Origin: a phage | Assembly: GCA_024911895.1 (NCBI GenBank) | Contig: GCA_024911895.1_3948.1 | DNA length: 64,000 nt | Direction: 5' to 3' (one strand) | Part shown: positions 1 to 64,000 of the stretch, one piece after another | Numbering within the stretch: position 1 is the first letter of the stretch | Layout of the letters: every line of letters begins with the position of its first letter | Position numbers and translations under genes: made by a program | Notes under the pieces: model-generated | Told to the model about the DNA's origin: nothing | The model's database searches: none | The model's input: the letters and a program-made list of their open reading frames with translations, nothing else

Positions 1-1050
1 AAAAAAATATCTGTCTAGGATGTATATCTGCTTGGTAGCCCTTAACATCTCCCTTACAAGTGCTTTGCAAAATTTTAAAATATCCTTAACAATCTCTTAA
101 CAGTTCTCACAAGCTCTTAACATCTCTTCAGAGGTCTTAACAGTTTCTTAACAGAACTAACAAGGGTGTAACAGTTTCTTAACAGTTGATACATAGACTT
201 TACAGAGTCTTAACAGATGACTAACAAGAGCTAACAAGTTAATTTTAAAGAGTTATTTTGTTAAGATAATTAACAAGTTCCTAACAAGTGTTTAACCTTT
301 TTAACAAGCTGTTAACATGGTCACTATCTCTTTTCTTATCGTTCCCTTTCCTTTCTTAGTGATTCTTTAAATAGCCCTTTTAAAAGCTCTGTATAGCTCT
401 GTATAGCCCCTTTTAAGTCTCTTCCTAGTAATTACACCCCAACTGTACAGACACCTCCTTATAGGGCTTTTCAGGAGCTTTAAAGGCTATGCCAAAGGCT
501 CTTACAAGGCTTTTACGTGGTTTTAACAGAGATTTAACAAGTTGCTAACAAGTGCCTTAAAAGCATAACTATTTAGGGATTGTTAAGAAATTGTTAAGAA
601 AATGTTAAGGGGGCTAGCATTTACGTAACTTTTAAGCTACTTTTAAGCAACTTTATAGCCCCTATAACATACTTTTAAGACACTAACAATAGGATTCGAT
701 AGATTCCTATCTCATAGCCCTTTTTAGTTATTCACAAGATACTAACGAGATAATAAAGCTTACACCCTTATAAGATTCTTTTAAGGCTCTGGGAAGCTTT
801 ATAAAGGGCTTTTAAGGGTGAGGTAATGCAATCCCTTAAGTTAGGTTGATAAGGCTGTTATAGGGCTTTATAGAGCGTTTAAATGGTTGCCCTTCCCTTT
901 CGGGTTATGGGCTTATATTTAAGTTGATTTGATAAAAGGCTATAGAGTAGACTATAGAGTTATTGCTTTTTAAGGTATGAGATAGATTCTGACTTGTTAG
1001 GGAGTCTTTAAGATTCTGGGAAGGGATTAGATAGACGTAAAAAAGCCCCT
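1..1050. repeat. ~1 kb AT-rich non-coding region packed with short direct and inverted repeats (TAACAG/TAACAAG iterons, CTCTGTATAG x2, CTATAGAGT x2, TTGTTAAGAAA-type x3, several CTTTTAAG)
   Basis: no ORF with a ribosome-binding site; about 16 copies of TAACA(G/A) between ~40 and ~320, many spaced 10-11 bp apart; inverted copies (TTGTTAAG) at ~581-612. Confidence 0.6.
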
Positions 1051-1101
1051 ATGATAAGGAGCTTTTCAGGTATCTGGGGCTATTTAGCCCCGCTGCGTCG
1101 A

Positions 1102-1350
1102 TTAGTTATAATCTTGCTTGTTGTAGTACAGGGAGACGATTTTTTCTCCCCAATAATGATAAGTATAACCATCCTTGAGAACTTCTTGTTTTGTTTCCTC
1201 CCAGAACTCATCCGAAGGATTATAATCTTTGATGGTCTGACTGATAAGACCTTTCACCATTTCAAAGGCGTTATCAGTACCTGCAATGTCAAATTTAACA
1301 TCCAGAGAGGAAAAACCGAACTCGTTAACAGTAGCGCGGATAGTTGCCAT
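1102..1350 (-). CDS. hypothetical early protein (82 aa)
   Basis: ORF whose ATG follows the conserved family-A leader (GGAG 8 nt upstream); no domain recognised. Confidence 0.55.
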   Translation of the reverse strand: MATIRATVNEFGFSSLDVKFDIAGTDNAFEMVKGLISQTIKDYNPSDEFWEETKQEVLKDGYTYHYWGEKIVSLYYNKQDYN

Positions 1351-1426
1351 TTTTGAATCTCCTAGTTTAAGGACTTTACTTAGTAGGGAGGTTATCCCTC
1401 CCGTTGATTAGTAATTTACTTGTTTT
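1351..1426 (-). repeat. family-A early cassette: hairpin GGGAGG..CCCTCCC plus conserved leader ending TAAACTAGGAGATTCAAAA-ATG
   Basis: near-identical ~80-bp unit also at 1912, 3134 and 4184, each directly upstream (minus strand) of a small ORF start codon. Confidence 0.7.
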
Positions 1427-1563
1427 GATATCTGATTGCAAGCAATTTTTTAAGCTTATCTATAAAGAATCTTTTAAGCTAATCCCTTTTAGATAAACCC
1501 CCTCGAACAAAGTTACCAATGTCAAGGGGTATTGTCAACACTTTTTAAAAAGTTTTTTGTAAG

Positions 1564-1911
1564 TTATTGATTAACTGATGAATATTTTTCAGGTTTTACA
1601 TAGCTGATACGCTGACTTTTTAGCAGGTCATCCCAGATTAACGCGGCGATATGGGCATAACCGGATTCACGTAAAAGTTTCATTGTTTTACTTCTCGTTT
1701 CAAAACGGCTTGCATAGTACTCACTATTCAGCGTCGTTTTATTCCCTTCGTTGTCTACATGGATAATCTGCATCACTTGAAAGGGGCTTGTGTCCTCGCC
1801 TTTGTTCCACTGCTCAAAGTATTTTAGGCACTGCATAGGTGACATCTTATCACTTACTTGAGTTGACCATGATGCGCCAGCTTTATCGGTAATTACGGTT
1901 ACATAAGCCAT
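1564..1911 (-). CDS. hypothetical early protein (115 aa)
   Basis: ATG directly after family-A cassette leader; no domain recognised. Confidence 0.55.
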   Translation of the reverse strand: MAYVTVITDKAGASWSTQVSDKMSPMQCLKYFEQWNKGEDTSPFQVMQIIHVDNEGNKTTLNSEYYASRFETRSKTMKLLRESGYAHIAALIWDDLLKSQRISYVKPEKYSSVNQ

Positions 1912-1985
1912 TTTTAGAATCTCCAGTTTAGGACTTTATTTAGTGGGGAAGGTCATTCCCTCCCCGTTGATTGACAATTTACAGA
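1912..1985 (-). repeat. family-A early cassette (hairpin GGGGAAGG..CCCTCCCC plus conserved RBS leader)
   Basis: sequence repeat shared with 1351, 3134, 4184; abuts the ATG of ORF 1564..1911. Confidence 0.7.
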
Positions 1986-2001
1986 TTTTTATCAGGCTTG
2001 T

Positions 2002-2235
2002 CTAGTCTTTTTCAATGATAATTTCATATTGACCGTCAACACTGTCGAAATAGATTCCATCGTCATCTTCTGTCTTAAAGTAGCATTGAATATCATCACT
2101 GGCGGGATAGTCTTGCCTTGCTATCTGGCAAACCTGAATAGCGTTTTCTTTACTCCCTGTAAACTCTTCAAGCCCTTTAAAATCGCATGAATGACCATTA
2201 CAAATTGAGAGGATAAGATAAATGGTTGTAAGCAT
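2002..2235 (-). CDS. hypothetical small Cys-containing protein (77 aa) with hydrophobic N-terminus, possibly secreted
   Basis: N-terminus MLTTIYLILSICNG; 4 Cys; preceded by hairpin 2253..2269 and AAGAGG RBS. Confidence 0.45.
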   Translation of the reverse strand: MLTTIYLILSICNGHSCDFKGLEEFTGSKENAIQVCQIARQDYPASDDIQCYFKTEDDDGIYFDSVDGQYEIIIEKD

Positions 2236-2301
2236 GATTTAAGCCTCTTAAAAGCCCCTGTGAGGGGCTAATCAGTGTTTATAAGGTGATTGCATAGGTT
2301 T

Positions 2302-2844
2302 TTAGAAAAAGCTTCTTAAATCTTTCTCTGTGATGTTTCCCGTTAATGTGTCCATGATGTCACAAAAAACCTGAATACTGTCCGACTGTTGAACACTTTT
2401 AACAAGTAGCTCTAATGTCTCCTCAAGATAGTTTAAATTTGGATTATCCAGTGAAGGAAGACAAAAAGGTGAAAACATTGCATTAAACTCGGTTACGTAA
2501 ACCTTTTTAATCCAATTTAAATCGAAGTATTCTGTAAAACTTGCTACGCCAGACATATTATCACAAGAATAATCATCATTTAGGTCATCCTCTGGGATAT
2601 CAAGTTCTAAGATAACAATATTTTGGGTTTTCATCTGGAAAGCTGCGGTGATAGCGGCATTACCTAGAGCCTGCTGGATACCTTCAGAGATTATTTCTTC
2701 CTCATCGTCGCCATAGATTTTATTTTCTGGATACACGTAAAAATTGCCGTCCATATCCGAACAATTCCATGCGCCTGATGGTTTATCACCGTTATTAATC
2801 AGGTTGAGGAAATTTTCTTGAGTAGTACCGTGAAAGCATTTCAT
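2302..2844 (-). CDS. hypothetical acidic early protein (180 aa)
   Basis: ATG after family-B leader; strongly acidic composition (runs of D/E). Confidence 0.55.
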   Translation of the reverse strand: MKCFHGTTQENFLNLINNGDKPSGAWNCSDMDGNFYVYPENKIYGDDEEEIISEGIQQALGNAAITAAFQMKTQNIVILELDIPEDDLNDDYSCDNMSGVASFTEYFDLNWIKKVYVTEFNAMFSPFCLPSLDNPNLNYLEETLELLVKSVQQSDSIQVFCDIMDTLTGNITEKDLRSFF

Positions 2845-2932
2845 TTTAGAATCTCCAGTTTAGGATTGAGTGGTAAAGCTCTTTATCTGGGGCTTACTTT
2901 ATCGAACTATAAGCCCCTTGTAAAGTACTTTA
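2845..2932 (-). repeat. family-B early cassette: hairpin GGGGCTTA..TAAGCCCC, palindrome AAAGTACTTT, leader ending AAACTGGAGATTCTAAA-ATG
   Basis: 88-bp unit essentially identical to 3642..3726 and 2 mismatches from 5845..5932; abuts the ATG of ORF 2302..2844. Confidence 0.7.
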
Positions 2933-3133
2933 TTAGTTATTTTTTACAACTTTTAAAACTGCAAGGTAACCTAAGCAATAAGAATCACCGAAAAGAGTCC
3001 TACCCATGAAAGAATCCTCTTTTATATCCTTTTCAGTGACGGTTTTTTCTACTCCGTGAAAAAGGACTATATCACCGACTTTGATATCTTTGATATGAGT
3101 AGTTTCAATGTTTAAACCGTTAATAATAGCCAT
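2933..3133 (-). CDS. hypothetical early protein (66 aa)
   Basis: ATG after family-A leader. Confidence 0.5.
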   Translation of the reverse strand: MAIINGLNIETTHIKDIKVGDIVLFHGVEKTVTEKDIKEDSFMGRTLFGDSYCLGYLAVLKVVKNN

Positions 3134-3212
3134 TTTTGAATCTCCTAGTTTAAGGACTTTACTTAGTGGGGAAGGTCATTCCCTCCCCGTTGATTAGTAA
3201 TTTACTTGTTTT
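3134..3212 (-). repeat. family-A early cassette; minus-strand TTGACA-18bp-TAAATT promoter-like element at 3199..3228
   Basis: repeat family shared with 1351, 1912, 4184; abuts the ATG of ORF 2933..3133. Confidence 0.65.
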
Positions 3213-3236
3213 AAAAACCAGTGTCAACAAAATTTT

Positions 3237-3641
3237 TCAGAGTTCTGCATAAATTGCATCGCAGACATCACGAAAATCATGATTTGTTAAATTACGTTGC
3301 AACCATGTTGCGAAAAAGTCAGCGATTGCAAAATTTGCGTCATACTCAACAGATAGCCACACTTTAACAGCAAAACGAAACATTTTTAAATCAAGCTCTT
3401 TATTCATTACCTTAGATTTGCCTAACATGTCAGACATCTCATGTTGTGCACCGTCTAGCGTGATACCTGCTGCAACGTCAGCCAGTGAGTTTTTTACGTT
3501 TTCAACGTCTAAGATAACACTTTGAATCTTCCCAATAATGTTTTGCAGTGTTTCGTCTGGCGCTGATGATGTGATAACATTAATCCGGTTAACGGTCAAA
3601 CGTGCTTTTAAGATTGATAACTCACGGTTATTAATAGCCAT
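3237..3641 (-). CDS. hypothetical early protein (134 aa)
   Basis: ATG after family-B leader. Confidence 0.55.
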   Translation of the reverse strand: MAINNRELSILKARLTVNRINVITSSAPDETLQNIIGKIQSVILDVENVKNSLADVAAGITLDGAQHEMSDMLGKSKVMNKELDLKMFRFAVKVWLSVEYDANFAIADFFATWLQRNLTNHDFRDVCDAIYAEL

Positions 3642-3726
3642 TTTAGAATCTCCAGTTTAGGATTGAGTGGTAAAGCTCTTTATCTGGGGCTTACTTTATC
3701 GAACTATAAGCCCCTTGTAAAGTACT
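3642..3726 (-). repeat. family-B early cassette
   Basis: identical to 2845..2932 over ~88 bp; abuts the ATG of ORF 3237..3641. Confidence 0.7.
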
Positions 3727-3999
3727 TTATGCTAAGTGTAATTTTTTACCTTTTACCATGATGTAACTTGATGCGTTATTACTGCATACATCTTGATAAA
3801 TTCTGCGCAAACGTCCTTCGTAGTATACTTTCCAGCTAGTTGGAATCTTTTTCCCGTATCCTGTAGCAGTTTTTTGCAGTCCTGCAAGTTGCCAATCCAG
3901 AATATGTTGTTCAGCTTGTAAATCCTCGAAGTGCATTACACCGTTCACATAGTGGCGTAGGGTTATGTTTAAAGTGCGACCGTTGTTAGTAGTGTACAT
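3727..3999 (-). CDS. hypothetical early protein (90 aa); start moved from the GTG at 4041 in the ORF track to the ATG at 3999
   Basis: ATG at 3999 is preceded by CTAGGAGCTTTTAAA, the conserved leader/RBS; position 4041 is GTG. Confidence 0.5.
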   Translation of the reverse strand: MYTTNNGRTLNITLRHYVNGVMHFEDLQAEQHILDWQLAGLQKTATGYGKKIPTSWKVYYEGRLRRIYQDVCSNNASSYIMVKGKKLHLA

Positions 4000-4024
4000 T
4001 TTAAAAGCTCCTAGTTTAAGGATT

Positions 4025-4183
4025 TTATTTTGACAATTCACTAATTAAGACATCAAAGATTATATCATTATCTGCTACAGTTGCAACACCAGTGATATAA
4101 TCAATTTCTAAGATAACAACAACTTTCGTACATAAACCATCATCTATATCATTCCAGACAACTTTATCACCTGCACAAAACAT
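4025..4183 (-). CDS. hypothetical small acidic protein (52 aa), below the ORF-track size cutoff
   Basis: own translation: MFCAGDKVVWNDIDDGLCTKVVVILEIDYITGVATVADNDIIFDVLISELSK; ATG directly after family-A cassette leader. Confidence 0.5.
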   Translation of the reverse strand: MFCAGDKVVWNDIDDGLCTKVVVILEIDYITGVATVADNDIIFDVLISELSK

Positions 4184-4264
4184 TTTTGAATCTCCTAGTT
4201 TAAGGACTTTACTTAGTGGGGGAAGCTCATTCCCTCCCCGTTGATTAGTAATTTACTTGTTTTA
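4184..4264 (-). repeat. family-A early cassette
   Basis: repeat family shared with 1351, 1912, 3134; abuts the ATG of small ORF 4025..4183. Confidence 0.65.
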
Positions 4265-4274
4265 AAAACCAAAA

Positions 4275-4607
4275 TCAAGATGAATTTTTTCGTTTGCTCA
4301 ATTCTTGAACTATTACAGCATGATAATCTTTTAAATCACTGATATTTAAAGCATTTATCAGAGAGTTATAATCATCGACAAGCTGAAAATCATCTTTGAA
4401 AATGTCGCTGATTTGATAAGTTTTTGATTGAAATCTGAAGCTCATTTCTAACCGTTTTATTTGTTCATCGCTTAAACGCTCCAGAAAGCTCATTACAAGG
4501 TTATTATTGACCTGCTGCGTGATTGCCTTACTTGCCAAATTATATGCGCTATAAGCCTTGTAAAGTGCTATAATGGCAATGATTGCAGTGATACCCATCA
4601 TTAACAT
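4275..4607 (-). CDS. hypothetical membrane protein (110 aa, N-terminal TM helix)
   Basis: N-terminal hydrophobic segment GITAIIAIIALY; RBS AAGAGGAAG; overlaps the stop of the upstream gene (coupled). Confidence 0.5.
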   Translation of the reverse strand: MLMMGITAIIAIIALYKAYSAYNLASKAITQQVNNNLVMSFLERLSDEQIKRLEMSFRFQSKTYQISDIFKDDFQLVDDYNSLINALNISDLKDYHAVIVQELSKRKNSS

Positions 4608-4897
4608 GGTGCTTCCTCTTTACGTGATACCTTGCCATTTACAGTTATCTCATAAGATTCTAATAAATCGCTTTTAGACTTTACAGGGCTTTTAAAAGTA
4701 TCATCATAGATATTGACTTGTAATACAGGTTTTTTATATTCCCTGCAACTATTCCATAAGCAAATCACTACACGACGGCCTTTGATTTTTCCGTGTAACC
4801 ATTCCATAACATCATGACTATTCCTTGATGTTTCAATGAAATCAATTTTATTAAGTAATTTGCTTAGATTTTCACGGACTTTATTTGATAGTTTCAT
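4601..4897 (-). CDS. hypothetical early protein (98 aa)
   Basis: ATG after family-B-like leader. Confidence 0.5.
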   Translation of the reverse strand: MKLSNKVRENLSKLLNKIDFIETSRNSHDVMEWLHGKIKGRRVVICLWNSCREYKKPVLQVNIYDDTFKSPVKSKSDLLESYEITVNGKVSRKEEAPC

Positions 4898-4984
4898 TTT
4901 TGAATCTACAGTTTAGGACAGTTGATAAATCTCTTTATCTGGGGCTATCTTATCAGCTTGATAACCCCGTGTAAAGAGGTCTAT
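4898..4984 (-). repeat. family-B-like early cassette (variant hairpin GGGGCTATC..GATAACCCC)
   Basis: conserved leader TTTTTGAATCTACAGTTTAGGA and hairpin; abuts the ATG of ORF 4601..4897. Confidence 0.6.
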
Positions 4985-5497
4985 TTAGTCCTTAAAGATA
5001 TTCATCACTGAATCTTTTAATGCTTCCAAGCGTTCTAATACTTCAGATTCTGCGTCTGCGTTGTTCACTTCCTCTTTTAGCCTGTCATCTAAATCATCGC
5101 CGTCACTATAACACCAATCAAAAGCGTAACCAATATAAAAACTGTCTAAAATTGTTTGACCATTTGCATCGACAACTTTCGCGGCAAGGTTGTATTCTGA
5201 AGCCTCTAAATCTCTTTCTAGTTCTTTCTGTAAGCTGATGTAAGCCTCTCTTGATGGATTTTCCCGGCCTTGTTTTGCATAGTCACTTGAAAGCTGTTTA
5301 AGGCTGTAATGTAAAGGGATTGCATATTTAAATTCATTACGCTGACAGTTGGGGTTTTTAATAGTCACGCCGCCATGATGAGTGTCTGTAAACTCCCAAT
5401 TATCAAGATTATGGCTTGCTTCAAAGCAATTAACAGCTTCGTAAATGATGGAAAATTTTTCTTTTACAACTTCAAAGGTAGCTTCTACAGTTTTCAT
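4985..5497 (-). CDS. hypothetical acidic early protein (170 aa)
   Basis: ATG after family-B leader; D/E-rich. Confidence 0.55.
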   Translation of the reverse strand: MKTVEATFEVVKEKFSIIYEAVNCFEASHNLDNWEFTDTHHGGVTIKNPNCQRNEFKYAIPLHYSLKQLSSDYAKQGRENPSREAYISLQKELERDLEASEYNLAAKVVDANGQTILDSFYIGYAFDWCYSDGDDLDDRLKEEVNNADAESEVLERLEALKDSVMNIFKD

Positions 5498-5586
5498 TTT
5501 TGAATCTCCAGTTTAGGATTAATGTGGTAAAGCTCTTTATCTGGGGCTTAAGATATCAACTTTTAAGCCCCCTGTAAAGTACTTTA
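5498..5586 (-). repeat. family-B early cassette (hairpin GGGGCTTAA..TTAAGCCCC)
   Basis: close copy of 6314..6401; abuts the ATG of ORF 4985..5497. Confidence 0.7.
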
Positions 5587-5844
5587 TCAGATTAAATTGC
5601 CAGTTAATGATAAGTGCATTTTATAGCCTTTTTTGGTAAACACGTTCACTTTACCGAGTGATTTTACACCTTTAAAAAGATTGTTTGAACTGCGTTTTAA
5701 GGTTAGTTGTTTATCAGCCTTCACGCCCCATCTTACAGCAGATGGTTTTCCGTTGTCAACAACTTTCCCGCCTAACTTTTTCGCCATGATGCGAGCGTCA
5801 TCGCGAGTTTTTGCAGTAATTACAACGTTTTTGATAATAGCCAT
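5587..5844 (-). CDS. hypothetical basic early protein (85 aa)
   Basis: ATG after family-B leader; K/R-rich. Confidence 0.5.
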   Translation of the reverse strand: MAIIKNVVITAKTRDDARIMAKKLGGKVVDNGKPSAVRWGVKADKQLTLKRSSNNLFKGVKSLGKVNVFTKKGYKMHLSLTGNLI

Positions 5845-5932
5845 TTTAGAATCTCCAATTTAGGATTTAGTGGTAAAGCTCTTTATCTGGGGCTTACTTT
5901 ATCGAACTATAAGCCCCTTGTAAAGTACTTTA
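5845..5932 (-). repeat. family-B early cassette
   Basis: 2 mismatches from 2845..2932; abuts the ATG of ORF 5587..5844. Confidence 0.7.
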
Positions 5933-6313
5933 TCAGTTAATTTTGAAAATTGTCACATAACCATCACTACCGATTATTTGAGATACTCCAGCTTTTTCTA
6001 CATGATAGCCCATATTTTCAAGATGGTAAACAGCATCATCGTAACCATATGCGCCACCCTGATAACGTCTCTTATCGCATCTTATCAGGTTTTTACCACG
6101 TCCTGCAAGTGCATTCAGTACAGCTTTTTCACTTGATAGCGTACCATCTAACATGGTTGCCGTGTAATGGTTGATTTTATTCCCGTTAATATCATACTTA
6201 AAATTGAATGCGTGAACAACAATCAATTTGCCGTTAAATTTTTCATCAAGTGACTTCTCCAGTGCGTTGCGGAAGTTGTCTTTGTTGATGAATTTCGGTG
6301 CACGATAAGCCAT
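5933..6313 (-). CDS. hypothetical early protein (126 aa)
   Basis: ATG after family-A-type leader (TAAACTAGGAGATTCAAAA). Confidence 0.55.
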   Translation of the reverse strand: MAYRAPKFINKDNFRNALEKSLDEKFNGKLIVVHAFNFKYDINGNKINHYTATMLDGTLSSEKAVLNALAGRGKNLIRCDKRRYQGGAYGYDDAVYHLENMGYHVEKAGVSQIIGSDGYVTIFKIN

Positions 6314-6401
6314 TTTTGAATCTCCTAGTTTAAGGGTTAATTTAGTAAAGCTCTTTATCTGGGGCTTAAGATATCAACTTTTAAACCCCCTGTAAAGTAC
6401 T
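6314..6401 (-). repeat. family-B early cassette
   Basis: close copy of 5498..5586; abuts the ATG of ORF 5933..6313. Confidence 0.7.
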
Positions 6402-6623
6402 TTATTTGTCGTAGTAGTAAATCGCTGTCTGCCTTGTAAATTTCTTAGTGTTTCTTGTAAGGTAGCAATTAGAATTAATAGCCGTTTCTACATAGTTGCA
6501 ATAGTCGGCTTCTGATATTCTGGACCATACGCCACAGATTTGCATGTAAAAACGTTTTGCCTTTGTGTGAATGTTAGTTGTAACCATCAATTCGCGACTG
6601 TATATCATTATTTCGCGCTCCAT
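6402..6623 (-). CDS. hypothetical early protein (73 aa)
   Basis: ORF overlapping the end of 6608..6796 (translational coupling). Confidence 0.4.
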   Translation of the reverse strand: MEREIMIYSRELMVTTNIHTKAKRFYMQICGVWSRISEADYCNYVETAINSNCYLTRNTKKFTRQTAIYYYDK

Positions 6624-6796
6624 TTCTCAAAGAGTTCAGCAGGGAAACGTTCGCTATAACCTTTTAAGGAAAAAGTGTTATCTTCGTGGATAGCTTCCAC
6701 CTGATAAACCTTATAAGAGCGTATAGTTAGCATTTTGTAAGAGTATTCGTGCTTGATGTTAACCTCATCACCAACTTTAATCTTTCTTGATGCCAT
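6608..6796 (-). CDS. hypothetical early protein (62 aa), first gene downstream of the 6847..6875 promoter
   Basis: ATG after leader AAACTGGAGATTCAAAAA. Confidence 0.5.
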   Translation of the reverse strand: MASRKIKVGDEVNIKHEYSYKMLTIRSYKVYQVEAIHEDNTFSLKGYSERFPAELFEKWSAK

Positions 6797-6846
6797 TTTT
6801 TGAATCTCCAGTTTAGGAAGTGGGCTTGATTGCCCGTCTGATGCAA

Positions 6847-6875
6847 ATATTAGATAACTATACTCAAAGAGTCAA
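6847..6875 (-). promoter_or_regulatory. sigma70-like promoter (minus strand TTGACT-17bp-TAATAT) heading the leftward early cluster
   Basis: -35 at 6870..6875 and -10 at 6847..6852 read on the minus strand; 17-bp spacer; ~50 nt upstream of the ATG of ORF 6608..6796. Confidence 0.5.
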
Positions 6876-7050
6876 TAGGAATTTTAAAAATATTTTTTGC
6901 AAAAATTGTAATGAAACGGGTGCGCGCGACTACCACAAAACAGAACTACAATCAAGAATTATTTTTCAATCCGCTACAAATTTTTCTGTTGACTTTTATT
7001 TCCAGATGTGGTAGCCTTGTGAGAAATGGCGACATCCCCACCTGCACCCA

Positions 7051-7240
7051 CCTACCTGCACAATTCTAAAATGATTTTTCTTGCCAGACCTGATTTTTCT
7101 CTGCACGTTTTGAAAATGAAAAAGCTCTTTGGAGATTACCTGCACAGTTTGAAAATGAATTTTCTCTTTGGAGTTCAAAATTATCTCTACAGATTTCTCT
7201 ACAGAACTCTACCTGCACAATCCTGAAATGAAAAAGCCCT
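7051..7240. repeat. four direct repeats, core CTGCACa(a/g)tt(c/t)TGAAAATGA, at ~7051, 7099, 7136 and 7209 in a 500-bp intergenic region
   Basis: read directly; variable spacing 37-73 bp; no coding support (the plus ORF 7026..7226 is judged spurious). Confidence 0.6.
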
Positions 7241-7304
7241 CCTTACCTGAAAAATTTACCAGATAAGAAAGGCTTAGTCTATTGTGAATATACTACGAAG
7301 TTTC

Positions 7305-8090
7305 TTAGTTCTTTGCGTCTAAGAAGGTAAGCTCTGGTGAAGAGAAAACCGTCTCGATATCCTCATCAGTTCTTGCATAGATGTAAGCATCTGCATCACT
7401 GCCAAATGTTACTGCAATCCTGTGATTGCTCTTCGACAGGTGGGTAACTAGAGCGTTACTTAGAGACATCTTTTCAACCGGAGGGTTACTTTGATGTATC
7501 TTACCTTTTCTACGTCTGAAGAGGGTAACTGCATTATCTGTGAAAACTGCTACACCTGCAAAATATTCTGGTTCACAATAGTTCTTCCAACCTGAGCGTA
7601 ACTTATGGTACATTTCACCTTCATAGACATATAGGTAAACATCTACACTCTTCATCACCTGATTGATGATAACTGTGACGGCTTGAGGGTCCAGTCCACC
7701 GATACCTGCACCAATCATAGGTAACCCAACTTTCTTCAACTGATTCACTTCACAGTATCTGTTAAGCTGTTTCAAAGATGACTCTAAAGCACTGTATCGG
7801 GCATCTTTACCAGTCTTAAGCTGAGTGTAAAGGTTAGCTATACGGCCTTGTTTTAAACGTGCTACAGAGAAATTGCCTAGTAAATTCTCACAGGGCTTGT
7901 GGCCTATTCCACCTGCATACAGATAAACTTCTGTATCAGTCTCATATGCTTTTGGGTAAAGTTTAGAAATCTTGTCAGCGATACCTGCACCCATTAAGTT
8001 CATACAGTTGCAACCGTGACCGATGACGTCAAACTTACCTTTATCAAATGCTGCAAAGATATCGCCATTGATGATTTTTACAATACCCAT
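7305..8090 (-). CDS. macro-domain protein (ADP-ribose binding/processing; TARG1/OARD1-like N-terminal domain) with ~110-aa C-terminal extension
   Basis: motifs GHGCNCMNLMGAGIA and LPMIGAGIGGLD match, from memory, the TARG1-type macro signatures (CRMGAGIA ... PRIGCGLDRL). Confidence 0.55.
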   Translation of the reverse strand: MGIVKIINGDIFAAFDKGKFDVIGHGCNCMNLMGAGIADKISKLYPKAYETDTEVYLYAGGIGHKPCENLLGNFSVARLKQGRIANLYTQLKTGKDARYSALESSLKQLNRYCEVNQLKKVGLPMIGAGIGGLDPQAVTVIINQVMKSVDVYLYVYEGEMYHKLRSGWKNYCEPEYFAGVAVFTDNAVTLFRRRKGKIHQSNPPVEKMSLSNALVTHLSKSNHRIAVTFGSDADAYIYARTDEDIETVFSSPELTFLDAKN

Positions 8091-8327
8091 TTAACATCTC
8101 TCCCAAGATTCTTTATCTTCTGAAGGTTTTACACGTTGTCCTTCGTGGTCTACCCAGATACATCCACAACCTTCACAGATTACTGGCATTGCATAGCCAG
8201 CTTTAAAGTCATCTTCAGTGATAAGACCTTTTAAGTCTCCTGTATCACGCCCGAACATTTCGATAGCACAATCTTTGCAGAAATCAGCCATGAATAATTG
8301 CCTCTTGAATGATGATGCCTTCGCCAC
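8091..8327 (-). CDS. hypothetical Cys-rich small protein (78 aa)
   Basis: CKDC ... CEGCGC cysteine pairs suggest a zinc-binding fold. Confidence 0.45.
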   Translation of the reverse strand: MAKASSFKRQLFMADFCKDCAIEMFGRDTGDLKGLITEDDFKAGYAMPVICEGCGCIWVDHEGQRVKPSEDKESWERC

Positions 8328-8517
8328 AGCGACTTTTGAAGTCTTCTAATGGTTCAGAGATGAAGCCGCGTAAACGGTCACTGAATTTACGTTTTAAACC
8401 CTTCTTATAAGTTAGCACATCTTCCCCTGCAAACGGGACGACTTCATCTCTCCCTATGAATACTGCTGAACGTACAATCTTGCGGGTCTTTTTATCTCTG
8501 GCTAGTATTACTTTCAT
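8284..8517 (-). CDS. hypothetical protein (77 aa)
   Basis: ORF in an operon-like array; no domain recognised. Confidence 0.4.
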   Translation of the reverse strand: MKVILARDKKTRKIVRSAVFIGRDEVVPFAGEDVLTYKKGLKRKFSDRLRGFISEPLEDFKSRCGEGIIIQEAIIHG

Positions 8518-8818
8518 AGTTTACCTTCTCAGTTAGCTCATACAAGTCAACATGCTCAATGCTATCAATGTTGATACCAATCTTTTTGAAGCGTTCTATC
8601 ACTTCGTTGTCAGTCATCCATATCAGACACCAATGATTATGGATGGATTCCTCAAGAAGGTCAACACAATCTTTAAAAGTTTTTGTATCACTTCTCGTTC
8701 CAACTACTGCGATTGTTCCATATAGCCACTTACCATTGCCATAAGACACTTGTGCTACGCCAACTTCTTTATCTTTCTCGTAGTAAACGGCTACAAAGTC
8801 TCTTCCATTAATCTGCAT
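8492..8818 (-). CDS. hypothetical protein (108 aa)
   Basis: ORF in an operon-like array; no domain recognised. Confidence 0.45.
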   Translation of the reverse strand: MQINGRDFVAVYYEKDKEVGVAQVSYGNGKWLYGTIAVVGTRSDTKTFKDCVDLLEESIHNHWCLIWMTDNEVIERFKKIGINIDSIEHVDLYELTEKVNYESNTSQR

Positions 8819-8820
8819 AG

Positions 8821-9090
8821 TTACTTCCTCGTTTTAAGAACTGCTAAGATTTCTTTAGAATCTGGTAAGAACCATGTGTAGTGATTCTCTTTGATTTCTG
8901 GATGAGTGTCAACCTTTATTTTGCACTCTTTACCAACATGCTTAAGCTGTGCTGTGACACCTTGCATAAAGATATGACACATCACATTATCCATAATGGT
9001 TGGTATGAAGTCAATTCGCATATAAGTTTCTTTTGGTCGTGGTAGTAGTAAGTAACCTTCTACATAGAAAGTATCTTCGTTCTCTGTCAT
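8821..9090 (-). CDS. hypothetical protein (89 aa)
   Basis: ORF in an operon-like array. Confidence 0.45.
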   Translation of the reverse strand: MTENEDTFYVEGYLLLPRPKETYMRIDFIPTIMDNVMCHIFMQGVTAQLKHVGKECKIKVDTHPEIKENHYTWFLPDSKEILAVLKTRK

Positions 9091-9356
9091 TGCTGTTTGT
9101 TCCCTAATAAAATCATGTCAATAAGGTTATTAGCTTTTATAGTGCACTGGTAAAAACCATCACGATAAAACTCAAGGGCTGCTGCCACATCACTACCAGT
9201 ATTGCCTTTGACAGTGAATCTTGATTCTTCTTGAGTGTACTTGTCACTCTCACTTACTCGGGAGTTTTTGAATGTACTGTTCACTTTGTTCGTTGAACAC
9301 CCTGACATAATTATCAGTAACACAAACATTATAAAACTCTGGCTTAGTTTTTTCAT
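9087..9356 (-). CDS. lipoprotein (89-aa precursor); candidate o-spanin or superinfection-exclusion lipoprotein
   Basis: signal peptide MKKLSQSFIMFVLLIIMSGC with lipobox MSG-C; start lies inside the 3' end of 9250..9597 in another frame; AGAGG RBS. Confidence 0.45.
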   Translation of the reverse strand: MKKLSQSFIMFVLLIIMSGCSTNKVNSTFKNSRVSESDKYTQEESRFTVKGNTGSDVAAALEFYRDGFYQCTIKANNLIDMILLGNKQQ

Positions 9357-9597
9357 ATGTTAGTACCTCTTTTGTATGCTTATTCTTAGCAAGCACATCT
9401 TTCAAATCATTTTTGTAATTAGTGCTGAGTGTGGCTAAACCTTCCTGATAAGCATCTTTAGCAACACTTATCAGCTTCTCATTGTTTAACTCAGCTTCAG
9501 CAACTTGGTAGTCTCTATAAGAGTATCCTCCCCAGACACCTGCCCCAACTAAGAAAACAATTATGAAAGTAGCTTGGCAGAACTCTTTAAATGTCAT
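9250..9597 (-). CDS. type-II membrane protein with helical periplasmic domain; candidate i-spanin (115 aa)
   Basis: N-terminal TM ATFIIVFLVGAGVWGG; 107-nt out-of-frame overlap with the downstream lipoprotein gene. Confidence 0.4.
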   Translation of the reverse strand: MTFKEFCQATFIIVFLVGAGVWGGYSYRDYQVAEAELNNEKLISVAKDAYQEGLATLSTNYKNDLKDVLAKNKHTKEVLTYEKTKPEFYNVCVTDNYVRVFNEQSEQYIQKLPSK

Positions 9598-9606
9598 TTA
9601 ACAATC

Positions 9607-9638
9607 TCCTGAAATGAAAAAGGCTCCCGAAGGAGCCT
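9607..9638 (-). terminator. intrinsic terminator: 7-bp stem AGGCTCC/GGAGCCT, loop UUCG on the minus-strand RNA, then U-run
   Basis: plus strand AGGCTCC-CGAA-GGAGCCT at 9621..9638; T-run on the minus strand at 9607..9620. Confidence 0.6.
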
Positions 9639-9649
9639 GTATCTTAACC

Positions 9650-10129
9650 TTAACCGAGGACTTTAGCAAGGATATTTGCAGCCATCGAAGAAGCTTTTGC
9701 AGCAGCAACTACGCCAGCTTTGACAGTGCTATCCTTAATAGCAGATACCGTTGCAGCATCAGTAAAGAGATAAGTGATTGTTTTAGAACCACTCGTAAAG
9801 GAAAGCATAAGAGTAGTTTCCAGATTGAAAGAGCGATACGGAGCACCTTCTTTAACGATACCTTCAGCACCTAACTCTGAAGCCTTACCCATATCATAGA
9901 TAGTCATCAGGTTTTCTTTGTGTGCAGTCGTTGAACCAGCACCTTTTACGTGCTTTTTAACATTCAACAATGCACGATATTCACGAATGCTTCCATCAGC
10001 TTTTACATTAACAGCACGGAAAATTTTACCTTCAAAGTTGCCTTGAATCATTTTACGAACTACTTCAGATTTGTTTGCCGTATCGTCCAGTGCTACCGTA
10101 ATGATATTGTTCATAAGTTTTTCTCTCAA
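9650..10129 (-). CDS. hypothetical protein (159 aa)
   Basis: ORF; 4-nt ATGA overlap with the upstream gene. Confidence 0.5.
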   Translation of the reverse strand: MREKLMNNIITVALDDTANKSEVVRKMIQGNFEGKIFRAVNVKADGSIREYRALLNVKKHVKGAGSTTAHKENLMTIYDMGKASELGAEGIVKEGAPYRSFNLETTLMLSFTSGSKTITYLFTDAATVSAIKDSTVKAGVVAAAKASSMAANILAKVLG

Positions 10130-10821
10130 TGTTTAACTAACATGGTTTTAATGTGTGGAAGGATTCTGTTAACCTTCTGAACATTCTTCTCTGTATCTTC
10201 TATAAAGCATACTATATTAAAATAAGGAAGAATGCAAGACTGAATCATCCTCACTTTCAAACTTTCTGCACTTATAGAGTTAGTTCCAAAACCACGCATA
10301 AAAAGCATGTAGTCATGCTCTATGTTATGCCTTAAGAACATCTCAGTAGGTATTCTCTGAGATTCACCTCTCGCTGTCAAGAGTCCAATGGCAGCATGAT
10401 TAGCAATTGCATCAATAATACTAAAAACATATGTTGGTTTTGCTCTTACAGAGTCAAGAAGATTAGTGTATTGTGAGAATGACCCATCAGTCAATTCCGT
10501 TGAGCAATCTTCGTGATTAAAATTTGTAAGAACACCATCAATATCTGCTAAGATGAGGTTACCTTTTTCTACAAGGTCTTTATTGACTATGACTAAACTA
10601 TCACGACTTACACCTATAGCTTGTCCAGTTTCTTTATCCACAACGTTCACAATTGGTTCTGATGTGTGGAACTCTTCAAGTGAACATACAACTTCTCTTG
10701 CAGTGTCTTCAAAATCCCTGCACTGTTCTGGAGTCCATACACAGGAATCAAGACCTAACTCATGAGGATGCAAGTCATAAGCGTGGCACAGGACTTCATC
10801 AGACTTTCTTAATTTTTTCAT
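10126..10821 (-). CDS. HAD-superfamily phosphatase-like protein (231 aa)
   Basis: motif I LILADIDGVLT (DxDxV/T), motif II-like GLLTARG, acidic motif IEDTEKN. Confidence 0.4.
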   Translation of the reverse strand: MKKLRKSDEVLCHAYDLHPHELGLDSCVWTPEQCRDFEDTAREVVCSLEEFHTSEPIVNVVDKETGQAIGVSRDSLVIVNKDLVEKGNLILADIDGVLTNFNHEDCSTELTDGSFSQYTNLLDSVRAKPTYVFSIIDAIANHAAIGLLTARGESQRIPTEMFLRHNIEHDYMLFMRGFGTNSISAESLKVRMIQSCILPYFNIVCFIEDTEKNVQKVNRILPHIKTMLVKH

Positions 10822-11347
10822 GATTTACCTTAGAAATGTTTGTTGCAAATTCACATTGAGCAATAACTTTCATATTGTTATAGACATCTTGAGAGTATTT
10901 CTTAGCTTTAGGGATTTTGTACGAATACCCAGCATTATATGATGCTAAAACTTTTTGTAAAGTCTTCTTTGACTTTGGCTGACCATGTACCTTTGTCCAA
11001 AACTCAAGCTCTTTATGTGTTTCTTTTGCGGCATAGTCAAAGTCTTTTAAGAGTTTCTTTTTAGCAACATTAGGACTAATTTTGTTACGCTTTACAACAG
11101 TCTTCAAGTGATTCTGGAAGATACCGTAGTCATGGGTCTTTTTATTTTCTACCTTCAGACCTAACTCTGACTCTTGTAAGGCTATAGCTGCTAGAGTGAT
11201 ACCCCAACCTTTACCCATGTTATTCTCACCATACTGGTAAGCTTTTAACATGTTAACTTTTTGGCTAATTGATAGCTCTGGGCAGTCAACTGCATAAGAT
11301 AAGTGTGCTGTAAACATTAAGCACAAGCCTAGAATCAATTTCTTCAT
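10799..11347 (-). CDS. secreted lytic transglycosylase (SLT domain) protein, possible endolysin or cell-wall remodelling enzyme
   Basis: signal peptide MKKLILGLCLMFTAHLSYA; SLT family-1 motifs in order: LQESELG (E-S), DYGIFQ, SYNAGYS. Confidence 0.5.
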   Translation of the reverse strand: MKKLILGLCLMFTAHLSYAVDCPELSISQKVNMLKAYQYGENNMGKGWGITLAAIALQESELGLKVENKKTHDYGIFQNHLKTVVKRNKISPNVAKKKLLKDFDYAAKETHKELEFWTKVHGQPKSKKTLQKVLASYNAGYSYKIPKAKKYSQDVYNNMKVIAQCEFATNISKVNHEKIKKV

Positions 11348-11412
11348 TGGTTCTCCTGTTTAGTTTATCGTGACAACAATTATACAGCACTCTGCACAAA
11401 ATACAAATAAAA

Positions 11413-11430
11413 AAGGCCGCCGAAGCAGCC
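11413..11430 (-). terminator. hairpin terminator after rIIB (7-bp stem with one mismatch, UUCG loop), followed by a minus-strand U-run
   Basis: plus AGGCCGC-CGAA-GCAGCCT; the plus-strand A-run at 11401..11412 gives the minus-strand U-run. Confidence 0.5.
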
Positions 11431-11447
11431 TTTTAAGAAATTACTTA

Positions 11448-12557
11448 TTAGATTTCACGTTTACGTTGAGAGATAAGTTCACCAGCAGTGCCAACGATGA
11501 CATGCAAAGCTTCAGTCTTACCATCCCATGCTTTCAGCACTTTACGTTGATTATCAACGATTGCTGCAACTTCATAACGAGAGGAACGCATCTTCATATC
11601 GTTGTAATCAGTTGGTACGGATACAACATCTCGTGGATGGACACGAACCTTCAGGATGGTATCACCTGAGAAGCAACGAACATAATCCCAAGCGCCAACA
11701 TGAAGACCTTGAGAGCAAGTTACGTTACGGTTATTATCAACCATCCAACGTGGCATTTCTACAATGTTACCCAAATCATTAGGCACTTTGTAGGTGTGAG
11801 AGTCAACCAGCTTGCCTTCACGAGTAGAGACTTTCTTCCAACCAATGATGTAGCCCTCTTCATCAATTTCAACATCAAGGTGAGATACAAATCCCCAAAG
11901 TTGTTCTACAGAATCTTTAGATGGGTTTTCCATCAGTTTTTCGAAGAACATTACAAGTCGTTCAAAACCTTTATCACCAGTTTTCATCATGTGAAGAATA
12001 CGGTCAACCAGAGTAGAACGCATCTCAACAGCACCGTAGAATAGCTTGTCACCTTTGATTGTAATAGCACCCTGAGTGAAGTTTTCGATAGACTTACGAA
12101 TGTTCATTAGTTCAAATGCTTTCTTGAACTCACCTTTCACAACATGAACTACAATCTCTTGATAGTTTGGATGAGTAGACTCAACAATTTCAGATTCTGA
12201 ACCATAAGTCATAATTACAGAGTCACCAGTAATCATGTACTCAATCTTGTCATCTTTCTGCATAGCTTCGTGCAGTTTATTTACTGGAGCTTTCTGTACA
12301 GTCTCTTTAACGACCTTTTCAACTGGTTTGCCAGCTTTCTTTTTAAAAGTCTTAGCAACTTGCTTCAAAGTCTTCGTAGCTGGTGTAGAAGTTGCCTTTT
12401 TATTCCCTTTTAGGGTTGCTTCATGACGCTCTACAGCACGACCAACTGAACGGGTTGAAGTGTTAAATTTCTGTGCAATAGCTGTTTTGGTCAGCTTACC
12501 TTCTTTTACCAGTTTGTAAATTTCTGCGTCAATCTGTGCTTTAGTTTTAGTAGTCAT
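11448..12557 (-). CDS. rIIB: rIIB-like protein
   Basis: aligns by eye with T4 rIIB as recalled: LFYGAVEMRSTLVDRIL, CSQGLHVGAWDY, KVRVHPRDVVSVPTDYNDMKMR; lies directly downstream of rIIA. Confidence 0.75.
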   Translation of the reverse strand: MTTKTKAQIDAEIYKLVKEGKLTKTAIAQKFNTSTRSVGRAVERHEATLKGNKKATSTPATKTLKQVAKTFKKKAGKPVEKVVKETVQKAPVNKLHEAMQKDDKIEYMITGDSVIMTYGSESEIVESTHPNYQEIVVHVVKGEFKKAFELMNIRKSIENFTQGAITIKGDKLFYGAVEMRSTLVDRILHMMKTGDKGFERLVMFFEKLMENPSKDSVEQLWGFVSHLDVEIDEEGYIIGWKKVSTREGKLVDSHTYKVPNDLGNIVEMPRWMVDNNRNVTCSQGLHVGAWDYVRCFSGDTILKVRVHPRDVVSVPTDYNDMKMRSSRYEVAAIVDNQRKVLKAWDGKTEALHVIVGTAGELISQRKREI

Positions 12558-12602
12558 CTTATTACTCTCTCTTGTTAGTTAATCAATCAATTTGTGAGGC
12601 TA

Positions 12603-12632
12603 TTCTAAGGGGCTTTGAAGCCCCTTGTCAAA
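12603..12632 (-). promoter_or_regulatory. sigma70-like promoter for rIIB whose 18-bp spacer is a perfect hairpin (TTGACA-AGGGGCTTCAAAGCCCCT-TAGAAT on the minus strand)
   Basis: -35 at plus 12627..12632, -10 at plus 12603..12608; hairpin 12607..12626. Confidence 0.45.
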
Positions 12633-12636
12633 CACT

Positions 12637-15003
12637 TTAATCGTAAATTGTTGTACCTTCTGGAACACATTTCACATCAAAGCCTAAAAACTTACTCACT
12701 TCGATAGGTGATACTTTATTCCAATCTAAGTGTGAAAGCAAGAAGTTTTCTTGTTTTCTTTTTGAAAGATAGTTTGTCAGCTTAATGACCATACGGTCAC
12801 CAGCTTTCTTAATTTTCTTGTACAGCTTTGTATCATTGTCAAGGCACTCTTTCAAAGTTTGCAACCGACTAATAGTGTAAGTGTATGCAAACGGTGCAGC
12901 AACGTATTGGATTTTACCAAACATTGCCTCAACAGCATCTTCATTACCTTCTAAGAAGATAGTTTTGTTTGTGTCTCGTGAATAGCAATAGCCACGAGAA
13001 ATCTTCCTGTTATTGAACGTAAAGTTTCTGGCAATAATCCAACTGCTTGTAAGGTCAAGGACACCATTCATATAGATACGTGTCATATACCTGTTATGAT
13101 TAATCCAATGAACATCAGTTAAGCTGTCGTTCAAGAGTTTCTCATCTACTTCAATCCAGTCTTCTGGTATCTTTTTCCAATTTGCTTTTCGGAAAACATA
13201 GACTGTCTTTTCAATGACATTGGCAACTGACTTAGCTACATCTTCTGGAGATGAGCAAAAACATTCGCCATCAACTGTGTCACCTACTGCCTTAATATAA
13301 AGCTGAGGCTCTTCAATCGTGTCTAAGTCTTCTGACACCTCTTTGTATGAAGCTACACCTTCTGCTGGAACAGCTTTCCAGAGTTTTACAACACCTCTTA
13401 CAGCTTCTTTACGCTGGTAATGGTGTTCCTTATCAGACATCTTCACAATCTTTAACAAGCTTTTATCAAGTTTGTGCAGATTGATTAGGTCGTCTAGCTC
13501 TTCCTCATTAGAGAATACAAAGACAATACCATTGTATCTGTGAAACAGACTTGACTCGCTGGCATAGTCTCGACATGCACCACGCAGAATCTGATTGCGT
13601 CCTACAGTCTTCTCAGTACCATTTTTATTGCGACGGTCATTTATAACAAACAAAAACTGTTCAATTTGACTTTTACGCATTGCGCCAAATATATTGAACA
13701 TACTTGCCTCTTGAGTGTAGGAAAGCGCTGTTGCACGAATCTTACTCTCTAAAGAGTTAAACTTAACATAAGCAACTGGATTATAAAGATAATCTACTTT
13801 AGGGATGTTGTTTCCGTTCCTATCAACCTTAATATTACCTTTACCATCACGTTCATAGATAACTGAGCCGTCTTCTGCGTAGATAATTCCACGACGAATG
13901 TTTAGTAATTCTTCTTCCAGAGAATCAAGCTTAACGCCTCCCCACTCTAGCTTTGGACACACAGCATTAAACATCTCTCGTGAGTTCAAACGTAACTCAG
14001 CATAAGCCTGTGCAGCATCCATGAGTGTAGGTTGGCTATTAACTTTCTTGATAACATCCTTTGTAATGGCTTCAGTTATCTTTTTAGTAGCCTCAATGAT
14101 AACATTTTTTGTCGTGTCATTCATCTGCAATGCTTCACGAGAAGCTGCAATAGCAACTGAACCAATAGGCATGTAGATGTTTACAAGGTCTACGCTCCTA
14201 CGGAAAAATTCTGGCAATACTTTGAAGAAATCATCTCCAAGTAATGCTTCCATGTTAACAGGGTAGGCAATGTTACCCATCACCACATTAAACTCTGTTC
14301 TGTTAGCGCCAGAACGCCAGCTTTGCTTATGAATCATGGCATCATAAACACCTTCTTCACGGGCAATGACGTTCATATCTGCTAATACATCGTCGTACTC
14401 AATATTACTTTCTGGTTTTACAGTGAAGTATGAGTACACATTCCCAGCTTCTTCAAAGAACTTTGAGATACGGTGGTCAGCAACTGCCACACGTACAGCT
14501 AAACCATTAGGTTCTTTTGTTGGGTTAGTTGTCAGCTTAGTTACTTGAGGGATACCATTCTCAAGATAAACAGAGTACTTATTAACAACACCGTCAACAT
14601 AGCTAGATACTGTGAATGACTGAGCAATTGCAAATGGTGACTTTGAGCCGATACCCATTGCACCAATGTAGTCATTAGAGTCATTCTTCGTAGAAGCTCC
14701 ATAGTTTAGGTACAAACTCATAACTTTATCATGAGTCAATCCAGTTCCAAAATCACGAACTTCGAAGTAAGGCTCAAAACGAGTAGGTAAATGCACATGG
14801 AATGGAATGTTCTCTTTTCCAGCTTCTTTCTGAGCATCTACTGCGTTACATGACAGTTCACGAATCACTGCCCTTTCTTTAAAGGTGTATACACCAGAAC
14901 TCAAAAGGCTGAACATCTCAGGTGTCATTGTAATCTGTGCTTGAGACGTCTCTAAAGAAGTTGAACTCTTAATCACTTCTGCGTGGTCATTTACCATGCG
15001 CAT
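12637..15003 (-). CDS. rIIA: rIIA-like protein with N-terminal GHKL/HATPase-like domain
   Basis: AVIRELSCNAVDA, EVRDFGTGL, SNDYIGAMGIGSKSPF match the T4 rIIA N-terminus as recalled; 788 aa. Confidence 0.75.
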   Translation of the reverse strand: MRMVNDHAEVIKSSTSLETSQAQITMTPEMFSLLSSGVYTFKERAVIRELSCNAVDAQKEAGKENIPFHVHLPTRFEPYFEVRDFGTGLTHDKVMSLYLNYGASTKNDSNDYIGAMGIGSKSPFAIAQSFTVSSYVDGVVNKYSVYLENGIPQVTKLTTNPTKEPNGLAVRVAVADHRISKFFEEAGNVYSYFTVKPESNIEYDDVLADMNVIAREEGVYDAMIHKQSWRSGANRTEFNVVMGNIAYPVNMEALLGDDFFKVLPEFFRRSVDLVNIYMPIGSVAIAASREALQMNDTTKNVIIEATKKITEAITKDVIKKVNSQPTLMDAAQAYAELRLNSREMFNAVCPKLEWGGVKLDSLEEELLNIRRGIIYAEDGSVIYERDGKGNIKVDRNGNNIPKVDYLYNPVAYVKFNSLESKIRATALSYTQEASMFNIFGAMRKSQIEQFLFVINDRRNKNGTEKTVGRNQILRGACRDYASESSLFHRYNGIVFVFSNEEELDDLINLHKLDKSLLKIVKMSDKEHHYQRKEAVRGVVKLWKAVPAEGVASYKEVSEDLDTIEEPQLYIKAVGDTVDGECFCSSPEDVAKSVANVIEKTVYVFRKANWKKIPEDWIEVDEKLLNDSLTDVHWINHNRYMTRIYMNGVLDLTSSWIIARNFTFNNRKISRGYCYSRDTNKTIFLEGNEDAVEAMFGKIQYVAAPFAYTYTISRLQTLKECLDNDTKLYKKIKKAGDRMVIKLTNYLSKRKQENFLLSHLDWNKVSPIEVSKFLGFDVKCVPEGTTIYD

Positions 15004-15031
15004 AATACTTTCCTCTTAGTTTACTGTTAAA

Positions 15032-15208
15032 TTACTTATTAAACATTTTACCAGAACCACCACACATAGGGCAACAACCTGCTCTTGTATACCCTTCCCC
15101 ATTGCAGTAATCACACTTCTTGTGTTCTGCAAAGTACTTGCAAAGAAGGTAAACAAATACTGCTACGCTACCAAGTGACAGTAAAATTTCTATCCAATAT
15201 GCTTGCAT
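15032..15208 (-). CDS. small membrane-anchored Cys-rich protein (58 aa), below the ORF-track cutoff
   Basis: own translation: MQAYWIEILLSLGSVAVFVYLLCKYFAEHKKCDYCNGEGYTRAGCCPMCGGSGKMFNK; TM helix plus CxxC..CCxxC. Confidence 0.45.
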   Translation of the reverse strand: MQAYWIEILLSLGSVAVFVYLLCKYFAEHKKCDYCNGEGYTRAGCCPMCGGSGKMFNK

Positions 15209-15525
15209 GACTCACCTCTCATATTTTTGTAAAGGATAAAGCTTCTGTCATGGACGATACTTGTAGATACTGCAAAGTTACTTTCAAGCATCTGTTTGTT
15301 TGGATTGTAGAAGCTTTTTTTAAACTCGTCAAGCGCAAATTGGTGGTTGTCTGGAAGACCTTTTACACAAACTTTTATTGTGACTGCTGCTGCAATCTTG
15401 CCATTCAGTTCTTCTTTAGCTGCTACTAAAATTTTGTTAAGGAACTTTTTACCATCTTCAGGTTTCTTAATATTCTCCCAACGCTCTTCTAAGACAATGT
15501 TGATGTTCATCTCTTTGATTTTCAT
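15190..15525 (-). CDS. hypothetical protein (111 aa)
   Basis: ORF; no domain recognised. Confidence 0.5.
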   Translation of the reverse strand: MKIKEMNINIVLEERWENIKKPEDGKKFLNKILVAAKEELNGKIAAAVTIKVCVKGLPDNHQFALDEFKKSFYNPNKQMLESNFAVSTSIVHDRSFILYKNMRGESCKHIG

Positions 15526-15532
15526 AATCTTC

Positions 15533-15564
15533 TCCAGAAATTAAAAAGGCTCCCGTAGGAGCCT
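15533..15564 (-). terminator. intrinsic terminator after the Nampt-like gene (stem AGGCTCC/GGAGCCT, UACG loop, U-run)
   Basis: plus AGGCTCC-CGTA-GGAGCCT at 15547..15564; minus-strand T-run at 15533..15546. Confidence 0.6.
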
Positions 15565-15578
15565 CTTATCATATACTT

Positions 15579-17360
15579 TTAAAGCTGCTTGTCAATATTA
15601 TTTCGAATATCACCAAGAGTTGTGTAACCGAACTGCTCAGAGTCGCTAAAGACTAAACGTAAAGCACAAGCTGGATGCTCAAGTGCATCTGCAAAACTCT
15701 GGAATCCATAGCCGTCTACAGCTTTCAGACTCTCACCATCCCACATAGGGGCTACACCACCAAAAGCAGACTTCTTAACACCACTATCTGTTTTAGGGTC
15801 TTTTGCAAGCATAATCTCTTTACCACCAATGCTTGCAAGAGTTGCTTTGACAGCAAATGCAAAGGTGTCACGAGTCATGTACTGGTAAGTGTAAGAACCC
15901 ACACCAAACACTACGTTAGAGCTTGCAAAACCCATTTCATACAAACGCTTCAGGATTTCGTTTGCACGTTCCAACGTGATAGAGTCACCATAAATAAGGC
16001 CAATGTGCTCATCCAGCACCTTAAAGCCTTTAGAGTTGATAGTTCCTCCAAAGATGTTATACAGTGTTTTGATAGCTCCATCAATCTCCGCTACAGGACG
16101 TGTTACAACGTTTGCAGAACCAACCATATAAGCATTTTTCAACAGCACTGTATCAGCAACTTCAAAGTCTTCTCTGTCAACAACCATTTCGTAGCCTTCT
16201 GACAGTAGCCATCCAGCAATACCATAACTGATATTTTCAAGCTTCATGTTCAGAACAGCATTCAACATCGTGTCGCTGGCTTCAAGCTTGCTTAAGTGTT
16301 CGTAATAAGCCTTTTTAGCACACTCTAAATGGATTGCTTTGTATCCTGCGACAATATGTACAGGGTCTCCAGAATCAGGACGAATTACCAGTTTACCATC
16401 ACGTCCCATAATCTCTTTGCGGAGTTCTGGTAATATGACTGATACAGTCCTCCAGAAATTATAAGTATCTGAGACAACACTTGCAATACCAGTTGGGTAA
16501 GTCTCTGTTAAAAAACGACGGAAGGTTTGTAACTCACCTTTAAAACGTCTTTCATCTTCAATCAACTCATTACCACCTTCCCAAGCAATGTTTGCACACA
16601 TTACAGAGTGTTCAGTGGCTGGTACAGAGCTACCAATATCAGAGATTGGGTAGGACTGTCCATAGATACGTTTAGCTGTATACACAGCAGGAAAACTGTC
16701 AGTTCCTTTAAAGCTTGTTAAGTGACCTACAGCGTTAAATGCATCATCAGTAAAGCCGGACATGCCGCGCATAGCAAAGTCATGGCACTGATAAGGTAAA
16801 TGCAAGTCGTTGTCACAAGTAAGGTCAGCCCACTTCTTACAAATGCGTTTGTAATGTAATGCAATAGTTGCAATGGTGCAAGCCTTCCAAATCTCAGCAG
16901 AGAAAGCATCTTCCAGATAACCTGCTACCCAATGGAAACCTGAAACAGTGTTCTGGAAGACAATCATTGGGACACGCATCGGGACAACTGTGCCTTCTTC
17001 TACAGCGTATACTTCAACTGGTAGGTAACCTAAGTCGTGAAGTGCTTCCCAATGCTCTCGACCGATAGCATCTTTACCCAGAACACCATTCATGACTTCT
17101 AAGATTTCGTCAATTGCTTCTTTTTTATCACGTTCAAAGAAAGTGGCGTTCCAGTGGTCTATCAGGTAATCTTTAACAAAACGTTGAATACCAAAAGCCA
17201 CTACACCATCAATTACTAAGGGGCTGTTAAACCACTTATCACTACGTGGTGTCAGGTTCAACATAAGATATTGCGTAGCATCTGGATACTGATATATATG
17301 TGATGCCTTGTAAGCATCTGCATTAAGACCTGCTGGTACTGCGTAAAGTGACTTACTCAT
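15579..17360 (-). CDS. nicotinamide phosphoribosyltransferase-family protein (Nampt-like; could instead be a nicotinamide-ADPR transferase-type enzyme)
   Basis: 593 aa; overall Nampt-like composition and length class; adjacent to a Prs-like gene; family call from memory of phage NadV-type proteins. Confidence 0.6.
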   Translation of the reverse strand: MSKSLYAVPAGLNADAYKASHIYQYPDATQYLMLNLTPRSDKWFNSPLVIDGVVAFGIQRFVKDYLIDHWNATFFERDKKEAIDEILEVMNGVLGKDAIGREHWEALHDLGYLPVEVYAVEEGTVVPMRVPMIVFQNTVSGFHWVAGYLEDAFSAEIWKACTIATIALHYKRICKKWADLTCDNDLHLPYQCHDFAMRGMSGFTDDAFNAVGHLTSFKGTDSFPAVYTAKRIYGQSYPISDIGSSVPATEHSVMCANIAWEGGNELIEDERRFKGELQTFRRFLTETYPTGIASVVSDTYNFWRTVSVILPELRKEIMGRDGKLVIRPDSGDPVHIVAGYKAIHLECAKKAYYEHLSKLEASDTMLNAVLNMKLENISYGIAGWLLSEGYEMVVDREDFEVADTVLLKNAYMVGSANVVTRPVAEIDGAIKTLYNIFGGTINSKGFKVLDEHIGLIYGDSITLERANEILKRLYEMGFASSNVVFGVGSYTYQYMTRDTFAFAVKATLASIGGKEIMLAKDPKTDSGVKKSAFGGVAPMWDGESLKAVDGYGFQSFADALEHPACALRLVFSDSEQFGYTTLGDIRNNIDKQL

Positions 17361-17376
17361 ATTTTATCTCTCTCTC

Positions 17377-17868
17377 TTAGTTATGTCTTGCAAACTCACC
17401 ATGAAGTTCTATTCGCTTTTTAATTACAGCTTCTTTTGCTTCTTCTACCGTTTTAAATCTTCCACAAAAGTATTCTTTATGGTAAAGCATGACTCTTGCT
17501 TTGTAAAGACCTGTTTGTTTACAAAAACTTACACCCTTCACACCAGTTTTATTATTCTTGTATATACCCCTATTCCTCTGATTTTGTGACTTTGTGCTAA
17601 GTCTTAAATTCTCCAACTTATTATTAGGTTTATCAAGGTCTATGTGGTCTATCTCATATCCACTTGGTATCTCACCTCCAGACATAATCCATGCAATATT
17701 ATGTGCATAGTACCTCTTCTTATTTATCTGGACTTGGATATAACCCTTCTTAGACCTTGTGCCAGCCACATTACCAGCAATAGCGGTACTGCAAAGGGTT
17801 ACTCTCCAAATTAATAAACCTGTATCTGGCTCATATATTAGGTATCTTTCAAAATAACCCTTATTCAT
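17377..17868 (-). CDS. HNH homing endonuclease with C-terminal AP2 DNA-binding domain
   Basis: HNH region GYEIDHIDLDKPNNKLENLRL; AP2-like GVKGVSF...GRFKTVEEAKEAV...HGEFA; inserted between the Nampt-like and Prs-like genes. Confidence 0.7.
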   Translation of the reverse strand: MNKGYFERYLIYEPDTGLLIWRVTLCSTAIAGNVAGTRSKKGYIQVQINKKRYYAHNIAWIMSGGEIPSGYEIDHIDLDKPNNKLENLRLSTKSQNQRNRGIYKNNKTGVKGVSFCKQTGLYKARVMLYHKEYFCGRFKTVEEAKEAVIKKRIELHGEFARHN

Positions 17869-17876
17869 ACTGTTAC

Positions 17877-18758
17877 CTAATCAATGTTTGCTACAGTAAC
17901 TTGACCATAATGTGTTAAGCCACGGTCTTTAGCTTCCCCTAAAGAGTTTGTAGTGTAAATGTGGTCAATACCATTGTCAAGAAGGTTTTCAACACCTTTA
18001 GAGAAAATACCATGTGTTACATAGAGTTCCACACGTTTTGCACCTGCTTCACGAAGATGTTTAGCTGCCTCTACGAATGTTCGACCACCATCACAGATAT
18101 CATCAAGAATCATGACAGTTTTATCTGTCAAATCAACATCATCAAGGATTCGCATACCAGTTATTTCACCAGTCTTAAGGTTGCGTACTTTAGACATTGT
18201 GATATATGGTTTATCCACCTCTTTAGCAGTCTCTGCAATCTTCTTAGCAGCACCTGCATCTGGGGCTACTAAGTAGTCAACCAGAGGGTCATTTGCATAG
18301 TGGACTGCAATCTCCTTTTGAGGAATACTCTGGAAGCAATTGAAAAGGTTATCTGGAACGTAACTGTGAGGGTCAACTGCACAGACTGCACCAAATCCCA
18401 TTGCATTTACCTGTTTAGAAAAAACCTTCAAAGCTGCTGCGTCGCCTTTAAACATGTGACGGTCATATCGTGCATTTGGTAAGTAGTAAAAGATGACAGT
18501 CTTTAAAGCATAATCATGAGGAATTAAATCATCAATTGCTTCTTTAGCAAGCGCCACAGCAAACAATGTGTCTTTATCATAACCTTTTACAATCATAATC
18601 ACATTGTTGATGGATGATGCAGCATAAGCAGTAAAATCAACAAACTCTGGTGAAAAGTGTCCACCAATCTCACCAGAAGGGAATTGGATGATGTTAAACT
18701 CTTCTTCATGAGTTCCTTTAGTTGGTGAATGAACTGTAACACGTATAGATGTTTTCAT
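17877..18758 (-). CDS. ribose-phosphate pyrophosphokinase-family protein (Prs-like; could instead be an ADPR-pyrophosphate synthetase-type enzyme); start moved to the ATG at 18758
   Basis: PRPP-binding loop VMILDDICDGGRT, VDPH, APDAGA; GA-rich RBS GAGAGAGAAA; the ORF-track start at 18773 is TTG. Confidence 0.6.
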   Translation of the reverse strand: MKTSIRVTVHSPTKGTHEEEFNIIQFPSGEIGGHFSPEFVDFTAYAASSINNVIMIVKGYDKDTLFAVALAKEAIDDLIPHDYALKTVIFYYLPNARYDRHMFKGDAAALKVFSKQVNAMGFGAVCAVDPHSYVPDNLFNCFQSIPQKEIAVHYANDPLVDYLVAPDAGAAKKIAETAKEVDKPYITMSKVRNLKTGEITGMRILDDVDLTDKTVMILDDICDGGRTFVEAAKHLREAGAKRVELYVTHGIFSKGVENLLDNGIDHIYTTNSLGEAKDRGLTHYGQVTVANID

Positions 18759-18769
18759 AATTTTCTCTC

Positions 18770-19048
18770 TCAATCAAAAGTTACGTTAGTTACTGCCATT
18801 GCAGACTTGCATTTTACAGGGTCTACAACGTGATAAAGTACACTACAGTTTCCTGTGCTATCTGGCACAGGCTTTACCCATTGCTGCTTGACAGTTGGTT
18901 CTCCTAAGTCTTTGTAAGAACCATCTGTAAAGTTGTTTACCATCTCAAGTGCAATTGGCTCTGGAACATGACCACGTATCATGTACATTTCACAACCATT
19001 ACCACCTTCACTGACTAATGGTAAAATCTCCCACTTTTCTTTAGCCAT
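18770..19048 (-). CDS. hypothetical protein (92 aa)
   Basis: ORF with ATG start. Confidence 0.45.
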   Translation of the reverse strand: MAKEKWEILPLVSEGGNGCEMYMIRGHVPEPIALEMVNNFTDGSYKDLGEPTVKQQWVKPVPDSTGNCSVLYHVVDPVKCKSAMAVTNVTFD

Positions 19049-19556
19049 TGTAAGTTGCCCTATAAACTATCTCGAACTTCAACAGGAGAGATATTGCCAA
19101 ATCTGTATAGTCGTTGTCAAGCACATCTGGCATATTATTTTTGATATATCTCTCTTGCTCTTCATAGGTCATCTTAGGGGTACTTAAAAGACTATCTCCT
19201 TGCTTCTGGTTATCAGCTTTAGTCTGAATAAACCAGTTTGCACAGTGATGTTCACCACCTTTTGTAACAGGTTTGTGATGACCTAATGTGAAGGATTGAC
19301 TGCCTGTGTATCTGCAAAGTTTATTGAGTACTGTAATGGTGTTCTTCACAACAAAACATTCATACAGATTATCTATGGTGTAGTGTGGGTAATATCGAAA
19401 TAATGCTCTTTCACGAGTACTCTCACGATTCCAGAGAATCATGTGATTGGAGTTGGAAGGGTCGTATTGGTGGGAGTCAATGAACTCTTGACGTTCCTCA
19501 AAGCTGAGTCTTAAAACTGACATTGCAGCCGAACGTTTCAGGTTTGACAGATACAT
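19041..19556 (-). CDS. hypothetical protein with HNH-like motif (possible HNH endonuclease)
   Basis: LGHHKPVTKGGEHHCANW resembles the HH..GG..N core of HNH nucleases. Confidence 0.35.
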   Translation of the reverse strand: MYLSNLKRSAAMSVLRLSFEERQEFIDSHQYDPSNSNHMILWNRESTRERALFRYYPHYTIDNLYECFVVKNTITVLNKLCRYTGSQSFTLGHHKPVTKGGEHHCANWFIQTKADNQKQGDSLLSTPKMTYEEQERYIKNNMPDVLDNDYTDLAISLLLKFEIVYRATYNG

Positions 19557-19607
19557 ATTATCTCCAAAATAAAAAGGGAACCTTTACAGTTCCCTTATAG
19601 TATCTGC

Positions 19608-19928
19608 TTACTGAGCTACTTTCAAGATTCTTGTGAATGGAATTTCACTTTCTTCCATTAACTCTTTAGTTTCTTTGGTAACTTTCACAAAGTTATCTAG
19701 GCAGATAATCTTCTTATCTTTCTTACTATAGGTTAATTTAACCTTTTCAATATCTTTCTCAGAGCTTTTCTCTTCATTGAAGAGTTTTACAGCCTCTTTG
19801 AATGGGAGATATGAGCCATCATTATCACTAATGAATCCTGTACCACAATAGTAGGAGTTATGCTCTCTAGCCATAAACTGGCACAGTAAGAAAATCTGTA
19901 ATTTACGAGTGTTATAAACTTTGCTCAT
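19608..19928 (-). CDS. hypothetical protein (106 aa)
   Basis: ORF. Confidence 0.45.
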   Translation of the reverse strand: MSKVYNTRKLQIFLLCQFMAREHNSYYCGTGFISDNDGSYLPFKEAVKLFNEEKSSEKDIEKVKLTYSKKDKKIICLDNFVKVTKETKELMEESEIPFTRILKVAQ

Positions 19929-19930
19929 GA

Positions 19931-20197
19931 TTATTTAGCCTTCTTATTACGTTTACGGTTACGAGCTTTCTTAGCTGCTCGTTTAATAGCTGCTGCACCA
20001 GACGGACGGTGGGCTTGTTTCTTACCACCTTTGCCACGGCCTACATAGATGTAAGGCTGCTGTTCAATTTGGCTTGTAAGAACCTGTGCAACCGCTGAAG
20101 CATCTACACCGACTTGCTTTCCAGTCATAGAAACAATTGCTGCTGCTTTTGCCAGTGCCTTCAAGAATCCAGCTTTCATATTACCTAAAATTCCCAT
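19931..20197 (-). CDS. hypothetical basic protein (88 aa) with Lys/Arg-rich C-terminus
   Basis: ATG at 20197, preceded on the minus strand by a (GA)12 tract. Confidence 0.5.
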   Translation of the reverse strand: MGILGNMKAGFLKALAKAAAIVSMTGKQVGVDASAVAQVLTSQIEQQPYIYVGRGKGGKKQAHRPSGAAAIKRAAKKARNRKRNKKAK

Positions 20198-20204
20198 TTT
20201 TTAG

Positions 20205-20228
20205 TCTCTCTCTCTCTCTCTCTCTCTC
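20205..20228 (-). repeat. (TC)12 on plus = (GA)12 on the minus strand, 8 nt upstream of the ATG of 19931..20197
   Basis: perfect 24-nt dinucleotide repeat read directly. Confidence 0.9.
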
Positions 20229-20310
20229 ATTAAAGTTTAATACAGAACTTATGAAGTTCTTCTTCAGTGATACCAATTGGAGTTATACCTTAGTCCATTT
20301 GCCAGAATAA

Positions 20311-20796
20311 TCACTCTGCTCTCCACTGACAATCACCTTGCCACCCATACTCTTTTCTCCAGAGGTTTTGGTTATCAGAACCACGATATGGTTTAACTGT
20401 TGGTTTAGATGAATCATACTTACCATCAATCACCACGTCAACATATTTCATCACATCAAGGTGAATTTTTTCATGTAACTGAAAACCTGTCCAGAGCCAG
20501 ATAGATTTTTCTGGGTAAACGGTTTTAATACGTTTGCATATGTTGGTAACCTCTTGAATGTTTCTATCATCCAGAGGTTCTCCACCAAGTATTGACAGCC
20601 CACTGATGGCATTATCATCCATTAACTTAATGATGCCATAAAGGTTTGCATAAGTGAACTCTTTACCAGCATTAAACTTCCAAGATTCCTTATTAAAGCA
20701 ACCTTCACAGTGATGCTTACAACCAGCTACGAAGAGGCTTACACGAACCCCTTCACCATTAGCTGTGTCAAATGGTCGAATCTCCATGTAATTCAT
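20311..20796 (-). CDS. nrdG: anaerobic ribonucleotide reductase activating protein (radical SAM)
   Basis: CKHHCEGC (CxxxCxxC) near the N-terminus; 161 aa; same operon orientation as nrdD. Confidence 0.7.
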   Translation of the reverse strand: MNYMEIRPFDTANGEGVRVSLFVAGCKHHCEGCFNKESWKFNAGKEFTYANLYGIIKLMDDNAISGLSILGGEPLDDRNIQEVTNICKRIKTVYPEKSIWLWTGFQLHEKIHLDVMKYVDVVIDGKYDSSKPTVKPYRGSDNQNLWRKEYGWQGDCQWRAE

Positions 20797-20805
20797 CTAG
20801 TTACC

Positions 20806-21105
20806 TCACCAATACATATAAGTGTTCTTAGCGGCTTTCTTTGGAGACTTGCTATCAATATCAAAATCTTCATCTAAGAAGGATGTCTTAGAAAGCTGCC
20901 TGATTTGTGTTCTTGTAAGACGTTTAGTAGCCTTCTTAATCTCCCTACAAGGTTGACTTGTAAAGTCATAAGAGCCACCTTTTCTGGACATCATATCAGA
21001 ATGGAAGTAGACATCTGAGGCATTTTCTCTGTTACGCACCTCATTCCTCCACTCATAGAGTCCGTGAACGTTCTTTAAACCTTTTCTTCGAATTGTTTTA
21101 CTCAT
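20806..21105 (-). CDS. hypothetical protein (99 aa)
   Basis: ORF. Confidence 0.45.
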   Translation of the reverse strand: MSKTIRRKGLKNVHGLYEWRNEVRNRENASDVYFHSDMMSRKGGSYDFTSQPCREIKKATKRLTRTQIRQLSKTSFLDEDFDIDSKSPKKAAKNTYMYW

Positions 21106-21497
21106 TCAAACACCACCTGACAGGGAACCTGTTTAGTAATAAACTCTTCACAGTGCTCTTTAATGAAGTTTTGTAATGGCACACAATCTTGTGCACAAGT
21201 CATTAGCATAATGTACTCTGGATTCATAATATTTTCAAGACTGTAGAAGACAACATCGTCAGATAATTCATGACCGTCTTCTTCAGACCAAGTTCCAGTG
21301 ACTACAGCTAATTTGTCAAGCAATTCATTAGGCAATGCTACACCATCTTCTACAGAATCACTTAGAACGTTGTCACCAACATACAATGTGAAGGTCGTAT
21401 GAAATGTTGAGTATTTTACGTGATTCTTTTCGCAAGAGCCACACTCTGAGGCGTAATCTTTAATCCACTCTAATTGTTTTTGGCTTAACTTAATCAT
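21102..21497 (-). CDS. hypothetical protein (131 aa)
   Basis: ORF; ATGA overlap with neighbours. Confidence 0.5.
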   Translation of the reverse strand: MIKLSQKQLEWIKDYASECGSCEKNHVKYSTFHTTFTLYVGDNVLSDSVEDGVALPNELLDKLAVVTGTWSEEDGHELSDDVVFYSLENIMNPEYIMLMTCAQDCVPLQNFIKEHCEEFITKQVPCQVVFE

Positions 21498-21709
21498 AAT
21501 TTGACCTTAGTTGGTATTGCAGAAAATGCAATAGTTAACCCTAAAAATGGTTTGAAGCATGACCACAAATCCATCTGACCCTGATATGAAAACTCCCATT
21601 GTGGGTCTGAGAAACCCCATACTGTGACACTAACCCCAATAAAGAATACCGCTATATGCAGTATGGGTGTCGACACCTTTAAAAGCTTAGACATAATTAA
21701 TTCCACCAT
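21494..21709 (-). CDS. hypothetical membrane protein (71 aa)
   Basis: two hydrophobic segments. Confidence 0.4.
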   Translation of the reverse strand: MVELIMSKLLKVSTPILHIAVFFIGVSVTVWGFSDPQWEFSYQGQMDLWSCFKPFLGLTIAFSAIPTKVKL

Positions 21710-22080
21710 ATAGTTTTCCCATTATCACATGTGTAAAGATATTCTATAGAAGTTTGTGGAACAAGTATAGTGGTACTCCCACTAAGCACGCTCACAAAAT
21801 AAGTTACCTCACGGTTTTGAGAGGTTTTTACACAATTGTTTGCATCCATCCATGCCATTACCTTATACGAATCATATACAACAAAAGCACAAAATATAAG
21901 GAATCCCACTACCATAGCTTTAAAGATAAACTCAGGCCAAAAATCTGAGCAAATAATGTCTTTAAAACGCATGACACCGATAATGATTAATATGATGAGA
22001 CATGCAAGGCTACAAACTGCTACATAAAGCCACAAGTCCATGATACAACTCCAATAAAAAAGGTGATGTAAGCCTATCAA
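21697..22080 (-). CDS. hypothetical membrane protein (127 aa)
   Basis: multiple hydrophobic helices (LWLYVAVCSLACLIILIIIGV, AMVVGFLIFCAFVVY). Confidence 0.45.
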   Translation of the reverse strand: MIGLHHLFYWSCIMDLWLYVAVCSLACLIILIIIGVMRFKDIICSDFWPEFIFKAMVVGFLIFCAFVVYDSYKVMAWMDANNCVKTSQNREVTYFVSVLSGSTTILVPQTSIEYLYTCDNGKTIWWN

Positions 22081-22103
22081 GACTCACACCACCATGTCAA
22101 GTT

Positions 22104-24248
22104 TTACATAGAAACTCTGTCACGAATCTCAGCGATTTTTGCATCATTCATTCGTGATTCACCTTTAATCTTAGTCCATCCAAGATAACCACACACCCTG
22201 TTAATCACAGAGATATCATGTGAATGGCAAACCTCACATTCTTCAACATCAGCCTTTGGTCTGTTACCACAATGCTCACAGATTGCTAAGTCAAAGTTAA
22301 GTCCCTGATAAAAACCTTTCAACATGCCTCTTGTAATACAGCTTTTAAGTGCTGATAAGTTTTCTGGGTTAGCCACCCTTACATACTGGATTCTGCCACC
22401 TCTACAGATATGGAAGAATGGCTCTTCTAAGTCCTGCTTCTCAAATGGTGAGATGTCTGCTGCAACATTCATATGAAAACTGTTTGTGAAGTATTCCTTG
22501 TCAGAAACACCTTTAATAACGCCAAACATATCTCTGAACTGTTTTAGTTGAGTTCCACAAAGTGATTCTGCTGGAGTACCATAGACGGCATATAAGAAGC
22601 CATCTTCGTTTTTAAACTCTTCAGTTTTCATGTTGATGTATGCCAGAACATCGTATGCAAAACTATAGCTTCCAACTTCATGAAGTCGTTTACCCTCAGC
22701 AAGAACAGATAACTCATCAAGCGCAGTAACCCCAAAAGAAGCTGTGAAAGACTTCACGATATCCCAACCAACCTTGTCAGTAGGTTTCTTAGTCCCTTTG
22801 TACAGACCACCTTGTGTGAATGCAAGAGGGTTAGAACTTGCTGGCATATTAGCAATCATTTCGTAGCGTTTCTTGTGGAAGTTGCGAATCATCTCTAGGT
22901 GCTTATCAAGCTCTTTCCAGAAATCTAAACCATTCTCTTTAGAATACTGGTAAATCATTGGTAAGTTCAAAGATACAGCACCAATGTTAGCACGACCAAC
23001 GTAGAACTCTTCTCCACCCTCATTAAGATATGGAGATAAAAAGGCTCTGCAACCCATCGGTGAAATTACCTTACCAGAACGCTCAAAAGCCTCTGCTACA
23101 GCGCCATGACCAGACACACTTAAGAAATCTGGGTACATTGCTTTAGAGCAACACTCGATGGCTTTACTGTACAGGTGACCTTGACAGATATTTTCATCAT
23201 GTCTCTTCTGGTCATAAATATAAACCAGTTTAGGGAATACAACAGGTTTTTTGCTCTTGCCTTGTCCATTCATACGAACATCTAGGAGAGTACTTGCAAT
23301 CATGTATTGGAGTCGATTATCCTCATTAGACATATCTGAGTCAAGTAAACCAAATGTTAAAGTTGTGAATGCAAAATCACCACGGCTACAAGGTACGGTA
23401 TTTAGTTTCATCTCAAGTGACTGAAAACCCTGAGTCAGTTCAATTTGTAACTGCTCCATTACATAATTGTGGTAATGCTCTTTAGGAATACCATAAGATG
23501 ATGCTTTCTCAGCATGATAGCGTAGAGACTTCTTAGCATACGGTACAAGTACCTTATCAATCTCTGCTAAAGTAAAACCACCAAATTGCTGTGCAGTTGC
23601 TGAAAGTACTACGTCACCAATAACCTGCAACGCTGACAGTACAGATTTAGGTTCACAGTACTCAATGCCGGACATTTCAAAGCCACCTTTTAGTACTTTA
23701 CCAATGTCAAACAGGCAACAGTTAATACCACCAAAAATCAGGTCTCTCAAATCGTGGATATAGATAAAGCCTTTCTCAATGGCTTCAAGTTCCTCTGGTG
23801 TTAGATGATACTGTTTAAAGATTTCTTTAGTCAGATAACCACGGATAATTGAACCTTTCGTAGAAATTAAACTACTGTCAAAGTTAGCATTTTCACGGTC
23901 ACCTAAGAAGAGTGTATCTTTAGTCTTCTGGTAGAGTTCATCCCAATTTTGAGCAACCTCTTTACGGTAATTTCTGTATGTTGAGTAAGACTCATAAATC
24001 TCGTGATTGACCTCTGCCAAAGCACCTTCAACAATACTGTGAATATCATTTACCGAAATTAGTAAATTATTCTGTTTAGTAGATTTTACCAGAATCCTCA
24101 TAAATGCTGACTCAAGAGCTTGAGTAACATCTGGTGGGAGTTCTTTATACCCAACCCTATTAGCTGACTTTGTGACTGCTGCTAAAACTTTTTTGATATC
24201 AGGTTCTTCGAGTGAGCCATTCTTTTTAATAATCTGTACTTTGTTCAT
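22104..24248 (-). CDS. nrdD: anaerobic (class III) ribonucleoside-triphosphate reductase
   Basis: 714 aa; C-terminal glycyl-radical motif RVCGYLG; Cys cluster CEHCGN..CEVCH. Confidence 0.8.
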   Translation of the reverse strand: MNKVQIIKKNGSLEEPDIKKVLAAVTKSANRVGYKELPPDVTQALESAFMRILVKSTKQNNLLISVNDIHSIVEGALAEVNHEIYESYSTYRNYRKEVAQNWDELYQKTKDTLFLGDRENANFDSSLISTKGSIIRGYLTKEIFKQYHLTPEELEAIEKGFIYIHDLRDLIFGGINCCLFDIGKVLKGGFEMSGIEYCEPKSVLSALQVIGDVVLSATAQQFGGFTLAEIDKVLVPYAKKSLRYHAEKASSYGIPKEHYHNYVMEQLQIELTQGFQSLEMKLNTVPCSRGDFAFTTLTFGLLDSDMSNEDNRLQYMIASTLLDVRMNGQGKSKKPVVFPKLVYIYDQKRHDENICQGHLYSKAIECCSKAMYPDFLSVSGHGAVAEAFERSGKVISPMGCRAFLSPYLNEGGEEFYVGRANIGAVSLNLPMIYQYSKENGLDFWKELDKHLEMIRNFHKKRYEMIANMPASSNPLAFTQGGLYKGTKKPTDKVGWDIVKSFTASFGVTALDELSVLAEGKRLHEVGSYSFAYDVLAYINMKTEEFKNEDGFLYAVYGTPAESLCGTQLKQFRDMFGVIKGVSDKEYFTNSFHMNVAADISPFEKQDLEEPFFHICRGGRIQYVRVANPENLSALKSCITRGMLKGFYQGLNFDLAICEHCGNRPKADVEECEVCHSHDISVINRVCGYLGWTKIKGESRMNDAKIAEIRDRVSM

Positions 24249-24262
24249 TATTGCCCCTTTAC

Positions 24263-24288
24263 ATGCTAAAAAGGTCTCCGAAGAGACC
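24263..24288 (-). terminator. UUCG-loop hairpin with U-run just upstream of nrdD (terminator or attenuator)
   Basis: plus GGTCTC-CGAA-GAGACC at 24273..24288; minus-strand T-run at 24263..24272. Confidence 0.45.
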
Positions 24289-24296
24289 CTTTCATT

Positions 24297-24503
24297 TTAA
24301 ATCTTTTTAGAAAACTTCGAAACGAGTTTTCTTAGTTTTTCAGTGATGCCTAGCTGTATCTCTAATATTTCAAAGATAACCCATAGTAACATGGCCCCAA
24401 ACAATGAACCTTGTTCAAAATCAGTAAATAGGTTAACAATCAGCATACCAATCACAATAGCTGGTGCATCAACAACCAAACCTTCCCAAATGCGTTTAAG
24501 CAT
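24297..24503 (-). CDS. hypothetical small membrane protein (68 aa)
   Basis: hydrophobic segments. Confidence 0.4.
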   Translation of the reverse strand: MLKRIWEGLVVDAPAIVIGMLIVNLFTDFEQGSLFGAMLLWVIFEILEIQLGITEKLRKLVSKFSKKI

Positions 24504-24738
24504 TATTCACCTCTGCCATAAAATTCTGTAGCGTCCCAACAGGTTTTAGGTTTTGTCCATCAGTTTTCATGATGAATGGCATCTGACGAACTGGCATCTG
24601 TGCAATATCCATCAGGTCTGACAGTTCATAATCCTGCCCTAACATTCTCACAACATGGTCAATACCACGAGCTTTTGCAAAATTCTTTGCAGTCTCACAC
24701 TGAGGGCATCCAGTTTTGGAGTAAATCACATAAGTCAT
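24496..24738 (-). CDS. glutaredoxin/NrdH-like redoxin
   Basis: CPQC active-site motif at residues 11-14; 80 aa; adjacent to nrdB. Confidence 0.65.
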   Translation of the reverse strand: MTYVIYSKTGCPQCETAKNFAKARGIDHVVRMLGQDYELSDLMDIAQMPVRQMPFIMKTDGQNLKPVGTLQNFMAEVNNA

Positions 24739-25811
24739 TAAGGAACCTCTAAAAATCCACTATTCAAATCATCTACAACAGTATTCAACAGGTACGCACC
24801 GTTCTGTTGCTCCTGATTAGCATTCTGCTCTTTATCAATTTCCATCTTCTTAATCATATACTTCAAAGGTGGTTCTTTAGGAGCTACAAAATCTCTGGGA
24901 ATGCCAAACATATCATACAGTGGGGCAGCATTATAGTAAACCCACTCATGAAGAAGTTTTGTATTTAAGCCAACTACAGCACGTCCTTCGGAGAAGATAT
25001 AATACGACCATTTCTCTTCACTTTCAACTACTTCATCTAGGATTACTTTAATCTCTGGAAGAATTTGTTGAAAAGCTTTCTGCCACTCATCATCTCTTAA
25101 AGTTTCTTTTAAAACTTCAATATCAATTTTAGTGTGAAGGATTTCATCAAGCATAATTTTCTGGACAGCTTGAGCAATACCCTGAAATTTATCTTGAGCA
25201 TCAAGTGCAAAAGTACATGCAAAGGATGCCATAAAAGATATACCTTCAAGTGCAGTCACTGCAAACAGCCCTTTCAGAATCGCTTTATGGAAGTGTAAAG
25301 GGTCTTTGTCCAGAAGTGAATCACGGACATAACTCAGGCGATAGTTTATACCTTCATCCAGTAATTCTTCAAGAACACGATTCACAGTTTTTAATCGGTC
25401 TTGTACAGCAACATTCTGGTTAATCTCATCTAAGATTGTTTCAGGGTTTTTAATACATTGCCTTACAATCTCCGAGTAAGTGAGAGCATGTAGGTTTTCA
25501 ATCTCAGACTGCTTCATAATTGCAGTTGCATAGATGTCATCAGAGATAAATGGTGCAAAGGCAAATGCCAAGCTCTTAGCAACTTGAGTATCTGCTTCCC
25601 ATTGCCACTTAAGAATCTCAAGCATTACACCTGACATTGATGCTGGGACACTCTCAAAATCAAGACGTGATTGTTCAAAAGGGAACTCATCTTCTGACCA
25701 GTCTTGCGCTTTTTGTTGTTTATATAGCTCAAAGATTTTTGGGTAGTGCTTATTAAGTGAGTCAAATGTCTTTCTCTCACCACCTAAAAAGATTGGGTGT
25801 TGGTTAATCAT
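24738..25811 (-). CDS. nrdB: ribonucleotide reductase class Ia beta subunit; start moved to the ATG at 25811 with AAGGAGA RBS
   Basis: ferritin-like diiron protein of typical length next to nrdA; RBS AAAGGAGA 9 nt upstream. Confidence 0.75.
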   Translation of the reverse strand: MINQHPIFLGGERKTFDSLNKHYPKIFELYKQQKAQDWSEDEFPFEQSRLDFESVPASMSGVMLEILKWQWEADTQVAKSLAFAFAPFISDDIYATAIMKQSEIENLHALTYSEIVRQCIKNPETILDEINQNVAVQDRLKTVNRVLEELLDEGINYRLSYVRDSLLDKDPLHFHKAILKGLFAVTALEGISFMASFACTFALDAQDKFQGIAQAVQKIMLDEILHTKIDIEVLKETLRDDEWQKAFQQILPEIKVILDEVVESEEKWSYYIFSEGRAVVGLNTKLLHEWVYYNAAPLYDMFGIPRDFVAPKEPPLKYMIKKMEIDKEQNANQEQQNGAYLLNTVVDDLNSGFLEVP

Positions 25812-26065
25812 AGTGTGATTTCTCCTTTCTTTATCATTTCTAAGGCTTGTTTTCGGTCTAGAACTTCCCAATTTTCTTTGTTGAACATCTCATAAGGTCT
25901 TGCGTAGATTTTACCATCTGCTGTAGAGATGTAAGAGATACCAGTGACCCATGAGTCATCATTTTGTTTTATCATCATGTCTGTGCTACTCACATAGTAC
26001 ATCGTTTTCCGAGGTTTGTGGAGCAAATATATGGGTCTCTCATGTTTTTCTATTAGGTCTTTCAT
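25808..26065 (-). CDS. hypothetical protein (85 aa) between nrdA and nrdB
   Basis: ATG at 26065 with GGAGA RBS; stop overlaps the nrdB start (ATGA). Confidence 0.4.
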   Translation of the reverse strand: MKDLIEKHERPIYLLHKPRKTMYYVSSTDMMIKQNDDSWVTGISYISTADGKIYARPYEMFNKENWEVLDRKQALEMIKKGEITL

Positions 26066-26120
26066 AGTTTCTCCAAAGTTAATTTTAGAGGGTCTTTTAC
26101 GACCCTCATAGTTATTAAAA

Positions 26121-28355
26121 CTAAACACCACAACCCTCGCAATAAGCATCTTGCAGTGCAGATTTACCTACACCGATGCGACTGTTAAGGTAGTACATGG
26201 TTTTCATACCCACTGAGTTGGCATAAATCATGTACTTCAAAGCTTGAGCCAATGATACCTTCTTAGCTTTTGCGTAGTCAACATAGAAATCTGAAGAGAT
26301 AGCTTGACCAGTGAACTTTTGAACAATTGCATAACAATCAATCAGGTCAAAGGTGTCAATACCCCAAGCAATTTCATATACATACTTCAACTCTTCATAA
26401 TCTGGAACAATAAACAGCACGTTACCAGTTGCAGACTTTTTAGTTAAAATAAAGTCACGAATTGGGTACAAGCCATTTGTCGTATTAGTTGCTAGTGAAG
26501 AACTTTCATTAGGCATGTAAGCTTCTAATACAGAGTTTCGGATTCCACCATTCTCTTTGATACGTTGTGCTAAGTCATCCCAATCATATCGTAGTTTCGC
26601 ATCATGCTTTTCATCAATCTTCTTGTTAGCTGTCTTTGGAGGAACCCACCCTTCAGGATACTTAGTGAACTGCATATACTCAGGTACACCACGTTCTTTA
26701 GCAAGTCTTAAAGAAGCTTCGTGTAAGTAGTAAGAGTGCATTTCAGCAAGCTCATGAAGCTTCGTCTTACCTGCTCTTGAAGAGTAGTTCACGTAGTTTT
26801 TTGCAAGGTAATGAGCCACATTTGTAAGGCCAATACCAACAGAACGACGCTTCTGAACATGGTTACGCATCGACGGATACGGATAATCCATAAGGTCAAT
26901 AACGGAGTCAACCATTGCAAGAGCATAATAAGCAACGTCAGCGTATTCATCTTCTGAAATTCTCCCTGCAACCAAACTAGCTAGGAAGCAAAGAGCTACC
27001 TCACCATCCTCTTTCACAGCATCATCTCTGTAAAGGTCTGTCTCTTTCTCAAAGCCGTACACTGGCAACACAATTTCCATACAAAGGTTTGACATCTTCA
27101 AAGGCTCTTTAAATGGTGTATGTGTGTTTGCATTATTCGTGAAGAATGGGTACACACGGCCTGTTGCATAACGCTGCTGGATAAACAGTTTAGCAATTTC
27201 ACGAGCCTTCACCCGTCTGTGTTTAACACCTGAATGTACTGCGTGACCAACTGCCATAGCAAACTCATCAGCAGATGCTGTGTAGAACATGTCATAGAGC
27301 TTTGGTGCATCCTTGTAAGAGAATAGCAACCAGTCTGTATCATATTGAACACACTGCCAGAAATAATCATTTGTACCAAATGAGTAGTCCATCTCGTTAA
27401 TACGTTTCGAAGGAACCGTTGTGGGGTGCTTCAAACGCAGTAAATCTTCAATCTGCGGGTCTAGAGCAGTGTAGAAGTTGTTAGCTGAACCACCACGGCT
27501 CTTCTGTTTGTTTGCCTCTACAGATGAACGTACAAGCTTGTAATAAGGTAGTTTACCCATGTGCTCAATAGTATTTTGACGAATACCATCACCAATAGTG
27601 CGAGTCTCCATCAGCATACCAATACCAGCTTGCTTTGTAGTCATATCATAAGCAACCTTTGCAGCAATACCGAGAGATTCAGCAGTATCATTCGCCTTAA
27701 TCAAACAGCATGACGCATAACCTGATTTAGTAGCTCTTAAACCATTCAGATAAGGCGTAGGAGCATTAATCTTCAGGTCAGATAGGTAAGTGTACAGCTT
27801 GATAACATCTTGCAGTCTACGGTGCTTTGGTTGCTTCTCAAAGGCTTTCATAGCCATACCCATAAACATAAATTGTGGTGACTCAAAAAGTCTTCCCGTT
27901 TTAATATCACGGATACCATACTTGTCTCTGAACTGTTTCAAGACTGCATAACCGTAAGAGATATCTTTTGAGTGCACAATGTAACCTTGCAGATATTCAA
28001 GCTCTTCCTGAGAATAGTCCATCTTCTCCCAAAGTCCTGCTCTCTCCATATTTTTAACGAAGGTAACCAGTGTAGGAACCTTAGTAAAGCCTCCAAAGGC
28101 TTCTTTGTAGATAATTCCCAGAAGTAGCCGTCCAGCCATATCTGAGTACTCTTGAGTTTGCTTATCAACACAAACATCAATCATGGCTTGGTGCATCTCT
28201 TTTGTAGTGCAACCCTCATAGACACGTTTCATGGCTTCCATAGTGACTTCTGACCAGATAATACCACGCTTATCTGCCCATGATGCCCACTTATTCAGTC
28301 TTTCTGGGTCAAAGTTTACTACTGTACCATTTGATTTTTTAATTGTCTTAATCAT
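26121..28355 (-). CDS. nrdA: ribonucleotide reductase class Ia alpha subunit
   Basis: 744 aa; N-terminal ATP-cone-like segment; active-site NLCMEI motif. Confidence 0.8.
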   Translation of the reverse strand: MIKTIKKSNGTVVNFDPERLNKWASWADKRGIIWSEVTMEAMKRVYEGCTTKEMHQAMIDVCVDKQTQEYSDMAGRLLLGIIYKEAFGGFTKVPTLVTFVKNMERAGLWEKMDYSQEELEYLQGYIVHSKDISYGYAVLKQFRDKYGIRDIKTGRLFESPQFMFMGMAMKAFEKQPKHRRLQDVIKLYTYLSDLKINAPTPYLNGLRATKSGYASCCLIKANDTAESLGIAAKVAYDMTTKQAGIGMLMETRTIGDGIRQNTIEHMGKLPYYKLVRSSVEANKQKSRGGSANNFYTALDPQIEDLLRLKHPTTVPSKRINEMDYSFGTNDYFWQCVQYDTDWLLFSYKDAPKLYDMFYTASADEFAMAVGHAVHSGVKHRRVKAREIAKLFIQQRYATGRVYPFFTNNANTHTPFKEPLKMSNLCMEIVLPVYGFEKETDLYRDDAVKEDGEVALCFLASLVAGRISEDEYADVAYYALAMVDSVIDLMDYPYPSMRNHVQKRRSVGIGLTNVAHYLAKNYVNYSSRAGKTKLHELAEMHSYYLHEASLRLAKERGVPEYMQFTKYPEGWVPPKTANKKIDEKHDAKLRYDWDDLAQRIKENGGIRNSVLEAYMPNESSSLATNTTNGLYPIRDFILTKKSATGNVLFIVPDYEELKYVYEIAWGIDTFDLIDCYAIVQKFTGQAISSDFYVDYAKAKKVSLAQALKYMIYANSVGMKTMYYLNSRIGVGKSALQDAYCEGCGV

Positions 28356-28367
28356 TTTTAAATCCTA

Positions 28368-28395
28368 CAGATGAAAAGAGCCTCCGAAGAGGCTC
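28368..28395 (-). terminator. UUCG-loop hairpin plus U-run between gene 28402..28743 and nrdA
   Basis: plus GAGCCTC-CGAA-GAGGCTC at 28378..28395. Confidence 0.5.
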
Positions 28396-28401
28396 CCTAG
28401 T

Positions 28402-28743
28402 TTAAATCTTGAAAATTTGCTCATTCTGCCACATATCGTAAAACTTATCACTTACTTTTGTGACTGAAGAAGTGTGCATACAATTCAGGAAGAACCATGA
28501 TGATGATGTATTATCATCCATAAGTGTTTCAAGTTTTTGTGTAACGTTCACATCCATGTCTGCAACAACGTAATTACCTCGCATCTTGCAAACAATCCTT
28601 CCAAACAAGATTGCACTTCTCCCTCTTCTGTCATCACAGTACATAACTGTGTCTCCGTGCTTAACGTCTTGTCCGATACTGTCAACACCTAACTTAGCAC
28701 CTGAGATAATGTCATCATAAGATAGCTTTTTTGCTTTAGACAC
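28402..28743 (-). CDS. hypothetical protein (113 aa)
   Basis: ORF. Confidence 0.45.
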   Translation of the reverse strand: MSKAKKLSYDDIISGAKLGVDSIGQDVKHGDTVMYCDDRRGRSAILFGRIVCKMRGNYVVADMDVNVTQKLETLMDDNTSSSWFFLNCMHTSSVTKVSDKFYDMWQNEQIFKI

Positions 28744-29068
28744 GGTATTTCTCCAAGTTTCTTTTTAGATATAACCAACCATAGTCGGTTCTTTCTACAC
28801 CCATGAAGAGTGGAGCCATCACAACTTTACCGAAAGTATTTCTGTGTTGGCAGATTTCAAAGGAATACTCTTTCTCAATATCAATCCCGTATTTGTACAG
28901 GACTGCTTTTAAAACTTGTTCATTGTCCAGAAGTGTATCTGGAGTCTCACCATATTTTTCTAGTAACGAGTCATTCATAAACACCGTCATAGAAATATTG
29001 TAGTTTGAGAAGTGGCTCTTCTGAGCCACACACTCTTTATTAATGTTCTGTGAATCCATTATAACCAA
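28736..29068 (-). CDS. hypothetical protein (110 aa)
   Basis: ORF. Confidence 0.45.
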   Translation of the reverse strand: MVIMDSQNINKECVAQKSHFSNYNISMTVFMNDSLLEKYGETPDTLLDNEQVLKAVLYKYGIDIEKEYSFEICQHRNTFGKVVMAPLFMGVERTDYGWLYLKRNLEKYRV

Positions 29069-29795
29069 CCCCTTTTAACCAGCACTTCAGGTTATTAGCA
29101 TCATAATTCAGTTTCGGGTATGAGGTTACATGGAACTGCTCACCATCATAGTAGACAATATCTGCAATCCATAGTCCGTTCTCTTTACAGAAGTCTTTAT
29201 CTGCTTTAGAGGTAATTGGATTAACTTCTACAAAACCATCTACACCCAAATCCTTTAAGCTACCTACAATACCTTTGCAGATAACGCATGTCTCAGATAC
29301 TACCACAAAAAGTTCTTGGCTTTCAAGTTCTACAATGTATTCACCAAGCTGCACTTTAGGGAGATTAGACTGCTTCATAATCTTACCATCGGCTGCACGA
29401 ACAATCGCATACCACTCTTTACCATCAACTACTGACATTCTGATGATACACTCTTGACCAGTACGCTTCTCAATATCTGCAAGACGTTTTAAAGCTTCTT
29501 CATAGTCGTCTGTATACTTCAGGTCATTATTATGGCAAACAGCTTCCATAGCACCATTGTGGTCATGTTGTGACAGATAAATCAATCCGTCAAGAACATA
29601 TTGCAAATCTGCCTGAGCATCCAGTGTCTCAATGGGGTCTTTCTCTTCAATTGCTTTTACAAGCTCTTTTGCTTCTTCAAGCATACACAGAGATTGAGAT
29701 TTTAAAGATTCCCAATACTCATCACTGTAAGGTTGCTTTTGAGTGTTTCCACAACGAAGATTCCAGTTTTTTACTGATTCTCTTGAGTTAAACAT
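29040..29795 (-). CDS. hypothetical protein (251 aa); N-terminal segment weakly resembles a MazG-like all-alpha NTP pyrophosphohydrolase
   Basis: MLEEAKELVKAIEE ... DAQADLQYVLDGLIYL (EExxEL / DxxDxL pattern); weak. Confidence 0.25.
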   Translation of the reverse strand: MFNSRESVKNWNLRCGNTQKQPYSDEYWESLKSQSLCMLEEAKELVKAIEEKDPIETLDAQADLQYVLDGLIYLSQHDHNGAMEAVCHNNDLKYTDDYEEALKRLADIEKRTGQECIIRMSVVDGKEWYAIVRAADGKIMKQSNLPKVQLGEYIVELESQELFVVVSETCVICKGIVGSLKDLGVDGFVEVNPITSKADKDFCKENGLWIADIVYYDGEQFHVTSYPKLNYDANNLKCWLKGVGYNGFTEH

Positions 29796-30034
29796 TTGGA
29801 CTCCTTAAAATATCTGCTAACCTTTAGCTCTCGTGTTTCAATATATTCCAGATGCTCACGTAGCTCTTGACGTTTAAGCATTAGGTGCTGCATTTGAGAT
29901 TCAACAGCTTCAACCTCTTTAATTATTGACTCTCTGGCATTTGCAAGAATGCGCTCAAGTTCTTCAATCTTGCTGTCAACCTTTGCTACATGACTCACAG
30001 CTTTACTTTTGTTAAACATTTTATTCTCTCTCAA
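29771..30034 (-). CDS. hypothetical coiled-coil protein (87 aa)
   Basis: heptad-like charged sequence. Confidence 0.4.
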   Translation of the reverse strand: MRENKMFNKSKAVSHVAKVDSKIEELERILANARESIIKEVEAVESQMQHLMLKRQELREHLEYIETRELKVSRYFKESKCLTQENQ

Positions 30035-30040
30035 TAGTTG

Positions 30041-30541
30041 TCAAGTACAATTTGCTTTCATTACCTTATGGATTCTTTTTTCAGCATCTTCATAAGTTTC
30101 TTTAGTAATAAACTTAATTGCTGCAATATTGGCATTGTAGAAGAGTCTGAGCTTCGAGTCAATCCTTTTTGTCATTACATCGAACTTATGTTGAAGGTTT
30201 GCTTCACCATAAACTAGGCCACCTTTTGTGTAGTAGGTTTGAATAATGTAAAAGTCAAAAAATTCTTTTCCAAAGCTCTCAATATCTTTTTTAATATACT
30301 CAGAAGAAGTCTCATAAGTCATCCAATCACTTTCCTTAGTGACTACCTTCTTCCGAGTCTTCCCAGCAACTTTTCTTTTAGTCACACTATTAAGCTGTTT
30401 CTTACCCAAATAGTACTGTCCAGTCTTTTTGCAGTACACTAGGTAGACAAAGCCAAAGTGCTTTGCTGGGTCAACTTCACCACATAGTGAAACCCAATGT
30501 CCATATTCAGGGCAATTGCCAAAACCTTTTATTTTTCTCAT
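30041..30541 (-). CDS. GIY-YIG-like domain protein, possible homing endonuclease
   Basis: GFVYLVYCKKTGQYYLGKK resembles GIY..(10)..YIG. Confidence 0.3.
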   Translation of the reverse strand: MRKIKGFGNCPEYGHWVSLCGEVDPAKHFGFVYLVYCKKTGQYYLGKKQLNSVTKRKVAGKTRKKVVTKESDWMTYETSSEYIKKDIESFGKEFFDFYIIQTYYTKGGLVYGEANLQHKFDVMTKRIDSKLRLFYNANIAAIKFITKETYEDAEKRIHKVMKANCT

Positions 30542-31065
30542 TCATCACCTTTATTAGCAAACTCTTTGTGTAAACGTTGACGTTCCCTATTTACAACCTC
30601 TGCTGCTTCATCAATAGTGTCATAGTTGCCGAAGAAGTAGACCCTCTTCTTAAAAGTTATCTGTGTAGACCACTTACCATACTGTTTTTTGTAGTACACA
30701 CCTTTAACACCTGATTTATTGTTCTTATTGAGCAACCTATTACATTGGTTCTCTGATAACGTACATGCCCTAAGATTTACCCAGCGATTGTCTAGTGTTA
30801 CATGATTTTTATGGTCAACACACTCAGGTAGGTATCCATCCATATACAGAACGGCTAGGGTATGTGCATAATAGCCCTTACCAAACAAATAAATTCTGGT
30901 GTACCCTCTTAAGTTTGTACCTGCAACAGAGCCAATTTTTGTGTGTCTAGCAGATTTCTTAATCCAAGTAAAGACCCCTGTTTCGGGGTCATAATGTAGG
31001 TACTCTTTAAGAGTTTGTTGAGTTAACATTTGGTGTCCACCCATACTTATCAAAAGTAAAATCAT
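30538..31065 (-). CDS. HNH homing endonuclease with AP2 domain (true start probably internal, near 31029-31044)
   Basis: VDHKNHVTLDNRWVNLRACTLSEN; AP2-like GVKGVYY...GNYDTIDEAAEVV...HKEFA; overlaps the 3' end of the exonuclease gene. Confidence 0.65.
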   Translation of the reverse strand: MILLLISMGGHQMLTQQTLKEYLHYDPETGVFTWIKKSARHTKIGSVAGTNLRGYTRIYLFGKGYYAHTLAVLYMDGYLPECVDHKNHVTLDNRWVNLRACTLSENQCNRLLNKNNKSGVKGVYYKKQYGKWSTQITFKKRVYFFGNYDTIDEAAEVVNRERQRLHKEFANKGDE

Positions 31066-32053
31066 CTTTCTTATTTCTTTCCTGATAAGCTAAGAAGAAG
31101 TGTTGCTGCATTAGTTCTAAAGGTGTTCTGGTAACTGTTTGACCATCCCACGAGACATAAGTGTAGGACTCTTTCTTAGCATAAAGTTCATAGATAGCAT
31201 CAAGACACTCTTTGTAAGTTGTTTTCCCTTCAAGAGCCTTCATCACAGTAGCTTTACCAACACCCTTTAAACCAAAATAATTATCCGCATTGTCGCCAGC
31301 CACAGCTTGATAGCAAAGAAATTTAAAACCTACCCCAACTGTCTTCTTAGCTTTTGGTGTCGATTTTATTGGACAATCCCAAATTTCACCAACGTTGTTA
31401 TCAGCAATGAAGATTAAAGGTGATTTTTCATAGGTCATATCAATGCAGTAAGTGCCTTCAGCTTGGCGAAGGTCTTTATCAATGCTCATTAAGGCAGCCT
31501 TTTTACCCATCTTTTCAGCTTTAGCAATAACGATAGAGTCAGCTTCAAATCCATCAAGAATCAATTTGAACTCTGGTCTTGACAGAAGGTATTCACGACA
31601 AGCGACTAAGTGTGTTGGTGTGACAGCATCTTTACGGTTACCTTGATATTGGTGCTCAAGACCTTTAACGTCTTTATGTTTATGCACACCTTTCTCTGTT
31701 AAATAACCTACCCAAGTTCTCTCTTTACCAACAATCTTAAGCCATTCCTGAAGCACCTGTTGAGTAGCCATGATAGCTTCTTTTTCACTCTTAGCTTCTT
31801 TCCAAGTCTGTCTTTCCCATTCATCTTCATCAAATGTCAGGCCAAGTTCTTCCACAAGGATTCTCTGGTCTGCTAACCATCTTGCAGCATCTTTCGCATT
31901 ATCAAATGGCTCAGACTCTTCTGCTGTGAGTTTATTGACGTATTTATATTTTGCTTTCTCAACTACACAAGCACCTTTATAGGCAATACTATCAGAGTCA
32001 ATAAAGACATGTGTAACTGAATCGGGAAGCTTTGTTAATGTGTACTTCTCCAT
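31007..32053 (-). CDS. 5'-3' exonuclease / flap endonuclease (T7 gp6 / T4 RNase H family)
   Basis: N-terminal VFIDSDSIAYKGA; helix-3-turn-helix motif AGDNADNYFGLKGVGKATVMKAL. Confidence 0.65.
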   Translation of the reverse strand: MEKYTLTKLPDSVTHVFIDSDSIAYKGACVVEKAKYKYVNKLTAEESEPFDNAKDAARWLADQRILVEELGLTFDEDEWERQTWKEAKSEKEAIMATQQVLQEWLKIVGKERTWVGYLTEKGVHKHKDVKGLEHQYQGNRKDAVTPTHLVACREYLLSRPEFKLILDGFEADSIVIAKAEKMGKKAALMSIDKDLRQAEGTYCIDMTYEKSPLIFIADNNVGEIWDCPIKSTPKAKKTVGVGFKFLCYQAVAGDNADNYFGLKGVGKATVMKALEGKTTYKECLDAIYELYAKKESYTYVSWDGQTVTRTPLELMQQHFFLAYQERNKKDDFTFDKYGWTPNVNSTNS

Positions 32054-32115
32054 TATGGCTCTCCATATGAAAAAGCCCCATACTAAGTACAGGGCTTTAA
32101 AGTAACTTTTAGAGA

Positions 32116-32973
32116 TTAGTCTTCTGTATCGAAGTCTTCATCTTCTTCGTCATCTGGGTCTGGCAAGTCTTCATCGTCACCATCATCAGAATCATTCGAA
32201 GATTTATGGTCTGTTGCGTCTTCTTCAGTGATTTCACCGTTATCTTCAACACCATCAAGACCAAGCATAGCCAATTCATCTTCATCCAGTTCAGGCTCAC
32301 CATTAGCACCGTTACCACCAGTGTAAGGTACAAGAGTATCAATGATAAACTGTTCCTGAATAGGTTTTGTCAGAACATTGTTCTCAAAAGTGTAGAAGTG
32401 AGTAGAGAGAATCACACTACCAAAAGAACCGTTGCCAACTGCGATATCTGGATGAATTACGTCATAGTTCTTGTCATCTTCATGTTTATCAGAAGCTTGA
32501 GCTTTGATTTTCTTCATCGGCTGCTTAACAGCTACACGCTTACCATTTACCTCTTCAATCAGCATTACAGGGAATGACTGTTTAGCTGTCCACACAGCAC
32601 CATCTTTATAAGCTGCTGCACGACTTACTTTCAAGATGTAGTAAGTATCTGCTTCAAATGGTGGTTTGCAGCCAAACTTCTCTTCGAAGTCATCTGCATC
32701 AACTGCTTCAGTAGTGACTTTATCCCAACCTTCTGGGTTTTTCTTAGACTTAGTAAACTCTTTAAAGAGTTTGTTACCGTCTTCTGCCAGAATTGATACG
32801 CTGTAGTTACAGTCTTTGCCTGGGAATTTCTTATCAATAGACTTACCTTTTCCCGGACGTGGTGAAGTGTTCAGGTAATAAAACCAGACATCTTTCAGCA
32901 GGTAACGCAGAGTTTGACGTTCAGTACCGTTGTACTTCTCTACCGGAGCTTTCATTTTAACAACTTTAGACAT
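32116..32973 (-). CDS. putative single-stranded DNA-binding protein with acidic C-terminal tail
   Basis: C-terminus DDGDDEDLPDPDDEEDEDFDTED; located in the replication module. Confidence 0.4.
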   Translation of the reverse strand: MSKVVKMKAPVEKYNGTERQTLRYLLKDVWFYYLNTSPRPGKGKSIDKKFPGKDCNYSVSILAEDGNKLFKEFTKSKKNPEGWDKVTTEAVDADDFEEKFGCKPPFEADTYYILKVSRAAAYKDGAVWTAKQSFPVMLIEEVNGKRVAVKQPMKKIKAQASDKHEDDKNYDVIHPDIAVGNGSFGSVILSTHFYTFENNVLTKPIQEQFIIDTLVPYTGGNGANGEPELDEDELAMLGLDGVEDNGEITEEDATDHKSSNDSDDGDDEDLPDPDDEEDEDFDTED

Positions 32974-33045
32974 TATTTAAACCTCTATCTCAATTTATGA
33001 AGAGTACCAATTCTAGTTTGTTGATACTCTATTGTCAAATACTAA

Positions 33046-33195
33046 TTACTGGAAGTTGTGCTTATCTTTAGAAGCTGCTTTGCGTGCAGTTTTTCCAGTT
33101 CTTACACGTTTTTCTTCATAGTATTTTGCTGGTTTTCCAGCAGTGGCTTTTAAGGAATCCCCAAAAACTTTTTCAAATGCTTTAGAGTGTTTCAT
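33046..33195 (-). CDS. small basic protein (49 aa), below the ORF-track cutoff
   Basis: own translation: MKHSKAFEKVFGDSLKATAGKPAKYYEEKRVRTGKTARKAASKDKHNFQ; GGAGAA RBS 7 nt upstream. Confidence 0.4.
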   Translation of the reverse strand: MKHSKAFEKVFGDSLKATAGKPAKYYEEKRVRTGKTARKAASKDKHNFQ

Positions 33196-33485
33196 GATAT
33201 TCTCCGATATACTTGATATTCAAACACATTTTCTTTAATTATAAACAGCCAACTAATATTATGCTGAGGCAGCGAAATGATGACTGTAATCATGCTTTGG
33301 TGGAAATCTTCTTTTATCTCAACTTCCCCGTTGCATTTCATAAGGAGCATTCTATAGAACCTATCAATCTTTGTCAAACACTCTTCCTGAAATTTATTTA
33401 AACTTTTTTCTTCAAAGAAGGGTACGAACCCCTCTCTTTTATAACTATCACTCAGTTTCAAACGGGCAGTCATCTGCATCCTCAC
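33192..33485 (-). CDS. hypothetical protein (97 aa)
   Basis: ORF overlapping the primase-helicase 3' end. Confidence 0.35.
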   Translation of the reverse strand: MRMQMTARLKLSDSYKREGFVPFFEEKSLNKFQEECLTKIDRFYRMLLMKCNGEVEIKEDFHQSMITVIISLPQHNISWLFIIKENVFEYQVYRRIS

Positions 33486-35439
33486 TTAATACAGGTGGAA
33501 TCGTTGAGCTTTGACGCTGTTCTTCAGTATAGACTTCGCCAGTCTCACGGTCAAATACTTCATCCTCATAATGAGGTAAAGAGTCATCATAATGGTCTTC
33601 AGCTTCACCAATACCAAACTGTTGACGAATATTTTCTGCTGCACCATCAATGTCAACACCACATCCAGAAGCTTTGATAAGGCGGCCTGTCTCAGGATTA
33701 TACCAAGTGTGACCAGCAATACCAGTTGACTTACCATGACGACGACACTTAGTTAGTTTAATCTTCGTGATGTTCTTCTTAACAGGGTCTGGGTCAACCT
33801 TGTTACGCATTAACAAAATATTATTCATGGAAATCTGGAAATACGCACCAGAGCCTTTAATATCCTCTTCAGAGATATCTCCACCTTCAGAGTTGGCTTT
33901 CTGACCACCTGCGCTCTTACGAACGTGACAGACGTTCACCTGTGCATACTGGTAGCGTTTGCAACGACGCAATAGTTCAGACAAAACTTCCTCTTCATCA
34001 GTATCTGAACGTGACAGAGCCAACGTAATAGGGTCAAGAATAATAATCTTACAGTCTAAACTGTTAACAAGATAGTCAACAAATTCCAGCAGGTTATCTT
34101 GGTCAATTGCACCTTGATGGTCTACGATATGGATACGACGACCTTTAGATAGCTCTGCATGTGCTTCCTTCAATTCATCCCAATCTCGTTCATCATAAGG
34201 AATCTCAGAAATCTGCTTGCTCAGGTGAATTGCACAGAGCATCTCCATCAACTCTTCATAGGTATCTTCAACTGGAATTACACCAATATTGTAATCGGTT
34301 TCCTTCCAAGCAGTGTAAATCATTTCACGGGTATATGCTGATTTACCTACTGAAGATGGTGCTGCCAGAGTTGTAATCTCACCTAAACCATAACCACCAT
34401 AAGTCAGCCTGTTCAAATCTCCGAAAGATTCTGGGAAAGGAATCAATGGAATCTGACCACGATTCTTCATTGCCTCAAAACCATCTGCGAAGTTCTTGAT
34501 ACCAGCAGGACAGTAACGAGGTGCATTGTAGATACGCTGCTTAAACCCTTCCAGAACTGTATCTTTCTCTTTATAGAACTTTGTCCACCATTCGTTAAGG
34601 TCTTTTACACCTTCTGGATACTGGAACAAACGAACCTTCTCAATAGGTAGGATACCAGCCGCCTCTTTGGTAGCTTTAGCACCTGCTTCATCGTTATCAA
34701 AGCACAAGTAAATCTCATCAAATGATGTGATGTACTGATAGTTGTCTTTGATAGACTTAATGTTTGCACCTGATGGAACAGATACGTGACAGTAATTCTT
34801 ACGACGAGACTTATCTTTAATCGCCAAAGAAGTCATGTAGATAGCTGTAGCGCACTCCATCTCACCTTCCCAGATGAATAGACGGTTGCCACCTTCTGGA
34901 GCAACCCATGAACCGAACATTGCCAGTTCACCTTTAATGTCTCCAACACCACCTGAAAAGTCTTTTAACTTTCCACGTAGATGTTCTTTTGGGTGGTCTT
35001 CTGGGTAACGGTGACGAACACGGTAGCCAACATGTTCTAGCTTGCCATCCTCATTACGTTTGTAAGTTGGATAGAAATGTGCATCAATTTCACCATCACT
35101 GTCAATGTCTACCTTGATGCCTAAGCGTTCAAGAACTTTTGCAGGAATCTTCCTGTCTTTTAAGTCCATTGCTTCAAGGTTTTCTTTTACATCGTCTAAA
35201 TCCATTCCACGGAAAGTACGGTTTTTATTGTCTGAACCAGTAGAATAAGTGCTCACGATTTGTCCTTTATCAAAATCCCACTCTGGGAAACCTTTGTTAC
35301 AACTAAAGCAAGTCATCGAATAAGAATCATCGTCATGATGGTAGATTGAACCAGCATCTGATGAACCACAACGTGGACATGCACAATGACCAATAAACTG
35401 ACCAGCCTCTTTCAATTTACGACCTTTAGACATTAGCAC
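33448..35439 (-). CDS. DNA primase-helicase (zinc-finger primase plus DnaB-like helicase)
   Basis: N-terminal CPRCGSS...CFSCNKG zinc ribbon; Walker A LAAPSSVGKSAYT; 663 aa. Confidence 0.75.
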   Translation of the reverse strand: MLMSKGRKLKEAGQFIGHCACPRCGSSDAGSIYHHDDDSYSMTCFSCNKGFPEWDFDKGQIVSTYSTGSDNKNRTFRGMDLDDVKENLEAMDLKDRKIPAKVLERLGIKVDIDSDGEIDAHFYPTYKRNEDGKLEHVGYRVRHRYPEDHPKEHLRGKLKDFSGGVGDIKGELAMFGSWVAPEGGNRLFIWEGEMECATAIYMTSLAIKDKSRRKNYCHVSVPSGANIKSIKDNYQYITSFDEIYLCFDNDEAGAKATKEAAGILPIEKVRLFQYPEGVKDLNEWWTKFYKEKDTVLEGFKQRIYNAPRYCPAGIKNFADGFEAMKNRGQIPLIPFPESFGDLNRLTYGGYGLGEITTLAAPSSVGKSAYTREMIYTAWKETDYNIGVIPVEDTYEELMEMLCAIHLSKQISEIPYDERDWDELKEAHAELSKGRRIHIVDHQGAIDQDNLLEFVDYLVNSLDCKIIILDPITLALSRSDTDEEEVLSELLRRCKRYQYAQVNVCHVRKSAGGQKANSEGGDISEEDIKGSGAYFQISMNNILLMRNKVDPDPVKKNITKIKLTKCRRHGKSTGIAGHTWYNPETGRLIKASGCGVDIDGAAENIRQQFGIGEAEDHYDDSLPHYEDEVFDRETGEVYTEEQRQSSTIPPVLSEDADDCPFETE

Positions 35440-35626
35440 CTCTTCGTTGTAGTTCTGCCTTCAATCCGTTTTCAATCTTGTCCAGTTCATGAATTTCATC
35501 TGCAATCTCTTTCCTTCGTGATTCAACTCTCTTAAGACGTTCAATCATTACCTCATCGGAAAGAGATGAGAGTTCCACTAAACGATGGTCAATAACTTTA
35601 AAATTATCTTTTACTCTCATCTTCAT
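35426..35626 (-). CDS. hypothetical coiled-coil protein (66 aa)
   Basis: ORF overlapping the primase start. Confidence 0.35.
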   Translation of the reverse strand: MKMRVKDNFKVIDHRLVELSSLSDEVMIERLKRVESRRKEIADEIHELDKIENGLKAELQRRGANV

Positions 35627-35634
35627 TCTCTCTT

Positions 35635-36381
35635 TTAAATTTTCAGGATAGCTCTTAGCTTGCTTTCAAGGTCTTCAAGAGTACCATTATTATGGATAAT
35701 GTCACGCGCATATTTGGTAGAAATTCCATTTTCTGAAACATGTGATGAAACCTTGTCCACATTGTCTCTTTTTACTTCAATAGTTTGGTGTGCAAATCTA
35801 CTCAGCCACTCAGCTTCAGAGTCAAACCTTAAGTCACTGATTAAAACGACACCTTCTTGATTCCTAAGTGAGCAAACGTCAAAGAAGTTTACCATCCTTT
35901 TTTCAAGGTCTTTAGACCAGAACTTGTCACCCATAACTTTACGGATTACTTCAGTGCCCCAAATCTGTTGAATTTGTCTTGATGAGAATTTATACTTTTT
36001 GCTAAATCCCAGACGTGTCAATAGAGTCGGTTTAGCAACCTTCTTAAGCTCCATGATTAATCGTCCGGTTAACTCCGAAATAAGCTTAAAGTCCATATGG
36101 TAACGTTCATCTCTGAAGGTGAACTCCATAGCTTCCGTAACTTTAGTCATAAGTTCAGAGTATGATAAATCAAAGACCTGTGGAGTCTCTTTAGTTTCAC
36201 CGTACAGGTCATTCCAAGTCAGGTCAAATATCTTTGATGCAGATAGCTTAAGATTGTCTGCATAGGCCATTACTGCAACATTGTAGCCATACTCATCTTC
36301 TAAGATATTCTTAACAATAGAACAGGAGGTGTCTTTTCCAGAACGTGCCTTTCCAGTAAATGCAATAATACTACTACTCAT
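35635..36381 (-). CDS. deoxynucleoside monophosphate kinase (T4 gp1-like); start moved to the ATG at 36381
   Basis: P-loop FTGKARSGKDT; C-terminal IIHNNGTLEDLESKLRAIL resembles T4 gp1 ITNDGSLEELFSKIKNTL as recalled. Confidence 0.65.
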   Translation of the reverse strand: MSSSIIAFTGKARSGKDTSCSIVKNILEDEYGYNVAVMAYADNLKLSASKIFDLTWNDLYGETKETPQVFDLSYSELMTKVTEAMEFTFRDERYHMDFKLISELTGRLIMELKKVAKPTLLTRLGFSKKYKFSSRQIQQIWGTEVIRKVMGDKFWSKDLEKRMVNFFDVCSLRNQEGVVLISDLRFDSEAEWLSRFAHQTIEVKRDNVDKVSSHVSENGISTKYARDIIHNNGTLEDLESKLRAILKI

Positions 36382-36442
36382 TTTGTCTACCTTAATTACC
36401 AAAAAGCCCCCAACTAAGGAGGCTTGCAAGATTTATAAAGAC

Positions 36443-37255
36443 TTAGTGCAGTTTGTCACTAGTAATCTGTGATTGCTCTTTTTCAGCCATAGCTGAGACT
36501 TGCTTCACAAAATCGTCACCAAAGTTAATGCGAAGCTTCTCTTCAATGATTGAAGCACCAATGTTTACCAAAACATCATTGATTGCTTGCATACTGACAC
36601 CACCAGTCATCTCCTCAACGAACTCAATGGTTACACCCAACATCTGAGAAAGTTGGATTAGTGCAACGATATTCATCATTGTAGAGATAGCAGGAATCAT
36701 CAGAGCAACCTTAACCTGTAGTGGTTCTACATCAGCTACAGAATCATCTTTCACAGCTTCTGCTAAAGAGTCTTTAGTTTGCTGGATAATCTCTTTGATT
36801 CGTGGGTTTAGCTCTTCTACACCCCAATCAAGTTTTTCATATCGTGACAGCTTCTCTTCCATTCGCTTCTCAAGAGCAGCCATAACAGCACTCGTTGACG
36901 AAATTAACAGGTCAACTAGCTCATTATTATCTAAGAGCAGTAGCGAGTCTTTTTCTTCAGAGGTCATGGCAATATAGTCATTTTTCTGCATCTCATAGAA
37001 AATGAACTCTGCAAGAGCATCAACACCTACAACGATAGATGCTAAAGCAAGTTTTTTGTCACACAGCATCATATTAACCTGTTCTGCAAAAGCACCGTTA
37101 TCAGACTTGTCTTTAGGCAAGTTATAGCTTGCAGGCATAAACTGCTCTGTGTAGTTGTTTCCACGAAGAATCATAGCCATGCTTTCTACGGCATTGATTA
37201 AGAATGCTTCGTCAATACCTTTTTCTTCAAGCATCTGGTCTACAGTAGTATTCAT
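36443..37255 (-). CDS. hypothetical protein (270 aa)
   Basis: ORF. Confidence 0.5.
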   Translation of the reverse strand: MNTTVDQMLEEKGIDEAFLINAVESMAMILRGNNYTEQFMPASYNLPKDKSDNGAFAEQVNMMLCDKKLALASIVVGVDALAEFIFYEMQKNDYIAMTSEEKDSLLLLDNNELVDLLISSTSAVMAALEKRMEEKLSRYEKLDWGVEELNPRIKEIIQQTKDSLAEAVKDDSVADVEPLQVKVALMIPAISTMMNIVALIQLSQMLGVTIEFVEEMTGGVSMQAINDVLVNIGASIIEEKLRINFGDDFVKQVSAMAEKEQSQITSDKLH

Positions 37256-37256
37256 A

Positions 37257-37679
37257 TTATTTCTCTCTCAGTTGGTTAAGTTTCTTTCTAGAACATTTTA
37301 AGTTTTCTGATGAAGAAAAGTCAAGTGTCTTTTCAGAACGTGGATAGTAATGTCTATCCCAAGAAGTTTCAACATCATTAATCAGTGACGCTAGATTACA
37401 CAGGTCTGTACCACTTTGCAACTTCTTTTTAAGAGAATCTAGTAAAGCAACTGTATCTTTAGCTTTACGTCTCGCTGTAGCAACATCTTTCATATGCTCA
37501 AATACAGAGCATTTTAAGTCATCTTCATAGTTTTCAGACAACTCTATTTCATGTTGTATATCAACCATTCTCCTGTGATGGTGAGCATATTCCCGTTGAG
37601 CAGCAATGTCAAGTTCTTCCAACTTCTGCAAAGCTCTAACAAAGTCAGCTATGTCTGGGTGAACAAACATTTTCTGCAT
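37257..37679 (-). CDS. hypothetical protein (140 aa)
   Basis: ORF; AGAGG RBS. Confidence 0.5.
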   Translation of the reverse strand: MQKMFVHPDIADFVRALQKLEELDIAAQREYAHHHRRMVDIQHEIELSENYEDDLKCSVFEHMKDVATARRKAKDTVALLDSLKKKLQSGTDLCNLASLINDVETSWDRHYYPRSEKTLDFSSSENLKCSRKKLNQLREK

Positions 37680-37936
37680 GTAAGCCTCTTTTAAGTAACT
37701 ATTAAGTTTTAATCTTTTATCTTAACGTATTCTATACGTTATACTTTAAAGCTTTTTAAAAGCTATTAAATAATCTTTTAAGAGTTTTAAAGTATCTGTA
37801 TAGTTAAACTGTTAAGTAACCTTTTAAGTAAAAACCCACTTCGCAAAGATTAACACCTTGTCAAGTACATTGTCAACTTGCTTTTTATAATTTTTTGCAG
37901 TAATGTATGAGGTTAATGATTTTAGAGGGAGTAAAA
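37680..37936. promoter_or_regulatory. AT-rich divergent intergenic region between the leftward and rightward gene blocks, carrying copies of motifs from the 1-1000 region (TCTGTATAG, CTGTTAAG, CTTTTAAG)
   Basis: read directly; GAGGGAG RBS before the polymerase ATG at 37937. Confidence 0.5.
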
Positions 37937-40636
37937 ATGGAAAACGTAGATTTTAAAAACTTACATTTAGTTGGTGATACAGAAACTGATGGTTTACTCC
38001 TTGAGTTCACTAAAGTTCACGTAATGGCTTTCGCAGATTATAAATCTGACGATGAAGAGCCACCTGTATGGGTCTTTACAGATGAGCCTATCCTCGGTCA
38101 CAAGTACACTAAGTACATTAAGGGTGGTTTACGTGAAGGTGTTGAGTTTGCGTTAAAGGCAAAACGACTTTGTATCCATAACGGCCTCGGTTATGACTGG
38201 TGGGTCTTCAATCACATTGCACCGGATTTATGGAACTTTGATAATCCAAAATGTAAGCCGTGGAGTAATTTCTTTCAGGATTCTCTTATCCAGTCTCGTG
38301 TTCAGTGGATGGATAGACCAACTCCAAAGGGTTATAAAGGTGCTCATGGTTTGGCTGCATGGGGTGCTCGTGTTGGTGTTCGTAAACCAGAGATTGAACA
38401 TTGGGGTGTGTGGAATGCAGAAATCTTCACTCGTGTTGTAGAAGATATCCGTATTAACGCCAAAACTAAACGGGCACTTGATAATGAATATCTCAAGCTT
38501 AAGAAGTGTGGTATAGACACTTATGAAACTTACATGCGAGCTAAAGAAACATCTTTCTGGATGAGTCAACAGGCTATCAATGGCTGGAAAGCTGATAAAG
38601 AGCTTATGGAGTTCCATGTAAAGGAACTTGACAAGTTGACTAATGAGCTTGCTTCAGAGGTTGAACCACATCTACCTCCAACTATTAAGACCAAAGGTAA
38701 AGTTACTGGAGAAGAATTTGCAAGAGCTTGGAATGAGTATGTTGAAACATTTGGTCATGCAGATGGACTGAAGAGAATCACCAAGTATCCTAAGACAAAG
38801 TATCGTCAGCAGGTACGTAACGGTGAGATGCAGACATATGAAATCAAGCCATTTGGTAAGCCAACTACAAAGATTTTTAACATTGAAAAGAGAAATTGCT
38901 ATACACCAACCAACTCTGTAACTGGTGAAGAGTACAAGGAAGGTTTTGTAGCAATGAAGGATGCTCGTGCAATTTGCAATGAGTTGAATGCAAAGATTGG
39001 TAAGAAATGCAAAGACTGGAAGCCAGTAAAAACAGTTAAAACTGTGAAGTACTATAACAGTCATGTTGTTAACCACTTTGAGCTTGAGTCAAGTCGCTAC
39101 ACAGGTTTGATTGATGCACCATATACACCAATTGAGTTCGAAGTTTCTCGTATGACTCAGGTAGCAGTTGTTAAAGACTACTTGAAATCAGTTGGTTGGA
39201 TTCCAGATGACTGGAACTACAAGAAAGACTCAGATGGTCGTCCTGTTAAGGTTTGTCGTTTCAAAGACAACAAAAAGATGATTACCAAGCATCCTAAATG
39301 GCAGGAGATGGTTGAACGGTGTGGTTTGAGTTATGTTGAACATGAAGGTGTCCAGTACATTGAGCATAACTGGTCTGTGAAGAAGTACACAGATTTGCTT
39401 GAGCCTTGCTTAATCCGTACTTCACCAAAACTTACTGAATCATCTTATGATACGATTGAAGGTGAGCTTGGACAGAAGATTGCTAAGTACTATACTTTGA
39501 TGCACCGACGCAGAACTATTGAGAACTCAAAGGATGATGAAAAAGGTTGGTTGAACCAGATTCGTCCTGATGGTCGACTTAGTGCTGGTGCAATGGTGTT
39601 TGGTACTTCAACTGGACGTATGACACAATATGGTATTGTAAACGTACCGTCTGGTGCTGCTGTCTATGGAGCACCTATGAGGGAGGTATGGACTTGTGAA
39701 GATGGTACAGATATCATCTCCGTAGACCAAAACTCAGCACAGCTAGTTCTCCTTTGTAACTTTATGGGTGATGAAGACTTCACTAAAGCGGTAACTGAGG
39801 GTAAAGAGTCAGTAGAGTTCACTAAGCAAGAGGATGGCAGATACTACTGTAAGCATCTTGATAAGTATCTTAACCCAGAAACTGACAAGTATCTTCGTTA
39901 TGATGCTGAGAATGACCTCTATGAAGTCTATACAGGGACTGATGCACATACATTGAACAGTATTTACTTTGGTCTTAACAAAGAAGAGGATATTATTCTT
40001 TGTAGGGAGACACAGGATGAGGAACTTCTTCACGAGATTACAAAAGGTCGTAAGAAGAGCAAAAATGGCATCTACGCCCTGTTATTTGGAGCCGGAGATG
40101 AGAAGTTTGCGAAAACTATCAAGGCATCATCTACGGAAGAGGGTGCGTTGACTAAACAAACTTACTTTGTGCGTCTACCTAAGATTAAAAAACTGCTTGA
40201 TAGATTAGAGGAAGACTTCAAAGCAACTAAGAAAGCACTTGAAGAGGTTTTCGGAAAAACTTCTGCAATTGCCAAAGGTGGCTATATCAAAGTTGCTGGA
40301 GCGTGGTTATGGTGTAAATCTCCACATAAGTTATTGAATTACACACTTATGGGCAGTGAGGCGCAGGTGCAGAATGAGGGTATTAACTTGGCTAACAGAG
40401 AGTTAACAGAGCGCAAGCTTACAGTTCTAAATGGTAGGAAGCCTGCTATTGGTGCTAGGTGGGTCTGTAGTTACCACGATGAGGTCTCTTTAGAGGTTCC
40501 AACCAAAGATGTACCTGATGTTAAGGAGATTATTGATAGAATGTATGGTCAAGCATCAAAAAATCTTGGATTAAAGAGTAAGACGCTTGTTACAGGCACT
40601 GGTAAGGTAGGTAAGACATGGTACGCCGTACACTAA
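37937..40636 (+). CDS. DNA polymerase, family A (with 3'-5' exonuclease domain)
   Basis: exo motif LVGDTETDGL; motif A-like ISVDQNSAQLVLL; motif B RKKSKNGIYALLFGAG; motif C VCSYHDEVSLE. Confidence 0.8.
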   Translation: MENVDFKNLHLVGDTETDGLLLEFTKVHVMAFADYKSDDEEPPVWVFTDEPILGHKYTKYIKGGLREGVEFALKAKRLCIHNGLGYDWWVFNHIAPDLWNFDNPKCKPWSNFFQDSLIQSRVQWMDRPTPKGYKGAHGLAAWGARVGVRKPEIEHWGVWNAEIFTRVVEDIRINAKTKRALDNEYLKLKKCGIDTYETYMRAKETSFWMSQQAINGWKADKELMEFHVKELDKLTNELASEVEPHLPPTIKTKGKVTGEEFARAWNEYVETFGHADGLKRITKYPKTKYRQQVRNGEMQTYEIKPFGKPTTKIFNIEKRNCYTPTNSVTGEEYKEGFVAMKDARAICNELNAKIGKKCKDWKPVKTVKTVKYYNSHVVNHFELESSRYTGLIDAPYTPIEFEVSRMTQVAVVKDYLKSVGWIPDDWNYKKDSDGRPVKVCRFKDNKKMITKHPKWQEMVERCGLSYVEHEGVQYIEHNWSVKKYTDLLEPCLIRTSPKLTESSYDTIEGELGQKIAKYYTLMHRRRTIENSKDDEKGWLNQIRPDGRLSAGAMVFGTSTGRMTQYGIVNVPSGAAVYGAPMREVWTCEDGTDIISVDQNSAQLVLLCNFMGDEDFTKAVTEGKESVEFTKQEDGRYYCKHLDKYLNPETDKYLRYDAENDLYEVYTGTDAHTLNSIYFGLNKEEDIILCRETQDEELLHEITKGRKKSKNGIYALLFGAGDEKFAKTIKASSTEEGALTKQTYFVRLPKIKKLLDRLEEDFKATKKALEEVFGKTSAIAKGGYIKVAGAWLWCKSPHKLLNYTLMGSEAQVQNEGINLANRELTERKLTVLNGRKPAIGARWVCSYHDEVSLEVPTKDVPDVKEIIDRMYGQASKNLGLKSKTLVTGTGKVGKTWYAVH

Positions 40637-41121
40637 CACTTCAAGATTACAAGGATAATTTTATTTATGACCCCGACAAAGGGGTCTTCTACAACAAGTA
40701 TGACAGGAATAGACAAGCTAAAGCTGGACAGATTGCAGGAGGAAGTGATACTTATGGTTACAAAGTACTTAAATTCAAAGGTGTCGTAATAAAAGTTCAT
40801 CACCTCGTTTGGTGGTTCGAACATGGTTACAAACCCACTAAGATGATAGACCACATTGATGGTAACAGAAGTAATAATCATATCTCTAATCTTAGGGAGG
40901 CTGATAAGTATGGAAACGCCCAAAACAGGGTTAAGCAGACAGCTAACAAGTCAGGTTACAAGGGTGTGCATTATTTTAAAGACTGCAATAAATGGAGGGC
41001 TGCTATAACATGCAGAGGTAAAAGGACATCACTTGGTTTATTTGACACACCAGAAGAAGCCCATAAAGCTTACTGTGAAGCTGCTGTAAAACTCCACGGA
41101 GAGTTTGCAAAACTAAGTTGA
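40618..41121 (+). CDS. HNH homing endonuclease with AP2 domain
   Basis: IDHIDGNRSNNHISNLREA; AP2-like GYKGVHY...GLFDTPEEAHKAY...HGEFA; overlaps the polymerase 3' end. Confidence 0.7.
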   Translation: MVRRTLTLQDYKDNFIYDPDKGVFYNKYDRNRQAKAGQIAGGSDTYGYKVLKFKGVVIKVHHLVWWFEHGYKPTKMIDHIDGNRSNNHISNLREADKYGNAQNRVKQTANKSGYKGVHYFKDCNKWRAAITCRGKRTSLGLFDTPEEAHKAYCEAAVKLHGEFAKLS

Positions 41122-41172
41122 CAATGTGCTCAGGGAAGAGTACCTTATACTGTATCTTGTATAGGAGGTTAT

Positions 41173-41385
41173 ATGACACTTGCAGACGTTATTCAGCAAC
41201 TTCACGACAATTGCTACACTCCAGAGATGATTCAGGAGATGCTTATTGTAGTGATGCCTAGTAAGTTCGTAAAAGGTTTTAATCATGATTCTTTAAGGTC
41301 TGCGCATATCCTTATTGTCGATGGTAAGATTGCAAGAGACCGCACAGGAGTCCTTAAGGGTGCACGTATTAGTATTGACCTCTGA
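41173..41385 (+). CDS. hypothetical protein (70 aa)
   Basis: ORF with GGAGG RBS. Confidence 0.5.
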   Translation: MTLADVIQQLHDNCYTPEMIQEMLIVVMPSKFVKGFNHDSLRSAHILIVDGKIARDRTGVLKGARISIDL

Positions 41386-41402
41386 GTATTGGGGATACCA
41401 AA

Positions 41403-41558
41403 ATGAAACGCAAAGTTAAGTTTTTTAATTTATATGGAAGAGTTGGTAAAGGTTTTGACTGGCAACTGTTACGTTCAAATGTTAAAAGCAATGAATTAGC
41501 ACCACTTATCATTCATTATCGACGTACATACAGAGAAGTAGAGCATCGTGAACAGTAA
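41403..41558 (+). CDS. small basic protein (51 aa), below the ORF-track cutoff
   Basis: own translation: MKRKVKFFNLYGRVGKGFDWQLLRSNVKSNELAPLIIHYRRTYREVEHREQ; GGGGA upstream. Confidence 0.4.
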   Translation: MKRKVKFFNLYGRVGKGFDWQLLRSNVKSNELAPLIIHYRRTYREVEHREQ

Positions 41559-41571
41559 TAGGAGAAGTGTT

Positions 41572-41808
41572 ATGTGGAAAGTAGTAATTGCGCTTGGTGT
41601 TATTTTTCTATCTGGCTGCAACCCTTCTTATGAAGATAAAAATGCTTCTTACAGCCTCCCACCAGAGATGCAAGATTGCAGAGTATACAAGTTACATGGT
41701 GATGCTATAAGCAGAGATATTGTTGTTGTAAGATGTCCAAATTCTCAAACAACAACATCTTATAGCTATGGCAAAAATGGTCAATCACATACCACGGTTA
41801 TTGAGTGA
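41572..41808 (+). CDS. outer-membrane-type lipoprotein (78-aa precursor); start at the ATG at 41572 rather than the GTG at 41548
   Basis: MWKVVIALGVIFLSGC with lipobox LSG-C; AGGAGA RBS 7 nt upstream; two further Cys in the mature part. Confidence 0.55.
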   Translation: MWKVVIALGVIFLSGCNPSYEDKNASYSLPPEMQDCRVYKLHGDAISRDIVVVRCPNSQTTTSYSYGKNGQSHTTVIE

Positions 41809-41818
41809 GGTTTTCACG

Positions 41819-42025
41819 ATGGAAGTATTAGTAAACTACATCTATCGTTATGATGTTGTTCACTCCACTACAACCGTAGCTCAACGTAATCCAATCGTCC
41901 CACGAGAAGGTGAGTTGGTTCGCATTGAGGGTTGGACTTACACTGTGGAAAGCATCATTCATAAGTTTGATGTTGCTGGTGATGTTCAAGTTATCGACGT
42001 AGAGATTGGTGATAAGAGAAAATGA
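41819..42025 (+). CDS. hypothetical protein (68 aa); start at the ATG at 41819
   Basis: GTGAGG RBS; the upstream extension in the ORF track would overlap the lipoprotein gene. Confidence 0.45.
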   Translation: MEVLVNYIYRYDVVHSTTTVAQRNPIVPREGELVRIEGWTYTVESIIHKFDVAGDVQVIDVEIGDKRK

Positions 42026-42213
42026 CTGTAGAAGATAAATTTAAGAACGCAGTTCTTACAGAAGATGGTGAGCTTGAAACATTCATTCTTCGTGTTGATG
42101 GTAAACTATTCCGGTGTCGTTGTGGGTCAAACTGTTTCCATAAACCAGATAAAAATGACTTAGAGCTTTACGCATGTAATGCTTGCAACACTTGGTATCA
42201 CTCAGAGGAATAA
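42022..42213 (+). CDS. small zinc-ribbon protein (63 aa)
   Basis: CRCGSNC ... CNACNTW cysteine pairs. Confidence 0.5.
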   Translation: MTVEDKFKNAVLTEDGELETFILRVDGKLFRCRCGSNCFHKPDKNDLELYACNACNTWYHSEE

Positions 42214-42214
42214 A

Positions 42215-43315
42215 ATGACAATTCTGTACAAACAAAATAAAGACGGCTCTTTTAACGTCTGGTCATGCGTTGCTGTAGGTGACAAAGTTATTACAACCTA
42301 CGGTAAAGAAAATGGCAAGATGATGTTTGAAGAGTATACAGCAGAACCTAAAAACATCGGTAAAAAGAATGAGCGTAACGCTGAACAGCAAGCTCTCTTT
42401 GAAGTTGCTGCTAAGTATAAAAAGCAAGTTGACCGTAAAGGGTATGCTTACACAAAAGAGTCTGCACAGAATACTGAGAAGGTAGGTGTACAGCTTGCTC
42501 ATGATGCTGCAAAGGTTAGTCATGCAAAGTATCTGAAGTTCCCTGCTGATGCTCAACCAAAACTTGATGGTGTCCGTTGTAGAATTTCAAGAGATGCTGA
42601 TTCAGTTAGTTTTACGGCTTATTCTCGTGAGAATACTGTTTACAACGTTCCAGCAGAACTAATCCCAGATTTGCTTTTGTTGCTTAAATTACATCCGCAA
42701 GTTGAGGACTTTGATGGTGAGATTTATGCTCATGGTTGGGACTTAGAAGATATTGTCTCTATGATTAAGAATGCTGACAATCCAGACCGTCACCTTCTTA
42801 AGTTCTACTGGTATGATATCTGTGACAATTCAAAAACTTGGCCTGAGCGTCGTGAAGTTATTGATAACTCACCCATTATTGAGCTTGGTGATACCTGTAG
42901 AGTTGTTCCTGTACAGACTATCCGTGTCAACTCTTGGGAAGAGTTCGATGAAGCTCATGATAAGTGGGTTGAAGCTAAGTTTGAAGGTGCAATGTACCGT
43001 TCAATCTCTGAAGACTCCTTCTATGAGTGTTGTCACCGTTCATACTTCTTGATTAAGCACAAGAAGATGCACACTGAAGAGTTTAAAGTGACTGGTGTAA
43101 AGACCGATAAACGTGGTCATGGCAAGTTCGTTGTAGAGACTCTTCCTAACGTCTTTGTAGATGTCTCATGGAAAACTACTCATGAGAAGAAACAGTATCT
43201 TGCTGAGCATCCTGAAGAGTTTATCGGTAAACCTTTAACGGTTCAGTTCCAGAAGATGACTCGTAAGGGGTCTTTACAGTTCCCTGTGGGGTTAGTTATA
43301 CGAGATTATGAATAA
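42215..43315 (+). CDS. ATP-dependent DNA ligase; start at the ATG at 42215
   Basis: adenylation motif I KLDGVRC; GAGGAA RBS; 366 aa. Confidence 0.7.
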   Translation: MTILYKQNKDGSFNVWSCVAVGDKVITTYGKENGKMMFEEYTAEPKNIGKKNERNAEQQALFEVAAKYKKQVDRKGYAYTKESAQNTEKVGVQLAHDAAKVSHAKYLKFPADAQPKLDGVRCRISRDADSVSFTAYSRENTVYNVPAELIPDLLLLLKLHPQVEDFDGEIYAHGWDLEDIVSMIKNADNPDRHLLKFYWYDICDNSKTWPERREVIDNSPIIELGDTCRVVPVQTIRVNSWEEFDEAHDKWVEAKFEGAMYRSISEDSFYECCHRSYFLIKHKKMHTEEFKVTGVKTDKRGHGKFVVETLPNVFVDVSWKTTHEKKQYLAEHPEEFIGKPLTVQFQKMTRKGSLQFPVGLVIRDYE

Positions 43316-43321
43316 AAGTTG

Positions 43322-43349
43322 TTGACATAGATAATTTGGTGAGTATACT
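43322..43349 (+). promoter_or_regulatory. sigma70-like promoter TTGACA-16bp-TATACT in the 280-bp intergenic region upstream of the secreted-protein gene
   Basis: -35 at 43322..43327, -10 at 43344..43349; a second TTGACA at ~43525. Confidence 0.5.
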
Positions 43350-43597
43350 GAGCAGCATAAACCAACAGGTACTCACCAGCATCACTTAAGAATCTTATAA
43401 GAGGGTTTTTAAGTAATGTATTGCACGGTAAGGTGATGTGAAGTCTGGTTTTGCATGGTGTGGTTTGGTATGGAAGGATGGCAGTAGCCTTATAAAAAAT
43501 CTGCCAAATAAGCTATAAAGTCTGTTGACAAGTCAGGTGTTATAGCTTATTTTTATACTCAATGTAATACAAAATTTAATATAACTTTGAGGTCATT

Positions 43598-43981
43598 ATG
43601 AAAAAGATTTTATTAGCTGCTGCAATGGTTATGACGATGAATTTACCAGTCAATGCAACAGAACTTCCAAATGTGGACTTATCAGGTGTTCCAGAAGACA
43701 CTTGTCAGATTGTAAAAGGTGTTGCCCTGACTAATGGTGAGCTACTTAAACCAATCTCTGAAGAGTCTTTAACAGAGATGACCGATAAGGTAACTGACTA
43801 TCAGTATCGTGTTCTTGCAGAGTATTTCCTGCAATCTGCAAATATTAAAGAGAAGCACCCTGATGATATTGATGTACAGGCTATGCTCAATCATCGTATT
43901 CAGTTTAAAGAAGATTTGATGCAAAAAGCTATGTATGGTGTTGAGTATTTCTTAGAAAACAGAAGCTGCACAGGTATTTGA
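43598..43981 (+). CDS. secreted/periplasmic protein (127 aa) with cleavable signal peptide
   Basis: MKKILLAAAMVMTMNLPVNA signal peptide; own promoter region upstream. Confidence 0.55.
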   Translation: MKKILLAAAMVMTMNLPVNATELPNVDLSGVPEDTCQIVKGVALTNGELLKPISEESLTEMTDKVTDYQYRVLAEYFLQSANIKEKHPDDIDVQAMLNHRIQFKEDLMQKAMYGVEYFLENRSCTGI

Positions 43982-43982
43982 T

Positions 43983-44195
43983 ATGGCTCTTAAAAAGTTA
44001 CATCCCAGAAGCGGTTATGGTAAGATAATTGATGATACAGATGGCTTTACAGTCTTTACAGTTATCTGTCAAGATGATTCACAGATTGAAAAGGCTCTTG
44101 ATGATTATCTTAATGATGAACGTGAAAAGGTCAGAGCTACAAACATAGACTCATTAATTGATACTTCACGTAAACGGAAGAAGAAAGATGAATGA
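43983..44195 (+). CDS. hypothetical protein (70 aa)
   Basis: ORF. Confidence 0.45.
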   Translation: MALKKLHPRSGYGKIIDDTDGFTVFTVICQDDSQIEKALDDYLNDEREKVRATNIDSLIDTSRKRKKKDE

Positions 44196-44487
44196 GGTTT
44201 TTGACCCTTATGCTCCACAAGATGATTGGGAGGCTGATAGAGAGGCTGAAATGGAGAGTTATATTTGTCCAATGGATGTAGACGAAATGAGAGACTTCGT
44301 TGCACATCGTTTTAAGAGAGAGATTAAATCCAGAGGTCTTTCTCAAGAGCAAGTCGCTAAAATTTGTGGTATCTCTCAAGCTCGTGTATCCAACATAATC
44401 CACCTCACTGGGAATGTCTCTCTTGAGTATATGTTGGAAGTGTGTGAAAAATTTGGTGTTAATTTCAATTTAAGGTTGGCAGATTAA
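44188..44487 (+). CDS. helix-turn-helix (XRE-like) DNA-binding protein; start at the ATG at 44188
   Basis: HTH segment LSQEQVAKICGISQARVSNII; GGAAGAAGAAAG upstream. Confidence 0.5.
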   Translation: MNEVFDPYAPQDDWEADREAEMESYICPMDVDEMRDFVAHRFKREIKSRGLSQEQVAKICGISQARVSNIIHLTGNVSLEYMLEVCEKFGVNFNLRLAD

Positions 44488-44488
44488 T

Positions 44489-44848
44489 ATGAAACGTGAA
44501 AACATTATCCACTCTGAAAACTTCGCATTAGGCTTTTATGGTGCACCTACTCACCTTGAAAAGTACTACGGTGTAGAAATTCTTTCCAATCTCATTATGG
44601 CTTACAAAGATGGTAAGATTAAGCATACTGAGAAGAAACGTGTCATGGGTTATATGGCTGTAGGTTCAGCAATCTCAAACATTAAGCTGGAAACAACTAG
44701 CAGCCAGATTGTGAAAGACCACTTCATCAAAGAACTTTACCACAATCTTGATGGTGTAGATGTTCAGGCTGTTTGGCTAGATGTTGATGGTCACAACTAC
44801 ACAAGTTTCGTTTTCAAAAACGATGACATTAAGTGTCTGTTCCCATAA
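44489..44848 (+). CDS. hypothetical protein (119 aa)
   Basis: ORF. Confidence 0.5.
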   Translation: MKRENIIHSENFALGFYGAPTHLEKYYGVEILSNLIMAYKDGKIKHTEKKRVMGYMAVGSAISNIKLETTSSQIVKDHFIKELYHNLDGVDVQAVWLDVDGHNYTSFVFKNDDIKCLFP

Positions 44849-44861
44849 TAGGTGATTAACG

Positions 44862-45377
44862 ATGATTGATATCTACTTACAAGATGCTCATGCAGACTTC
44901 CTTAAAGAGATGCTTAAAAAGTTTATGGCTTCACAGTATGAGAATGAAGCATCTTTTAAAATAGTGACATGTGGTGACGAAGCTGGTTTTGTTGAGATTG
45001 AACATGAAGGTACTGGAAAGACTGTTTGTAAGTTACCTGATAGTATGTTCTCTAACACGTTCTTAACAAAGACTATTATAAATGTTAAGCTTGTGCCTCA
45101 GATTGAAACATACTCTGGTACAGATTACCCTAAAGGTTTTAAGTCACTGATGAAGTACTTCTTAGATGACTTTGTGAGTAATCTTCTGCGAGAGGTAAAA
45201 GAAAGTCGTACAGTGTTAACTGTAGAGAACATCGGAGGAACTGTCAGGGTTACTTCTGACTGTTTTGTGATGAGCCTCTTCGACTTCGTTCCTAAGAACT
45301 TTGATGGTATTCTGGATGAAGAAGATGACTGTGTAGACTTTATATTGGTTCTTGAGCCAGTTTTTGAGGTTAAATAA
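44862..45377 (+). CDS. hypothetical protein (171 aa)
   Basis: ORF. Confidence 0.5.
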   Translation: MIDIYLQDAHADFLKEMLKKFMASQYENEASFKIVTCGDEAGFVEIEHEGTGKTVCKLPDSMFSNTFLTKTIINVKLVPQIETYSGTDYPKGFKSLMKYFLDDFVSNLLREVKESRTVLTVENIGGTVRVTSDCFVMSLFDFVPKNFDGILDEEDDCVDFILVLEPVFEVK

Positions 45378-45638
45378 ATGAAAATTGAACACTGCTATGA
45401 GTCTGATGGAACACCTATCCGATGTCCACATTGTGGGTGTACAGACTTACAAGGTGAGGTAAGTGAAATAGTCAACGGTCATATTGCTGAAGAAAGTACA
45501 AGGTGTACAGGGTGTAATGAAATTATCGCTTTCTGGGCTTATGGTTCATACCAACCATCTCCACATTTTATCTACCATCGTAGTAAAGTCGTGAAGAGTG
45601 TCATTAACTGGTTCATTAAGAAAGGGTTTACAAAATGA
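45378..45638 (+). CDS. small zinc-ribbon protein (86 aa)
   Basis: CPHCGC ... CTGCNE. Confidence 0.5.
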   Translation: MKIEHCYESDGTPIRCPHCGCTDLQGEVSEIVNGHIAEESTRCTGCNEIIAFWAYGSYQPSPHFIYHRSKVVKSVINWFIKKGFTK

Positions 45639-46180
45639 TTAAGCTAATATTTGCAAGTGGTGAAAACGGTGAATTTGGTACACCTACTGGTATGCCGTGG
45701 CCTCGACATAAACAGGATATGCAAGAGTTTAAGAGACTCACTAAAAATAACTTAGTAGTCATGGGTAATGAGACTTTTAAGACTCTGGGTAGTAAACCTT
45801 TACCAGAACGTGCAAACCTTATCTTAACAAACTCTGTACCATATTTAGGCATAGACTTTGACAAAGATGAGATAATGTATGCTAAGGCCACTAAAGAGTC
45901 ATTTGGAGCATTTTTGAAGTATCTTGATAGCTCTATTGATGAAGATGTCTTTGTAATTGGTGGTGCAGGTGTCCTTGTAAATGCTTTACCATATGCTGAT
46001 GTAGTGTTCCATACAGTTTTCCATAAAGTTACTGAAGAGGCCACTGTGCATTTACCTTTTGAAAACTTCTTTGAGAAGTTGTATGATAGTCGTGTATTTG
46101 CAAAGGTGCAGTCAAGACCCTCCGATGATGGTAAAGCAACCTTTGAGATTTATGTTCCACAAGTAAAAGGACACTTTTGA
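45635..46180 (+). CDS. frd: dihydrofolate reductase
   Basis: N-terminal MIKLIFASGENGEFG..GMPWP...LVVMGNETFKTL, typical DHFR signature; 181 aa; directly upstream of thymidylate synthase. Confidence 0.75.
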   Translation: MIKLIFASGENGEFGTPTGMPWPRHKQDMQEFKRLTKNNLVVMGNETFKTLGSKPLPERANLILTNSVPYLGIDFDKDEIMYAKATKESFGAFLKYLDSSIDEDVFVIGGAGVLVNALPYADVVFHTVFHKVTEEATVHLPFENFFEKLYDSRVFAKVQSRPSDDGKATFEIYVPQVKGHF

Positions 46181-46181
46181 T

Positions 46182-47081
46182 ATGTCACAAGCTGATTTGA
46201 GTTACAAAAATATCATGAACCATGTTTTATCCGTTGGTGAACTGCGTACTACACGAACTGGAGATGTTATCTCTGCATTTGCTCCACCACAGTTTCGCTT
46301 TGATATGCGAACTGGTTTCCCGCTCTTAACATCTAAACAGGTGTTTACACGGCAAGTTATCGGAGAAGCTTTATGGTTCCTGAATGGTGAGAATAAACTT
46401 GGTGAACTCCGTTACCGTACTTGGGGTGAAAATGATGGAGAACGCTGGACTATCTGGTCAGATGATTTTAAACGCTGGTTAAGCTCTAACTATTCTTCTG
46501 AACAAGATTGGTTAGAGGATGCAGGTGGGAGAATCTACGGAGTTCAGTGGAGAAACTTTGAAGGTCATAATGGTTGTGTTGTAGACCAACTAGAGACCTT
46601 AGTAGCAAAGATGAAGGGTGATATCACAGACCGTTACATGCTTGTTAATGCTTGGAATGCAGCAGATATTGCAGCAAACTCAATGGCTTTAGCACCTTGT
46701 CATGTTCTGTTTCAGATTTATATCACTAATGAAGGGGAAGTAGATTTGCAATGGTATCAGCGTTCTGTAGACACCTTTTTAGGACTTCCATTTAACATTG
46801 CATCTTACGGCTTTATTCTGGAAGTTCTTTGTAAGATGACTGGGTACACTCCACGATACTTGATAGGTGTCTTTGGAGATACTCAAATTTATCAGAACCA
46901 TATGAAGCAGGTTTATGAACTGATGAATAATGAAGAGTTCCATGCGCCTACTTTTGAGATTGGTGTACAGCTTAACACTCTAAGTGACCTTAAACATCTT
47001 ACCGCAAGTGATTTTATTGGTGGTATTAGCAACTACAAACATGCAGGAAAGATTGAAGCACCTTTATCAGTGGGTAAGTAA
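46182..47081 (+). CDS. thyA: thymidylate synthase (ThyA type)
   Basis: active-site LAPCHVLFQIY and QRSVDTFLGLPFNIASYGFIL motifs; 299 aa. Confidence 0.8.
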   Translation: MSQADLSYKNIMNHVLSVGELRTTRTGDVISAFAPPQFRFDMRTGFPLLTSKQVFTRQVIGEALWFLNGENKLGELRYRTWGENDGERWTIWSDDFKRWLSSNYSSEQDWLEDAGGRIYGVQWRNFEGHNGCVVDQLETLVAKMKGDITDRYMLVNAWNAADIAANSMALAPCHVLFQIYITNEGEVDLQWYQRSVDTFLGLPFNIASYGFILEVLCKMTGYTPRYLIGVFGDTQIYQNHMKQVYELMNNEEFHAPTFEIGVQLNTLSDLKHLTASDFIGGISNYKHAGKIEAPLSVGK

Positions 47082-47082
47082 A

Positions 47083-47125
47083 AACAAAAAGGCTCCTTTT
47101 TACGGGAGCCTTAAAATTTTATTTT
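47083..47125. terminator. hairpin (AAGGCTCC..GGAGCCTT) between the convergent blocks; probable bidirectional terminator
   Basis: stem 47089..47096 / 47105..47112, flanked by A-run and T-run. Confidence 0.5.
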
Positions 47126-47490
47126 TCAGTATTCTTTGTGTTCTTTTCAGTAATAGCTTGGAGGGCTGATACTGATTGAGCCAGATTATTTACACTGTCA
47201 GAGAATTTATCAAGAGTTTTGGTAAGTTTTGCGTTTTCACCCTTAACATTCTCTAACTGAACTTTCTGGTTCTCCATCCCTAGTTGAATCAATCTCATGT
47301 CAGACTGTAAATCACGAATAGCTGAATAATTACTTTTGGAATAATTATCTAGCTGCTGTAACTTTGTTGTGATAGACACTTCTTGTTTACCATCCGAAAC
47401 TTGCATGGTGGTATACATCCCAATAACACTAAAAATACCAACTACAATTGCACCAATATTATTTTTAAAAGCTTCCTCTAGCCACTTCAT
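47119..47490 (-). CDS. membrane-anchored coiled-coil protein (123 aa); lysis or fiber-assembly accessory candidate
   Basis: N-terminal TM IGAIVVGIFSVIGMY then heptad-rich region; GGGGGAGAAA RBS. Confidence 0.45.
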   Translation of the reverse strand: MKWLEEAFKNNIGAIVVGIFSVIGMYTTMQVSDGKQEVSITTKLQQLDNYSKSNYSAIRDLQSDMRLIQLGMENQKVQLENVKGENAKLTKTLDKFSDSVNNLAQSVSALQAITEKNTKNTEK

Positions 47491-47685
47491 TTATTTCTCC
47501 CCCTTAAAAGCTTTTTCTAAGTTATCTACGAACTCATCATCAATAGGTGTATCTGTCTTACTTGCGAGATATCTTGCGAGTCTGAAGAACACTTTCTCAA
47601 TCATGTATTCACTTAGAAGGGATAAAATGAGTTTCCAGAAGAAGCTACCTAGATTTTTTAGAAGAATTGCTAGGATTGTAGGCAT
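47491..47685 (-). CDS. small membrane protein (64 aa), holin-like topology
   Basis: hydrophobic N-terminal half, charged C-terminus; TAA-ATG junction with the downstream gene. Confidence 0.35.
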   Translation of the reverse strand: MPTILAILLKNLGSFFWKLILSLLSEYMIEKVFFRLARYLASKTDTPIDDEFVDNLEKAFKGEK

Positions 47686-47764
47686 TTAATCACCTCATCA
47701 GCCAAGATGGTGAGAATACCCATAAAGAATATTAACACCATCTTAACAATCAGTCAACAAGGGA

Positions 47765-50314
47765 TTAAGCAGTTCTTACCCAAGCCATTAACTTATAGAA
47801 CTGGTTAGTTACACTAAATGCTGAACCAGAACCTGTACCACCAGTGTCGCCACTGAATGTGTGGTTGTGTCCACCAATACCTACACCGTGAGTATGAGCA
47901 TCTACCCAACTTGTTCTACCTGTCCAAGCTCTAGAGGCATAGAAGTTAACAGGAGTACCATAAGTGAAGTTATTACCTGTGAATCCTCTAGAGGCTTGTG
48001 AACCTGAGATAGCAAATGCCCCACTTGCTGTATAAAAGCTATTTGCGTCACTTCTGAAGAAACCGAAGTCGCCAGAGATTTCCATATTACCTCTGTCGTG
48101 GTCGTGAGCACCCTGACCATCTGTATACTTAGTGCCATAGTCAAACCAAGAAGTTGTTCCAGAGAAGCTATGCGTGTGTGAAGGTAAGTTACCAACAGAC
48201 AACGTTACAGAATCTGAACCACCAGTTGTAGCAACATCTGAACCATTTGCTGCTGCGATTCTGATAGTTCTACCAACACCATTATTCAGGTACGTCCAAG
48301 TTAACCCAGGAAGTGCTGTATTAGGGTTAACATTACTGTTAAACCACGTTACAATACCTACTGGATAGATTTTATTAAGGTCTGTGGAGTCACTGATGGC
48401 CTGTGCAATCTTCTGGTCAGTTTCAGTTTTAGTGTATGCACCGATGTCTGAAGGGGTTGGTTTTTGCAAACTTGTGTAGTATTTTGCAATTGTACCCTTC
48501 ACAATACCTTGCGGAGCATCATCAAATGTCTGTGGAACTTCAAACAACTGTACACTTGCATTACTAGAAGATTGAACTCTTGATGTTGTGTTATTTTGGT
48601 ATGAACCAACTCTACAGTAAATGTCATAAGTATCACCAGATGTATTAACATGACCGATATCAGTGATGATAGTATTATCTGATGTTCTCCAAGCCACGAC
48701 ATTTAAACCTTTCGGATAATCATTCGATGTTCGTAAAACAATCTCACACTTACCTGCTTGGTGTGGTGTATTGGCATTAAAACCTGACCCACCAAATACC
48801 TCAATGACAGCAGTGGAGGCTGATTGTGGCATAACAACAGTAGCAATTTTAGCCCATTTTTCATCGTATCCCATATTGAAGCTAGTGCTTCTGATTCTCA
48901 GGTATCTGCTATCGGCAGATGATTTGTTATAGTATCTCCCATCAATGTTAGTCCAGTCTTGTGGTTGAACCTGACCATTGATATACAGATTCTTATTTAC
49001 ACTTACTAACGTTGACTCAAGAGAAATCTGAGTCCCAGAAAAGCTGTTACTTAGTGTCACGTTATTACTATCTGCACCACCAATACCAACCCACCATCTT
49101 GATACATTAGCAGTGTCCACACCACGAATATATAATGGCTTGCTCTGAGTAGAGTTTTTAATAACTAGACCTTCGTTATCACTAACAACTGTCTGCACAC
49201 CATTAAAAGTATTCATTGCATTGGTTCTTGCAATTGTACTTAATGTTGCTGCCGGAATATATCTAGAGTCAATGTTAGACCAATCAGAAGGTTGAACTTG
49301 ACCAGTGATTTTTACACCCTTATTAAATGTTACACCAGACGCGTTTAATTTAATAGAAGTATCACCCTTGTAATCATAAAGTGTGATATTAGAGGTTGCA
49401 TCACCTTTACCAATAAACCACAAACCATTGTTTTCACTATCTCTTGCTAGGATGAACAAAGTATCATTAACAGTTTTATTTTTTAAAATGATAGCAGCCC
49501 CATCAGAGTTCACGCTAACATTATTACTGAATGTGTTTAAACCACTAAAAGTATTATTACCAGCTAACTGTGCAAATCTCTGATTAGCAACTGTCTGAGT
49601 GAAGTATCTAGCATCTAAGTTAGAGAAGTCAGAAGGTTTGACTTGACCAGTGATGCTTAATGTTTTATTGAGAGCCACGACACTAGATAGAATAACTTCA
49701 CAGTCTGTCTTGTGGTTGCGGATAGTAACATTATCACCCCCTGAACCATTACCGATATACCATCTATACTCACCAGCACTATCCTGACCTCTGATATATA
49801 ACGGTGAGTTCTCAGAAGAGTTTTTTAACCTAATAGCTTCACCATTTGCTTGGATAGTTTGTTGGGATGTAAAGATGTTATTTGCAGCAAGCCTTGCATA
49901 TCTTGCATCATTCTCTTCATTAGTTCTCATACCAAGCTCATTAGGACTTGGCTTATTCAGAGTATGATAAACAGTTGCTGACCTTGAAGCATCTGCAATA
50001 GTGAGTTTAAGACCATTTGAGTTAATTTTAAAAGTCTTTAAAATATCCCCAATAGTAATCTCGGAAGAGTCTGTAGGGTCAAATACTACCTTTCCACCGT
50101 AAAGCAACTTGACAATACCTAAATCCCCCGTCATAGTGCTCCCAGCAATCTGAACAAACCTTTCTAGTTTGAAGGAAGCTAAGAAGTCTTGATAGGTCAT
50201 TCTACGGTCTTCGTCACCCAACATTTCAGGTCTTTTCTTAACTCTGATGTGCAATAGGTCTTCTGAACGAATTGTGTCGATTGAGTTTAATTGACTCAAT
50301 TTGTAATCTGCCAT
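47765..50314 (-). CDS. long tail fiber protein (849 aa)
   Basis: three internal ~80-aa repeats (..IRLKNSSENSPLYIRG.., ..IILKNKTVNDTLFILAR.., ..LVIKNSTQSKPLYIRGV..); His-rich C-terminus (HTHSFSGTT, HTHGVGIGGHNHTFSG). Confidence 0.7.
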   Translation of the reverse strand: MADYKLSQLNSIDTIRSEDLLHIRVKKRPEMLGDEDRRMTYQDFLASFKLERFVQIAGSTMTGDLGIVKLLYGGKVVFDPTDSSEITIGDILKTFKINSNGLKLTIADASRSATVYHTLNKPSPNELGMRTNEENDARYARLAANNIFTSQQTIQANGEAIRLKNSSENSPLYIRGQDSAGEYRWYIGNGSGGDNVTIRNHKTDCEVILSSVVALNKTLSITGQVKPSDFSNLDARYFTQTVANQRFAQLAGNNTFSGLNTFSNNVSVNSDGAAIILKNKTVNDTLFILARDSENNGLWFIGKGDATSNITLYDYKGDTSIKLNASGVTFNKGVKITGQVQPSDWSNIDSRYIPAATLSTIARTNAMNTFNGVQTVVSDNEGLVIKNSTQSKPLYIRGVDTANVSRWWVGIGGADSNNVTLSNSFSGTQISLESTLVSVNKNLYINGQVQPQDWTNIDGRYYNKSSADSRYLRIRSTSFNMGYDEKWAKIATVVMPQSASTAVIEVFGGSGFNANTPHQAGKCEIVLRTSNDYPKGLNVVAWRTSDNTIITDIGHVNTSGDTYDIYCRVGSYQNNTTSRVQSSSNASVQLFEVPQTFDDAPQGIVKGTIAKYYTSLQKPTPSDIGAYTKTETDQKIAQAISDSTDLNKIYPVGIVTWFNSNVNPNTALPGLTWTYLNNGVGRTIRIAAANGSDVATTGGSDSVTLSVGNLPSHTHSFSGTTSWFDYGTKYTDGQGAHDHDRGNMEISGDFGFFRSDANSFYTASGAFAISGSQASRGFTGNNFTYGTPVNFYASRAWTGRTSWVDAHTHGVGIGGHNHTFSGDTGGTGSGSAFSVTNQFYKLMAWVRTA

Positions 50315-50333
50315 TATAAATTTTCCTCTTAAA

Positions 50334-50351
50334 AGGGGCTATAAAGCCCCT
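50334..50351 (-). terminator. hairpin (AGGGGCT-ATAA-AGCCCCT) followed by UUUUAAGAGG and the next ATG: attenuating terminator/RBS module between the two fiber genes
   Basis: read directly; the same module type occurs at 2253..2269. Confidence 0.45.
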
Positions 50352-50360
50352 GTAAAGAAA

Positions 50361-51536
50361 TTAAGCTGTTCTTTGCCACACATATACTACAAAAGATGGT
50401 TGCTCAACACTGAAAGCTTGACCACCACCAACAGAACCAGATGTTCCTGAGTGTGTATGTTCAGAGCTAGAGACAGTAACAGTGCCAGTATGACTGTGTG
50501 AACCAATATTAACAGTGTGGCTATGAGCACCAATTGCAACAGTATGGCTATGAGCACCAGATGATGCAGTTGTGCCTGAGAAGCTATGGGTGTGAGCACC
50601 TGCTAAATCAGTATACGAAGCATTACCAACCCCAGCATCAGCAGACGCGGTAATAGCATTCCACCCACTCCTATCATTACCTCTCAGTGGTACTCTATGG
50701 TTATGGTTACCTTCATTACTTGTTGTTCCGCTAAATGTGTGAGCGTGAGCACCAGCACCATCTGTTGCCTTCGTACCATAATCGAAAGTTGATGTACTTC
50801 TTGAACCATAATCAAAACTGGAGATAGATGCACTTGCAGAGTGTGTATGACCACCACCTGTTAAATAGATAGAGTGAGTATGTGCTGGTAAATTATTATT
50901 TGTTAATGCTACAGTCTGAGAACCAAACGTTGAACCAACAGGTCTAGAGTCTGTATCATAACCAACTAGTGCCCTACCTTTAGAGACTAACTCCCAAGTA
51001 CCTCCACAGAGTAAGTAAGTGGATGGGTTAGCAGAGTTAACAGACAGATGAATAGTACCTACTGGATAAGAGGCTTGAATAGCTTTGTATAGATTATTCA
51101 CTGCTCTCGCGGTAGCATATTTATCAGCATCTTCATTGTACAGGTTGGATGTTGTCCAGTTCTGAACATTACTTAATCCAACCTGTGCTTTCGTTGTATT
51201 GTGTGGGTTACTTTTGTCGTCAATATGTTGCTGGATTAAGTTATTCACTTCCTCTGACGACATAATTTGTAGATTTGCTCTTGCCTCAGCAACATTTACA
51301 ATATCTGACAAGTTATTAGCTGCAACTAATTGAAGAGAGTTAATAACATTATCAAGACCAACTTGTGATTTAGTTACACCATGAGGGTTATTCCTCAAAG
51401 ATGCGTGAGGTGCTAACAACTGTTCAAGCGTACATCTTTTATCCTCAACACCTTGCTTAAGATGGAAGATATCACTCAAATCAATTGGTAAGGCCGCTTG
51501 TGGCAAGGCACTAATTTGAATTTCACCTACTGCCAT
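50361..51536 (-). CDS. tail fiber protein (391 aa) with phage tail-fibre repeats and His-rich C-terminal region
   Basis: repeats NPHGVTKSQVGLDNV / NPHNTTKAQVGLSNV; HTHSIYLTGGGHTHS, AHAHTFSGTT; C-terminus similar to that of the 849-aa fiber. Confidence 0.7.
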   Translation of the reverse strand: MAVGEIQISALPQAALPIDLSDIFHLKQGVEDKRCTLEQLLAPHASLRNNPHGVTKSQVGLDNVINSLQLVAANNLSDIVNVAEARANLQIMSSEEVNNLIQQHIDDKSNPHNTTKAQVGLSNVQNWTTSNLYNEDADKYATARAVNNLYKAIQASYPVGTIHLSVNSANPSTYLLCGGTWELVSKGRALVGYDTDSRPVGSTFGSQTVALTNNNLPAHTHSIYLTGGGHTHSASASISSFDYGSRSTSTFDYGTKATDGAGAHAHTFSGTTSNEGNHNHRVPLRGNDRSGWNAITASADAGVGNASYTDLAGAHTHSFSGTTASSGAHSHTVAIGAHSHTVNIGSHSHTGTVTVSSSEHTHSGTSGSVGGGQAFSVEQPSFVVYVWQRTA

Positions 51537-51538
51537 TA

Positions 51539-51841
51539 TTAAGCTCCTACATATTCATATGTGTAAAGGTTTCTTGTACTTGTTGATGCAGTCCCTGTCT
51601 CAGACTTAATTAGATTCCAGCCATTAGCCACTAAATCTGGTTGCTCGGTTGCATAGGAGCGAACTTCACCAACAGTGCCATTTACTTTATTCAGCAGGTA
51701 GTTGATAATATAGTTGAACCACTGTCTACCCATAGGCTCACCCTTTAAAAGACCTGTCTCTTGAACTTCCGTTGGTGGTAAAACTTTTAACTGATTACCA
51801 TCAGTATCCACTTCATTTGTAGACCAATTTAAAACTGCCAT
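51539..51841 (-). CDS. small tail-fiber-associated protein (100 aa)
   Basis: position between baseplate and fiber genes; [16 protein letters not shown] segment. Confidence 0.4.
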
Positions 51842-52695
51842 TAAGAATTTCCTTCTTGTTGTGATTTATCTTTTCTGCCTTTGACAATTTGTGCAACCTC
51901 AGCCATGATTCCATATGCACCACCTGCAATAGCTTCTTTACCAACGATGAAATATCCACTAGTATTAGACCTATCTACAGCCATGTAATCATCACTCTGT
52001 GAGTTTGCTGTTCTGTCAACCTTAAAGTAACCATCAATAACACCAGCATCTGCAAGACTTCCTACTAGGTTGGACTCCAGAGAGCCACCAGTGTTATTTG
52101 TGACAAGACCCCTGTTAGCATCAGTTACAAACCAGTTCTCTTTATCATCAACAATAGCAAGTGCTGAGTCAGCAACCTCTACAGGTGTCCAAGCAGTTCC
52201 ATTTAAAGTAACATCTCTTAAGATAACAGCAGAACCAGTAGTTGTTGCAGAAATCTTTGACAGTGTATATGCAGCATCAAGAACGCTCTTTCTGGTGTTA
52301 ATACGGATAACGATACCACCAGTCTTAGGGGTAATATGCTCAAAAATCTGAGAGAAAGTTGCACCATATAGTGTCATAATTGCTTTTTGCAAGAATGTTG
52401 GAGTAGTGTCAGAGCGTCTTAGGAAGATTTGGATATAAAGCATAGCTCTATATGTTTCATCATCAGCACCTAAAGGTCTAGGAACTTTAATCAGTGAGCC
52501 AATATTATCAAGTTGTTGGCCTACTGACGTCCTAATATTTCTCTCTGTGTGCATCTGCCAGCAAACATCCTCTAGTGTTTGTAGCTCATCAGTGACTGCT
52601 TTCAAGATGCTTGTGTAGATAAATTTATCTTTAAACTGTGTTACAGTTCGTTCATCAAGTGTTTTGTAATAAACACTATCAATCTTTTCAAACAT
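51841..52695 (-). CDS. baseplate protein (gpI-like, fiber attachment)
   Basis: synteny: directly downstream of the J-like baseplate gene. Confidence 0.35.
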
Positions 52696-52697
52696 TA

Positions 52698-54166
52698 TTA
52701 CTCCTTAGCGATGGTATACTGGCTGCTTTCCCAAACAGTATATTGGTCACCGTCAACAGTAATTCTTGCTGTAGTATATTGTCCGTCACTAGGTGGAACT
52801 GATTGGCTGTTTGATAAGGCTACTTTAACCTCGTTAATCTCAATACCTTTAATTACGTCATAGATATATCCGTAGATTCTGTTAGGGATAACGTCATTAC
52901 CAACCTTAAGAGTTCTTCCGTAGGCATTAATACCTTGTACAATACTGTCTCTGATATCCTCTTCAGGGATTGTCAAGCTCTCTTCGTCATATAAAGAGTA
53001 AGAGACTTTAACAAATGCGTATTTTGGTGTTGGTCTGCTAAAATAAATATTATGTGCTAAACCACCTAAATCATAGGCTGTGCCAAAAATCGAGCCATAA
53101 GCCCTAATACCAGCAGGTTTTGTATCCCAGATTGCTTGAGCAACATTATCATTTTGACCACCAACTACGACAATCTTAAAAGATTTTGGTGGAAGACCTT
53201 CTGAGTTTGTCTCTTCAGTATCATTTTCAACACCTGAAGCATCTGAGACCCCTTGAACTCTTTTAACAGCAGCTACAATTGCATCCAAAGTCCCTACACC
53301 AGTAACTGCTAATGATTCTAAATATCTCTGTCTAAGTTCTGTGTCAGTTTCTTCGTTTCTACCAGTTGTTAAGTCATACCTGTTATAGATGCTGTCAAGA
53401 CCATCAACAGTTGTCTCAATCTCAATAAGAGTTCCAGCTAAAGCAGGAATAGCACCAACCTCTTCAGCCACTACATCTGAGATAGTTGTAATCTTTGTAA
53501 AGGTCAGAAACGTTGTCGCAGTAACAACCATAGGGTTTGTTCTTGCAATGATATCACCCTCATCTTTATAGATTCTTAATGAGGCTCCATCATTGATAAC
53601 TTCTGCTTTTGCTACAATACCACCATTAATAGCCTCTGCTAATTTAGTTAGTAGTGTGGTAATTGTGTCTGATGAGGTTGGTTTATATGAGAAAATAATG
53701 TTATCAATAATAATAACATAATCTGCATCAGTTCGTAAAGAGTTAACTTCAAGAACAGCTTCAACACAATATGATGGGGTAAGGGTAATATTGTTAACTG
53801 GATAAAAGATATTTCCAGCAGTACTTCTCAATCTTGTTGTTGAAGAGATGGTAGCACCAGTTGTTCCAGTGAACTCAACCTGACCCCTTGTTGCCTGAGC
53901 AACATATCTGTATACAGCATTCAAAGCTGTAATATCATCAAGGTTAAATCCTTCAGCCTTGTCAATTGTCCCGCCGTCATAGATTTCTGATAGAATCTCG
54001 TGTGTATCTGCTAAAGACCTTGCAATTGAAGCTAGGAAGAGACCTAACTGGCTATCTTCAGAGACGTCAAGGTTTGGTGAAATATCTCTAAGAAGTCTTG
54101 ATTTGATATTATCAAAAATTTCCTGATATCTTAGAGTTTGTAATCCTGTTGTAGTTAATCCTGCCA

Positions 54167-54167
<1 letters not shown>
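52698..54167 (-). CDS. baseplate J-like protein (489 aa)
   Basis: size and position after the gp25/gpW-like gene. Confidence 0.45.
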
Positions 54168-59551
<5,384 letters not shown>

Positions 59552-59552
<1 letters not shown>

Positions 59553-59791
59553 TACATTTTTCCTGCTCTTCTAAGTTCGTTGTAAGCAATTTCCTCTTTA
59601 TACGACCTCTGAATCTCAAGAAATTGTCTCAATGATAATAAATCAGAGAATGTCATAGCAAAGAGTTGGTCAAGTGTTTCTTTACACCCTTCCATACCAT
59701 AAATAGCAAGCACAAATTTCATCTCGTCTGCTTCTTCATAGGTTGCCTCTACAGCAGCATCAGTTAGTGGTGTCTGTAGAGTGTTACCCAT
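59552..59791 (-). CDS. tail assembly chaperone, -1 frame partner (probable C-terminal extension of a frameshift fusion)
   Basis: lies in the -1 frame relative to 59794..60192; that frame is open from the slippery site to this ORF; no RBS before its ATG. Confidence 0.5.
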
Positions 59792-59793
59792 GT

Positions 59794-60192
59794 TTACTGA
59801 GAAGTTAGGCTTTTGAAAATGCTTGCTTCGAAAAAACTTCCGAAGTTTGCCTCCAGCGCAAATGCTAAGTAATCAATAAATTCACCGTAATTTGCTTGGA
59901 AGTAGGTATCGATATTTAGTGGGAAGTCATCAACAGTTGCTCCTTGAAATAGTAGGTTAGCCATTTCTTCAAGGTTAATTTCTTCAATTCTGTCAAAACA
60001 AGCTTCAACAAGTTCTTTAAATGGAACCATTGGAGCTTCTTTCTTACCCTTGTCAGTCAGACTTGACAGCATCTGTGCAAAAGTTGGAACAACAATTTTA
60101 CCCAACTTCATAGACATCTTAATACCATCTCTTGCCCCAAGCAGAACGATATTTACTTTCTTACCATTAATTACTCTAGCTTCTGTTTTCAT
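59794..60192 (-). CDS. tail assembly chaperone (gpG/E-like)
   Basis: 132 aa, between the tail tube and tape measure genes; contains the slippery site near its 3' end. Confidence 0.5.
   Translation of the reverse strand: MKTEARVINGKKVNIVLLGARDGIKMSMKLGKIVVPTFAQMLSSLTDKGKKEAPMVPFKELVEACFDRIEEINLEEMANLLFQGATVDDFPLNIDTYFQANYGEFIDYLAFALEANFGSFFEASIFKSLTSQ
59830..59836 (-). other. candidate -1 programmed ribosomal frameshift site, heptamer T_TTT_TTC (codons AGT TTT TTC)
   Basis: heptamer is in the zero frame of 59794..60192, 11 codons before its stop; -1 frame reads FFRSKHFQKPNFSVN-MGNTLQTP.. without a stop. Confidence 0.5.
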
Positions 60193-60213
60193 TGTGATTC
60201 CTTAATACTTTTA

Positions 60214-60253
60214 AAAGAAACAAAAAAGGGGAAGACCTTTTAAAGTCTCCCCC
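60214..60253 (-). terminator. intrinsic terminator after the tail tube gene (9-bp stem with one mismatch, then U-run)
   Basis: plus GGGGAAGAC-CTTTTAAA-GTCTCCCCC at 60228..60253; minus-strand T-run at 60214..60227. Confidence 0.55.
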
Positions 60254-60265
60254 TTATAGGATTTA

Positions 60266-60712
60266 TTAAACACTTGACGCTGGAATTGTAGAAGTGTAGT
60301 CTAGCTTCTCACAACCAAAAATCCAAGTCTTAGAGTTCTGGTCACGACCAAGTTCAATCTGTGGTAGTTCCTGCAACCAAGCGTTAATACCAGTTGCCAG
60401 AACAGAGCCTGATGGGTCGTAGATTACGAAGTTAGAAGAGATATCTTCTTCAAGTTCCATATTGTCTTGTTTAGCTTGAATTGCAGAAAGCATCTGGTTA
60501 GAGAGAGAAGTCTGCATTAGCTCAATCTCGATAGTACCTGTCTTGTCTGCATTTCTTGTCAGAGCAACTTGACCACCTGCACCTACAACTGGTGTCACAA
60601 GTGGTGATGTTCTCTGTAGACGTAAGAATGAGTCTGGGGCAAAGCCTTCAATGGCAATACCATTCCAGCTACACACAACGTCTTTAGGGGAATATTGCTG
60701 ATACATAGCCAT
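60266..60712 (-). CDS. tail tube protein
   Basis: 148 aa, directly downstream of the sheath gene and followed by a strong terminator. Confidence 0.5.
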   Translation of the reverse strand: MAMYQQYSPKDVVCSWNGIAIEGFAPDSFLRLQRTSPLVTPVVGAGGQVALTRNADKTGTIEIELMQTSLSNQMLSAIQAKQDNMELEEDISSNFVIYDPSGSVLATGINAWLQELPQIELGRDQNSKTWIFGCEKLDYTSTIPASSV

Positions 60713-60727
60713 TCCAATTTACCTCTA

Positions 60728-62080
60728 TTATTCGTAAGCCACTGTACCTTTCAAGTCAACATCCAAGATAGCTCCTGCTAAGATACCTGAGAAGGTAACG
60801 TCTTTCAGGATACGAGCTTTCTTGTCTGCTAAAGCAACTTGAGAGGCTTTAGGAACATTAACTGTGTAAGATGACAGGAAGTTTCTGTTGACTGCTCTTT
60901 GCAGAGAGGTTTCAATGACTTGACGAATACGGGTAATACCAGTATCATCATAAGTAATCTTACCACCCTTCTGGTTAATTAGCAAGTCTCTCAGAGAAGT
61001 TTTCAGGTCTGATTCTAACCAGTCAACACCACGGATGATATCAATCCATTCCCCACCAGAAGTAATCCCTCTACGAACCACTGGAACACCACCATCAAGG
61101 TCAATAAAGTTACAGTGACGTGCATCTAAAGCTGACTTCTGAATACTTGTCAGAGGTCTCTTATTAGCTGGCTGTAGAGAAGCAGCTACACCAGTTAGCT
61201 GTGCATTGCCCCAAGCAATCGAACCTGCATCATATGGAGCACCATAAGCAGTGTATGCCATTTCTGGATAGTCTTCTGCTGCTGTGTGATGCCACAAGCA
61301 AACGGTACGAGTGTACTGACTCTTAGCAAGCTGTGCTGGAACATCATTTGCACTAGCTAATTCTGTACCTTGCAGTGCTGTTACATCAGAGTTAGCTGTA
61401 AAGAAAATCTTCTTACGAGCTTGAATCTCAGAAGCCATTGCTAAGACAAACTGTTGAGTTCTGTCTTCTGCTGCAATGAAATACCAGTCAGTTGAATAAG
61501 CTTCAATAGCTGCCAGAGCAGTTGATGCTGTATCAGCAGTTGTACTTGCAATTGACACTGTTTGTGCTGTAGTGGTAACCTTCACGAAGTCGTTCACACC
61601 AGCTTTGGTGATTACCATTGTTGCTGAACCGCCAGCACCAGTTACATTGACAGTGACCTTATCTTTAATTGTTGGGTCAGCTTCAATCTGTGTTTTAAGC
61701 TGCTGTAACACCTTCTCAGCAGTATCTTCTGACTGTGAAGTGTACTGGAATGGTTGAGAAACTCCACCGCCCACAGCTACAGTTAAAGAATAATTGGTGC
61801 TTTCAGTAACAGAGTCAGGAATTGATACAGTGTACTGCATAGCACGTCTACCAATATAAAGCTGGGTTACTTTAGGAGTCTGACTCCAAAGTTGTTTAGC
61901 AGCCTTATATGCAGCAGAATTTTCATCGAAATCTTCAGCAACTTCAGTTAAGGAAGTGTAACCACGGACTCTTTCTTCAAAGTTATCTGTTGAAGCTAAA
62001 AATAGTGGTAGCCCAAAACCTTCTCTTGTAGTTCCTGCGGTGTTCAATGTAATATCTACATTAACAATTGGATTCCACAT
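60728..62080 (-). CDS. tail sheath protein
   Basis: 450 aa, directly upstream of the tube gene in a myovirus-type tail module. Confidence 0.5.
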   Translation of the reverse strand: MWNPIVNVDITLNTAGTTREGFGLPLFLASTDNFEERVRGYTSLTEVAEDFDENSAAYKAAKQLWSQTPKVTQLYIGRRAMQYTVSIPDSVTESTNYSLTVAVGGGVSQPFQYTSQSEDTAEKVLQQLKTQIEADPTIKDKVTVNVTGAGGSATMVITKAGVNDFVKVTTTAQTVSIASTTADTASTALAAIEAYSTDWYFIAAEDRTQQFVLAMASEIQARKKIFFTANSDVTALQGTELASANDVPAQLAKSQYTRTVCLWHHTAAEDYPEMAYTAYGAPYDAGSIAWGNAQLTGVAASLQPANKRPLTSIQKSALDARHCNFIDLDGGVPVVRRGITSGGEWIDIIRGVDWLESDLKTSLRDLLINQKGGKITYDDTGITRIRQVIETSLQRAVNRNFLSSYTVNVPKASQVALADKKARILKDVTFSGILAGAILDVDLKGTVAYE

Positions 62081-62680
62081 TTATTTTACCCCTTTGGAGT
62101 CTACATCTAGATGGATAGTATATTCTGGTGGCTCTTGTCCTTCTCCGTAAACCAATTCACCATCAACAATGACACGTTCAATAATACCTCCACGTTCATC
62201 TTTCAGGACTGAATTTTTTACAAGAGTTACAACAAGAGGTGCAGAATTTTCGAAATCTGTATTAAGATAAGTATAGTCATTTGGTATAGCTCCAGTATCT
62301 AGAACTGTAGCTCCTGTCTCTTCAAGGATTAAATCTCTGACTGAACTCATCTCTAATCGTTGTTTAAGCTCAAGTATAATACTGTGAGCACCTTTACCAT
62401 TTACCGTAATTAATACTGGAATCTGAAAAGCAATTCTGTAGCAAACTACATCATCCTCAACAAACTTATCAAGAACCCAACCATAAGGTGTTGCAGCATC
62501 TTGACAATATACGGTAATAAATGGTTGGTCAGGTTTTAAACCTTTGTCATTTGAGTTATCAGAAGGGTAAGCTCTAATTACATTTGGTCTATTATTTTTA
62601 TCACGAGCTAGTCTGTGACCAATAACATCCACTAAGGTTCTAACTAGACCTTTTTCAAGTTCTGCTGTTTCTAACTGCAT
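62081..62680 (-). CDS. tail completion / sheath terminator-like protein (199 aa)
   Basis: synteny upstream of the sheath gene. Confidence 0.3.
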   Translation of the reverse strand: MQLETAELEKGLVRTLVDVIGHRLARDKNNRPNVIRAYPSDNSNDKGLKPDQPFITVYCQDAATPYGWVLDKFVEDDVVCYRIAFQIPVLITVNGKGAHSIILELKQRLEMSSVRDLILEETGATVLDTGAIPNDYTYLNTDFENSAPLVVTLVKNSVLKDERGGIIERVIVDGELVYGEGQEPPEYTIHLDVDSKGVK

Positions 62681-63056
62681 TCATTTTATCCCTTCTAATA
62701 ATGATATATTCATAATGGGACGTATGGGCTAATTGCTGTGACCAATCCATAGTCATAAATACTTCATACTCATGACCATCAATCATAACAATGTCAGACT
62801 CATTCCACTCTACATCATCTGAAGTTCTAAGTTTATATGTGGTATACAGGATTCTTGTATCGGTAAGCCTGATACCTTCCGGTAAAGCAATCTGTGTACC
62901 ATTCTTTACAGAACCTTTGATATATGGCTGGATATTACCTTTGCAGTTAACCTCTACAATATCTTGTGAAGCTACCCAATCACCATCATCATTATAATAA
63001 CCGTCTTCAGAGACTTTACGCTTTACTACAAAGCTGTGTCTGTTTAAGAGTCTCAT
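62655..63056 (-). CDS. neck / head-tail joining protein (133 aa)
   Basis: synteny. Confidence 0.3.
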   Translation of the reverse strand: MRLLNRHSFVVKRKVSEDGYYNDDGDWVASQDIVEVNCKGNIQPYIKGSVKNGTQIALPEGIRLTDTRILYTTYKLRTSDDVEWNESDIVMIDGHEYEVFMTMDWSQQLAHTSHYEYIIIRRDKMNAVRNSRT

Positions 63057-63535
63057 TTTTTAATACCCTTCTTAGTAGAAATTTTATAAGCAAGGTTCTC
63101 CCTTAAGTCACCTGTCTCAACAAGAGGTGCATTAAAGCCTTTTTTCTTGACTGTGGAAGGTGCGTTAGGAGGGAGGATAGCAGAGTTACCAAAACCTCTT
63201 TTAATTGCCTTTTGAGCATTCTTTGCAAATGCTTCTAAGGTATCTGAAGGGTCTGTGTTGAGACTGCTAAGTTGCTTATATAGATTCTTCTTAGTCTGCT
63301 CTAACAAGGTCTGTTTGTTTAGCATCATAGTGATTTCAAACAACCTACGATATACTTTACCAGAAGCTGAAGGAACCCCAATAACTTCTTGTAAATACAT
63401 TAAAGCAGGATAAGAAAAACCAGAGCTATGTTGACCTTGTTCTTGAAAATACCCAACTTGAGCATTAGCCGTTTGCAAGTTCTTCATAGCCCCGACTAAT
63501 TTTGCTCTAGCGGGGTGAATAACCCTTTTAACCAT
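63053..63535 (-). CDS. virion morphogenesis / head-tail connector-associated protein (160 aa)
   Basis: synteny; ATGA-type overlaps with neighbours. Confidence 0.3.
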   Translation of the reverse strand: MVKRVIHPARAKLVGAMKNLQTANAQVGYFQEQGQHSSGFSYPALMYLQEVIGVPSASGKVYRRLFEITMMLNKQTLLEQTKKNLYKQLSSLNTDPSDTLEAFAKNAQKAIKRGFGNSAILPPNAPSTVKKKGFNAPLVETGDLRENLAYKISTKKGIKK

Positions 63536-63984
63536 TATTCATCTCGCTCGATAATAAATACGCCATTAACACGGTTGCAGTAATCTCTGCCTTCGTATCT
63601 GGCAGCATCACCATATTCTGTGTATTTCTTGACAGAGCAAGGATTCTGACGACGCATGTCAATATCACACTGATTAATACCACCTGCATAGGGTAGTCCT
63701 GAAACAGAGCTTTTAACAAGGTCGTCATAAACAGCTTTCAGAGACTTGAATCTGGAAGAGTTACGTAAATAAACACCACCAACCTTCTCATCTCCCATCT
63801 TGGCTACTTGAAAGAGTAAATATTTAAGAGCTTTGATGGCTGCTTTCTTTTCATCCTTTCCAGATTCTAGATAGAACCACTCTAGCACAGACTGCTCAAT
63901 AAGAATTTCATCATTATTGGTGTCTGTGCAGAGGATTCTTACTCTATCAAGAGGGTTATTGGCTGGGTCGCCTGTATAACACAT
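63535..63984 (-). CDS. head completion / neck protein (149 aa)
   Basis: AAGGAGGG RBS upstream at 63990..63997; synteny. Confidence 0.35.
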   Translation of the reverse strand: MCYTGDPANNPLDRVRILCTDTNNDEILIEQSVLEWFYLESGKDEKKAAIKALKYLLFQVAKMGDEKVGGVYLRNSSRFKSLKAVYDDLVKSSVSGLPYAGGINQCDIDMRRQNPCSVKKYTEYGDAARYEGRDYCNRVNGVFIIERDE

Positions 63985-64000
63985 TCATAACCCTCCTTAC

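Follow-up and report, generated by a model that had tools for sequence, protein, structure and literature searches.

Helically phased TAACA repeats within the predicted direct terminal repeat of a Felixounavirus genome, a candidate signal for packaging and terminus generation

We found that about 25 short sites of the cTTAACAg and cTAACAAG types form a helically phased, strand-oriented array in a region (positions 34-614) that almost certainly represents the direct terminal repeat (DTR) of a phage similar to Felix O1. Positions are those of the window, i.e., the whole 64,000-nucleotide stretch of DNA that was analysed. The array is probably a set of protein-binding sites under selection, and we consider the odds that it plays a role in packaging or in the generation of the termini to be about even. 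A first-pass annotation of this region had likened it to iteron-type replication origins, partition sites and operator arrays, none of which is supported. The interpretation should be re-centred: instead of iterons serving an origin or partition, the repeats make up the interior of the DTR, plausibly as a signal for packaging and terminus generation. The motif array was not found described in the Felix O1, UAB_Phi87 and Danish wastewater phage papers; from the literature searched, the phased array, its mirror arrangement and the candidate AT-hook small terminase discussed below are apparently new.

More than 250 Felix O1-like phages (Felixounavirus) matched the first 1.4 kb of the window with 86-92% identity, and by this similarity the window represents the genome of a Felixounavirus, a virulent myovirus of approximately 87 kb infecting Enterobacterales. 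Felix O1-like phages are classical typing phages of Salmonella and have been much used for biocontrol and therapy. The relatives are reported to be lytic phages whose linear virion DNA carries DTRs (PMC11737134, PMC4837284). No ORF of at least 40 aa was detected within positions 1-1050, in line with the initial statement that no coding sequence lies over the array. In the relative Bas63, the homologue of the DTR occupies a central position in a gene-free gap of 1.66 kb with convergent gene blocks on either side, and the annotation of relatives indicates that the flanking genes are small hypotheticals pointing toward the array region.

The boundaries of the DTR were placed by homology. Positions 34-614 align over their whole length with the repeats duplicated at the termini of phages D4 and NBEco004 and with the DTR of UAB_69, whose annotated limits map to positions 32-616 of the window. 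The records of D4 and NBEco004 contain both copies of the repeat, and exact repeats of 581 bp and 628 bp, respectively, were identified in them. Both begin at GGTAGCCCTTAACAT, which corresponds to position 34, and both end at the equivalent of position 614 (...GTTAAGGGGGC in D4 and ...GTTAAAGGGGC in NBEco004). No second copy was found within the window. Such repeats are already known for Felixounavirus: a DTR of 608 bp was determined in UAB_Phi87 by Bal31 digestion and run-off sequencing (PMC4837284), one of 613 bp was defined in Ro111lw by PhageTerm (PMC6454146), and the ends of D4 and E9 were mapped by PhageTerm as well (PMC11737134). The array had initially been delimited at 40-620, coordinates that therefore correspond almost exactly to the DTR. 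The DTR context itself had been missed. The DTR and its 11-bp units are also spots where assemblies collapse or break, with DTR lengths of 581-628 bp; contig L067/L068, for instance, breaks inside the TAACA array. The features of the region are presented in Table 1, where a slash marks the boundary of the DTR, as it does in the junction sequences given in the text.

Table 1. Features of positions 1-1050 of the window.
Feature	Position	Strand	Remarks
Unique sequence that precedes the right-hand DTR copy of virion DNA and forms the left junction's outer half	1-33	+	Invariant GATGTATATCTGCTT at 19-33
DTR	34-614	.	One copy in the window; boundaries placed by homology
Left array, 16 exact forward TAACA cores and in-phase degenerate units	41-318	+	Period 10.3 bp
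Degenerate in-phase units of the left array			TTACAAG (54), TCACAAG (107), CTTCAGAG (126), TACATAG (190), TTTACAG (199), TAACC (293)
Terminus-proximal A/T-rich element CTTTGCAAAATTTTAAAATATC	62-84	+	97% identity in 20 Felixounavirus-like phages
Central DTR segment without TAACA cores	320-520	+	Second motif family, 10-11-bp spacing
Second-family units of the central segment			CTGTATAG (389, 399), CTTTTAAG (410); CTTATAGG, CTTTTCAG, CTTTAAAG (457-485)
Three forward copies	521-553	+	TTTAACAG, TTTAACAAG, CTAACAAG, 11 bp apart
Three inverted copies (inverted repeats I1-I3)	578-612	-	CTTAACAAT, CTTAACAAT, CTTAACAT (minus-strand reading)
Right junction	604-632	+	TGTTAAGGGGGC/TAGCATTTACGTAAC, nearly invariant; 97% identity over 603-622
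Unique non-coding sequence immediately inward of the left genome end	615-1050	+	Phased second-motif arrays
Second-motif arrays			CTTTTAAG, CTTTATAG, CTTATAAG at 629-680, 766-817, 855-875

The first-pass annotation had reported about 16 same-orientation copies at ~40-320, and exactly 16 forward TAACA cores were recovered in the left array (43, 87, 98, 118, 138, 149, 158, 169, 180, 211, 222, 232, 271, 282, 302, and 313). The additional forward copies noted at ~526-552 correspond to cores at 524, 535, and 546, and the inverted copies noted at ~581-612 to three occurrences of TTGTTAAG or ATGTTAAG (580-587, 591-598, and 602-609). The copies that had been cited as examples (137, 147, 157, 168, and 178) were identified as CTTAACAG at 136, 147, and 178, CTAACAAG at 157 and TAACAG at 169. 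Two more inverted TAACA cores are present at 259 and 310. The 16 forward cores at 43-313 compare with 0.49 expected from the remainder of the window (Poisson probability 3e-19). Likewise, first-order Markov simulations based on the region's own composition (5000 runs) yielded 1.5 forward cores on average and never more than 7, against the 19 observed. The remaining matches of the window are scattered inside genes and no comparable TAACA cluster was found elsewhere in the 64 kb. A similar density of the motif throughout the genome had been named as an outcome that would count against the initial reading; within the 64-kb window this is not the case, the next densest stretch of 300 bp containing only four forward cores.

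The spacing of the motif had been described as mostly 10-11 bp. Locally the unit is 11 bp; over the long range, the best period of the array is 10.3 bp (Rayleigh R = 0.84-0.85, a value reached by none of 3000 random placements) and R drops to 0.22 at exactly 11.0 bp. This drop occurs because interspersed spacings of 9, 10, and 20 bp correct the drift of the 11-bp units, and the array is therefore kept on the helical repeat. Thus, the coherent period of the array is that of the helical repeat (10.3 bp) and not that of the local 11-bp unit. Curvature of the DNA had also been proposed as a check. A wedge-model calculation, which is only approximate, gave no sign of a static bend in the array, whose curvature is unremarkable, averaging 23.6 degrees per 63 bp compared to a genome median of 26.

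The motif is more conserved than its surroundings. In an alignment of 20 phages, TAACA core columns were 97.1% identical compared to 85.3% for the intervening columns (Mann-Whitney p = 1e-9), and 15 of the 22 distinct indel events were 10-11 or 21-23 bp long, i.e., whole units. The copy number varies by 11-bp indels, with three to six copies among relatives at the equivalent of 521-553 and two to four inverted copies near the right end. Conservation extends beyond the genus. For members of Kolesnikvirus (Erwinia phages phiEa21-4 and MM7, and Hafnia phage SPARTY), DNA similarity was detectable only to positions 63-145 of the window, which belong to the array, and in SPARTY this portion is found at the same distance from the start of the record. 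The DTRs of Kolesnikvirus are 439-444 bp long and present forward CTTAACA copies in their left half, with reverse TGTTAA copies predominating in the right half; SPARTY and MM7 share this forward-left and mainly reverse-right layout. The left arrays of Felixounavirus and Kolesnikvirus both have a period of 10.3 bp (R at 11.0 bp of 0.13-0.29). The A/T-rich element near the terminus is recognisable in SPARTY, MM7 and the more distant Pectobacterium phage Wc4, which keeps the motif, the element (as CTGTGCAAAATTTTAAAATATC) and a sequence resembling the right junction (ATGTTAAAGTGGG), with its motif array located in the homologous convergent gene-free region. In SPARTY, the equivalent of positions 615-1050 carries (C/T)TTAGAAG in place of the second motif. 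No array was observed in the parts of Yersinia phage P778 that were examined. Phages of Salmonella, Escherichia, Erwinia, Hafnia and Pectobacterium all carry the motif in unchanged form. The initial proposal of cooperative protein binding along one face of the DNA is indirectly supported by the helical phasing, by the 97% versus 85% conservation and by this persistence across genera; the specific functions that had been attached to it are disfavoured by the mirrored array abutting the termini, the convergent genes, the GC-skew maximum, the lack of a DnaA box and the lack of a promoter excess.

With both boundaries placed by homology, the first forward copy begins 9 nt from the left terminus and the inverted copies stop 29, 18, and 7 nt short of the right one. 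Both physical ends therefore read G..CCCTTAACAT inward, and further copies follow every 11 bp at each end. In other words, a short terminal inverted repeat (I1-I3) is nested in the direct repeat. A terminase site is expected at or next to the sites of cleavage, and the outermost copies are indeed 9 nt (left) and 7 nt (right) from boundaries that were placed by homology. These array-to-terminus distances are identical in D4 and NBEco004. In UAB_69 and SPARTY, forward CTTAAC copies run on into the unique flank of the right end, which lies outside the window. Within the region, conservation is highest in the sequences that span the two boundaries. The left junction, GATGTATATCTGCTT/GGTAGCCCTTAACA in the window, shows 100% identity over positions 23-42 in the 20 phages, and the two-copy records of D4 and NBEco004 present it as ...TGTATATCTGCTT/GGTAGCCC. 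The junctions of Kolesnikvirus are recognisably alike (TTGTATATCTGCTT/AGTGG and AAAGTGGC/TAAC), with ...TTGTATATCTGCTT/AGTGG at the left junction of SPARTY and ATGTAAAAGTGGC/TAACCATAGCGTAAA at the equivalent of its right junction.

A single model could accommodate these observations. A protein encoded by the phage would bind the sites cooperatively along one side of the helix and thus label the concatemer junction. The resulting complex would position the terminase nuclease at the junctions TGTATATCTGCTT/GG and GGGGGC/TAGC and thereby generate the ends of the DTR, while the mirrored terminal copies would provide an equal protein-to-cut geometry at both boundaries. Judged on sequence comparisons, we regard this reading, in which the phased array marks the concatemer junction and positions both terminase cuts, as being as likely true as false.

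More speculatively, the binder would be the small terminase, for which we propose a DUF5681 protein (the homologue of Bas63 gp129, encoded outside the window). The 2010 genome paper of Felix O1 reported that these phages seemingly possess a large terminase homologue only and identified no small subunit (PMC3185647). Bas63 gp129 (123 aa) matches PF18932/DUF5681, and DUF5681 genes were found immediately upstream of the large terminase gene in all five informative contexts (5/5), which represent several unrelated lineages. This gene neighbourhood is the sole basis on which DUF5681 is a candidate small-terminase family. In Felix O1-like phages, the DUF5681 gene is located approximately 6 kb from the TerL gene. 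Bas63 gp1 (66 aa), which is encoded just upstream of TerL, was assigned to a PHROG family of unknown function only. DUF5681 proteins share the invariant motif FKKGQSGNPxGRPKGSxN, which aligns to the AT-hook PRGRPKGSKNKG of HMGA1 in the DNA complex PDB 2EZD, a short match with E = 0.17. The N-terminal PxGRPKGSxNK arm could thus enter the minor groove of TTAA as an AT-hook, presented once per turn, and an oligomer of DUF5681 could then wrap the DNA. The AF2 model of the protein is mediocre (pLDDT of 69) and contains no HTH domain, Foldseek returned no PDB match (best E = 3.5) and a search of NCBIfam yielded nothing. Moreover, the AT-hook arm is also invariant in DUF5681 proteins of phages that have no TAACA array, and so fails to account for a specificity toward C-A following TTAA. 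No TAACA arrays were found near the DUF5681 genes of distant phages. CTTAACA arrays were identified in unrelated IMG/VR contigs (L123, L015/L122, L013/L120, L054/L075, L023, and L019), but the ORFs flanking those of L075, L023, and L123 had no Pfam matches and gave no clue to a binder. Consequently, we propose the DUF5681 protein as the array binder only tentatively. The more elaborate version of the model, in which the DTR would form a nucleosome-like platform for the initiation of packaging, with DUF5681 AT-hook arms, about 270 bp of wrapped DNA and the nuclease placed at both boundaries by the mirrored terminal sites, appears somewhat more doubtful still; if it is correct, a single cis-element would specify both of the cuts that make an exact terminal repeat. 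Since the known hosts are all Enterobacterales, a conserved host protein could equally explain the constancy of the motif. Footprinting, plasmid-transduction packaging assays and genome engineering can build on the targets defined here, namely a conserved cis-element array that coincides with the terminal repeat, two invariant junctions and a family of candidate small terminases.

Several other explanations were weighed against this packaging model. The one that survives best, although we consider it unlikely, is a nucleoprotein complex unrelated to the terminase, in which a phage protein coats both DNA ends and organises them. Such a complex could protect the ends from RecBCD, hold them together, assist DTR-DTR recombination into concatemers or control ejection. 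The same inward-reading series of motifs at both physical ends and the conservation of the array across genera are consistent with such a complex, and sequence data alone do not separate an end-organising role from a packaging role. However, no candidate protein was found, the invariant sequences spanning the cuts point to recognition by a nuclease, and approximately 25 sites that reach 280 bp inward exceed what the capping of an end would need.

An iteron-type replication origin, with an initiator of the phage that would occupy the phased repeats and open A/T-rich DNA beside them, is improbable. It would account for the many helically phased repeats in the same orientation; short A/T runs exist at 69-83 and 239-249; and the phage encodes its own polymerase and primase-helicase along with many uncharacterised genes. 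But the array is located in a DTR between convergent gene blocks, and its 8-bp core is mirrored at both termini, a symmetry that an origin could do without. The cumulative GC skew of the 64-kb window peaks at 1135 and is lowest at 37877, in a divergent intergenic region beside the DNA polymerase gene; this gives the DTR a terminus-like polarity, although transcription direction confounds the GC-skew test. Finally, the DTR has neither a DnaA box nor an IHF consensus (a single DnaA-box-like site, at chance level, is present outside the DTR at 728), its longest A/T run is 15 bp, and no Rep/initiator, ParR or par genes are annotated alongside the region in relatives.

It is very improbable that the array represents a functionless expansion of tandem repeats that arose inside the terminal repeat through slippage or unequal recombination. 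Such a process would be consistent with indels that correspond to whole units of 11 or 22 bp and with the perfect 11-bp TTCTTAACAAG tandem arrays present in unrelated phage contigs. However, the cores are conserved far above the spacers, the 10.3-bp phase is held by mixed spacings of 9, 10, 11, and 20 bp, and genera whose surrounding non-coding DNA can no longer be aligned still share the array in the same position and orientation.

Felix O1 uses LPS as its receptor. The least probable of the alternatives, and one to which we give hardly any credence, is that the sites are recognised by a host regulator of the OmpR/PhoB family such as PmrA/BasR, the array acting as a decoy for this regulator of LPS modification or using it as an architectural factor. 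The PmrA box consists of CTTAAG/CTTAAT-N5-xTTAAT in head-to-tail orientation (PMC3973317), and CTTAAC-N5-CTTAAC is found in the array on both strands (plus, 85 and 136; minus, 598 and 609). The format is the same (a hexamer, a 5-bp spacer and direct orientation, making an 11-bp unit with five of six bases identical; PMC3973317), and the motif is constant across phages of five host genera. The initial statement that the motif matches no known host-factor site was therefore too strong. The sixth base, however, is invariably C in the array whereas known boxes have T or G, such that the copies do not fit the hexamer YTTAAK, and about a third of them, being CTAACAAG, do not fit the hexamer either. 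The array further differs from a PmrA box in its dozens of consecutive units compared to two and in its non-promoter context. The only strict box match in 1-1100, at 631, belongs to the second motif family, and a decoy role would leave the mirror arrangement at the termini unexplained.

Three further candidates were rejected: a promoter or operator array (six sites in a sigma-70 scan compared to 4.2 +/- 2.2 in shuffled sequences, no terminators, and converging flanking genes), a structured RNA (no Rfam match for the array region at E <= 1) and a plasmid-type partition centromere (no adjacent par genes in relatives, which are lytic phages with linear DNA).

Known systems provide several points of comparison. 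Iteron origins and type II plasmid centromeres, such as R1 parC with its 11-bp repeats, consist of direct repeats that nucleate a cooperative filament or ring. The array resembles them by its direct repeats at a spacing of about one turn, but it differs by the lack of an adjacent Rep or ParR gene, by the lack of a DUE or DnaA context and by its location in the terminal repeat of a lytic linear phage.

The nearest analogue is T7, a phage with a short exact DTR in which, as here, same-orientation repeats of 7-8 bp abut the terminal repetition. The T7 arrays are called SRL and SRR in the classical literature and, to our knowledge, their function is not settled; the proximity of such repeats to a terminus therefore does not prove a role in packaging. 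Within positions 1-480 of the T7 genome (NC_001604), we identified 13 same-orientation copies of the CCTAACG/CCTAAAG type at 175-355, and three more at 17-60, within the repeat and near the terminus. In T7, the main array is located immediately beyond the 160-bp repeat whereas the array of the window lies inside the DTR, and the T7 period of 13.05 bp is not helical, in contrast to the 10.3-bp period of the window array, which moreover has a mirrored counterpart at the far boundary. The two motifs are not related.

Repeated elements are bound by the small terminase at known packaging sites, including the hexamers that flank the cut of P1 pac, the R sites of lambda cosB and the boxes of SPP1 pacL and pacR, where the DNA is bent or wrapped beside a sequence-specific cut; they act in the manner proposed for the array. 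The array shares with them the arrangement of repeated short motifs beside a terminase cut, which in the present case is predicted. The candidate small terminase, DUF5681, is unlike this comparison set in having no HTH in its model. The P1, lambda and SPP1 sites contain three to seven elements over 100-200 bp, and binding to them has been shown; in contrast, the array described here comprises approximately 25 putative sites over 580 bp, with two predicted bracketing cuts.

Phased 8-mers of a second motif family (CTTTTAAG, CTTTATAG, CTGTATAG, and CTTATAAG), distinct from the TAACA array and spaced by 10-11 bp, occupy the middle of the direct terminal repeat (DTR) as well as the unique non-coding DNA that follows it. 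We counted 13 copies of this second motif in the first kb of the window versus approximately one per kb elsewhere. In the equivalent region of the Kolesnikvirus SPARTY (L004 560-870), the second motif is replaced by (C/T)TTAGAAG, indicating that it has changed between genera while TAACA remained unchanged.

Besides these copies in the DTR and the unique stretch, the only cluster of the second motif consists of five copies at 37688-37821, in the divergent intergenic region that precedes the DNA polymerase gene. The minimum of the cumulative GC skew (37877) also falls within this intergenic region, which we consider a better candidate than the DTR for an origin or a regulatory region. A perfect match to the DnaA-box consensus (TTATTCACA) was observed in the unique non-coding stretch at 728-736, and its ATTCACA part was kept in all 20 aligned relatives. 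A single match of this kind does not exceed the chance expectation, which is 1.3 per 1100 bp when up to one mismatch is allowed.

Several further properties of the DTR and the window were observed. The DTR boundaries (window 32-34 and 614-616) are offset by 2 nt on each side in UAB_69 and MM7 relative to D4, NBEco004, and SPARTY. This difference could stem from how the ends were mapped or from short single-stranded extensions on the actual termini. Among relatives, a 22-bp near-palindromic insert, GGGATTGGTAACAATACCAATT, is found at three alternative sites within the DTR array, and one relative (L077) carries a version lengthened by 26 bp; the insert is absent from the window. In its behaviour, it resembles a small cassette that is mobile or shuffled by recombination. 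Finally, the 64-kb window (1-64000) contains no copy of GATC versus approximately 187 expected from dinucleotide-preserving shuffles, which is an extreme avoidance of this Dam/MboI-type site.

The intergenic DNA of unrelated IMG/VR phage contigs also contains short-motif arrays, which are either perfect tandem repeats of the 11-bp unit TTCTTAACAAG, in 5-11 copies, or imperfect CTTAACA arrays with variable spacers. Three of these contigs (L075, L023, and L123) were examined for ORFs neighbouring the arrays, and none of these ORFs yielded a Pfam match. These arrays may have arisen by chance among millions of contigs, or they may represent a recurrent binding motif.

Coordinates of the features discussed in the window and in other sequences
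Feature	Sequence	Position	Remark
Second motif family	window	377-420, 457-485	DTR centre
Second motif family	window	629-680, 766-817, 855-875	unique non-coding stretch beyond DTR
Divergent intergenic region	window	37680-37906	upstream of DNA polymerase gene
DNA polymerase gene	window	37907-40636	+ strand
22-bp insert	L001	3235-3256	
22-bp insert	L009	4072-4093	
22-bp insert	L044	853-874, 957-978	
22-bp insert	L098	2055-2076	
22-bp insert	L033	9280-9301	
22-bp insert	L027	2762-2783	
22-bp insert	L110	8598-8619	
TTCTTAACAAG/CTTAACA array	L123	8614-8740	
TTCTTAACAAG/CTTAACA array	L015	about 2918-3000	L122 is the same array
TTCTTAACAAG/CTTAACA array	L013	7664-7720	L120 is the same array
TTCTTAACAAG/CTTAACA arrays	L054/L075; L023; L019		
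DUF5681 (PF18932), Bas63 gp129	L131	29867-30238	outside window
DUF5681 (PF18932), other sequences	L133, L134, L136, L139, L142, L144, L145		

The gene for the large terminase (TerL) lies directly downstream of the DUF5681 gene in five out of five informative contexts; in Felix O1-like phages, a gene for a Ro-like RNA-binding protein and a tRNA island are found between the two. DUF5681 is probably an unrecognised family of small terminases. Its members share an invariant PxGRPKGSxNK motif, which matches the AT-hook of HMGA1 (PDB 2EZD) over a short alignment (E = 0.17).

Follow-up and report, generated by a model that had tools for sequence, protein, structure and literature searches.

Short repeats within and beside the direct terminal repeat of Felix O1-like phages as putative docking sites for DNA packaging

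In this study, we analyzed a 64-kb stretch of phage DNA (hereafter the window) and observed that positions 34-614 at its gene-free left end correspond to the direct terminal repeat (DTR) of related phages. The short repeats in and around the DTR are most likely docking sites, still putative, for the DNA-packaging machinery. On balance, we favor the view that window 1-1050 represents most of the concatemer-junction or packaging-recognition region, in which the iterons would serve in recognition. By similarity search, the window belongs to a Felix O1-like myovirus (Felixounavirus). Window 1-3000 matched 258 phage records, nearly all of them from Felixounavirus (~87 kb), with identities of up to ~90%. 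Felix O1-like phages are widely used in typing, biocontrol and therapy directed at Salmonella and E. coli, and most of their database records are opened at an arbitrary point. That the group has a DTR has been published, though only in the form of bare lengths; in the searchable papers we found no description of the repeat families relative to the borders, of their phasing or of conservation throughout the subfamily. A literature search for a Felixounavirus transcriptome retrieved none, and no mention of the region was found in the PhageMaP preprint on Bas63. The region is a useful detail and an element of an ordinary kind.

Neither strand of window 1-1050 carries an open reading frame of at least 30 aa. 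The first-pass annotation had described a gene-free stretch of 1 kb; the absence of genes holds, but the true length in relatives is ~1.6 kb, of which window 1-1050 is the right two thirds, clipped by the start of the window. The missing ~570-600 nt to the left are visible in relatives only. The equivalent stretch is 12306-13927 in Felix O1, between ORF23 and ORF24, and 2432-4070 of locus L001 in tootiki. According to the annotation of relatives, the flanking gene blocks are convergent, both being transcribed toward the gene-free stretch, and each ends in a hairpin with a T-run. The terminator of the left block lies ~560 nt before window position 1, as judged from relatives. On the right, an intrinsic-terminator-like element on the minus strand (1031-1090), consisting of two hairpins of which the second is followed by TTTTTT, closes the minus-strand gene block (fold of 1025-1100 on the minus strand, -14.5 kcal/mol, z = -3.5). 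A terminator is annotated at the matching position in Moogle and Mordin. This element was missed by the promoter/terminator scan because of its long loop and was seen by folding. The first gene to the right (1102-1350, minus strand, 82 aa) is transcribed toward the DTR and marks the edge of the region, lying outside the element itself. It is homologous to Felix O1 ORF23, which is listed among the virion proteins (PMC3185647). The genes neighboring the region encode small proteins (PHROG 4559) without a Pfam match. The 82-aa protein was considered as a co-conserved end-binding protein and set aside, since its positional counterpart in Kolesnikvirus is not clearly homologous (16-18% identity). 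The large terminase gene (TerL) was searched for and is absent from the 64 kb.

Genome ends and conserved borders

The DTR is 581 bp long in the window (34-614, plus strand), with borders at 33|34 and 614|615 that were placed from the record ends of relatives and from PhageTerm results. Records of D4 and Ro111lw begin and end with identical copies, of 581 bp and 613 bp, respectively, that correspond to window 34-614; the record of the Kolesnikvirus SPARTY has identical ends of 439 bp. The records of NBEco004, EcSzw_1, D4, CRP22 and Ro111lw begin or end exactly at window 34. When 34-614 alone was used as query, ZX4221, D4, I14.1, H12, E9, GE_vB_7A and CRP22 began or ended at the borders among the best 60 matches. 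Altogether, window 34 (+/-2) or 614 is the first or last base of at least 10 independent records, deposited by different laboratories. The same query matched 278 places in 253 records, so that ~25 records hold two copies. The window holds a single copy, as expected because 64 kb covers part of a genome of ~87 kb. Read-based analysis is in agreement with these ends: PhageTerm reported a DTR of 613 bp for Ro111lw (PMC6454146), of 581 bp for Pr103Blw (PMC8303462) and of 439 bp for SPARTY (PMC8928762), as well as DTRs for D4 and its companion phages (PMC11737134). Ro111lw and SPARTY were classed as 'DTR, similar to T7' (PMC6454146; PMC8928762). For Felix O1, short terminal repeats were inferred from the pulsed-field gel size compared with the sequence length (PMC3185647). 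One record is discordant: Fifi318 starts upstream of the TerL operon, away from the DTR site. It is described as arranged by PhageTerm, in a paper that gives no coordinates (PMC11984208).

Window 34-614 is thus the DTR of relatives, and this, together with the published termini (PMC6454146; PMC8303462; PMC8928762), strongly supports the packaging site suggested in the first-pass annotation. By comparison with these relatives, the termini of the phage from which the window derives are predicted to lie at 34-614 as well. A headful pac site, which would give circularly permuted, terminally redundant genomes, was rejected, since many records share the same fixed, non-permuted end positions.

Both borders are near-invariant and read TGTATATCTGCTT|GGTAGCCCTTAACA on the left and ATGTTAAGGGGGC|TAGCATTTACGTAAC on the right. 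Window 1-33 comprises the last 33 nt of the left flank, with the outer cut-site motif TGTATATCTGCTT at 21-33 (plus strand). Among 18 relatives, window 21-40 is 100% identical and 581-640 has an identity of 0.91-0.95. The exact motif TGTATATCTGCTT is unique within the 64-kb window and directly precedes the repeat in the Kolesnikvirus genomes SPARTY, ST-3 and Fifi318. The left end of SPARTY follows TTGTATATCTGCTT|, which matches the motif at window 21-33, and its right end reads AAATGTAAAAGTGGC|TAACC...CGTAAAT, compared with AAATGTTAAGGGGGC|TAGCATTTACGTAAC in the window. Both border motifs were found in 33 distinct sequences from four genera, including three Kolesnikvirus genomes. An internal decoy of the right border, AACAAGGGGC|TAAC, was set aside by a stricter pattern. 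Read inward from the cuts, both ends start alike (GGTAGCCCTTAACA on the left, GCCCCCTTAACA on the bottom strand of the right), and each border has an inward-facing TTAACA iteron, 8 nt from the cut on the left and 6 nt on the right. Because these spacings differ, the two-fold symmetry of the borders is only approximate. With the cut motifs (left TGTATATCTGCTT|GG; right GGGGGC|TAGC) any Ounavirinae genome can be oriented from its sequence alone.

Across the 33 sequences, the border-to-border length is 439 in Kolesnikvirus and 570, 580, 591, 602, 613, 623 or 633 in the other genera, with outliers of 638 and 658. These lengths change in steps of ~10.5 nt, seen in the alignment as indels of 11 and 22 nt. 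The steps could be mere slippage of 11-nt units rather than the result of selection for phase.

Repeat families and their conservation

The copy numbers expected by chance were estimated in two ways, from the remaining 63 kb and from 500 shuffles that preserved dinucleotides. TAACAR occurs 23 times in window 1-1050, against 1.9 expected. About 20 forward iterons with the sequence (C)TTAACA(G/A) or CTAACAAG occupy 42-320 on the plus strand and follow a period of 10.3 bp (Rayleigh R = 0.84, compared with a maximum of 0.79 in 2000 random sets that were scanned over the same periods). Because this 10.3-bp phase is kept, the forward iterons lie on one face of the helix. Three further forward iterons lie at 523, 534 and 545 (521-556, plus strand), where the number of units varies among relatives by 11-nt indels. 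Intrinsic bending of the region was also considered and dropped, as the AA/TT periodicity is not exceptional.

Three inverted iterons abut the right DTR border (580-612, minus strand): TTGTTAAGAAA at 580-590 and 591-601 and a degenerate third copy, ATGTTAAGGGG, at 602-612. They have a period of 11 and are 86-95% complementary to the forward iterons; Tandem Repeats Finder reports 579-609, period 11, with 95% matches. The reverse complement of TTGTTAAG is the iteron, CTTAACAA. This triple is the only run of inverted copies and stops 2 nt before the right cut; in Si3 the inverted array has five units. Relatives show that the forward iterons extend into the left flank, from about -460. No second iteron cluster was found elsewhere in the 64 kb.

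The first-pass annotation had made its reading of the region depend on conservation among relatives; such conservation extends over three genera and, in part, to a fourth. The alignment comprised 18 relatives from Felixounavirus, Mooglevirus and Suspvirus. The TAACA/TGTTA cores have a mean identity of 0.96 compared with 0.82 for the rest of the DTR (p ~4e-12), and the 6-mer TTAACA/TGTTAA reaches 0.97 against 0.82 (p ~2e-15). The identity of the inverted triple at 580-612 is 0.94-0.95. In the same 18 relatives, TATAG cores are more conserved as well (0.90 vs 0.80, p = 0.04), and the conservation of CTTTTAAG is not significantly different (0.86 vs 0.80). In the Moogle- and Susp-viruses, the DTR with its right flank is 78-82% identical over 79-100% of its length; for the neighboring genes, the identity is 69-74% and covers only part of each gene. 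The Kolesnikvirus repeat aligns over window 63-145 only and has the same layout, with forward TTAACA copies in the left part of the repeat and inverted copies before the right border; its right flank carries a different motif, TTAGAAG, in nine forward copies. A scan of IMG/VR with the left cut-site motif returned 78 stretches that split cleanly. Thirty are Ounavirinae loci with 10-23 forward TAACA copies downstream (at least 19 where the full 650 nt are present), and the remainder are chance matches with 0-2 copies. What is conserved in this iteron cluster, which adjoins the cleavage site, is the motif rather than the sequence as a whole.

All five repeat families named in the first-pass annotation are present at the stated positions, each enriched over chance. 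Describing them as several independent families went too far, as TTGTTAAGAAA is the inverted iteron, CTCTGTATAG and CTATAGAGT have a common core and the second AGATTCTGGGAAGG lies in a non-conserved stretch. CTCTGTATAG is found at 387-396 and 397-406 (Tandem Repeats Finder: 385-407, period 10, 100% matches), with no further copy in the other 63 kb of the window. Most relatives read CTCTATAG at 387-406, in two or three units, which is the exact reverse complement of CTATAGAG; the latter has two copies (940 and 952) and none elsewhere in the window. CTATAGAGT occupies 940-948 and 952-960: both copies of the reported tandem are there, but with a spacing of 12 nt they are not strictly tandem. CTCTGTATAG and CTATAGAGT contain one common TATAG core in opposite orientations. 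A global switch in orientation of the TATAG-core family at the right border was considered and dropped because the motif is too palindromic.

CTTTTAAG was found at 410, 629, 640, 672, 778 and 809, and its variant CTTAAAAG at 556. Against these 7 copies, the remaining sequence of the window predicts 0.33, and the 500 shuffles gave 0.30 +/- 0.51; CTNTATAG has 6 copies against 0.2-0.4 expected. Two copies of a AGATTCTGGGAAGG-like sequence had also been reported. The full motif is present at 1011-1024 only and the 'first copy' has TCTGGGAAG alone in common with it, whereas TCTGGGAAG itself does occur twice, at 788-796 and 1015-1023 (0.02 expected).

Along the region, these families are arranged in segments of different conservation. 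The iteron-poor center of the DTR (321-520, plus strand) contains a pyrimidine tract (341-356), the two CTCTGTATAG units (387-406) and CTTTTAAG at 410-417. Segment 615-690 (plus strand) opens with TAGCATTTACGTAAC, just outside the right border, and continues as a CTTTTAAG/CTTTATAG array with a period of 11 nt, which is expanded in relatives by units of 11 or 33 nt. A variable, hairpin-like insert, GGATTCGATAGATTCCTATCTCATAG, follows at 690-716; it is found in the window and UAB_Phi87 only, has an identity of 0.18-0.36 and probably lies outside the functional core. An imperfect inverted repeat at 763-820 (26-nt arms, 73% complementary; identity 0.87-0.98) combines CTTATAAG with CTTTTAAG units and the first TCTGGGAAG. 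At 849-960 (plus strand), TATAG(A/G)G units (849-881 and 940-960) surround a conserved element, GCCCTTCCCTTTCGGGTTATGGGC (888-911). Identities are 0.93-0.94 for 861-880, 901-920 and 941-960, and folding of 870-925 gave no significant structure (z = -1.6). The last segment (981-1024, plus strand) is variable and gapped in most relatives and comprises an inverted iteron (CTTGTTAG, at 993) and AGATTCTGGGAAGG. The second TCTGGGAAG copy falls within the 40 nt that show the lowest conservation in the region (identity 0.28-0.39).

A packaging model and competing explanations

Starting from the termini, from the conservation of the borders and from how the iterons are phased, conserved and oriented, all documented above or in the literature, we infer a binding partner, a nicking geometry and a duplication step. 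Concatemers would contain a single 34-614 copy per junction, between the left and right flanks, and after packaging a copy would be present at both chromosome ends. The ~20 phased iterons may load a putative sequence-specific DNA-binding partner of the large terminase, and the loaded array would form a one-faced nucleoprotein filament or wrap. The oppositely oriented border iterons could then position the nuclease, so that nicks would fall at 33|34 in the top strand and at 614|615 in the bottom strand. Strand-displacement synthesis from the nicked 3' ends, as in the T7 model, would duplicate the repeat and leave both daughters with a full copy. In the unique flank, the CTTTTAAG and TATAG arrays probably act as accessory elements of the junction, either for binding or as spacers. 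TerL of Felix O1 is of the T4 type (Terminase_6N/6C). No small terminase subunit is annotated in Felix O1 and none is recognizable in the group; directly upstream of TerL, Felix O1 has a 66-aa ORF (ORF51) without a known domain. The iteron map provides concrete targets in the search for the missing recognition subunit, and aids the design of engineered or transducing derivatives and the choice of safe insertion sites.

A more far-reaching and tentative proposal is that the Ounavirinae as a whole possess a self-contained, gene-free packaging platform of ~1.5-1.6 kb for a terminase that lacks a conventional small subunit, on which ~25 phased 8-bp iterons inside the DTR would recruit a putative DNA-binding protein that cuts both borders as one complex; the same array might double as an origin. 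The DTR length would then change in whole helical turns because a single complex, as proposed, measures and cuts both borders.

Alternatively, the phased TAACA iterons might constitute a replication origin, in which initiators would bind next to an AT-rich patch used for unwinding; that the iterons lie in the DTR would then be coincidental or reflect dual use. We regard an origin, as alternative or as second function, as less likely than packaging, although phased iterons are just as characteristic of origins. The origin proposed in the first-pass annotation fits insofar as ~20 direct repeats on one helical face are the classic architecture of iteron origins. Furthermore, an AT-rich patch (60-85, GCAAAATTTTAAAATATC) lies within the sole block that also aligns with Kolesnikvirus, and the region is strongly conserved and, in the promoter scan, transcriptionally quiet. 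However, this one 25-nt patch is the only AT-rich element near the iterons, and the units have ~8-bp cores at a spacing of 10-11 bp, unlike iterons of 17-22 bp. DnaA boxes (TTWTNCACA) occur at chance frequency (8 in 64 kb vs 10.9 +/- 2.7 expected; one in the region), and no initiator-like gene is recognizable beside the region. Moreover, packaging accounts for two features that an origin leaves unexplained: the iterons change orientation where the cut site lies, and their domain stops exactly at the right border.

The other alternatives are less likely than an origin. The arrays might be by-products of replication slippage and recombination at genome ends, in which case the two border motifs alone would be functional and the rest would be filler between convergent terminators. 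Consistent with this, the arrays gain and lose units of 11, 22 and 33 nt, small palindromic inserts shift their place, and two segments are poorly conserved (681-720 and 981-1020, identity 0.18-0.39). Filler would hardly explain, however, why conservation is far higher in the iteron cores than in the intervening spacers, why the TTAACA motif and its layout persist in Kolesnikvirus, a genus whose repeat otherwise hardly aligns, or why, among distant relatives, the region surpasses the neighboring genes in conservation. We consider filler improbable.

Even less probable is a signal for DNA ejection or the handling of ends, either resembling the injection stop of T5 or providing sites for a virion protein that protects the ends. 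Phage T5 has a repeat-rich, non-coding injection-stop region inside its terminal repeat, and the stretch described here is likewise non-coding, rich in repeats and palindromes and located at the chromosome ends. In addition, the adjacent gene (1102-1350) is the homologue of the listed virion protein ORF23 (PMC3185647). However, its 82-aa product has no detectable DNA-binding domain, and the iterons are conserved in Kolesnikvirus even though the counterpart there has an identity of only 16-18%. There is also no known case of two-step DNA transfer in Felix O1-like phages.

A cluster of promoters and/or genes for small non-coding RNAs, both raised in the first-pass annotation, is the least probable reading: sigma-70-like sites are as frequent as in shuffles (8 vs 6.8 +/- 2.8), both neighboring operons point inward and terminate before the region with none leading away, scans found no Rfam match at E <= 1 and no tRNA, and the one fold that stands out besides the minus-strand terminator, 885-1030 on the minus strand (z = -3.1 relative to shuffles; CCCTTCCC at 890-897 pairs with GGGAAGGG at 1017-1024), is kept inconsistently, its stem being present in about two thirds of the 13 relatives checked (z -0.5 to -3.9), while the other 13 of the 14 test folds are unremarkable (z +0.2 to -2.2).

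Comparison with known systems

The T7 junction reportedly has a 160-bp repeat flanked by the short-repeat arrays SRL and SRR. As in T7, the ends are fixed and non-permuted, the repeat is non-coding and a few hundred bp long, and short reiterated motifs lie in and beside it. Unlike T7, the phage is a myovirus whose large terminase is of the T4 type, with no small subunit identified, and the repeat is 3-4x longer and is located between convergent operons rather than upstream of early promoters. Furthermore, the iterons lie inside the repeat, are helically phased and are inverted at one border.

In P1 pac, hexanucleotide elements occur in groups to either side of the cleavage site, where they presumably load the recognition subunit. 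Clusters of short motifs flank the terminase cleavage point in both systems. However, P1 packages by headful and is permuted, whereas the ends here are fixed, the same repeat is duplicated and there is no GATC methylation motif. The R-sites of lambda cosB and the pacL/pacR boxes of SPP1 are binding sites of the small terminase subunit and number 3-7. They share with the iterons the phased copies of a short sequence beside a nicking site, and the DNA is bent or wrapped there for the terminase. The sites in lambda and SPP1 bind a known small subunit, in contrast to the ~25 copies described here, which are putative binding sites.

The iteron origins of plasmids and lambda ori also have direct repeats on one helix face with an adjacent AT-rich patch. 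The units described here are shorter, DnaA boxes are not enriched, no initiator gene is seen nearby and the array ends at the packaging cut. Finally, the long terminal repeats of the Staphylococcus Kayvirus (phage K group) are said to be bracketed by short inverted repeats. Similarly, oppositely oriented copies of one short motif mark the repeat borders in the Felix O1-like phages, although the Kayvirus repeats span several kb and contain genes, whereas the repeat described here is non-coding and measures 0.44-0.66 kb.

Variable elements within the terminal region

Alignment of the relatives showed that the iteron array, which comprises about 20 forward TAACA-type iterons at window 42-320, is interrupted in some phages by the 22-nt palindromic insert TAGGGATTGGTAACAATACCAA. 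This insert was found at three distinct sites that vary by phage, aligned after window position 179 (uvig24527 and uvig29875), 239 (UAB_Phi87) and 261 (ekra and uvig24527), and in every case it adds two helical turns. A hairpin-like element, GGATTCGATAGATTCCTATCTCATAG, is located at window 690-716 and was detected at this position only in the window and in UAB_Phi87, as judged from the same alignment. Near-identical copies are present elsewhere, namely within the left terminator of Moogle and close to the right terminator of SUSP1. GGATTCGATAGATTCCTATCTCATAG looks like a small element that is mobile or prone to recombination. Further to the right, the inverted repeat CCCTTCCC / GGGAAGGG (window 890-897 and 1017-1024) has arms about 120 nt apart, and their pairing is retained in about two thirds of the relatives despite the variable sequence between them. 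The minus-strand fold of 885-1030 gave a z of -3.1.

Record starts and assemblies

The window starts 33 nt left of the left terminus that is conserved in the alignment of relatives, and its positions 1-2 read AA, whereas 15 of the 18 aligned relatives carry TG. Therefore, the source record seems to have been opened close to, but not at, the physical end. The record of Erwinia phage Fifi318 (PQ051114) starts upstream of the operon of the large terminase (TerL), despite its described arrangement by PhageTerm (PMC11984208), and its terminal-repeat region lies at ~75.8-77.2 kb. In addition, a similarity search identified a Felix O1-like segment with 88.5% identity to the window in the 147-kb record GU169904, named 'Staphylococcus phage SA1'; this record probably represents a chimera or a mixed assembly.

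Neighbouring genes and intergenic cassettes

TerL is not encoded within the 64-kb window. In Felix O1, the 66-aa ORF51 (locus L027, 6404-6604; PHROG 4397) is located directly upstream of TerL and has no known domain. Its position marks it as a candidate for the terminase recognition subunit that is missing. The 82-aa protein encoded on the minus strand at window 1102-1350 is homologous to ORF23 of Felix O1, whose product was listed as a virion protein on the basis of mass spectrometry (PMC3185647). The 82-aa protein matched PHROG 4559 (function unknown) and no Pfam domain, and the Kolesnikvirus gene at the equivalent position showed no clear relation to it. Cassettes of ~80-115 nt are located between many of the minus-strand genes (window 1340-1426, 1906-1990 and 2839-2955, with more up to ~7 kb), and the copies share 81-96% identity. 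In the first type (1340-1426 and 1906-1990), the hairpin GGGAGG..CCCTCCC precedes a ribosome-binding site and a start codon. Intergenic direct repeats were noted in Felix O1 (PMC3185647), and the cassettes of the window are probably their counterparts.

What the first reader, a model, noticed from the sequence alone, without database searches (positions are those of the whole stretch)
1351..6875. Array of two families of ~85-bp hairpin-leader cassettes, each heading a small early ORF (PeSL-like modular architecture)
About 15 consecutive small minus-strand ORFs occupy 1.1-6.8 kb. Ten are preceded by one of two near-identical cassette families. Family A (1351, 1912, 3134, 4184) has hairpin GGGGAAGG..CCCTCCCC. 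Family B (2845, 3642, 4898, 5498, 5845, 6314) has hairpin GGGGCTTA..TAAGCCCC plus the perfect palindrome AAAGTACTTT. Both end in the same translation-initiation leader CCTAAACT(A)GGAGATTC(A/T)AAA-ATG. Copies at 2845 and 3642 are identical over 88 bp. Minus-strand -35/-10-like hexamers sit next to the hairpins. This resembles the promoter-stem-loop cassettes proposed to shuffle small novel ORFs in T4-type hyperplastic regions. The small proteins, several strongly acidic or membrane-anchored, are natural candidates for host-takeover or anti-defence functions.
Basis: partly seen in the sequence, partly recalled or inferred. Interest (0 to 1): 0.7.

Follow-up and report, generated by a model that had tools for sequence, protein, structure and literature searches.

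The report
Promoter-hairpin gene cassettes in Felix O1-type phage
A Felix O1-type phage carries about 15 small genes of unknown function, most of them behind a repeated roughly 90-base promoter-hairpin-ribosome-site cassette. Related phages gain, lose and swap these genes exactly at the cassettes, as described for "PeSL" cassettes in T4-type phages.

Summary
The window is a Felixounavirus, reverse-complemented relative to Felix O1 numbering. Region 1.1-6.9 kb corresponds to Felix O1 genes 14-23. It holds 15 minus-strand ORFs, all without Pfam hits.

Six ORFs follow a type-B cassette and four follow a type-A cassette, at the reported coordinates. One more follows a third promoter-hairpin variant (6797-6875) and one follows the leader alone. 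The motifs occur nowhere else in the 64 kb.

- **Type A:** a TTGACA-like box, 17 nt, TAAATT, TCAAC, then a GGGGAGGG/CCTTCCCC hairpin that would start about 3 nt into the transcript.
- **Type B:** an invariant TTTACA, 17 nt, and a TAnnnT box, all inside a roughly 60-nt imperfect palindrome. It folds as a three-tier hairpin supported by covariation.

I compared 17 Ounavirinae genomes. Gene order is collinear, but single ORF-plus-cassette units are present or absent. Of 196 pairwise indels, 144 have 19-105 bp of cassette sequence shared by both junctions. Chimeric cassettes and replacement by unrelated ORFs also occur.

The PeSL-like reading is supported by comparative sequence evidence only. Promoter activity and hairpin function are inferred. 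The hairpins lack a U-tract, so termination is doubtful, and RNase III-type processing is a live rival. The repeats were previously listed only as "direct repeats". I rate this a new member of a known kind, of moderate interest.

The parts
7234..7275 (-). Intrinsic terminator after the macro-domain gene (Felix O1 t13); upstream boundary of the array
   Evidence: One search finds a 17-pair stem followed by a T-run. The sequence is the same as t13 in Table 2 of PMC3185647.
6797..6875 (-). First cassette, a type-A-like variant: TTGACT (6875-6870), 17 nt, TAATAT (6852-6847), TCAGAC, hairpin GGGC..GCCC (6835-6822), leader CCTAAACTGGAGATTC. It heads W01 and W02.
   Evidence: The same architecture is conserved upstream of W02 in 14 other genomes.
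6608..6796 (-). W01, 62 aa, an accessory ORF absent from the other 16 genomes compared
   Evidence: tblastn finds it in 55 phage records. It matches phrog_15633, function unknown.
6402..6608 (-). W02, 68 aa (Felix O1 ORF15 homologue); its start overlaps the W01 stop
6314..6401 (-). Type-B cassette (stem GGGGUUUAA/UUAAGCCCC with a U.G pair), heading W03
   Evidence: dG -21.9, z -2.6.
5933..6313 (-). W03, 126 aa, variable (absent in 5 of 17 genomes)
5845..5932 (-). Type-B cassette heading W04
5587..5844 (-). W04, 85 aa, variable
5498..5586 (-). Type-B cassette heading W05; an imperfect palindrome with 33-nt arms
   Evidence: (repeat I1), (dG -27.8, z -4.6).
4985..5497 (-). W05, 170 aa (Felix O1 ORF16 homologue, maximal at 5 min by RT-PCR in Felix O1)
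4898..4984 (-). Type-B cassette, divergent copy: stem GGGGUUAUC/GAUAGCCCC, lower stem CUCUUUA/UAAAGAG, Shine-Dalgarno GTAG in place of GGAG. It heads W06-W07.
   Evidence: dG -24.7, z -4.0.
4601..4897 (-). W06, 98 aa
4275..4607 (-). W07, 110 aa; overlaps W06 by 7 nt and has no cassette of its own
4184..4274 (-). Type-A cassette: TTGATT, 17 nt, TAAATT, TCAAC, hairpin (4219-4239), leader. It heads W08.
4025..4183 (-). W08, 52 aa, variable (4 of 17 genomes), no PHROG hit
4000..4024 (-). Leader-only junction (CCTTAAACTAGGAGCTTT) heading W09a. It is the scar of W08 gain or loss by leader-to-leader exchange.
   Evidence: The W08 indel has 23-36 bp of junction overlap in 32 genome pairs.
3727..3999 (-). 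W09a, 90 aa (Felix O1 ORF19 homologue)
3642..3726 (-). Type-B cassette heading W10; identical over 92 bp to the copy at 2845
3237..3641 (-). W10, 134 aa (Felix O1 ORF20 homologue, maximal at 5 min)
3134..3236 (-). Type-A cassette: TTGACA (3227-3222), 17 nt, TAAATT (3204-3199), TCAAC, hairpin 3168-3188, leader. It heads W09b.
2933..3133 (-). W09b, 66 aa; replaced by the unrelated x05 in SUSP1, Sf13 and EcSzw_1
2845..2932 (-). Type-B cassette heading W11
   Evidence: (dG -24.3, z -3.6).
2302..2844 (-). W11, 180 aa, acidic
2236..2301 (-). Intergenic region without a cassette: hairpin AGCCCCTCACAGGGGCTTTT and a different ribosome-binding site, heading W12
   Evidence: conserved as far as Moogle.
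2002..2235 (-). W12, 77 aa
1912..2001 (-). Type-A cassette: TAGACA, 17 nt, TAAATT, TCAAC, hairpin 1945-1965, leader. It heads W13.
1564..1911 (-). W13, 115 aa (Felix O1 ORF21 homologue, maximal at 5 min)
1351..1563 (-). 213-nt spacer whose last roughly 100 nt (1351-1450) form a type-A cassette: TTGCAA, 17 nt, TAAATT, hairpin GGGAGGG..CCTCCC at 1386-1402. It heads W14. The spacer is the one that precedes gene x01 in other genomes, so x01 was lost by exchange between A cassettes.
   Evidence: (69-73 bp junction overlap).
1102..1350 (-). W14, 82 aa (Felix O1 ORF23 homologue; 95% DNA identity to Felix O1 but 70% to ZX4221)
1039..1091 (-). End of the array: a B-like remnant hairpin GGGGCTAAATAGCCCCAGATA (1091-1071), then an intrinsic terminator (Felix O1 t23 equivalent, about 1066-1039)
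   Evidence: Sequence. Table 2 of PMC3185647 lists t23 downstream of ORF23 at the equivalent position.

Best explanation
Region 1.1-6.9 kb is the accessory-gene ("hyperplastic") region of a Felix O1-type myovirus. Most of its ORFs of unknown function are self-contained expression units. Each is headed by a composite cassette that fills the whole 85-103-nt intergenic space.

**Cassette layout.** In order: the upstream stop codon, an AT-rich stretch, a host sigma-70-type promoter, a GC-clamped stem-loop, and a shared 5'UTR with an invariant GGAG Shine-Dalgarno sequence 8 nt before the ATG.

**Type A.** The hairpin starts about 3 nt after the predicted transcription start. It would therefore be a 5'-terminal stem-loop of the mRNA, which from general knowledge is a stabiliser against 5'-end-dependent decay.

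**Type B.** The promoter sits inside a roughly 60-nt imperfect palindrome. The complete 20-bp interrupted hairpin can therefore form only in transcripts that read through from the unit upstream. There it would insulate, attenuate or process the RNA. Transcripts started at the embedded promoter begin just 3' of the apical stem.

**Recombination role.** The cassettes are direct repeats of 20-105 bp in one orientation, so they also act as portable homology. Recombination between two cassettes deletes the ORFs between them. In co-infection it can insert or replace them, always leaving one intact, often chimeric, cassette.

**Shown here:** the repeats, the conservation pattern of the boxes, hairpin conservation with covariation, and cassette-bounded indels, replacements and chimeras.

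**Inferred:** promoter activity, the position of the transcription start, what the hairpins do in RNA, and that recombination (rather than selection alone) places the junctions.
For: **Repeats are real and local.**
- Leader and hairpin motifs give 12, 4 and 4 hits against chance expectations of 0.56, 0 and 0. All lie within 1.3-6.9 kb.
- GC-clamped hairpins followed by a Shine-Dalgarno sequence and ATG are confined to this region of the 64 kb.

**Promoter signature, type B.** In 49 distinct B cassettes from 17 genomes:
- TTTACA is invariant and the spacer is 17 nt.
- In the -10 box only T-12, A-11 and T-7 are at least 90% conserved, while the three middle bases vary freely.

**Promoter signature, type A.** In 90 A-type cassettes the consensus is TTGACA-like, 17 nt, TAAATT, then TCAAC immediately before the hairpin.

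**Structure.**
- B cassettes fold at -22 to -28 kcal/mol, with z-scores of -2.6 to -4.6.
- On the alignment, 94.8% of cells pair, against 32-56% for structures slid by 1-3 columns.
- Five pairs show changes on both sides. One is GC to UA at pair 20:70, which links the two TAAAGnnCTTTA sites.
- Erwinia phage copies carry GGTG..CACC stems.
- A-type stems vary (GGGGAGGG/CCTTCCCC, GGGAGG/CCTCCC, GGGC/GCCC, GGGGUAAG../CCCC) but always pair. 31 of 45 variants are more stable on the mRNA-sense strand.

**Modular exchange.**
- Gene order is collinear, with unit presence or absence across 17 genomes.
- 144 of 196 pairwise indels have at least 19 bp of junction overlap and 77 have at least 50 bp.
- The adjacent cassette-free 3.4 kb shows about 2-3 distinct indels, with junctions ranging from a 17-bp overlap to a 45-bp gap.
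- Chimeric cassettes exist. Felix O1 W13 carries the promoter half that elsewhere heads W09b. W03 in AYO145A and wV8 carries the first promoter plus an A hairpin.
- Unrelated ORFs occupy the same slot.
- The closest relative switches gene by gene.

**Expression.** In Felix O1, orthologues 16, 20, 21 and 22 are maximally expressed 5 min after infection (PMC3185647).

**Distribution.** The B cassette occurs in 288 phage records (1434 places) and the A cassette in 247 records (1281 places). All are Felix O1-type or their Erwinia, Hafnia and Citrobacter relatives.
Against: - There are no transcript-mapping data for any Felix O1-type phage in the searchable library. Transcription starts, promoter strength and hairpin function are all inferred.
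- None of the cassette hairpins is followed by a U-tract, and the terminator scan does not call them. The "terminator" half of the PeSL model is therefore not supported by sequence.
- Strand asymmetry of the whole B hairpin is not significant (28 of 49, p = 0.09). A DNA-level structure is not excluded.
- Felix O1 orthologues 14, 17, 19 and 23 peak at 25 min, not 5 min.
- Junctions inside intergenic cassettes could partly reflect selection: only deletions that keep expression signals intact survive.
- Some events are not cassette-mediated. W01 has 2-8 bp of overlap, W06 loss in SP2 has none, and the W14 end is replaced.
- The genomes are related, so counts of cassettes and pairwise events are not independent events.
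Confidence: 0.7

Rival explanations
1. The long B hairpin is an RNase III-type processing site, like the sites between phage T7 early genes, rather than a terminator. Read-through polycistronic RNA would be cut in the 3x3 internal loop. The upstream message would keep a protective 3' hairpin. The downstream message would get the same AGAUAAAGAG... 5' end as transcripts started at the embedded promoter. This rivals only the function assigned to the hairpin and is compatible with the recombination role.
For: - The helix is a 20-bp interrupted one (6+5 bp lower stem, 3x3 internal loop, 9 bp upper stem), conserved with covariation.
- No U-tract follows it.
- Its 5' arm lies upstream of the predicted transcription start, so it exists only in read-through RNA.
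- The block CCCCAGATAAAGA at the 3' side of the internal loop is nearly invariant across 49 distinct copies from four phage groups.
- The resemblance to the two-stem, internal-loop layout of T7 R1.1-type sites comes from my own knowledge and was not tested.
Against: - There are no cleavage data.
- The internal loop is symmetric, whereas the classic T7 sites are asymmetric (from memory).
- Sense versus antisense stability is not significantly different.
- No Rfam family matches.
Confidence: 0.25
2. The cassettes are simply conserved expression signals (promoter, RNA hairpin, ribosome-binding site) kept alike by selection and common descent. They play no causal part in gene gain and loss. Indels end in them only because deletions that damage a gene or its signals are eliminated.
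For: - Every gene boundary in the array is a cassette, so any whole-gene indel must end in or next to one.
- Gene order is strictly collinear, with no transposition.
- Some indels use only 2-8 bp of homology or none.
- The cassette-free neighbouring region also has whole-gene indels.
Against: - Junctions are in exact register and always leave one cassette of normal length (85-103 nt).
- Chimeric cassettes join the 5' half of one copy to the 3' half of another.
- Events pair like with like: B with B (about 85-105 bp), A with A (57-84 bp), leader with leader (20-36 bp).
- Distinct variable units number 14 or more in about 6 kb, against about 2-3 in the adjacent 3.4 kb.
- Copies within one genome are up to 92 bp identical. 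That is more than function would require and suggests ongoing homogenisation by recombination.
Confidence: 0.2
3. The paired 12-bp palindromes TAAAGnnCTTTA in type B, one over the -35 box and one at +2 to +16, are operators for a dimeric phage or host regulator that switches the array off or on. On this reading the GC hairpin is incidental.
For: - The window has ten exact palindromes, all in B cassettes, in pairs 47 bp apart (chance expectation 0.15).
- They bracket the promoter core.
- Orthologues differ in timing, some peaking at 5 min and others at 25 min.
Against: - Covariation runs between the two sites, not within a site. When the left outer half changes from G to U, the right outer half changes from C to A. 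The inner halves of both sites stay fixed, which destroys the palindromy of each site but keeps the hairpin (pair 20:70).
- The copies heading W06 have a non-palindromic left site yet still pair with the right arm.
- Type-A cassettes lack the sites.
- No DNA-binding protein was identified among the ORFs.
Confidence: 0.08
4. The cassettes are miniature mobile elements (MITE- or REP-like palindromic repeats) that have spread through the intergenic regions on their own.
For: They are roughly 60-90-nt imperfect palindromes, present in many copies and nearly identical within a genome.
Against: - Across 17 genomes the cassette copies I catalogued have the same orientation and the same register relative to the upstream stop and the downstream ATG.
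- I saw no target-site duplications, no copies inside genes, and no copies elsewhere in the 64-kb window.
- No transposase or homing nuclease is encoded in the array.
- The internal positions carry a sigma-70 box conservation pattern.
Confidence: 0.03

Closest known systems
PeSL (promoter-early stem-loop) cassettes of T4-type phages phi1/RB49, PST/T4 and nt-1/KVP40 (Arbiol et al. 2010, PMC2839356; Comeau et al. 2014, PMC4122927)
   Same: - The composite intergenic motif has the same parts: upstream stop codon in an AT-rich stretch, sigma-70-like -35/-10 boxes, a GGGG..CCCC stem-loop overlapping the -10 (type B here) or lying downstream of it (type A here), then a Shine-Dalgarno sequence and start codon.
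- Both cluster in a region of small ORFs of unknown function.
- In both, related genomes differ by insertion, deletion or replacement of ORFs bounded by the motifs.
   Different: - This is a different phage lineage (Ounavirinae), with no blastn-detectable similarity to any T4-type record.
- Here the cassettes also share a 25-nt translation leader, and the whole intergenic space is the cassette.
- Type B is a three-tier 20-bp hairpin enclosing the promoter.
- Promoter and terminator activity and mini-circle formation were shown experimentally for phi1 and RB49. None is shown here.
- These hairpins lack a U-tract.
"Direct repeats" reported in the Felix O1 genome paper (PMC3185647) and annotated as DR_1 to DR_9 in the wV8 GenBank record EU877232
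   Same: These are the same sequences. The 57-bp Felix O1 repeat CTTTACATGGGGCTTAAAAGTCTGTAAAGTAAGCCCCAGATAAAGAGCTTTACCACT is a type-B core. The 39-bp repeat TTGACACTGGTTTTTAGATAGATTAAATTACACATCAAC is a type-A promoter.
   Different: - There they are listed only as repeats.
- The Felix O1 paper's promoter list omits them and states that it is unknown how transcription gets past the terminators.
- AYO145A annotates two of them as promoters.
- I found no published link to modular exchange.
RNase III processing sites between the early genes of phage T7 (from my own knowledge)
   Same: Conserved two-stem hairpins with an internal loop lie between consecutive early genes and have no U-tract.
   Different: - T7 sites contain no promoter and are not known as recombination substrates.
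- Cleavage is untested here.
Host-takeover module of Bacillus phage SPO1 and the early regions near the genome ends of T5 and T7 (from my own knowledge)
   Same: A dense array of small early genes of unknown function, many with their own strong host-type promoter and strong ribosome-binding site, lies next to a probable genome end (window 1-1000).
   Different: - Those arrays are not built from near-identical repeated cassettes.
- No function is known for any protein here.
Integron gene cassettes with attC sites (from my own knowledge)
   Same: Single ORFs are bounded by imperfect-palindrome repeats, and the arrays differ by gain and loss of cassettes.
   Different: - Integrons need a dedicated integrase and a single common promoter, and attC folds as single-stranded DNA.
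- Here each unit has its own promoter, no recombinase gene is nearby, and general homologous recombination suffices as an explanation.

Membership tests
PeSL (T4-type promoter-early stem-loop cassette) | Sigma-70-like -35 and -10 hexamers with 16-18 bp spacing | tested here: met
   - Type B: TTTACA is invariant, the spacer is 17 nt, and the -10 box is TAnnnT at 90% or more.
- Type A: TTGACA-like, 17 nt, TAAATT.
- The scan picks up 8 of the 10 copies.
PeSL (T4-type promoter-early stem-loop cassette) | Stable stem-loop, usually GGGG..CCCC, placed between the -35 and -10, overlapping the -10, or downstream of the -10 | tested here: met
   - Type B: the 5' arm lies in the spacer and the 3' arm overlaps the end of the -10.
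- Type A: the hairpin starts 10-11 nt after the -10.
PeSL (T4-type promoter-early stem-loop cassette) | Begins at the upstream gene's stop codon in an AT-rich stretch and ends with the Shine-Dalgarno sequence and start codon of the next gene | tested here: met
   Intergenic lengths are 85-103 nt and consist wholly of cassette sequence. The stop codons are embedded in TAAAGTAC or TGATAAAG.
PeSL (T4-type promoter-early stem-loop cassette) | Concentrated in a variable region rich in small ORFs of unknown function | tested here: met
   - All copies lie within 1.3-6.9 kb of the 64-kb window.
- None of the 15 ORFs has a significant Pfam hit.
- Variable units are far denser here than in the flanking 3.4 kb.
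PeSL (T4-type promoter-early stem-loop cassette) | Insertions, deletions and replacements between close relatives are bounded by the motifs | tested here: met
   - 144 of 196 pairwise indels have 19-105 bp of junction overlap inside cassettes.
- Chimeric cassettes and slot replacements occur.
PeSL (T4-type promoter-early stem-loop cassette) | Promoter active, and stem-loop an effective terminator, in reporter assays | not testable with these tools
   This needs experiments. The sequence argues against a canonical terminator: there is no U-tract.
PeSL (T4-type promoter-early stem-loop cassette) | Formation of excised mini-circles by exchange between neighbouring motifs | not testable with these tools
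   This needs inverse PCR or long reads from lysates.
PeSL (T4-type promoter-early stem-loop cassette) | Sequence relatedness to the T4-type motifs, or occurrence in T4-type phages | tested here: not met
   blastn with both cassettes finds only Felix O1-type phages and their Erwinia, Hafnia and Citrobacter relatives. The resemblance is one of architecture, not descent.
Intrinsic (rho-independent) terminator | GC-rich hairpin followed directly by a run of U | tested here: not met
   - The terminator scan calls only 7275-7234 on the minus strand.
- B hairpins are followed by AGAUAAAGAG and A hairpins by ACUAAGUAAAG.
RNase III processing site (T7 early type) | About 20 bp of helix interrupted by an internal loop, conserved between genes of a polycistronic transcript | tested here: inconclusive
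   The shape is met. Polycistronic read-through and cleavage are unknown.
Miniature mobile element (MITE/REP-like) | Copies in both orientations and at varied sites, with target-site duplications | tested here: not met
   Across 17 genomes all copies have one orientation and a fixed register relative to the stop and start codons.

The most novel reading that the evidence does not exclude
The type-B cassette may be a dual-entry expression module. RNase III-type cleavage of read-through RNA in the internal loop, and fresh initiation at the promoter embedded in the same palindrome, would produce the same 5' end (AGAUAAAGAG...). Every gene would then get an identical leader whatever its neighbours are. 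Together with the strictly coupled two-allele leader and its invariant GGAG, the array would work as an integron-like, recombinase-independent gene-cassette platform in a lytic phage. It might also be the common target of one phage-encoded post-transcriptional shut-off factor.
Probability: 0.15. Interest if true: 0.75.

Novelty: new member of a known kind. Interest (0 to 1): 0.5.

Why it matters
- **Extends the PeSL idea.** If confirmed, this carries the concept of regulatory cassettes that double as recombination sites from T4-type phages to an unrelated, widely used group. Felix O1-type phages serve as Salmonella and E. coli typing, biocontrol and therapy phages. That would suggest a general way for large lytic phages to trial new small genes.
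- **Explains a known puzzle.** It would account for how transcription proceeds through Felix O1 genes 14-23. The genome paper left this open.
- **Corrects annotation.** Felix O1 ORF19 and similar calls probably start inside a hairpin loop.
- **Practical uses.**
  - It marks the part of these therapeutic phages most likely to differ between isolates.
  - It offers natural, compact promoter-leader modules and natural insertion sites for engineering.
  - It defines a set of about 30 accessory gene families to screen for host-takeover or anti-defence activity.

Tried and rejected
- **Intrinsic terminator reading of the hairpins.** Rejected on sequence: no U-tract, and the scan does not call them.
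- **Two independent palindromic operators in type B.** Considered after finding the paired TAAAGnnCTTTA sites. Made unlikely by covariation between the sites rather than within them.
- **Strand asymmetry as proof of an RNA-level structure.**
  - A-type hairpins are clearly asymmetric (31 of 45).
  - The whole B hairpin is not (p = 0.09).
  - I therefore claim it only for type A, and the variants are not independent.
- **Rfam.** No family matched. There were only sub-threshold hits to microRNA precursors at one B cassette, which reflect its hairpin shape.
- **Protein function.** Pfam and PHROGs gave nothing usable for any of the 15 ORFs.
- **Literature.** Searches linking Felix O1-type phages to PeSLs or to transcript mapping found nothing. 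The wV8 paper does not mention the repeats.
- **Clustering artefact.** My first protein clustering merged W09a and W09b. Some ORF calls had started at the ATG in the type-A hairpin loop and translated the cassette. I corrected this by inspection.
- **Failed search.** A pattern search for the TGTGCAG repeats upstream of the array used the wrong spacing and was uninformative.
- **Metagenome and IMG/VR scans.** Not run. The annotated phage collection already gave about 290 genomes.

Full report
**What the window is.** Megablast of 1000-7300 finds 259 phage records, almost all Felix O1-type myoviruses (Felixounavirus). The best is Escherichia phage ZX4221, at 95% identity over 92% of the query. 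Only 4 records cover at least 80% of the query in one place, so the region is highly mosaic. The window is reverse-complemented relative to Felix O1 numbering. The array lies between the macro-domain "phosphatase" gene (7305-8090, Felix O1 ORF13) with its terminator t13 (7275-7234) and the terminator after ORF23 (about 1066-1039). It therefore corresponds to Felix O1 genes 14-23.

**Checking the observation.** Fifteen minus-strand ORFs of 52-180 aa fill 1102-6796.

- The intergenic spaces of 85-103 nt consist entirely of the reported cassettes.
- Family A heads the ATGs at 1350, 1911, 3133 and 4183.
- Family B heads those at 2844, 3641, 4897, 5497, 5844 and 6313.
- The two leader variants give 7 and 5 hits, against 0.52 and 0.04 expected by chance. 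The exact B hairpin gives 4 hits and the A core gives 4, each against 0 expected. All hits lie between 1355 and 6817 on the minus strand.
- The copies at 2845 and 3642 are identical over 92 bp.

- A third variant at 6797-6875 (TTGACT, 17 nt, TAATAT, TCAGAC, GGGC..GCCC, same leader) heads W01 and W02.
- A leader-only junction lies at 4000-4024.
- A second TAAAGnnCTTTA palindrome sits in each B cassette. The window has ten such palindromes, all in B cassettes, in pairs 47 bp apart, against 0.15 expected by chance.

One gene, W12, is headed by something different: a hairpin followed by TTTT (2236-2301).

**Anatomy of type A.** I anchored 90 A-type cassettes from 17 genomes on the hairpin start.

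- The consensus is T(89/90) T G A/C C/A A at -39 to -34, a 17-nt spacer, TAAATT at -16 to -11, then five variable bases and TCAAC directly before the G-run.
- A start about 7 nt after the -10 box would put +1 on an A of TCAAC. The hairpin would then begin 2-3 nt into the RNA. This is inferred, not measured.
- I found forty-five distinct hairpin sequences, among them GGGGAGGG/CCUUCCCC with a G.U pair, GGGAGG/CCUCCC, GGGGGGG/CCUCCCC, GGGC/GCCC and GGGGUAAG../CCCC. All fold.
- 31 of the 45 are more stable on the mRNA-sense strand than on its complement (means -10.3 versus -8.8 kcal/mol; Wilcoxon p = 1e-4, variants not independent).

This fits a structure selected in the transcript. From general knowledge, a 5'-terminal stem-loop with few unpaired 5' bases protects E. 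coli mRNAs from 5'-end-dependent decay.

**Anatomy of type B.** I aligned 49 distinct cassettes from Felixounavirus, Suspvirus and Mooglevirus genomes.

- TTTACA is invariant and the spacer is 17 nt.
- In the hexamer at the -10 position only T, A and the final T are at least 90% conserved. The middle three bases vary freely (TAAAGT, TATCTT, TAAGAT, TAGTAT, TACCAT and others). This is the signature of a sigma-70 -10 element. It is notable because the hexamer sits in a hairpin loop where everything else drifts.
- The block CCCCAGATAAAGA after it is nearly invariant.

As RNA, the cassette folds into three tiers: 6 bp, a 1x1 mismatch, 5 bp, a 3x3 internal loop, a 9-bp GC-clamped apical stem and an 11-nt loop. 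Free energy is -22 to -28 kcal/mol, with z-scores of -2.6 to -4.6.

On the alignment, 94.8% of cells pair, against 32-56% for slid controls. Five pairs change on both sides.

- The most informative is pair 20:70, GC in 34 sequences and UA in 9. It links the outer half of the left palindrome to the outer half of the right one, while the inner halves stay fixed.
- That supports one long hairpin rather than two independent operator palindromes.
- Erwinia phage Coenus has B-type cassettes with GGTG..CACC stems, a further compensatory change.

The 5' arm lies upstream of the predicted start, so the complete hairpin can exist only in RNA reading through from the previous unit, or in DNA. Whole-cassette strand asymmetry is not significant.

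**What the hairpins are not.** None is followed by a U-run. The terminator scan calls only the true terminators at the ends of the array. No Rfam family matches.

**The leader.** All 196 leaders in the 17 genomes carry GGAG. They come in exactly two forms, CTAAACTGGAG (131 copies, of which 21 read CTAAATTGGAG) and CTTAAACTAGGAG (65 copies), and never mixed. Both forms occur on A and B cassettes. The coupled T and A insertions lengthen a small stem (UCC/GGA to UCCU/AGGA) over the Shine-Dalgarno sequence. Close linkage alone could also explain the coupling.

**The comparative test.** I fetched the homologous region from 16 genomes: 11 Felixounavirus, 3 Suspvirus and 2 Mooglevirus. I called ORFs and clustered the proteins.

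- Gene order is strictly collinear. The genomes differ by presence or absence of single units (9 to 20 ORFs per genome).
- I chained pairwise blastn alignments among the 12 Felixounavirus sequences and found 196 indels of at least 100 bp, in 28 classes of gene content.
- In 144 of them the same stretch of the shorter genome aligns to both flanks in the longer genome over at least 19 bp. In 77 the overlap is at least 50 bp.
- Overlap sizes sort by cassette type: about 85-105 bp for B with B, 57-84 bp for A with A, and 20-36 bp for leader with leader (for example W08).
- The product always keeps one cassette of normal length.

Chimeric cassettes are visible.

- Felix O1 lacks W09b, W11 and W12. 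Its W13 is headed by the TTGACACTGGTTTTT promoter half that elsewhere heads W09b.
- AYO145A and wV8 lack W02. Their W03 is headed by the first promoter fused to an A hairpin.
- W13 is headed by an A cassette in most genomes but by a B cassette in wV8, SUSP1 and Sf13.

Unrelated ORFs share a slot: W09b versus x05, and W05 versus x13. The window itself lacks x01 (Felix O1 ORF22) through an A-to-A junction. It has W01, which 55 other records carry.

The closest relative changes gene by gene. W07 is 100% identical to ZX4221. W13 is 98% identical to AYO145A. W14 is 95% identical to Felix O1 but only 70% to ZX4221.

As a control, the cassette-free 3.4 kb upstream shows only about 2-3 distinct indels, with junctions ranging from a 17-bp overlap to a 45-bp gap.

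Exceptions exist. W01 has a 2-8 bp junction, W06 loss in SP2 has none, and the W14 end is replaced.

**Caveats.** The genomes are related, so pairwise counts are not independent events. Because every gene boundary is a cassette, selection for intact units contributes to the pattern.

**Distribution and prior knowledge.**

- The B cassette matches 288 phage records at 1434 places. These include Erwinia and Hafnia phages related to Felix O1.
- The A cassette matches 247 records at 1281 places. No T4-type phage is hit by either.
- The Felix O1 genome paper lists a 57-bp and a 39-bp "direct repeat" that are the B core and the A promoter. It does not call them promoters and states that it is unknown how transcription passes the terminators (PMC3185647).
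- The wV8 record annotates DR_1 to DR_9 here, but the wV8 paper is silent on them. AYO145A annotates two of the cassettes as promoters.
- I found no paper linking Felix O1-type phages to PeSLs, and no transcript mapping for them.
- Felix O1 RT-PCR puts ORFs 13, 16, 20, 21 and 22 at 5 min and ORFs 14, 17, 19 and 23 at 25 min.

**Comparison with PeSLs.** The published definition reads as follows (PMC2839356, section read). The motif has the upstream stop codon in an AT-rich stretch, sigma-70-like boxes and a stem-loop often built on polyG/polyC. The stem-loop sits in one of five positions, most often between the boxes or over the -10. A Shine-Dalgarno sequence and start codon follow. The motifs are enriched among ORFs of unknown function in hyperplastic regions and lie at indel and replacement junctions.

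Every sequence-level feature is met here. The experimental features (promoter and terminator activity, mini-circles) cannot be tested with these tools. There is no sequence relatedness. I therefore file this as a new member of the same kind, arisen in a different phage lineage. It has three particular traits: a shared translation leader, a 5'-terminal hairpin in type A, and a promoter enclosed in a long interrupted hairpin in type B.

**Proteins.** None of the 15 has a significant Pfam hit. Fourteen match PHROG families of unknown function and W08 matches none. The host-takeover or anti-defence idea is untested.

**Verdict.** The mechanism is partly shown (architecture, conservation, modular exchange) and partly inferred (promoter activity, hairpin function, recombination as the cause). 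Interest is moderate.

Noticed in passing
window 1-1000: About 1 kb of non-coding DNA is packed with short direct repeats built on TTAACA(A/G)/CTTAAC and AGCCCCTTTTAA-like motifs. Several related GenBank records begin or end here, and some annotate a repeat_region. It is probably the genome terminus or a packaging or replication region next to the array.
   Followed up: partly
window 6880-7250 (- strand): Several copies of a roughly 30-nt repeat (TCATTTT..TGTGCAGGTA) lie between terminator t13 and the first promoter of the array. They are conserved in Moogle and SUSP1. They could be iterons or binding sites for a regulator.
   Followed up: partly
all leaders, e.g. window 1355-1372 and 1917-1932; 196 leaders in 17 genomes: The leader exists in only two forms, CTAAACTGGAG (131) and CTTAAACTAGGAG (65), never mixed, and both occur on A and B cassettes. 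The coupled T and A insertions extend a mini-stem across the Shine-Dalgarno sequence.
   Followed up: partly
type-A hairpin loops, e.g. window 3175-3180; L003 (Felix O1) 4484-4801: The loop AATGACC contains an ATG in frame with the downstream gene. Felix O1 ORF19 (105 aa) is annotated from it and is probably mis-started. Most copies close this frame with the TAA in ACTAA(A/G)TAAAG.
   Followed up: partly
window 2236-2301: W12 is the one gene in the array with its own non-cassette upstream region. It has a hairpin AGCCCCTCACAGGGGC followed by TTTT and a different ribosome-binding site, conserved as far as Mooglevirus. It may be an internal terminator splitting the array.
   Followed up: no
window 1071-1091: A B-like remnant (GGGGCTAAATAGCCCCAGATA) without promoter boxes sits between the last ORF and the final terminator.
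   Followed up: no
L017 (Erwinia phage Coenus) 2100-7250: Erwinia relatives have the same array design but with GGTG..CACC or GGGGTTA..TAACCCC stems and a different leader (CCCTTATAAAGGAA). The design outlives the sequence.
   Followed up: partly
window 7305-8090: The gene just upstream of the array encodes a 261-aa macro-domain protein (Pfam PF01661, E = 1e-7), annotated in relatives as phosphatase or O-acetyl-ADP-ribose deacetylase. In Felix O1 its orthologue is expressed at 5 min. It is a plausible counter to ADP-ribosylation-based defence, but I did not examine this.
   Followed up: no

Follow-up and report, generated by a model that had tools for sequence, protein, structure and literature searches.

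A conserved array of four direct repeats beside the macro-domain gene of a Felixounavirus genome: a putative protein-binding element and candidate replication origin

Four direct repeats in a single orientation were found in the intergenic gap downstream of the macro-domain gene of a Felix-O1-like phage. The array that they form probably serves as a set of cis-acting docking sites for a predicted sequence-specific DNA-binding protein. As to the job of the array, replication of the phage genome from an origin at this site was rated the most likely reading, although it is put forward tentatively; we infer protein binding, and above all origin function, from the sequence.

A megablast search with positions 6600-7500 of the window (the whole stretch of 64,000 nucleotides that was analysed) returned 224 phage records, nearly all of them Felixounavirus, with a top identity of 97%. 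Judged by this similarity, the window is a Felixounavirus genome (Felix-O1-like myoviruses, subfamily Ounavirinae). Zero blastn matches to the sequence were obtained in 5,426 E. coli genomes and 72,556 plasmids, and a host or plasmid origin of the array sequence was rejected on that basis. The coding density is about 90% in the Felix-O1 genome family (PMC3185647); the array sits in a 508-bp intergenic gap at 6797-7304.

The physical ends of the genome were located by comparison with related phages. The first 644 bases of Escherichia phage Ro111lw, when reverse-complemented, match window positions 3-614, and these window bases equal the Ro111lw terminal repeat of 613 bp. Window positions 63-145 are matched by both ends of the record for Hafnia phage SPARTY. 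The terminal repeats of Ro111lw (613 bp; PMC6454146) and SPARTY (439 bp; PMC8928762) were called by PhageTerm, by which the SPARTY record was also oriented, and the 608-bp terminal repeat of UAB_Phi87 was determined experimentally by Bal31 and run-off sequencing (PMC4837284). Taken together, the data from these three phages therefore indicate that the start of the window is the physical left end of the genome, and the repeats lie 7.05-7.23 kb from it. A packaging (pac/cos) site was rejected as the identity of the array, since the terminal repeat occupies window positions 3-614 and the array is about 6.4-7 kb away. The identical 1232-bp ends of BoyaciRG1, which have the array inside, were also considered as a terminal repeat; they are best read as an assembly overlap, because the PhageTerm-called ends of SPARTY lie elsewhere.

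The minus strand carries all genes near the array, and the element is described in that orientation. The sequence-only reading had placed the repeats between the stop of the macro-domain gene and a sigma-70 promoter, and this was borne out, with a terminator on one side and the promoter on the other. The flanking features that it had named, i.e., the macro gene, the promoter TTGACT-17-TAATAT and the A/T palindromes at about 6885-6905, were also recovered. On the gene strand, the order is macro stop, terminator, four units, variable segment, AT-rich block, UP-like tract, promoter, and early genes. The features are:

7305-8090, minus strand: macro-domain gene (261 aa; Pfam Macro), directly upstream of the array in every lineage examined
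7234-7275, minus strand: intrinsic terminator of the macro gene, a 17-pair stem followed by TTTCATTTCA
7213-7236, minus strand: repeat unit 1, core TCATTTCAGGATTGTGCA(G) running from 7231 to 7213, 32.5 bits
7164-7212, minus strand: gap between units 1 and 2 (73-nt spacing), with two copies of CTGTAGAG 11 nt apart
7140-7163, minus strand: repeat unit 2, AAAAT followed by core TCATTTTCAAACTGTGCA(G), 35.4 bits
7101-7124, minus strand: repeat unit 3, CTTTT followed by core TCATTTTCAAAACGTGCA(G), 34.8 bits
7056-7079, minus strand: repeat unit 4, AAAAA followed by core TCATTTTAGAATTGTGCA(G), 32.0 bits
6998-7055, no strand assigned: hypervariable segment directly after the last repeat, differing even among close relatives
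6950-6997, no strand assigned: second invariant non-coding block, AT-rich, AAAAGTCAACAGAAAAATTTGTAGCGGATTGAAAAATAATTCTTGATT as read on the minus strand
6847-6905, minus strand: sigma-70 early promoter region, with the -35 TTGACT at 6875-6870 and the -10 TAATAT at 6852-6847

The Rho-independent terminator of the macro gene is also annotated in KhF2 and XTG1, and its U-tract is at the same time the CTTTT found 5' of the unit 1 core (7236-7232). In most relatives, the counterpart of 6998-7055 is a C-rich tract on the gene strand, with a G-quadruplex motif on the plus strand; the tract is missing from the window's own clade. The 6950-6997 block is conserved in Felixounavirus, Suspvirus, and Mooglevirus. 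The early promoter region includes a UP-like A/T-rich tract at 6877-6905, and the promoter drives transcription away from the array and through the early genes of the left end, with a conserved 5' leader on its 3' side followed by about 14-18 small early genes up to the left end. The sites span 181-361 bp upstream of the -35 hexamer, the smaller figure being the distance to the end of the nearest core. The GC content is 0.22-0.33 across 6840-6990, its lowest part being the UP-like region of the promoter, and no repeated 13-mer-type motif was detected there.

The four direct repeats that had been claimed were present, with plus-strand cores at 7056-7074, 7101-7119, 7140-7158, and 7213-7231. The starts first given for them (7051, 7099, 7136, and 7209) identified the right copies but included 2-5 flanking bases, and the consensus first given, CTGCACNNTTNTGAAAATGA, had to be replaced: it was one base too long and yielded zero matches even with 3 mismatches allowed. 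The actual core reads CTGCAC-N7-AAATGA on the plus strand and TCATTT-N7-GTGCA(G) on the gene strand, on which the 18-nt cores begin at 7231, 7158, 7119, and 7074, with spacings of 73, 39, and 45 nt. ACCTGCAC occurs in three copies only, the copy at 7101 reading TCTGCAC. When both strands were scanned, the exact pattern TCATTTNNNNNNNGTGCA gave 4 matches in 64 kb, all on one strand and within 176 bp; the chance expectation from shuffles was 0.07, and none of 100 shuffles reached 4. The four copies scored 32-35 bits with a position weight matrix derived from related phages, and the next best site in the window scored 10.3 bits versus a shuffle maximum of 10.1. The motif as a dispersed regulon was rejected, since the matrix scan of the window yielded nothing above shuffle level. 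For the approximately 22 kb outside the window, phage JLBYU32 (97% identical) was examined, and no additional copy was present. The array occurs at one locus, once per genome. The shorter word TGTGCAG is over-represented in the window (15 copies vs. about 5 expected), and its copies are otherwise intragenic.

The full unit exceeds the core and consists of a semi-conserved TCYRRMRRG (-14 to -6), 4-5 A/T bases, the core, G/T, and R. The 4-5 bases preceding TCATTT are an A-tract or a T-tract, depending on the unit. Such a swap would be equivalent for the shape of the DNA minor groove and not for RNA, and it points to recognition of double-stranded DNA. Within the 73-nt spacing between units 1 and 2, the two gap copies read CTCTACAG on the plus strand, at 7186-7193 and 7197-7204; this gap is the putative footprint of a decayed fifth unit, the counterpart of which is intact in Kolesnikvirus.

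Conservation in related phages, on which the sequence-only reading had proposed that the repeats be judged, was strong, and the array was kept in all branches of Ounavirinae examined. A blastn search with the 508-bp gap returned 290 records, and the identity of the gap was 82-97% in Felixounavirus, 74-79% in Suspvirus, and 70-73% in Mooglevirus. In the Kolesnikvirus group (phages of Erwinia, Hafnia, and Salmonella), blastn aligned only window positions 7057-7159, i.e., the repeats themselves. In all four genera, the array lies on the gene strand; the macro-gene terminator directly precedes it, and a sigma-70 promoter follows at about 180-200 bp. The unit spacings are 73, 39, and 45 nt in both Felixounavirus and Suspvirus, 75, 41, and 45 nt in Mooglevirus, and 37, 37, and 39 nt for the four units of Kolesnikvirus; the copy number is three to five across all relatives compared, and the layout is essentially fixed within Felixounavirus (29 loci retrieved via the macro protein). 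A distant 88-kb lineage (L090/L104, L105), with a macro protein of only 148 aa, carries 4-5 units spaced 36-38 nt apart, again right after the macro gene. No array was found beside the gene in T4-like and other phages with macro homologues, and the pattern matches outside Ounavirinae were rejected as arrays, being coding repeats of the Ser-Phe-Ala-Asn-Gly-Ala type. Several metagenome contigs stop just past the array, presumably because assembly broke where the sequence is variable or repeated. One promoter cassette forms the end of both L104 and L105.

Among 42 array units from 10 genomes, 11 of the 18 core positions were invariant. The set compared also included promoter look-alikes, one each from four of the ten genomes, and the T/C variation at core position 2 is partly due to them. 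A 17-nt 5' flank, aggtctggcaagaaaaa, is identical in unit 4 of the window and unit 3 of Erwinia phage phiEa21-4, and these two units are therefore regarded as orthologous. Within the genus, 13 of 72 core columns and 22 of 109 spacer columns were variable, a difference that was not significant. Putative selection specifically on the cores is visible only between genera in these alignments: the macro proteins are 40-65% identical between genera, the cores are invariant, and the spacers can no longer be aligned. With the array conserved in related phages, a functional protein-binding DNA element is therefore well supported.

These comparisons bear on the reading of the array as a neutral relic, in which a tandem duplication of terminator-proximal sequence would have left functionless copies. 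Unit 1 overlaps the tail of the terminator, and spacers are as conserved as cores within the genus, as such a relic would have it; but the invariance of the cores across genera whose macro proteins have diverged so far and whose spacers are unalignable, together with the orthology of individual units across genera, leaves this reading the least probable of those weighed and close to refuted.

The repeats had further been described as neither hairpins nor coding, and both statements held. The fold z-scores were +0.33 and +1.02, the alignment fold was -4.18 kcal/mol over 569 columns, and no inverted repeats were detected within or between units. A structured or known RNA was rejected as an identity, since either strand folded no better than shuffles, there was no covariation, and the Rfam search gave chance-level matches only and no RNA family. 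Open frames switch strand and phase between relatives, and spacings of 37, 41, and 73 nt, which are not multiples of three, break any reading frame; a protein-coding repeat was rejected, as no frame is conserved across relatives. A promoter or terminator in each unit was likewise rejected, the scan having returned nothing inside the units, just one terminator (7275-7234) and one promoter (6875-6847) beside them. The 6797-7304 gap contains no exact IHF consensus and no exact Chi site. In a comparison done by eye against consensus sites, no match covering both invariant blocks was seen for CRP, Fis, OmpR, sigma-54, Tus/Ter, dif, EcoKI, or CRISPR I-E/I-F.

The array might still act as RNA: transcribed by read-through or in antisense, the repeats would be bound by protein and could, for example, soak up a host RNA-binding protein. 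A plus-strand transcript would be C-rich, G-poor, and unstructured, and a weak promoter-like TTGACT-17-TAGCCT at 6990 points into the array. That plus-strand promoter, however, is not conserved in relatives, and on the gene strand the array sits behind a strong terminator. The lack of structure, covariation, and Rfam matches also weighs against action as RNA, and the A-tract/T-tract swap is hard to fit to a single RNA motif. We regard this reading as highly improbable.

Single copy, fixed polarity, and conservation across the subfamily would be most simply explained by an origin, a packaging site, or an entry site, and not by a regulon. In the origin reading, the ancestral array would have comprised five units with a period of about 37 bp, one of which decayed in Felixounavirus. 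An initiator, encoded by the phage or the host, would oligomerise on the same-orientation iterons, which would occupy a pocket free of transcription, with the terminator of the macro gene on one side and the next promoter on the other. At a distance of 181 bp, the strong early promoter would fire outward, and the negative supercoiling behind it would help to open the AT-rich stretch at 6877-6997. The architecture counted for an origin is that of a terminator, iterons, a GC-rich tract, a conserved AT-rich block, and a strong outward promoter. Phage arrays that have been tested (lambda ori, P1 oriR, T4 oriE, SPP1, and lactococcal phage origins) are mostly origins. Of the features that define an iteron origin, the repeats are the one that the array clearly displays, namely at least three direct repeats of about 17-22 bp in one orientation.

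Several observations stand against an origin. The unit spacing of 37-45 bp is wider than the approximately 22 bp of classical iterons, and the replication genes are 30 kb away, and the divergent intergenic region next to them is no less plausible as an origin. The ten ORFs around the array encode only Macro and families of unknown function, with no initiator gene adjacent; the genome annotation names a polymerase, a primase/helicase, and a helicase loader, and lists no protein that binds an origin. GC skew showed no sign change at 7 kb and flipped only with gene direction, at about 37.5 and 46.5 kb, and the skew at third codon positions (GC3) showed no step at the array. Skew is a weak and uninformative test for an origin here, as it follows transcription. 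Literature searches on Ounavirinae returned no experimental replication data and nothing relevant on an origin, the transcriptome, or the repeats.

The idea put forward in the sequence-only reading, that the four sites bind a protein that acts as a transcriptional insulator or operator, was ranked second after the origin and judged possible, though on the doubtful side. As an insulator, the array would be a roadblock backing the macro-gene terminator and stopping the upstream operon from reading into the left-end early operon; as an operator, the bound protein would regulate the early promoter at 6875 from a distance. The array begins inside the T-tract of the terminator and ends 181 bp upstream of the promoter, a position that suits this idea, and the C-rich, rut-like tract that follows the array on the transcribed strand in most relatives would add Rho-dependent termination, but its absence from the window's own clade counts against this. 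The "transcriptional boundary" version remains a live rival.

Also in favor of this idea, a one-mismatch look-alike of the unit, TTATTTGTATTTTGTGCAG, overlaps the -35/spacer of the promoter of the upstream operon at 11393-11410 (minus strand); in three other lineages its TGTGCAG block is retained, with variation in the adjoining spacer bases. The look-alike nevertheless scored only 8 bits, under the shuffle maximum of 10.1, and it has no counterpart in Kolesnikvirus or the 88-kb lineage. The sites themselves, at 181-361 bp from the -35 hexamer, neither overlap nor adjoin the -35/-10 and are without dyad symmetry, and such sites are missing from the four or five further early promoters of this type in the left 7 kb. 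The phage does encode an XRE-type HTH protein (44158-44487), its one recognisable HTH regulator, which could be taken as a candidate regulator and is found in Felixounavirus, Suspvirus, and Mooglevirus, but tblastn detected none in the array-carrying Erwinia phages. On this distribution, which does not follow that of the array, the XRE HTH protein is probably not the binder.

A polar barrier or another cis function at the DNA level, such as the trapping of replication forks close to the end of the genome or the marking of a recombination or module boundary, was considered improbable. The strictly conserved orientation agrees with a barrier, as does the left edge of the array, at which the hypervariable segment and the variable early-gene block exactly start, and the genes of the left end stand apart in their GC skew at third codon positions (-0.18). 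Yet the skew does not change at the array, where the three genes to the right are also negative, and neither a likeness to Ter or dif (by eye) nor an exact Chi in 6797-7304 was found.

The units were also compared with the DnaA box. In Kolesnikvirus, the units end, on the opposite strand, in YTATGCACR, which matches the DnaA box TTATNCACA at 8 of 9 positions, and 4-5 DnaA boxes with at most one mismatch lie inside 135 bp. The 88-kb lineage carries CTATCCACG, CTATGCACA, and CTATGCACG at the DnaA-like position, in partial agreement with a DnaA box. The units of Felixounavirus, Suspvirus, and Mooglevirus match at 6-7 of 9 positions; those of the window read ACCTGCACA or CTCTGCACG, matching at 6 of 9, and none comes within one mismatch of the box. 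DnaA-box likeness may be ancestral and may have been lost in the Felixounavirus/Suspvirus/Mooglevirus clade. The Kolesnikvirus match counts in favor of an origin, and its weakness in the window counts against one. DnaA-like ends would be compatible both with an origin and with the DnaA model that Davison put forward for the injection-stop signal (iss) of T5.

By analogy with the T5 iss, the array could be a DNA-entry stop or membrane anchor, provided that the left end enters first. The first 7 kb or so, with small early genes only, would enter, and a host protein, possibly DnaA, would hold the DNA until early proteins were made. In T5, the segment transferred in the first step makes up 7.9% of the genome, and the iss is a conserved non-coding repeat region whose DnaA boxes include TTATGCACA (10.1101/866236). 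In three phages of the present group, the array lies 5.9-8.1 kb from the physical left end, or about 7-9.5% of the genome; this similarity to T5, the YTATGCACR of the Kolesnikvirus units, and the presence of one element per genome in a fixed orientation favor an entry stop. The distance from the end differs between phages, however, and only 6-7 of 9 positions match the DnaA box in Felixounavirus, Suspvirus, and Mooglevirus. The array is also without the inverted repeats typical of the T5 iss, the DnaA model of the iss is itself unproven, and literature searches gave no report of two-step entry for Ounavirinae. An entry stop is therefore held to be very improbable. If true, it would extend staged DNA entry to a second, unrelated family, myoviruses with short terminal repeats.

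Phages of the Felix O1 group are classic tools for typing Salmonella and now find wide use in biocontrol and therapy, and the array offers a small, concrete experimental target in their genomes. If the origin reading is true, the array defines the origin, which would be useful for phage engineering, for "Per"-type resistance from origin plasmids, and for the reading of coverage profiles; if it is not, the array would point to a new regulatory or entry checkpoint. The combination of macro-domain gene, terminator, and three to five copies of TCATTT-N7-GTGCA may also serve as a signature of Ounavirinae-like phages in metagenomes. The Felix O1 genome paper (2010) lists direct repeats of at least 24 bp only, so the array was missed, and it describes the temporal control of transcription as not understood (PMC3185647).

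Among known systems, the iteron origins (lambda ori, P1 oriR, T4 oriE, SPP1 oriL/oriR, and lactococcal ori) resemble the array in having 3-5 same-orientation repeats of about 18-20 bp at a single non-coding locus, with an AT-rich stretch and an active promoter adjoining, and in being conserved above their surroundings. They differ in their spacing of about 22 bp, compared with 37-45 bp here, and the array comes without a recognised initiator gene or compositional switch. The primary origin of T7 is alike in that it is a promoter-bearing, AT-rich intergenic site in a linear genome with short exact terminal repeats. It lies about 15% from the left end, and the array, in the left tenth of its genome, resembles it in position. 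Unlike the array, it is devoid of iterons and relies on promoters for T7 RNA polymerase. An RNA polymerase gene is absent from Felix-O1-type phages (PMC3185647).

The T5 iss, like the array, consists of conserved non-coding repeats about 8% from the left end that are better kept than the neighbouring early genes, and it contains DnaA-box-like 9-mers, of which TTATGCACA is common to T5 and Kolesnikvirus (10.1101/866236). It is located, however, inside a 10-kb terminal repeat, extends over about 1.2 kb, and is dominated by inverted repeats and palindromes, whereas the array has direct repeats only and its DnaA-box likeness is weak in Felixounavirus. The stoperators of cluster A mycobacteriophages, which are asymmetric repressor sites that depend on orientation, and protein roadblock terminators are similarly non-palindromic, intergenic, and fixed in orientation relative to transcription, and they can stop elongating RNA polymerase. 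Stoperators bind the immunity repressor and are scattered by the dozens over temperate phage genomes; the array differs in that a virulent phage carries it as one cluster. No description of the array was found in the literature searched, and its kind is a familiar one, that of a conserved, iteron-like, putative protein-binding array.

Two non-coding segments lie between the array of four direct repeats and the sigma-70 early promoter that fires toward the left-end early genes:

6950-6997, AT-rich non-coding block of 48 nt, invariant (AAAAGTCAACAGAAAAATTTGTAGCGGATTGAAAAATAATTCTTGATT read on the minus strand)
6998-7055, hypervariable segment directly after the last repeat, with counterparts in the relatives' loci L009, L004, L002 and L005

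Within the genus, the AT-rich block was more conserved than the early promoter, and it was also retained in Suspvirus and Mooglevirus. The counterpart of the hypervariable segment in most relatives is a C-rich tract on the gene strand, yielding a canonical G-quadruplex motif on the plus strand (GGGGAGAGGGGGAGTAAGAGGGGGAGAGGGG). The window's own clade is instead G-rich on the gene strand (GGTAGGTGGGTGCAGGTGGGG), and a lone additional GTGCAGG half-site is located inside this G-rich segment at 7041-7047. A further short motif was found in the gap where a fifth repeat unit has decayed:

7186-7204, two copies of CTCTACAG, reading CTGTAGAG on the gene strand

The two copies are 11 nt apart, and TGTAG and TATAG motifs recur in relatives after the last unit and likewise in the terminal non-coding region.

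A look-alike of the repeat core and a gene for an HTH protein were located elsewhere in the window:

11379-11410, minus strand, promoter of the operon ending at the macro-domain gene
44158-44487, plus strand, XRE/Cro-type HTH protein of 109 aa (Pfam HTH_3, E = 6e-10)

At the operon promoter, TTATTTGTATTTTGTGCAGAGTGCTGTATAAT lies downstream of a terminator hairpin, and the look-alike, which has one mismatch, covers the -35 element and the spacer. Its TGTGCAG block was kept in three other lineages, with variable flanking spacer bases; the match scored 8 bits, which is below chance level. The XRE/Cro-type HTH gene sits inside the replication and nucleotide-metabolism module. The protein was found in Felixounavirus, Suspvirus and Mooglevirus, and was not detected by tblastn in the Erwinia Kolesnikvirus.

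The left end of the window, inspected over nucleotides 1-700, carries a second motif-rich element, which has a resembling stretch in a distant lineage:

~3-614, terminal repeat with dense TAACA(A/G) motifs
L090 1-1170 / L104 10445-11616, and L105, distant Ounavirinae-like lineage (IMG/VR contigs of 88,375 and 84,893 nt)

On the plus strand, 17 TAACA(A/G) motifs were counted within the first 700 nt versus 73 over the entire 64 kb. In the terminal repeat they occur mainly in CTTAACAG or CTAACAAG forms, and the spacing between many of them is exactly 11 nt, or one helical turn. No ORF of at least 60 aa was present within the first ~1100 nt. The cluster is likely a terminase or end-processing recognition array. 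The distant lineage has a repeat array of the GTGCATAGG type, directly followed by ~190 nt rich in TTAACA motifs (for example, TTATTAACA, TTTTTAACA and TCATTCACA), a stretch similar to the TAACA-rich terminal repeat at the window start. In that lineage, the repeat array and the TAACA-type element may lie next to each other. Both record ends of Erwinia phage BoyaciRG1 (OR125561.1) share 1232 identical bp, beginning inside the macro-domain gene and including the entire repeat array. Because the PhageTerm-called ends of the related phage SPARTY are ~8 kb from this stretch, the duplication probably arose from overlap in the assembly and is unlikely to be a genuine terminal repeat.

Pooled GC3 skew on the coding strand was -0.18 (C>G at third codon positions) for the small left-end early genes (minus-strand genes, window 1100-8500) and climbed from about 0 to +0.11 rightward of ~8.5 kb; the change did not coincide with the position of the array. 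The left-end early region also contains two families of near-identical intergenic cassettes between genes:

2845-2932, 3642-3726, 4898-4984, 5498-5586, 5845-5932 and 6314-6401, intergenic cassettes, set 1
1357-1563, 1912-2001, 3134-3236 and 4042-4130, intergenic cassettes, set 2

The hairpin family reads AAAGTACTTTACAAGGGGCTTA...TAAGCCCC...TCCTAAACTGGAGATTCAAAAATG, and the promoter family consists of TTGACA...TAAATT followed by a leader hairpin, GGGGAGGG...CCTTCCCC. Conservation of the cassettes was 75-84% even against Hafnia phage SPARTY. The Felix O1 paper (PMC3185647) lists repeats of 57 bp and 39 bp, to which the cassettes probably correspond. The cassettes are reminiscent of the promoter-early-stem-loop cassettes of T4-type phages, which shuffle early genes.
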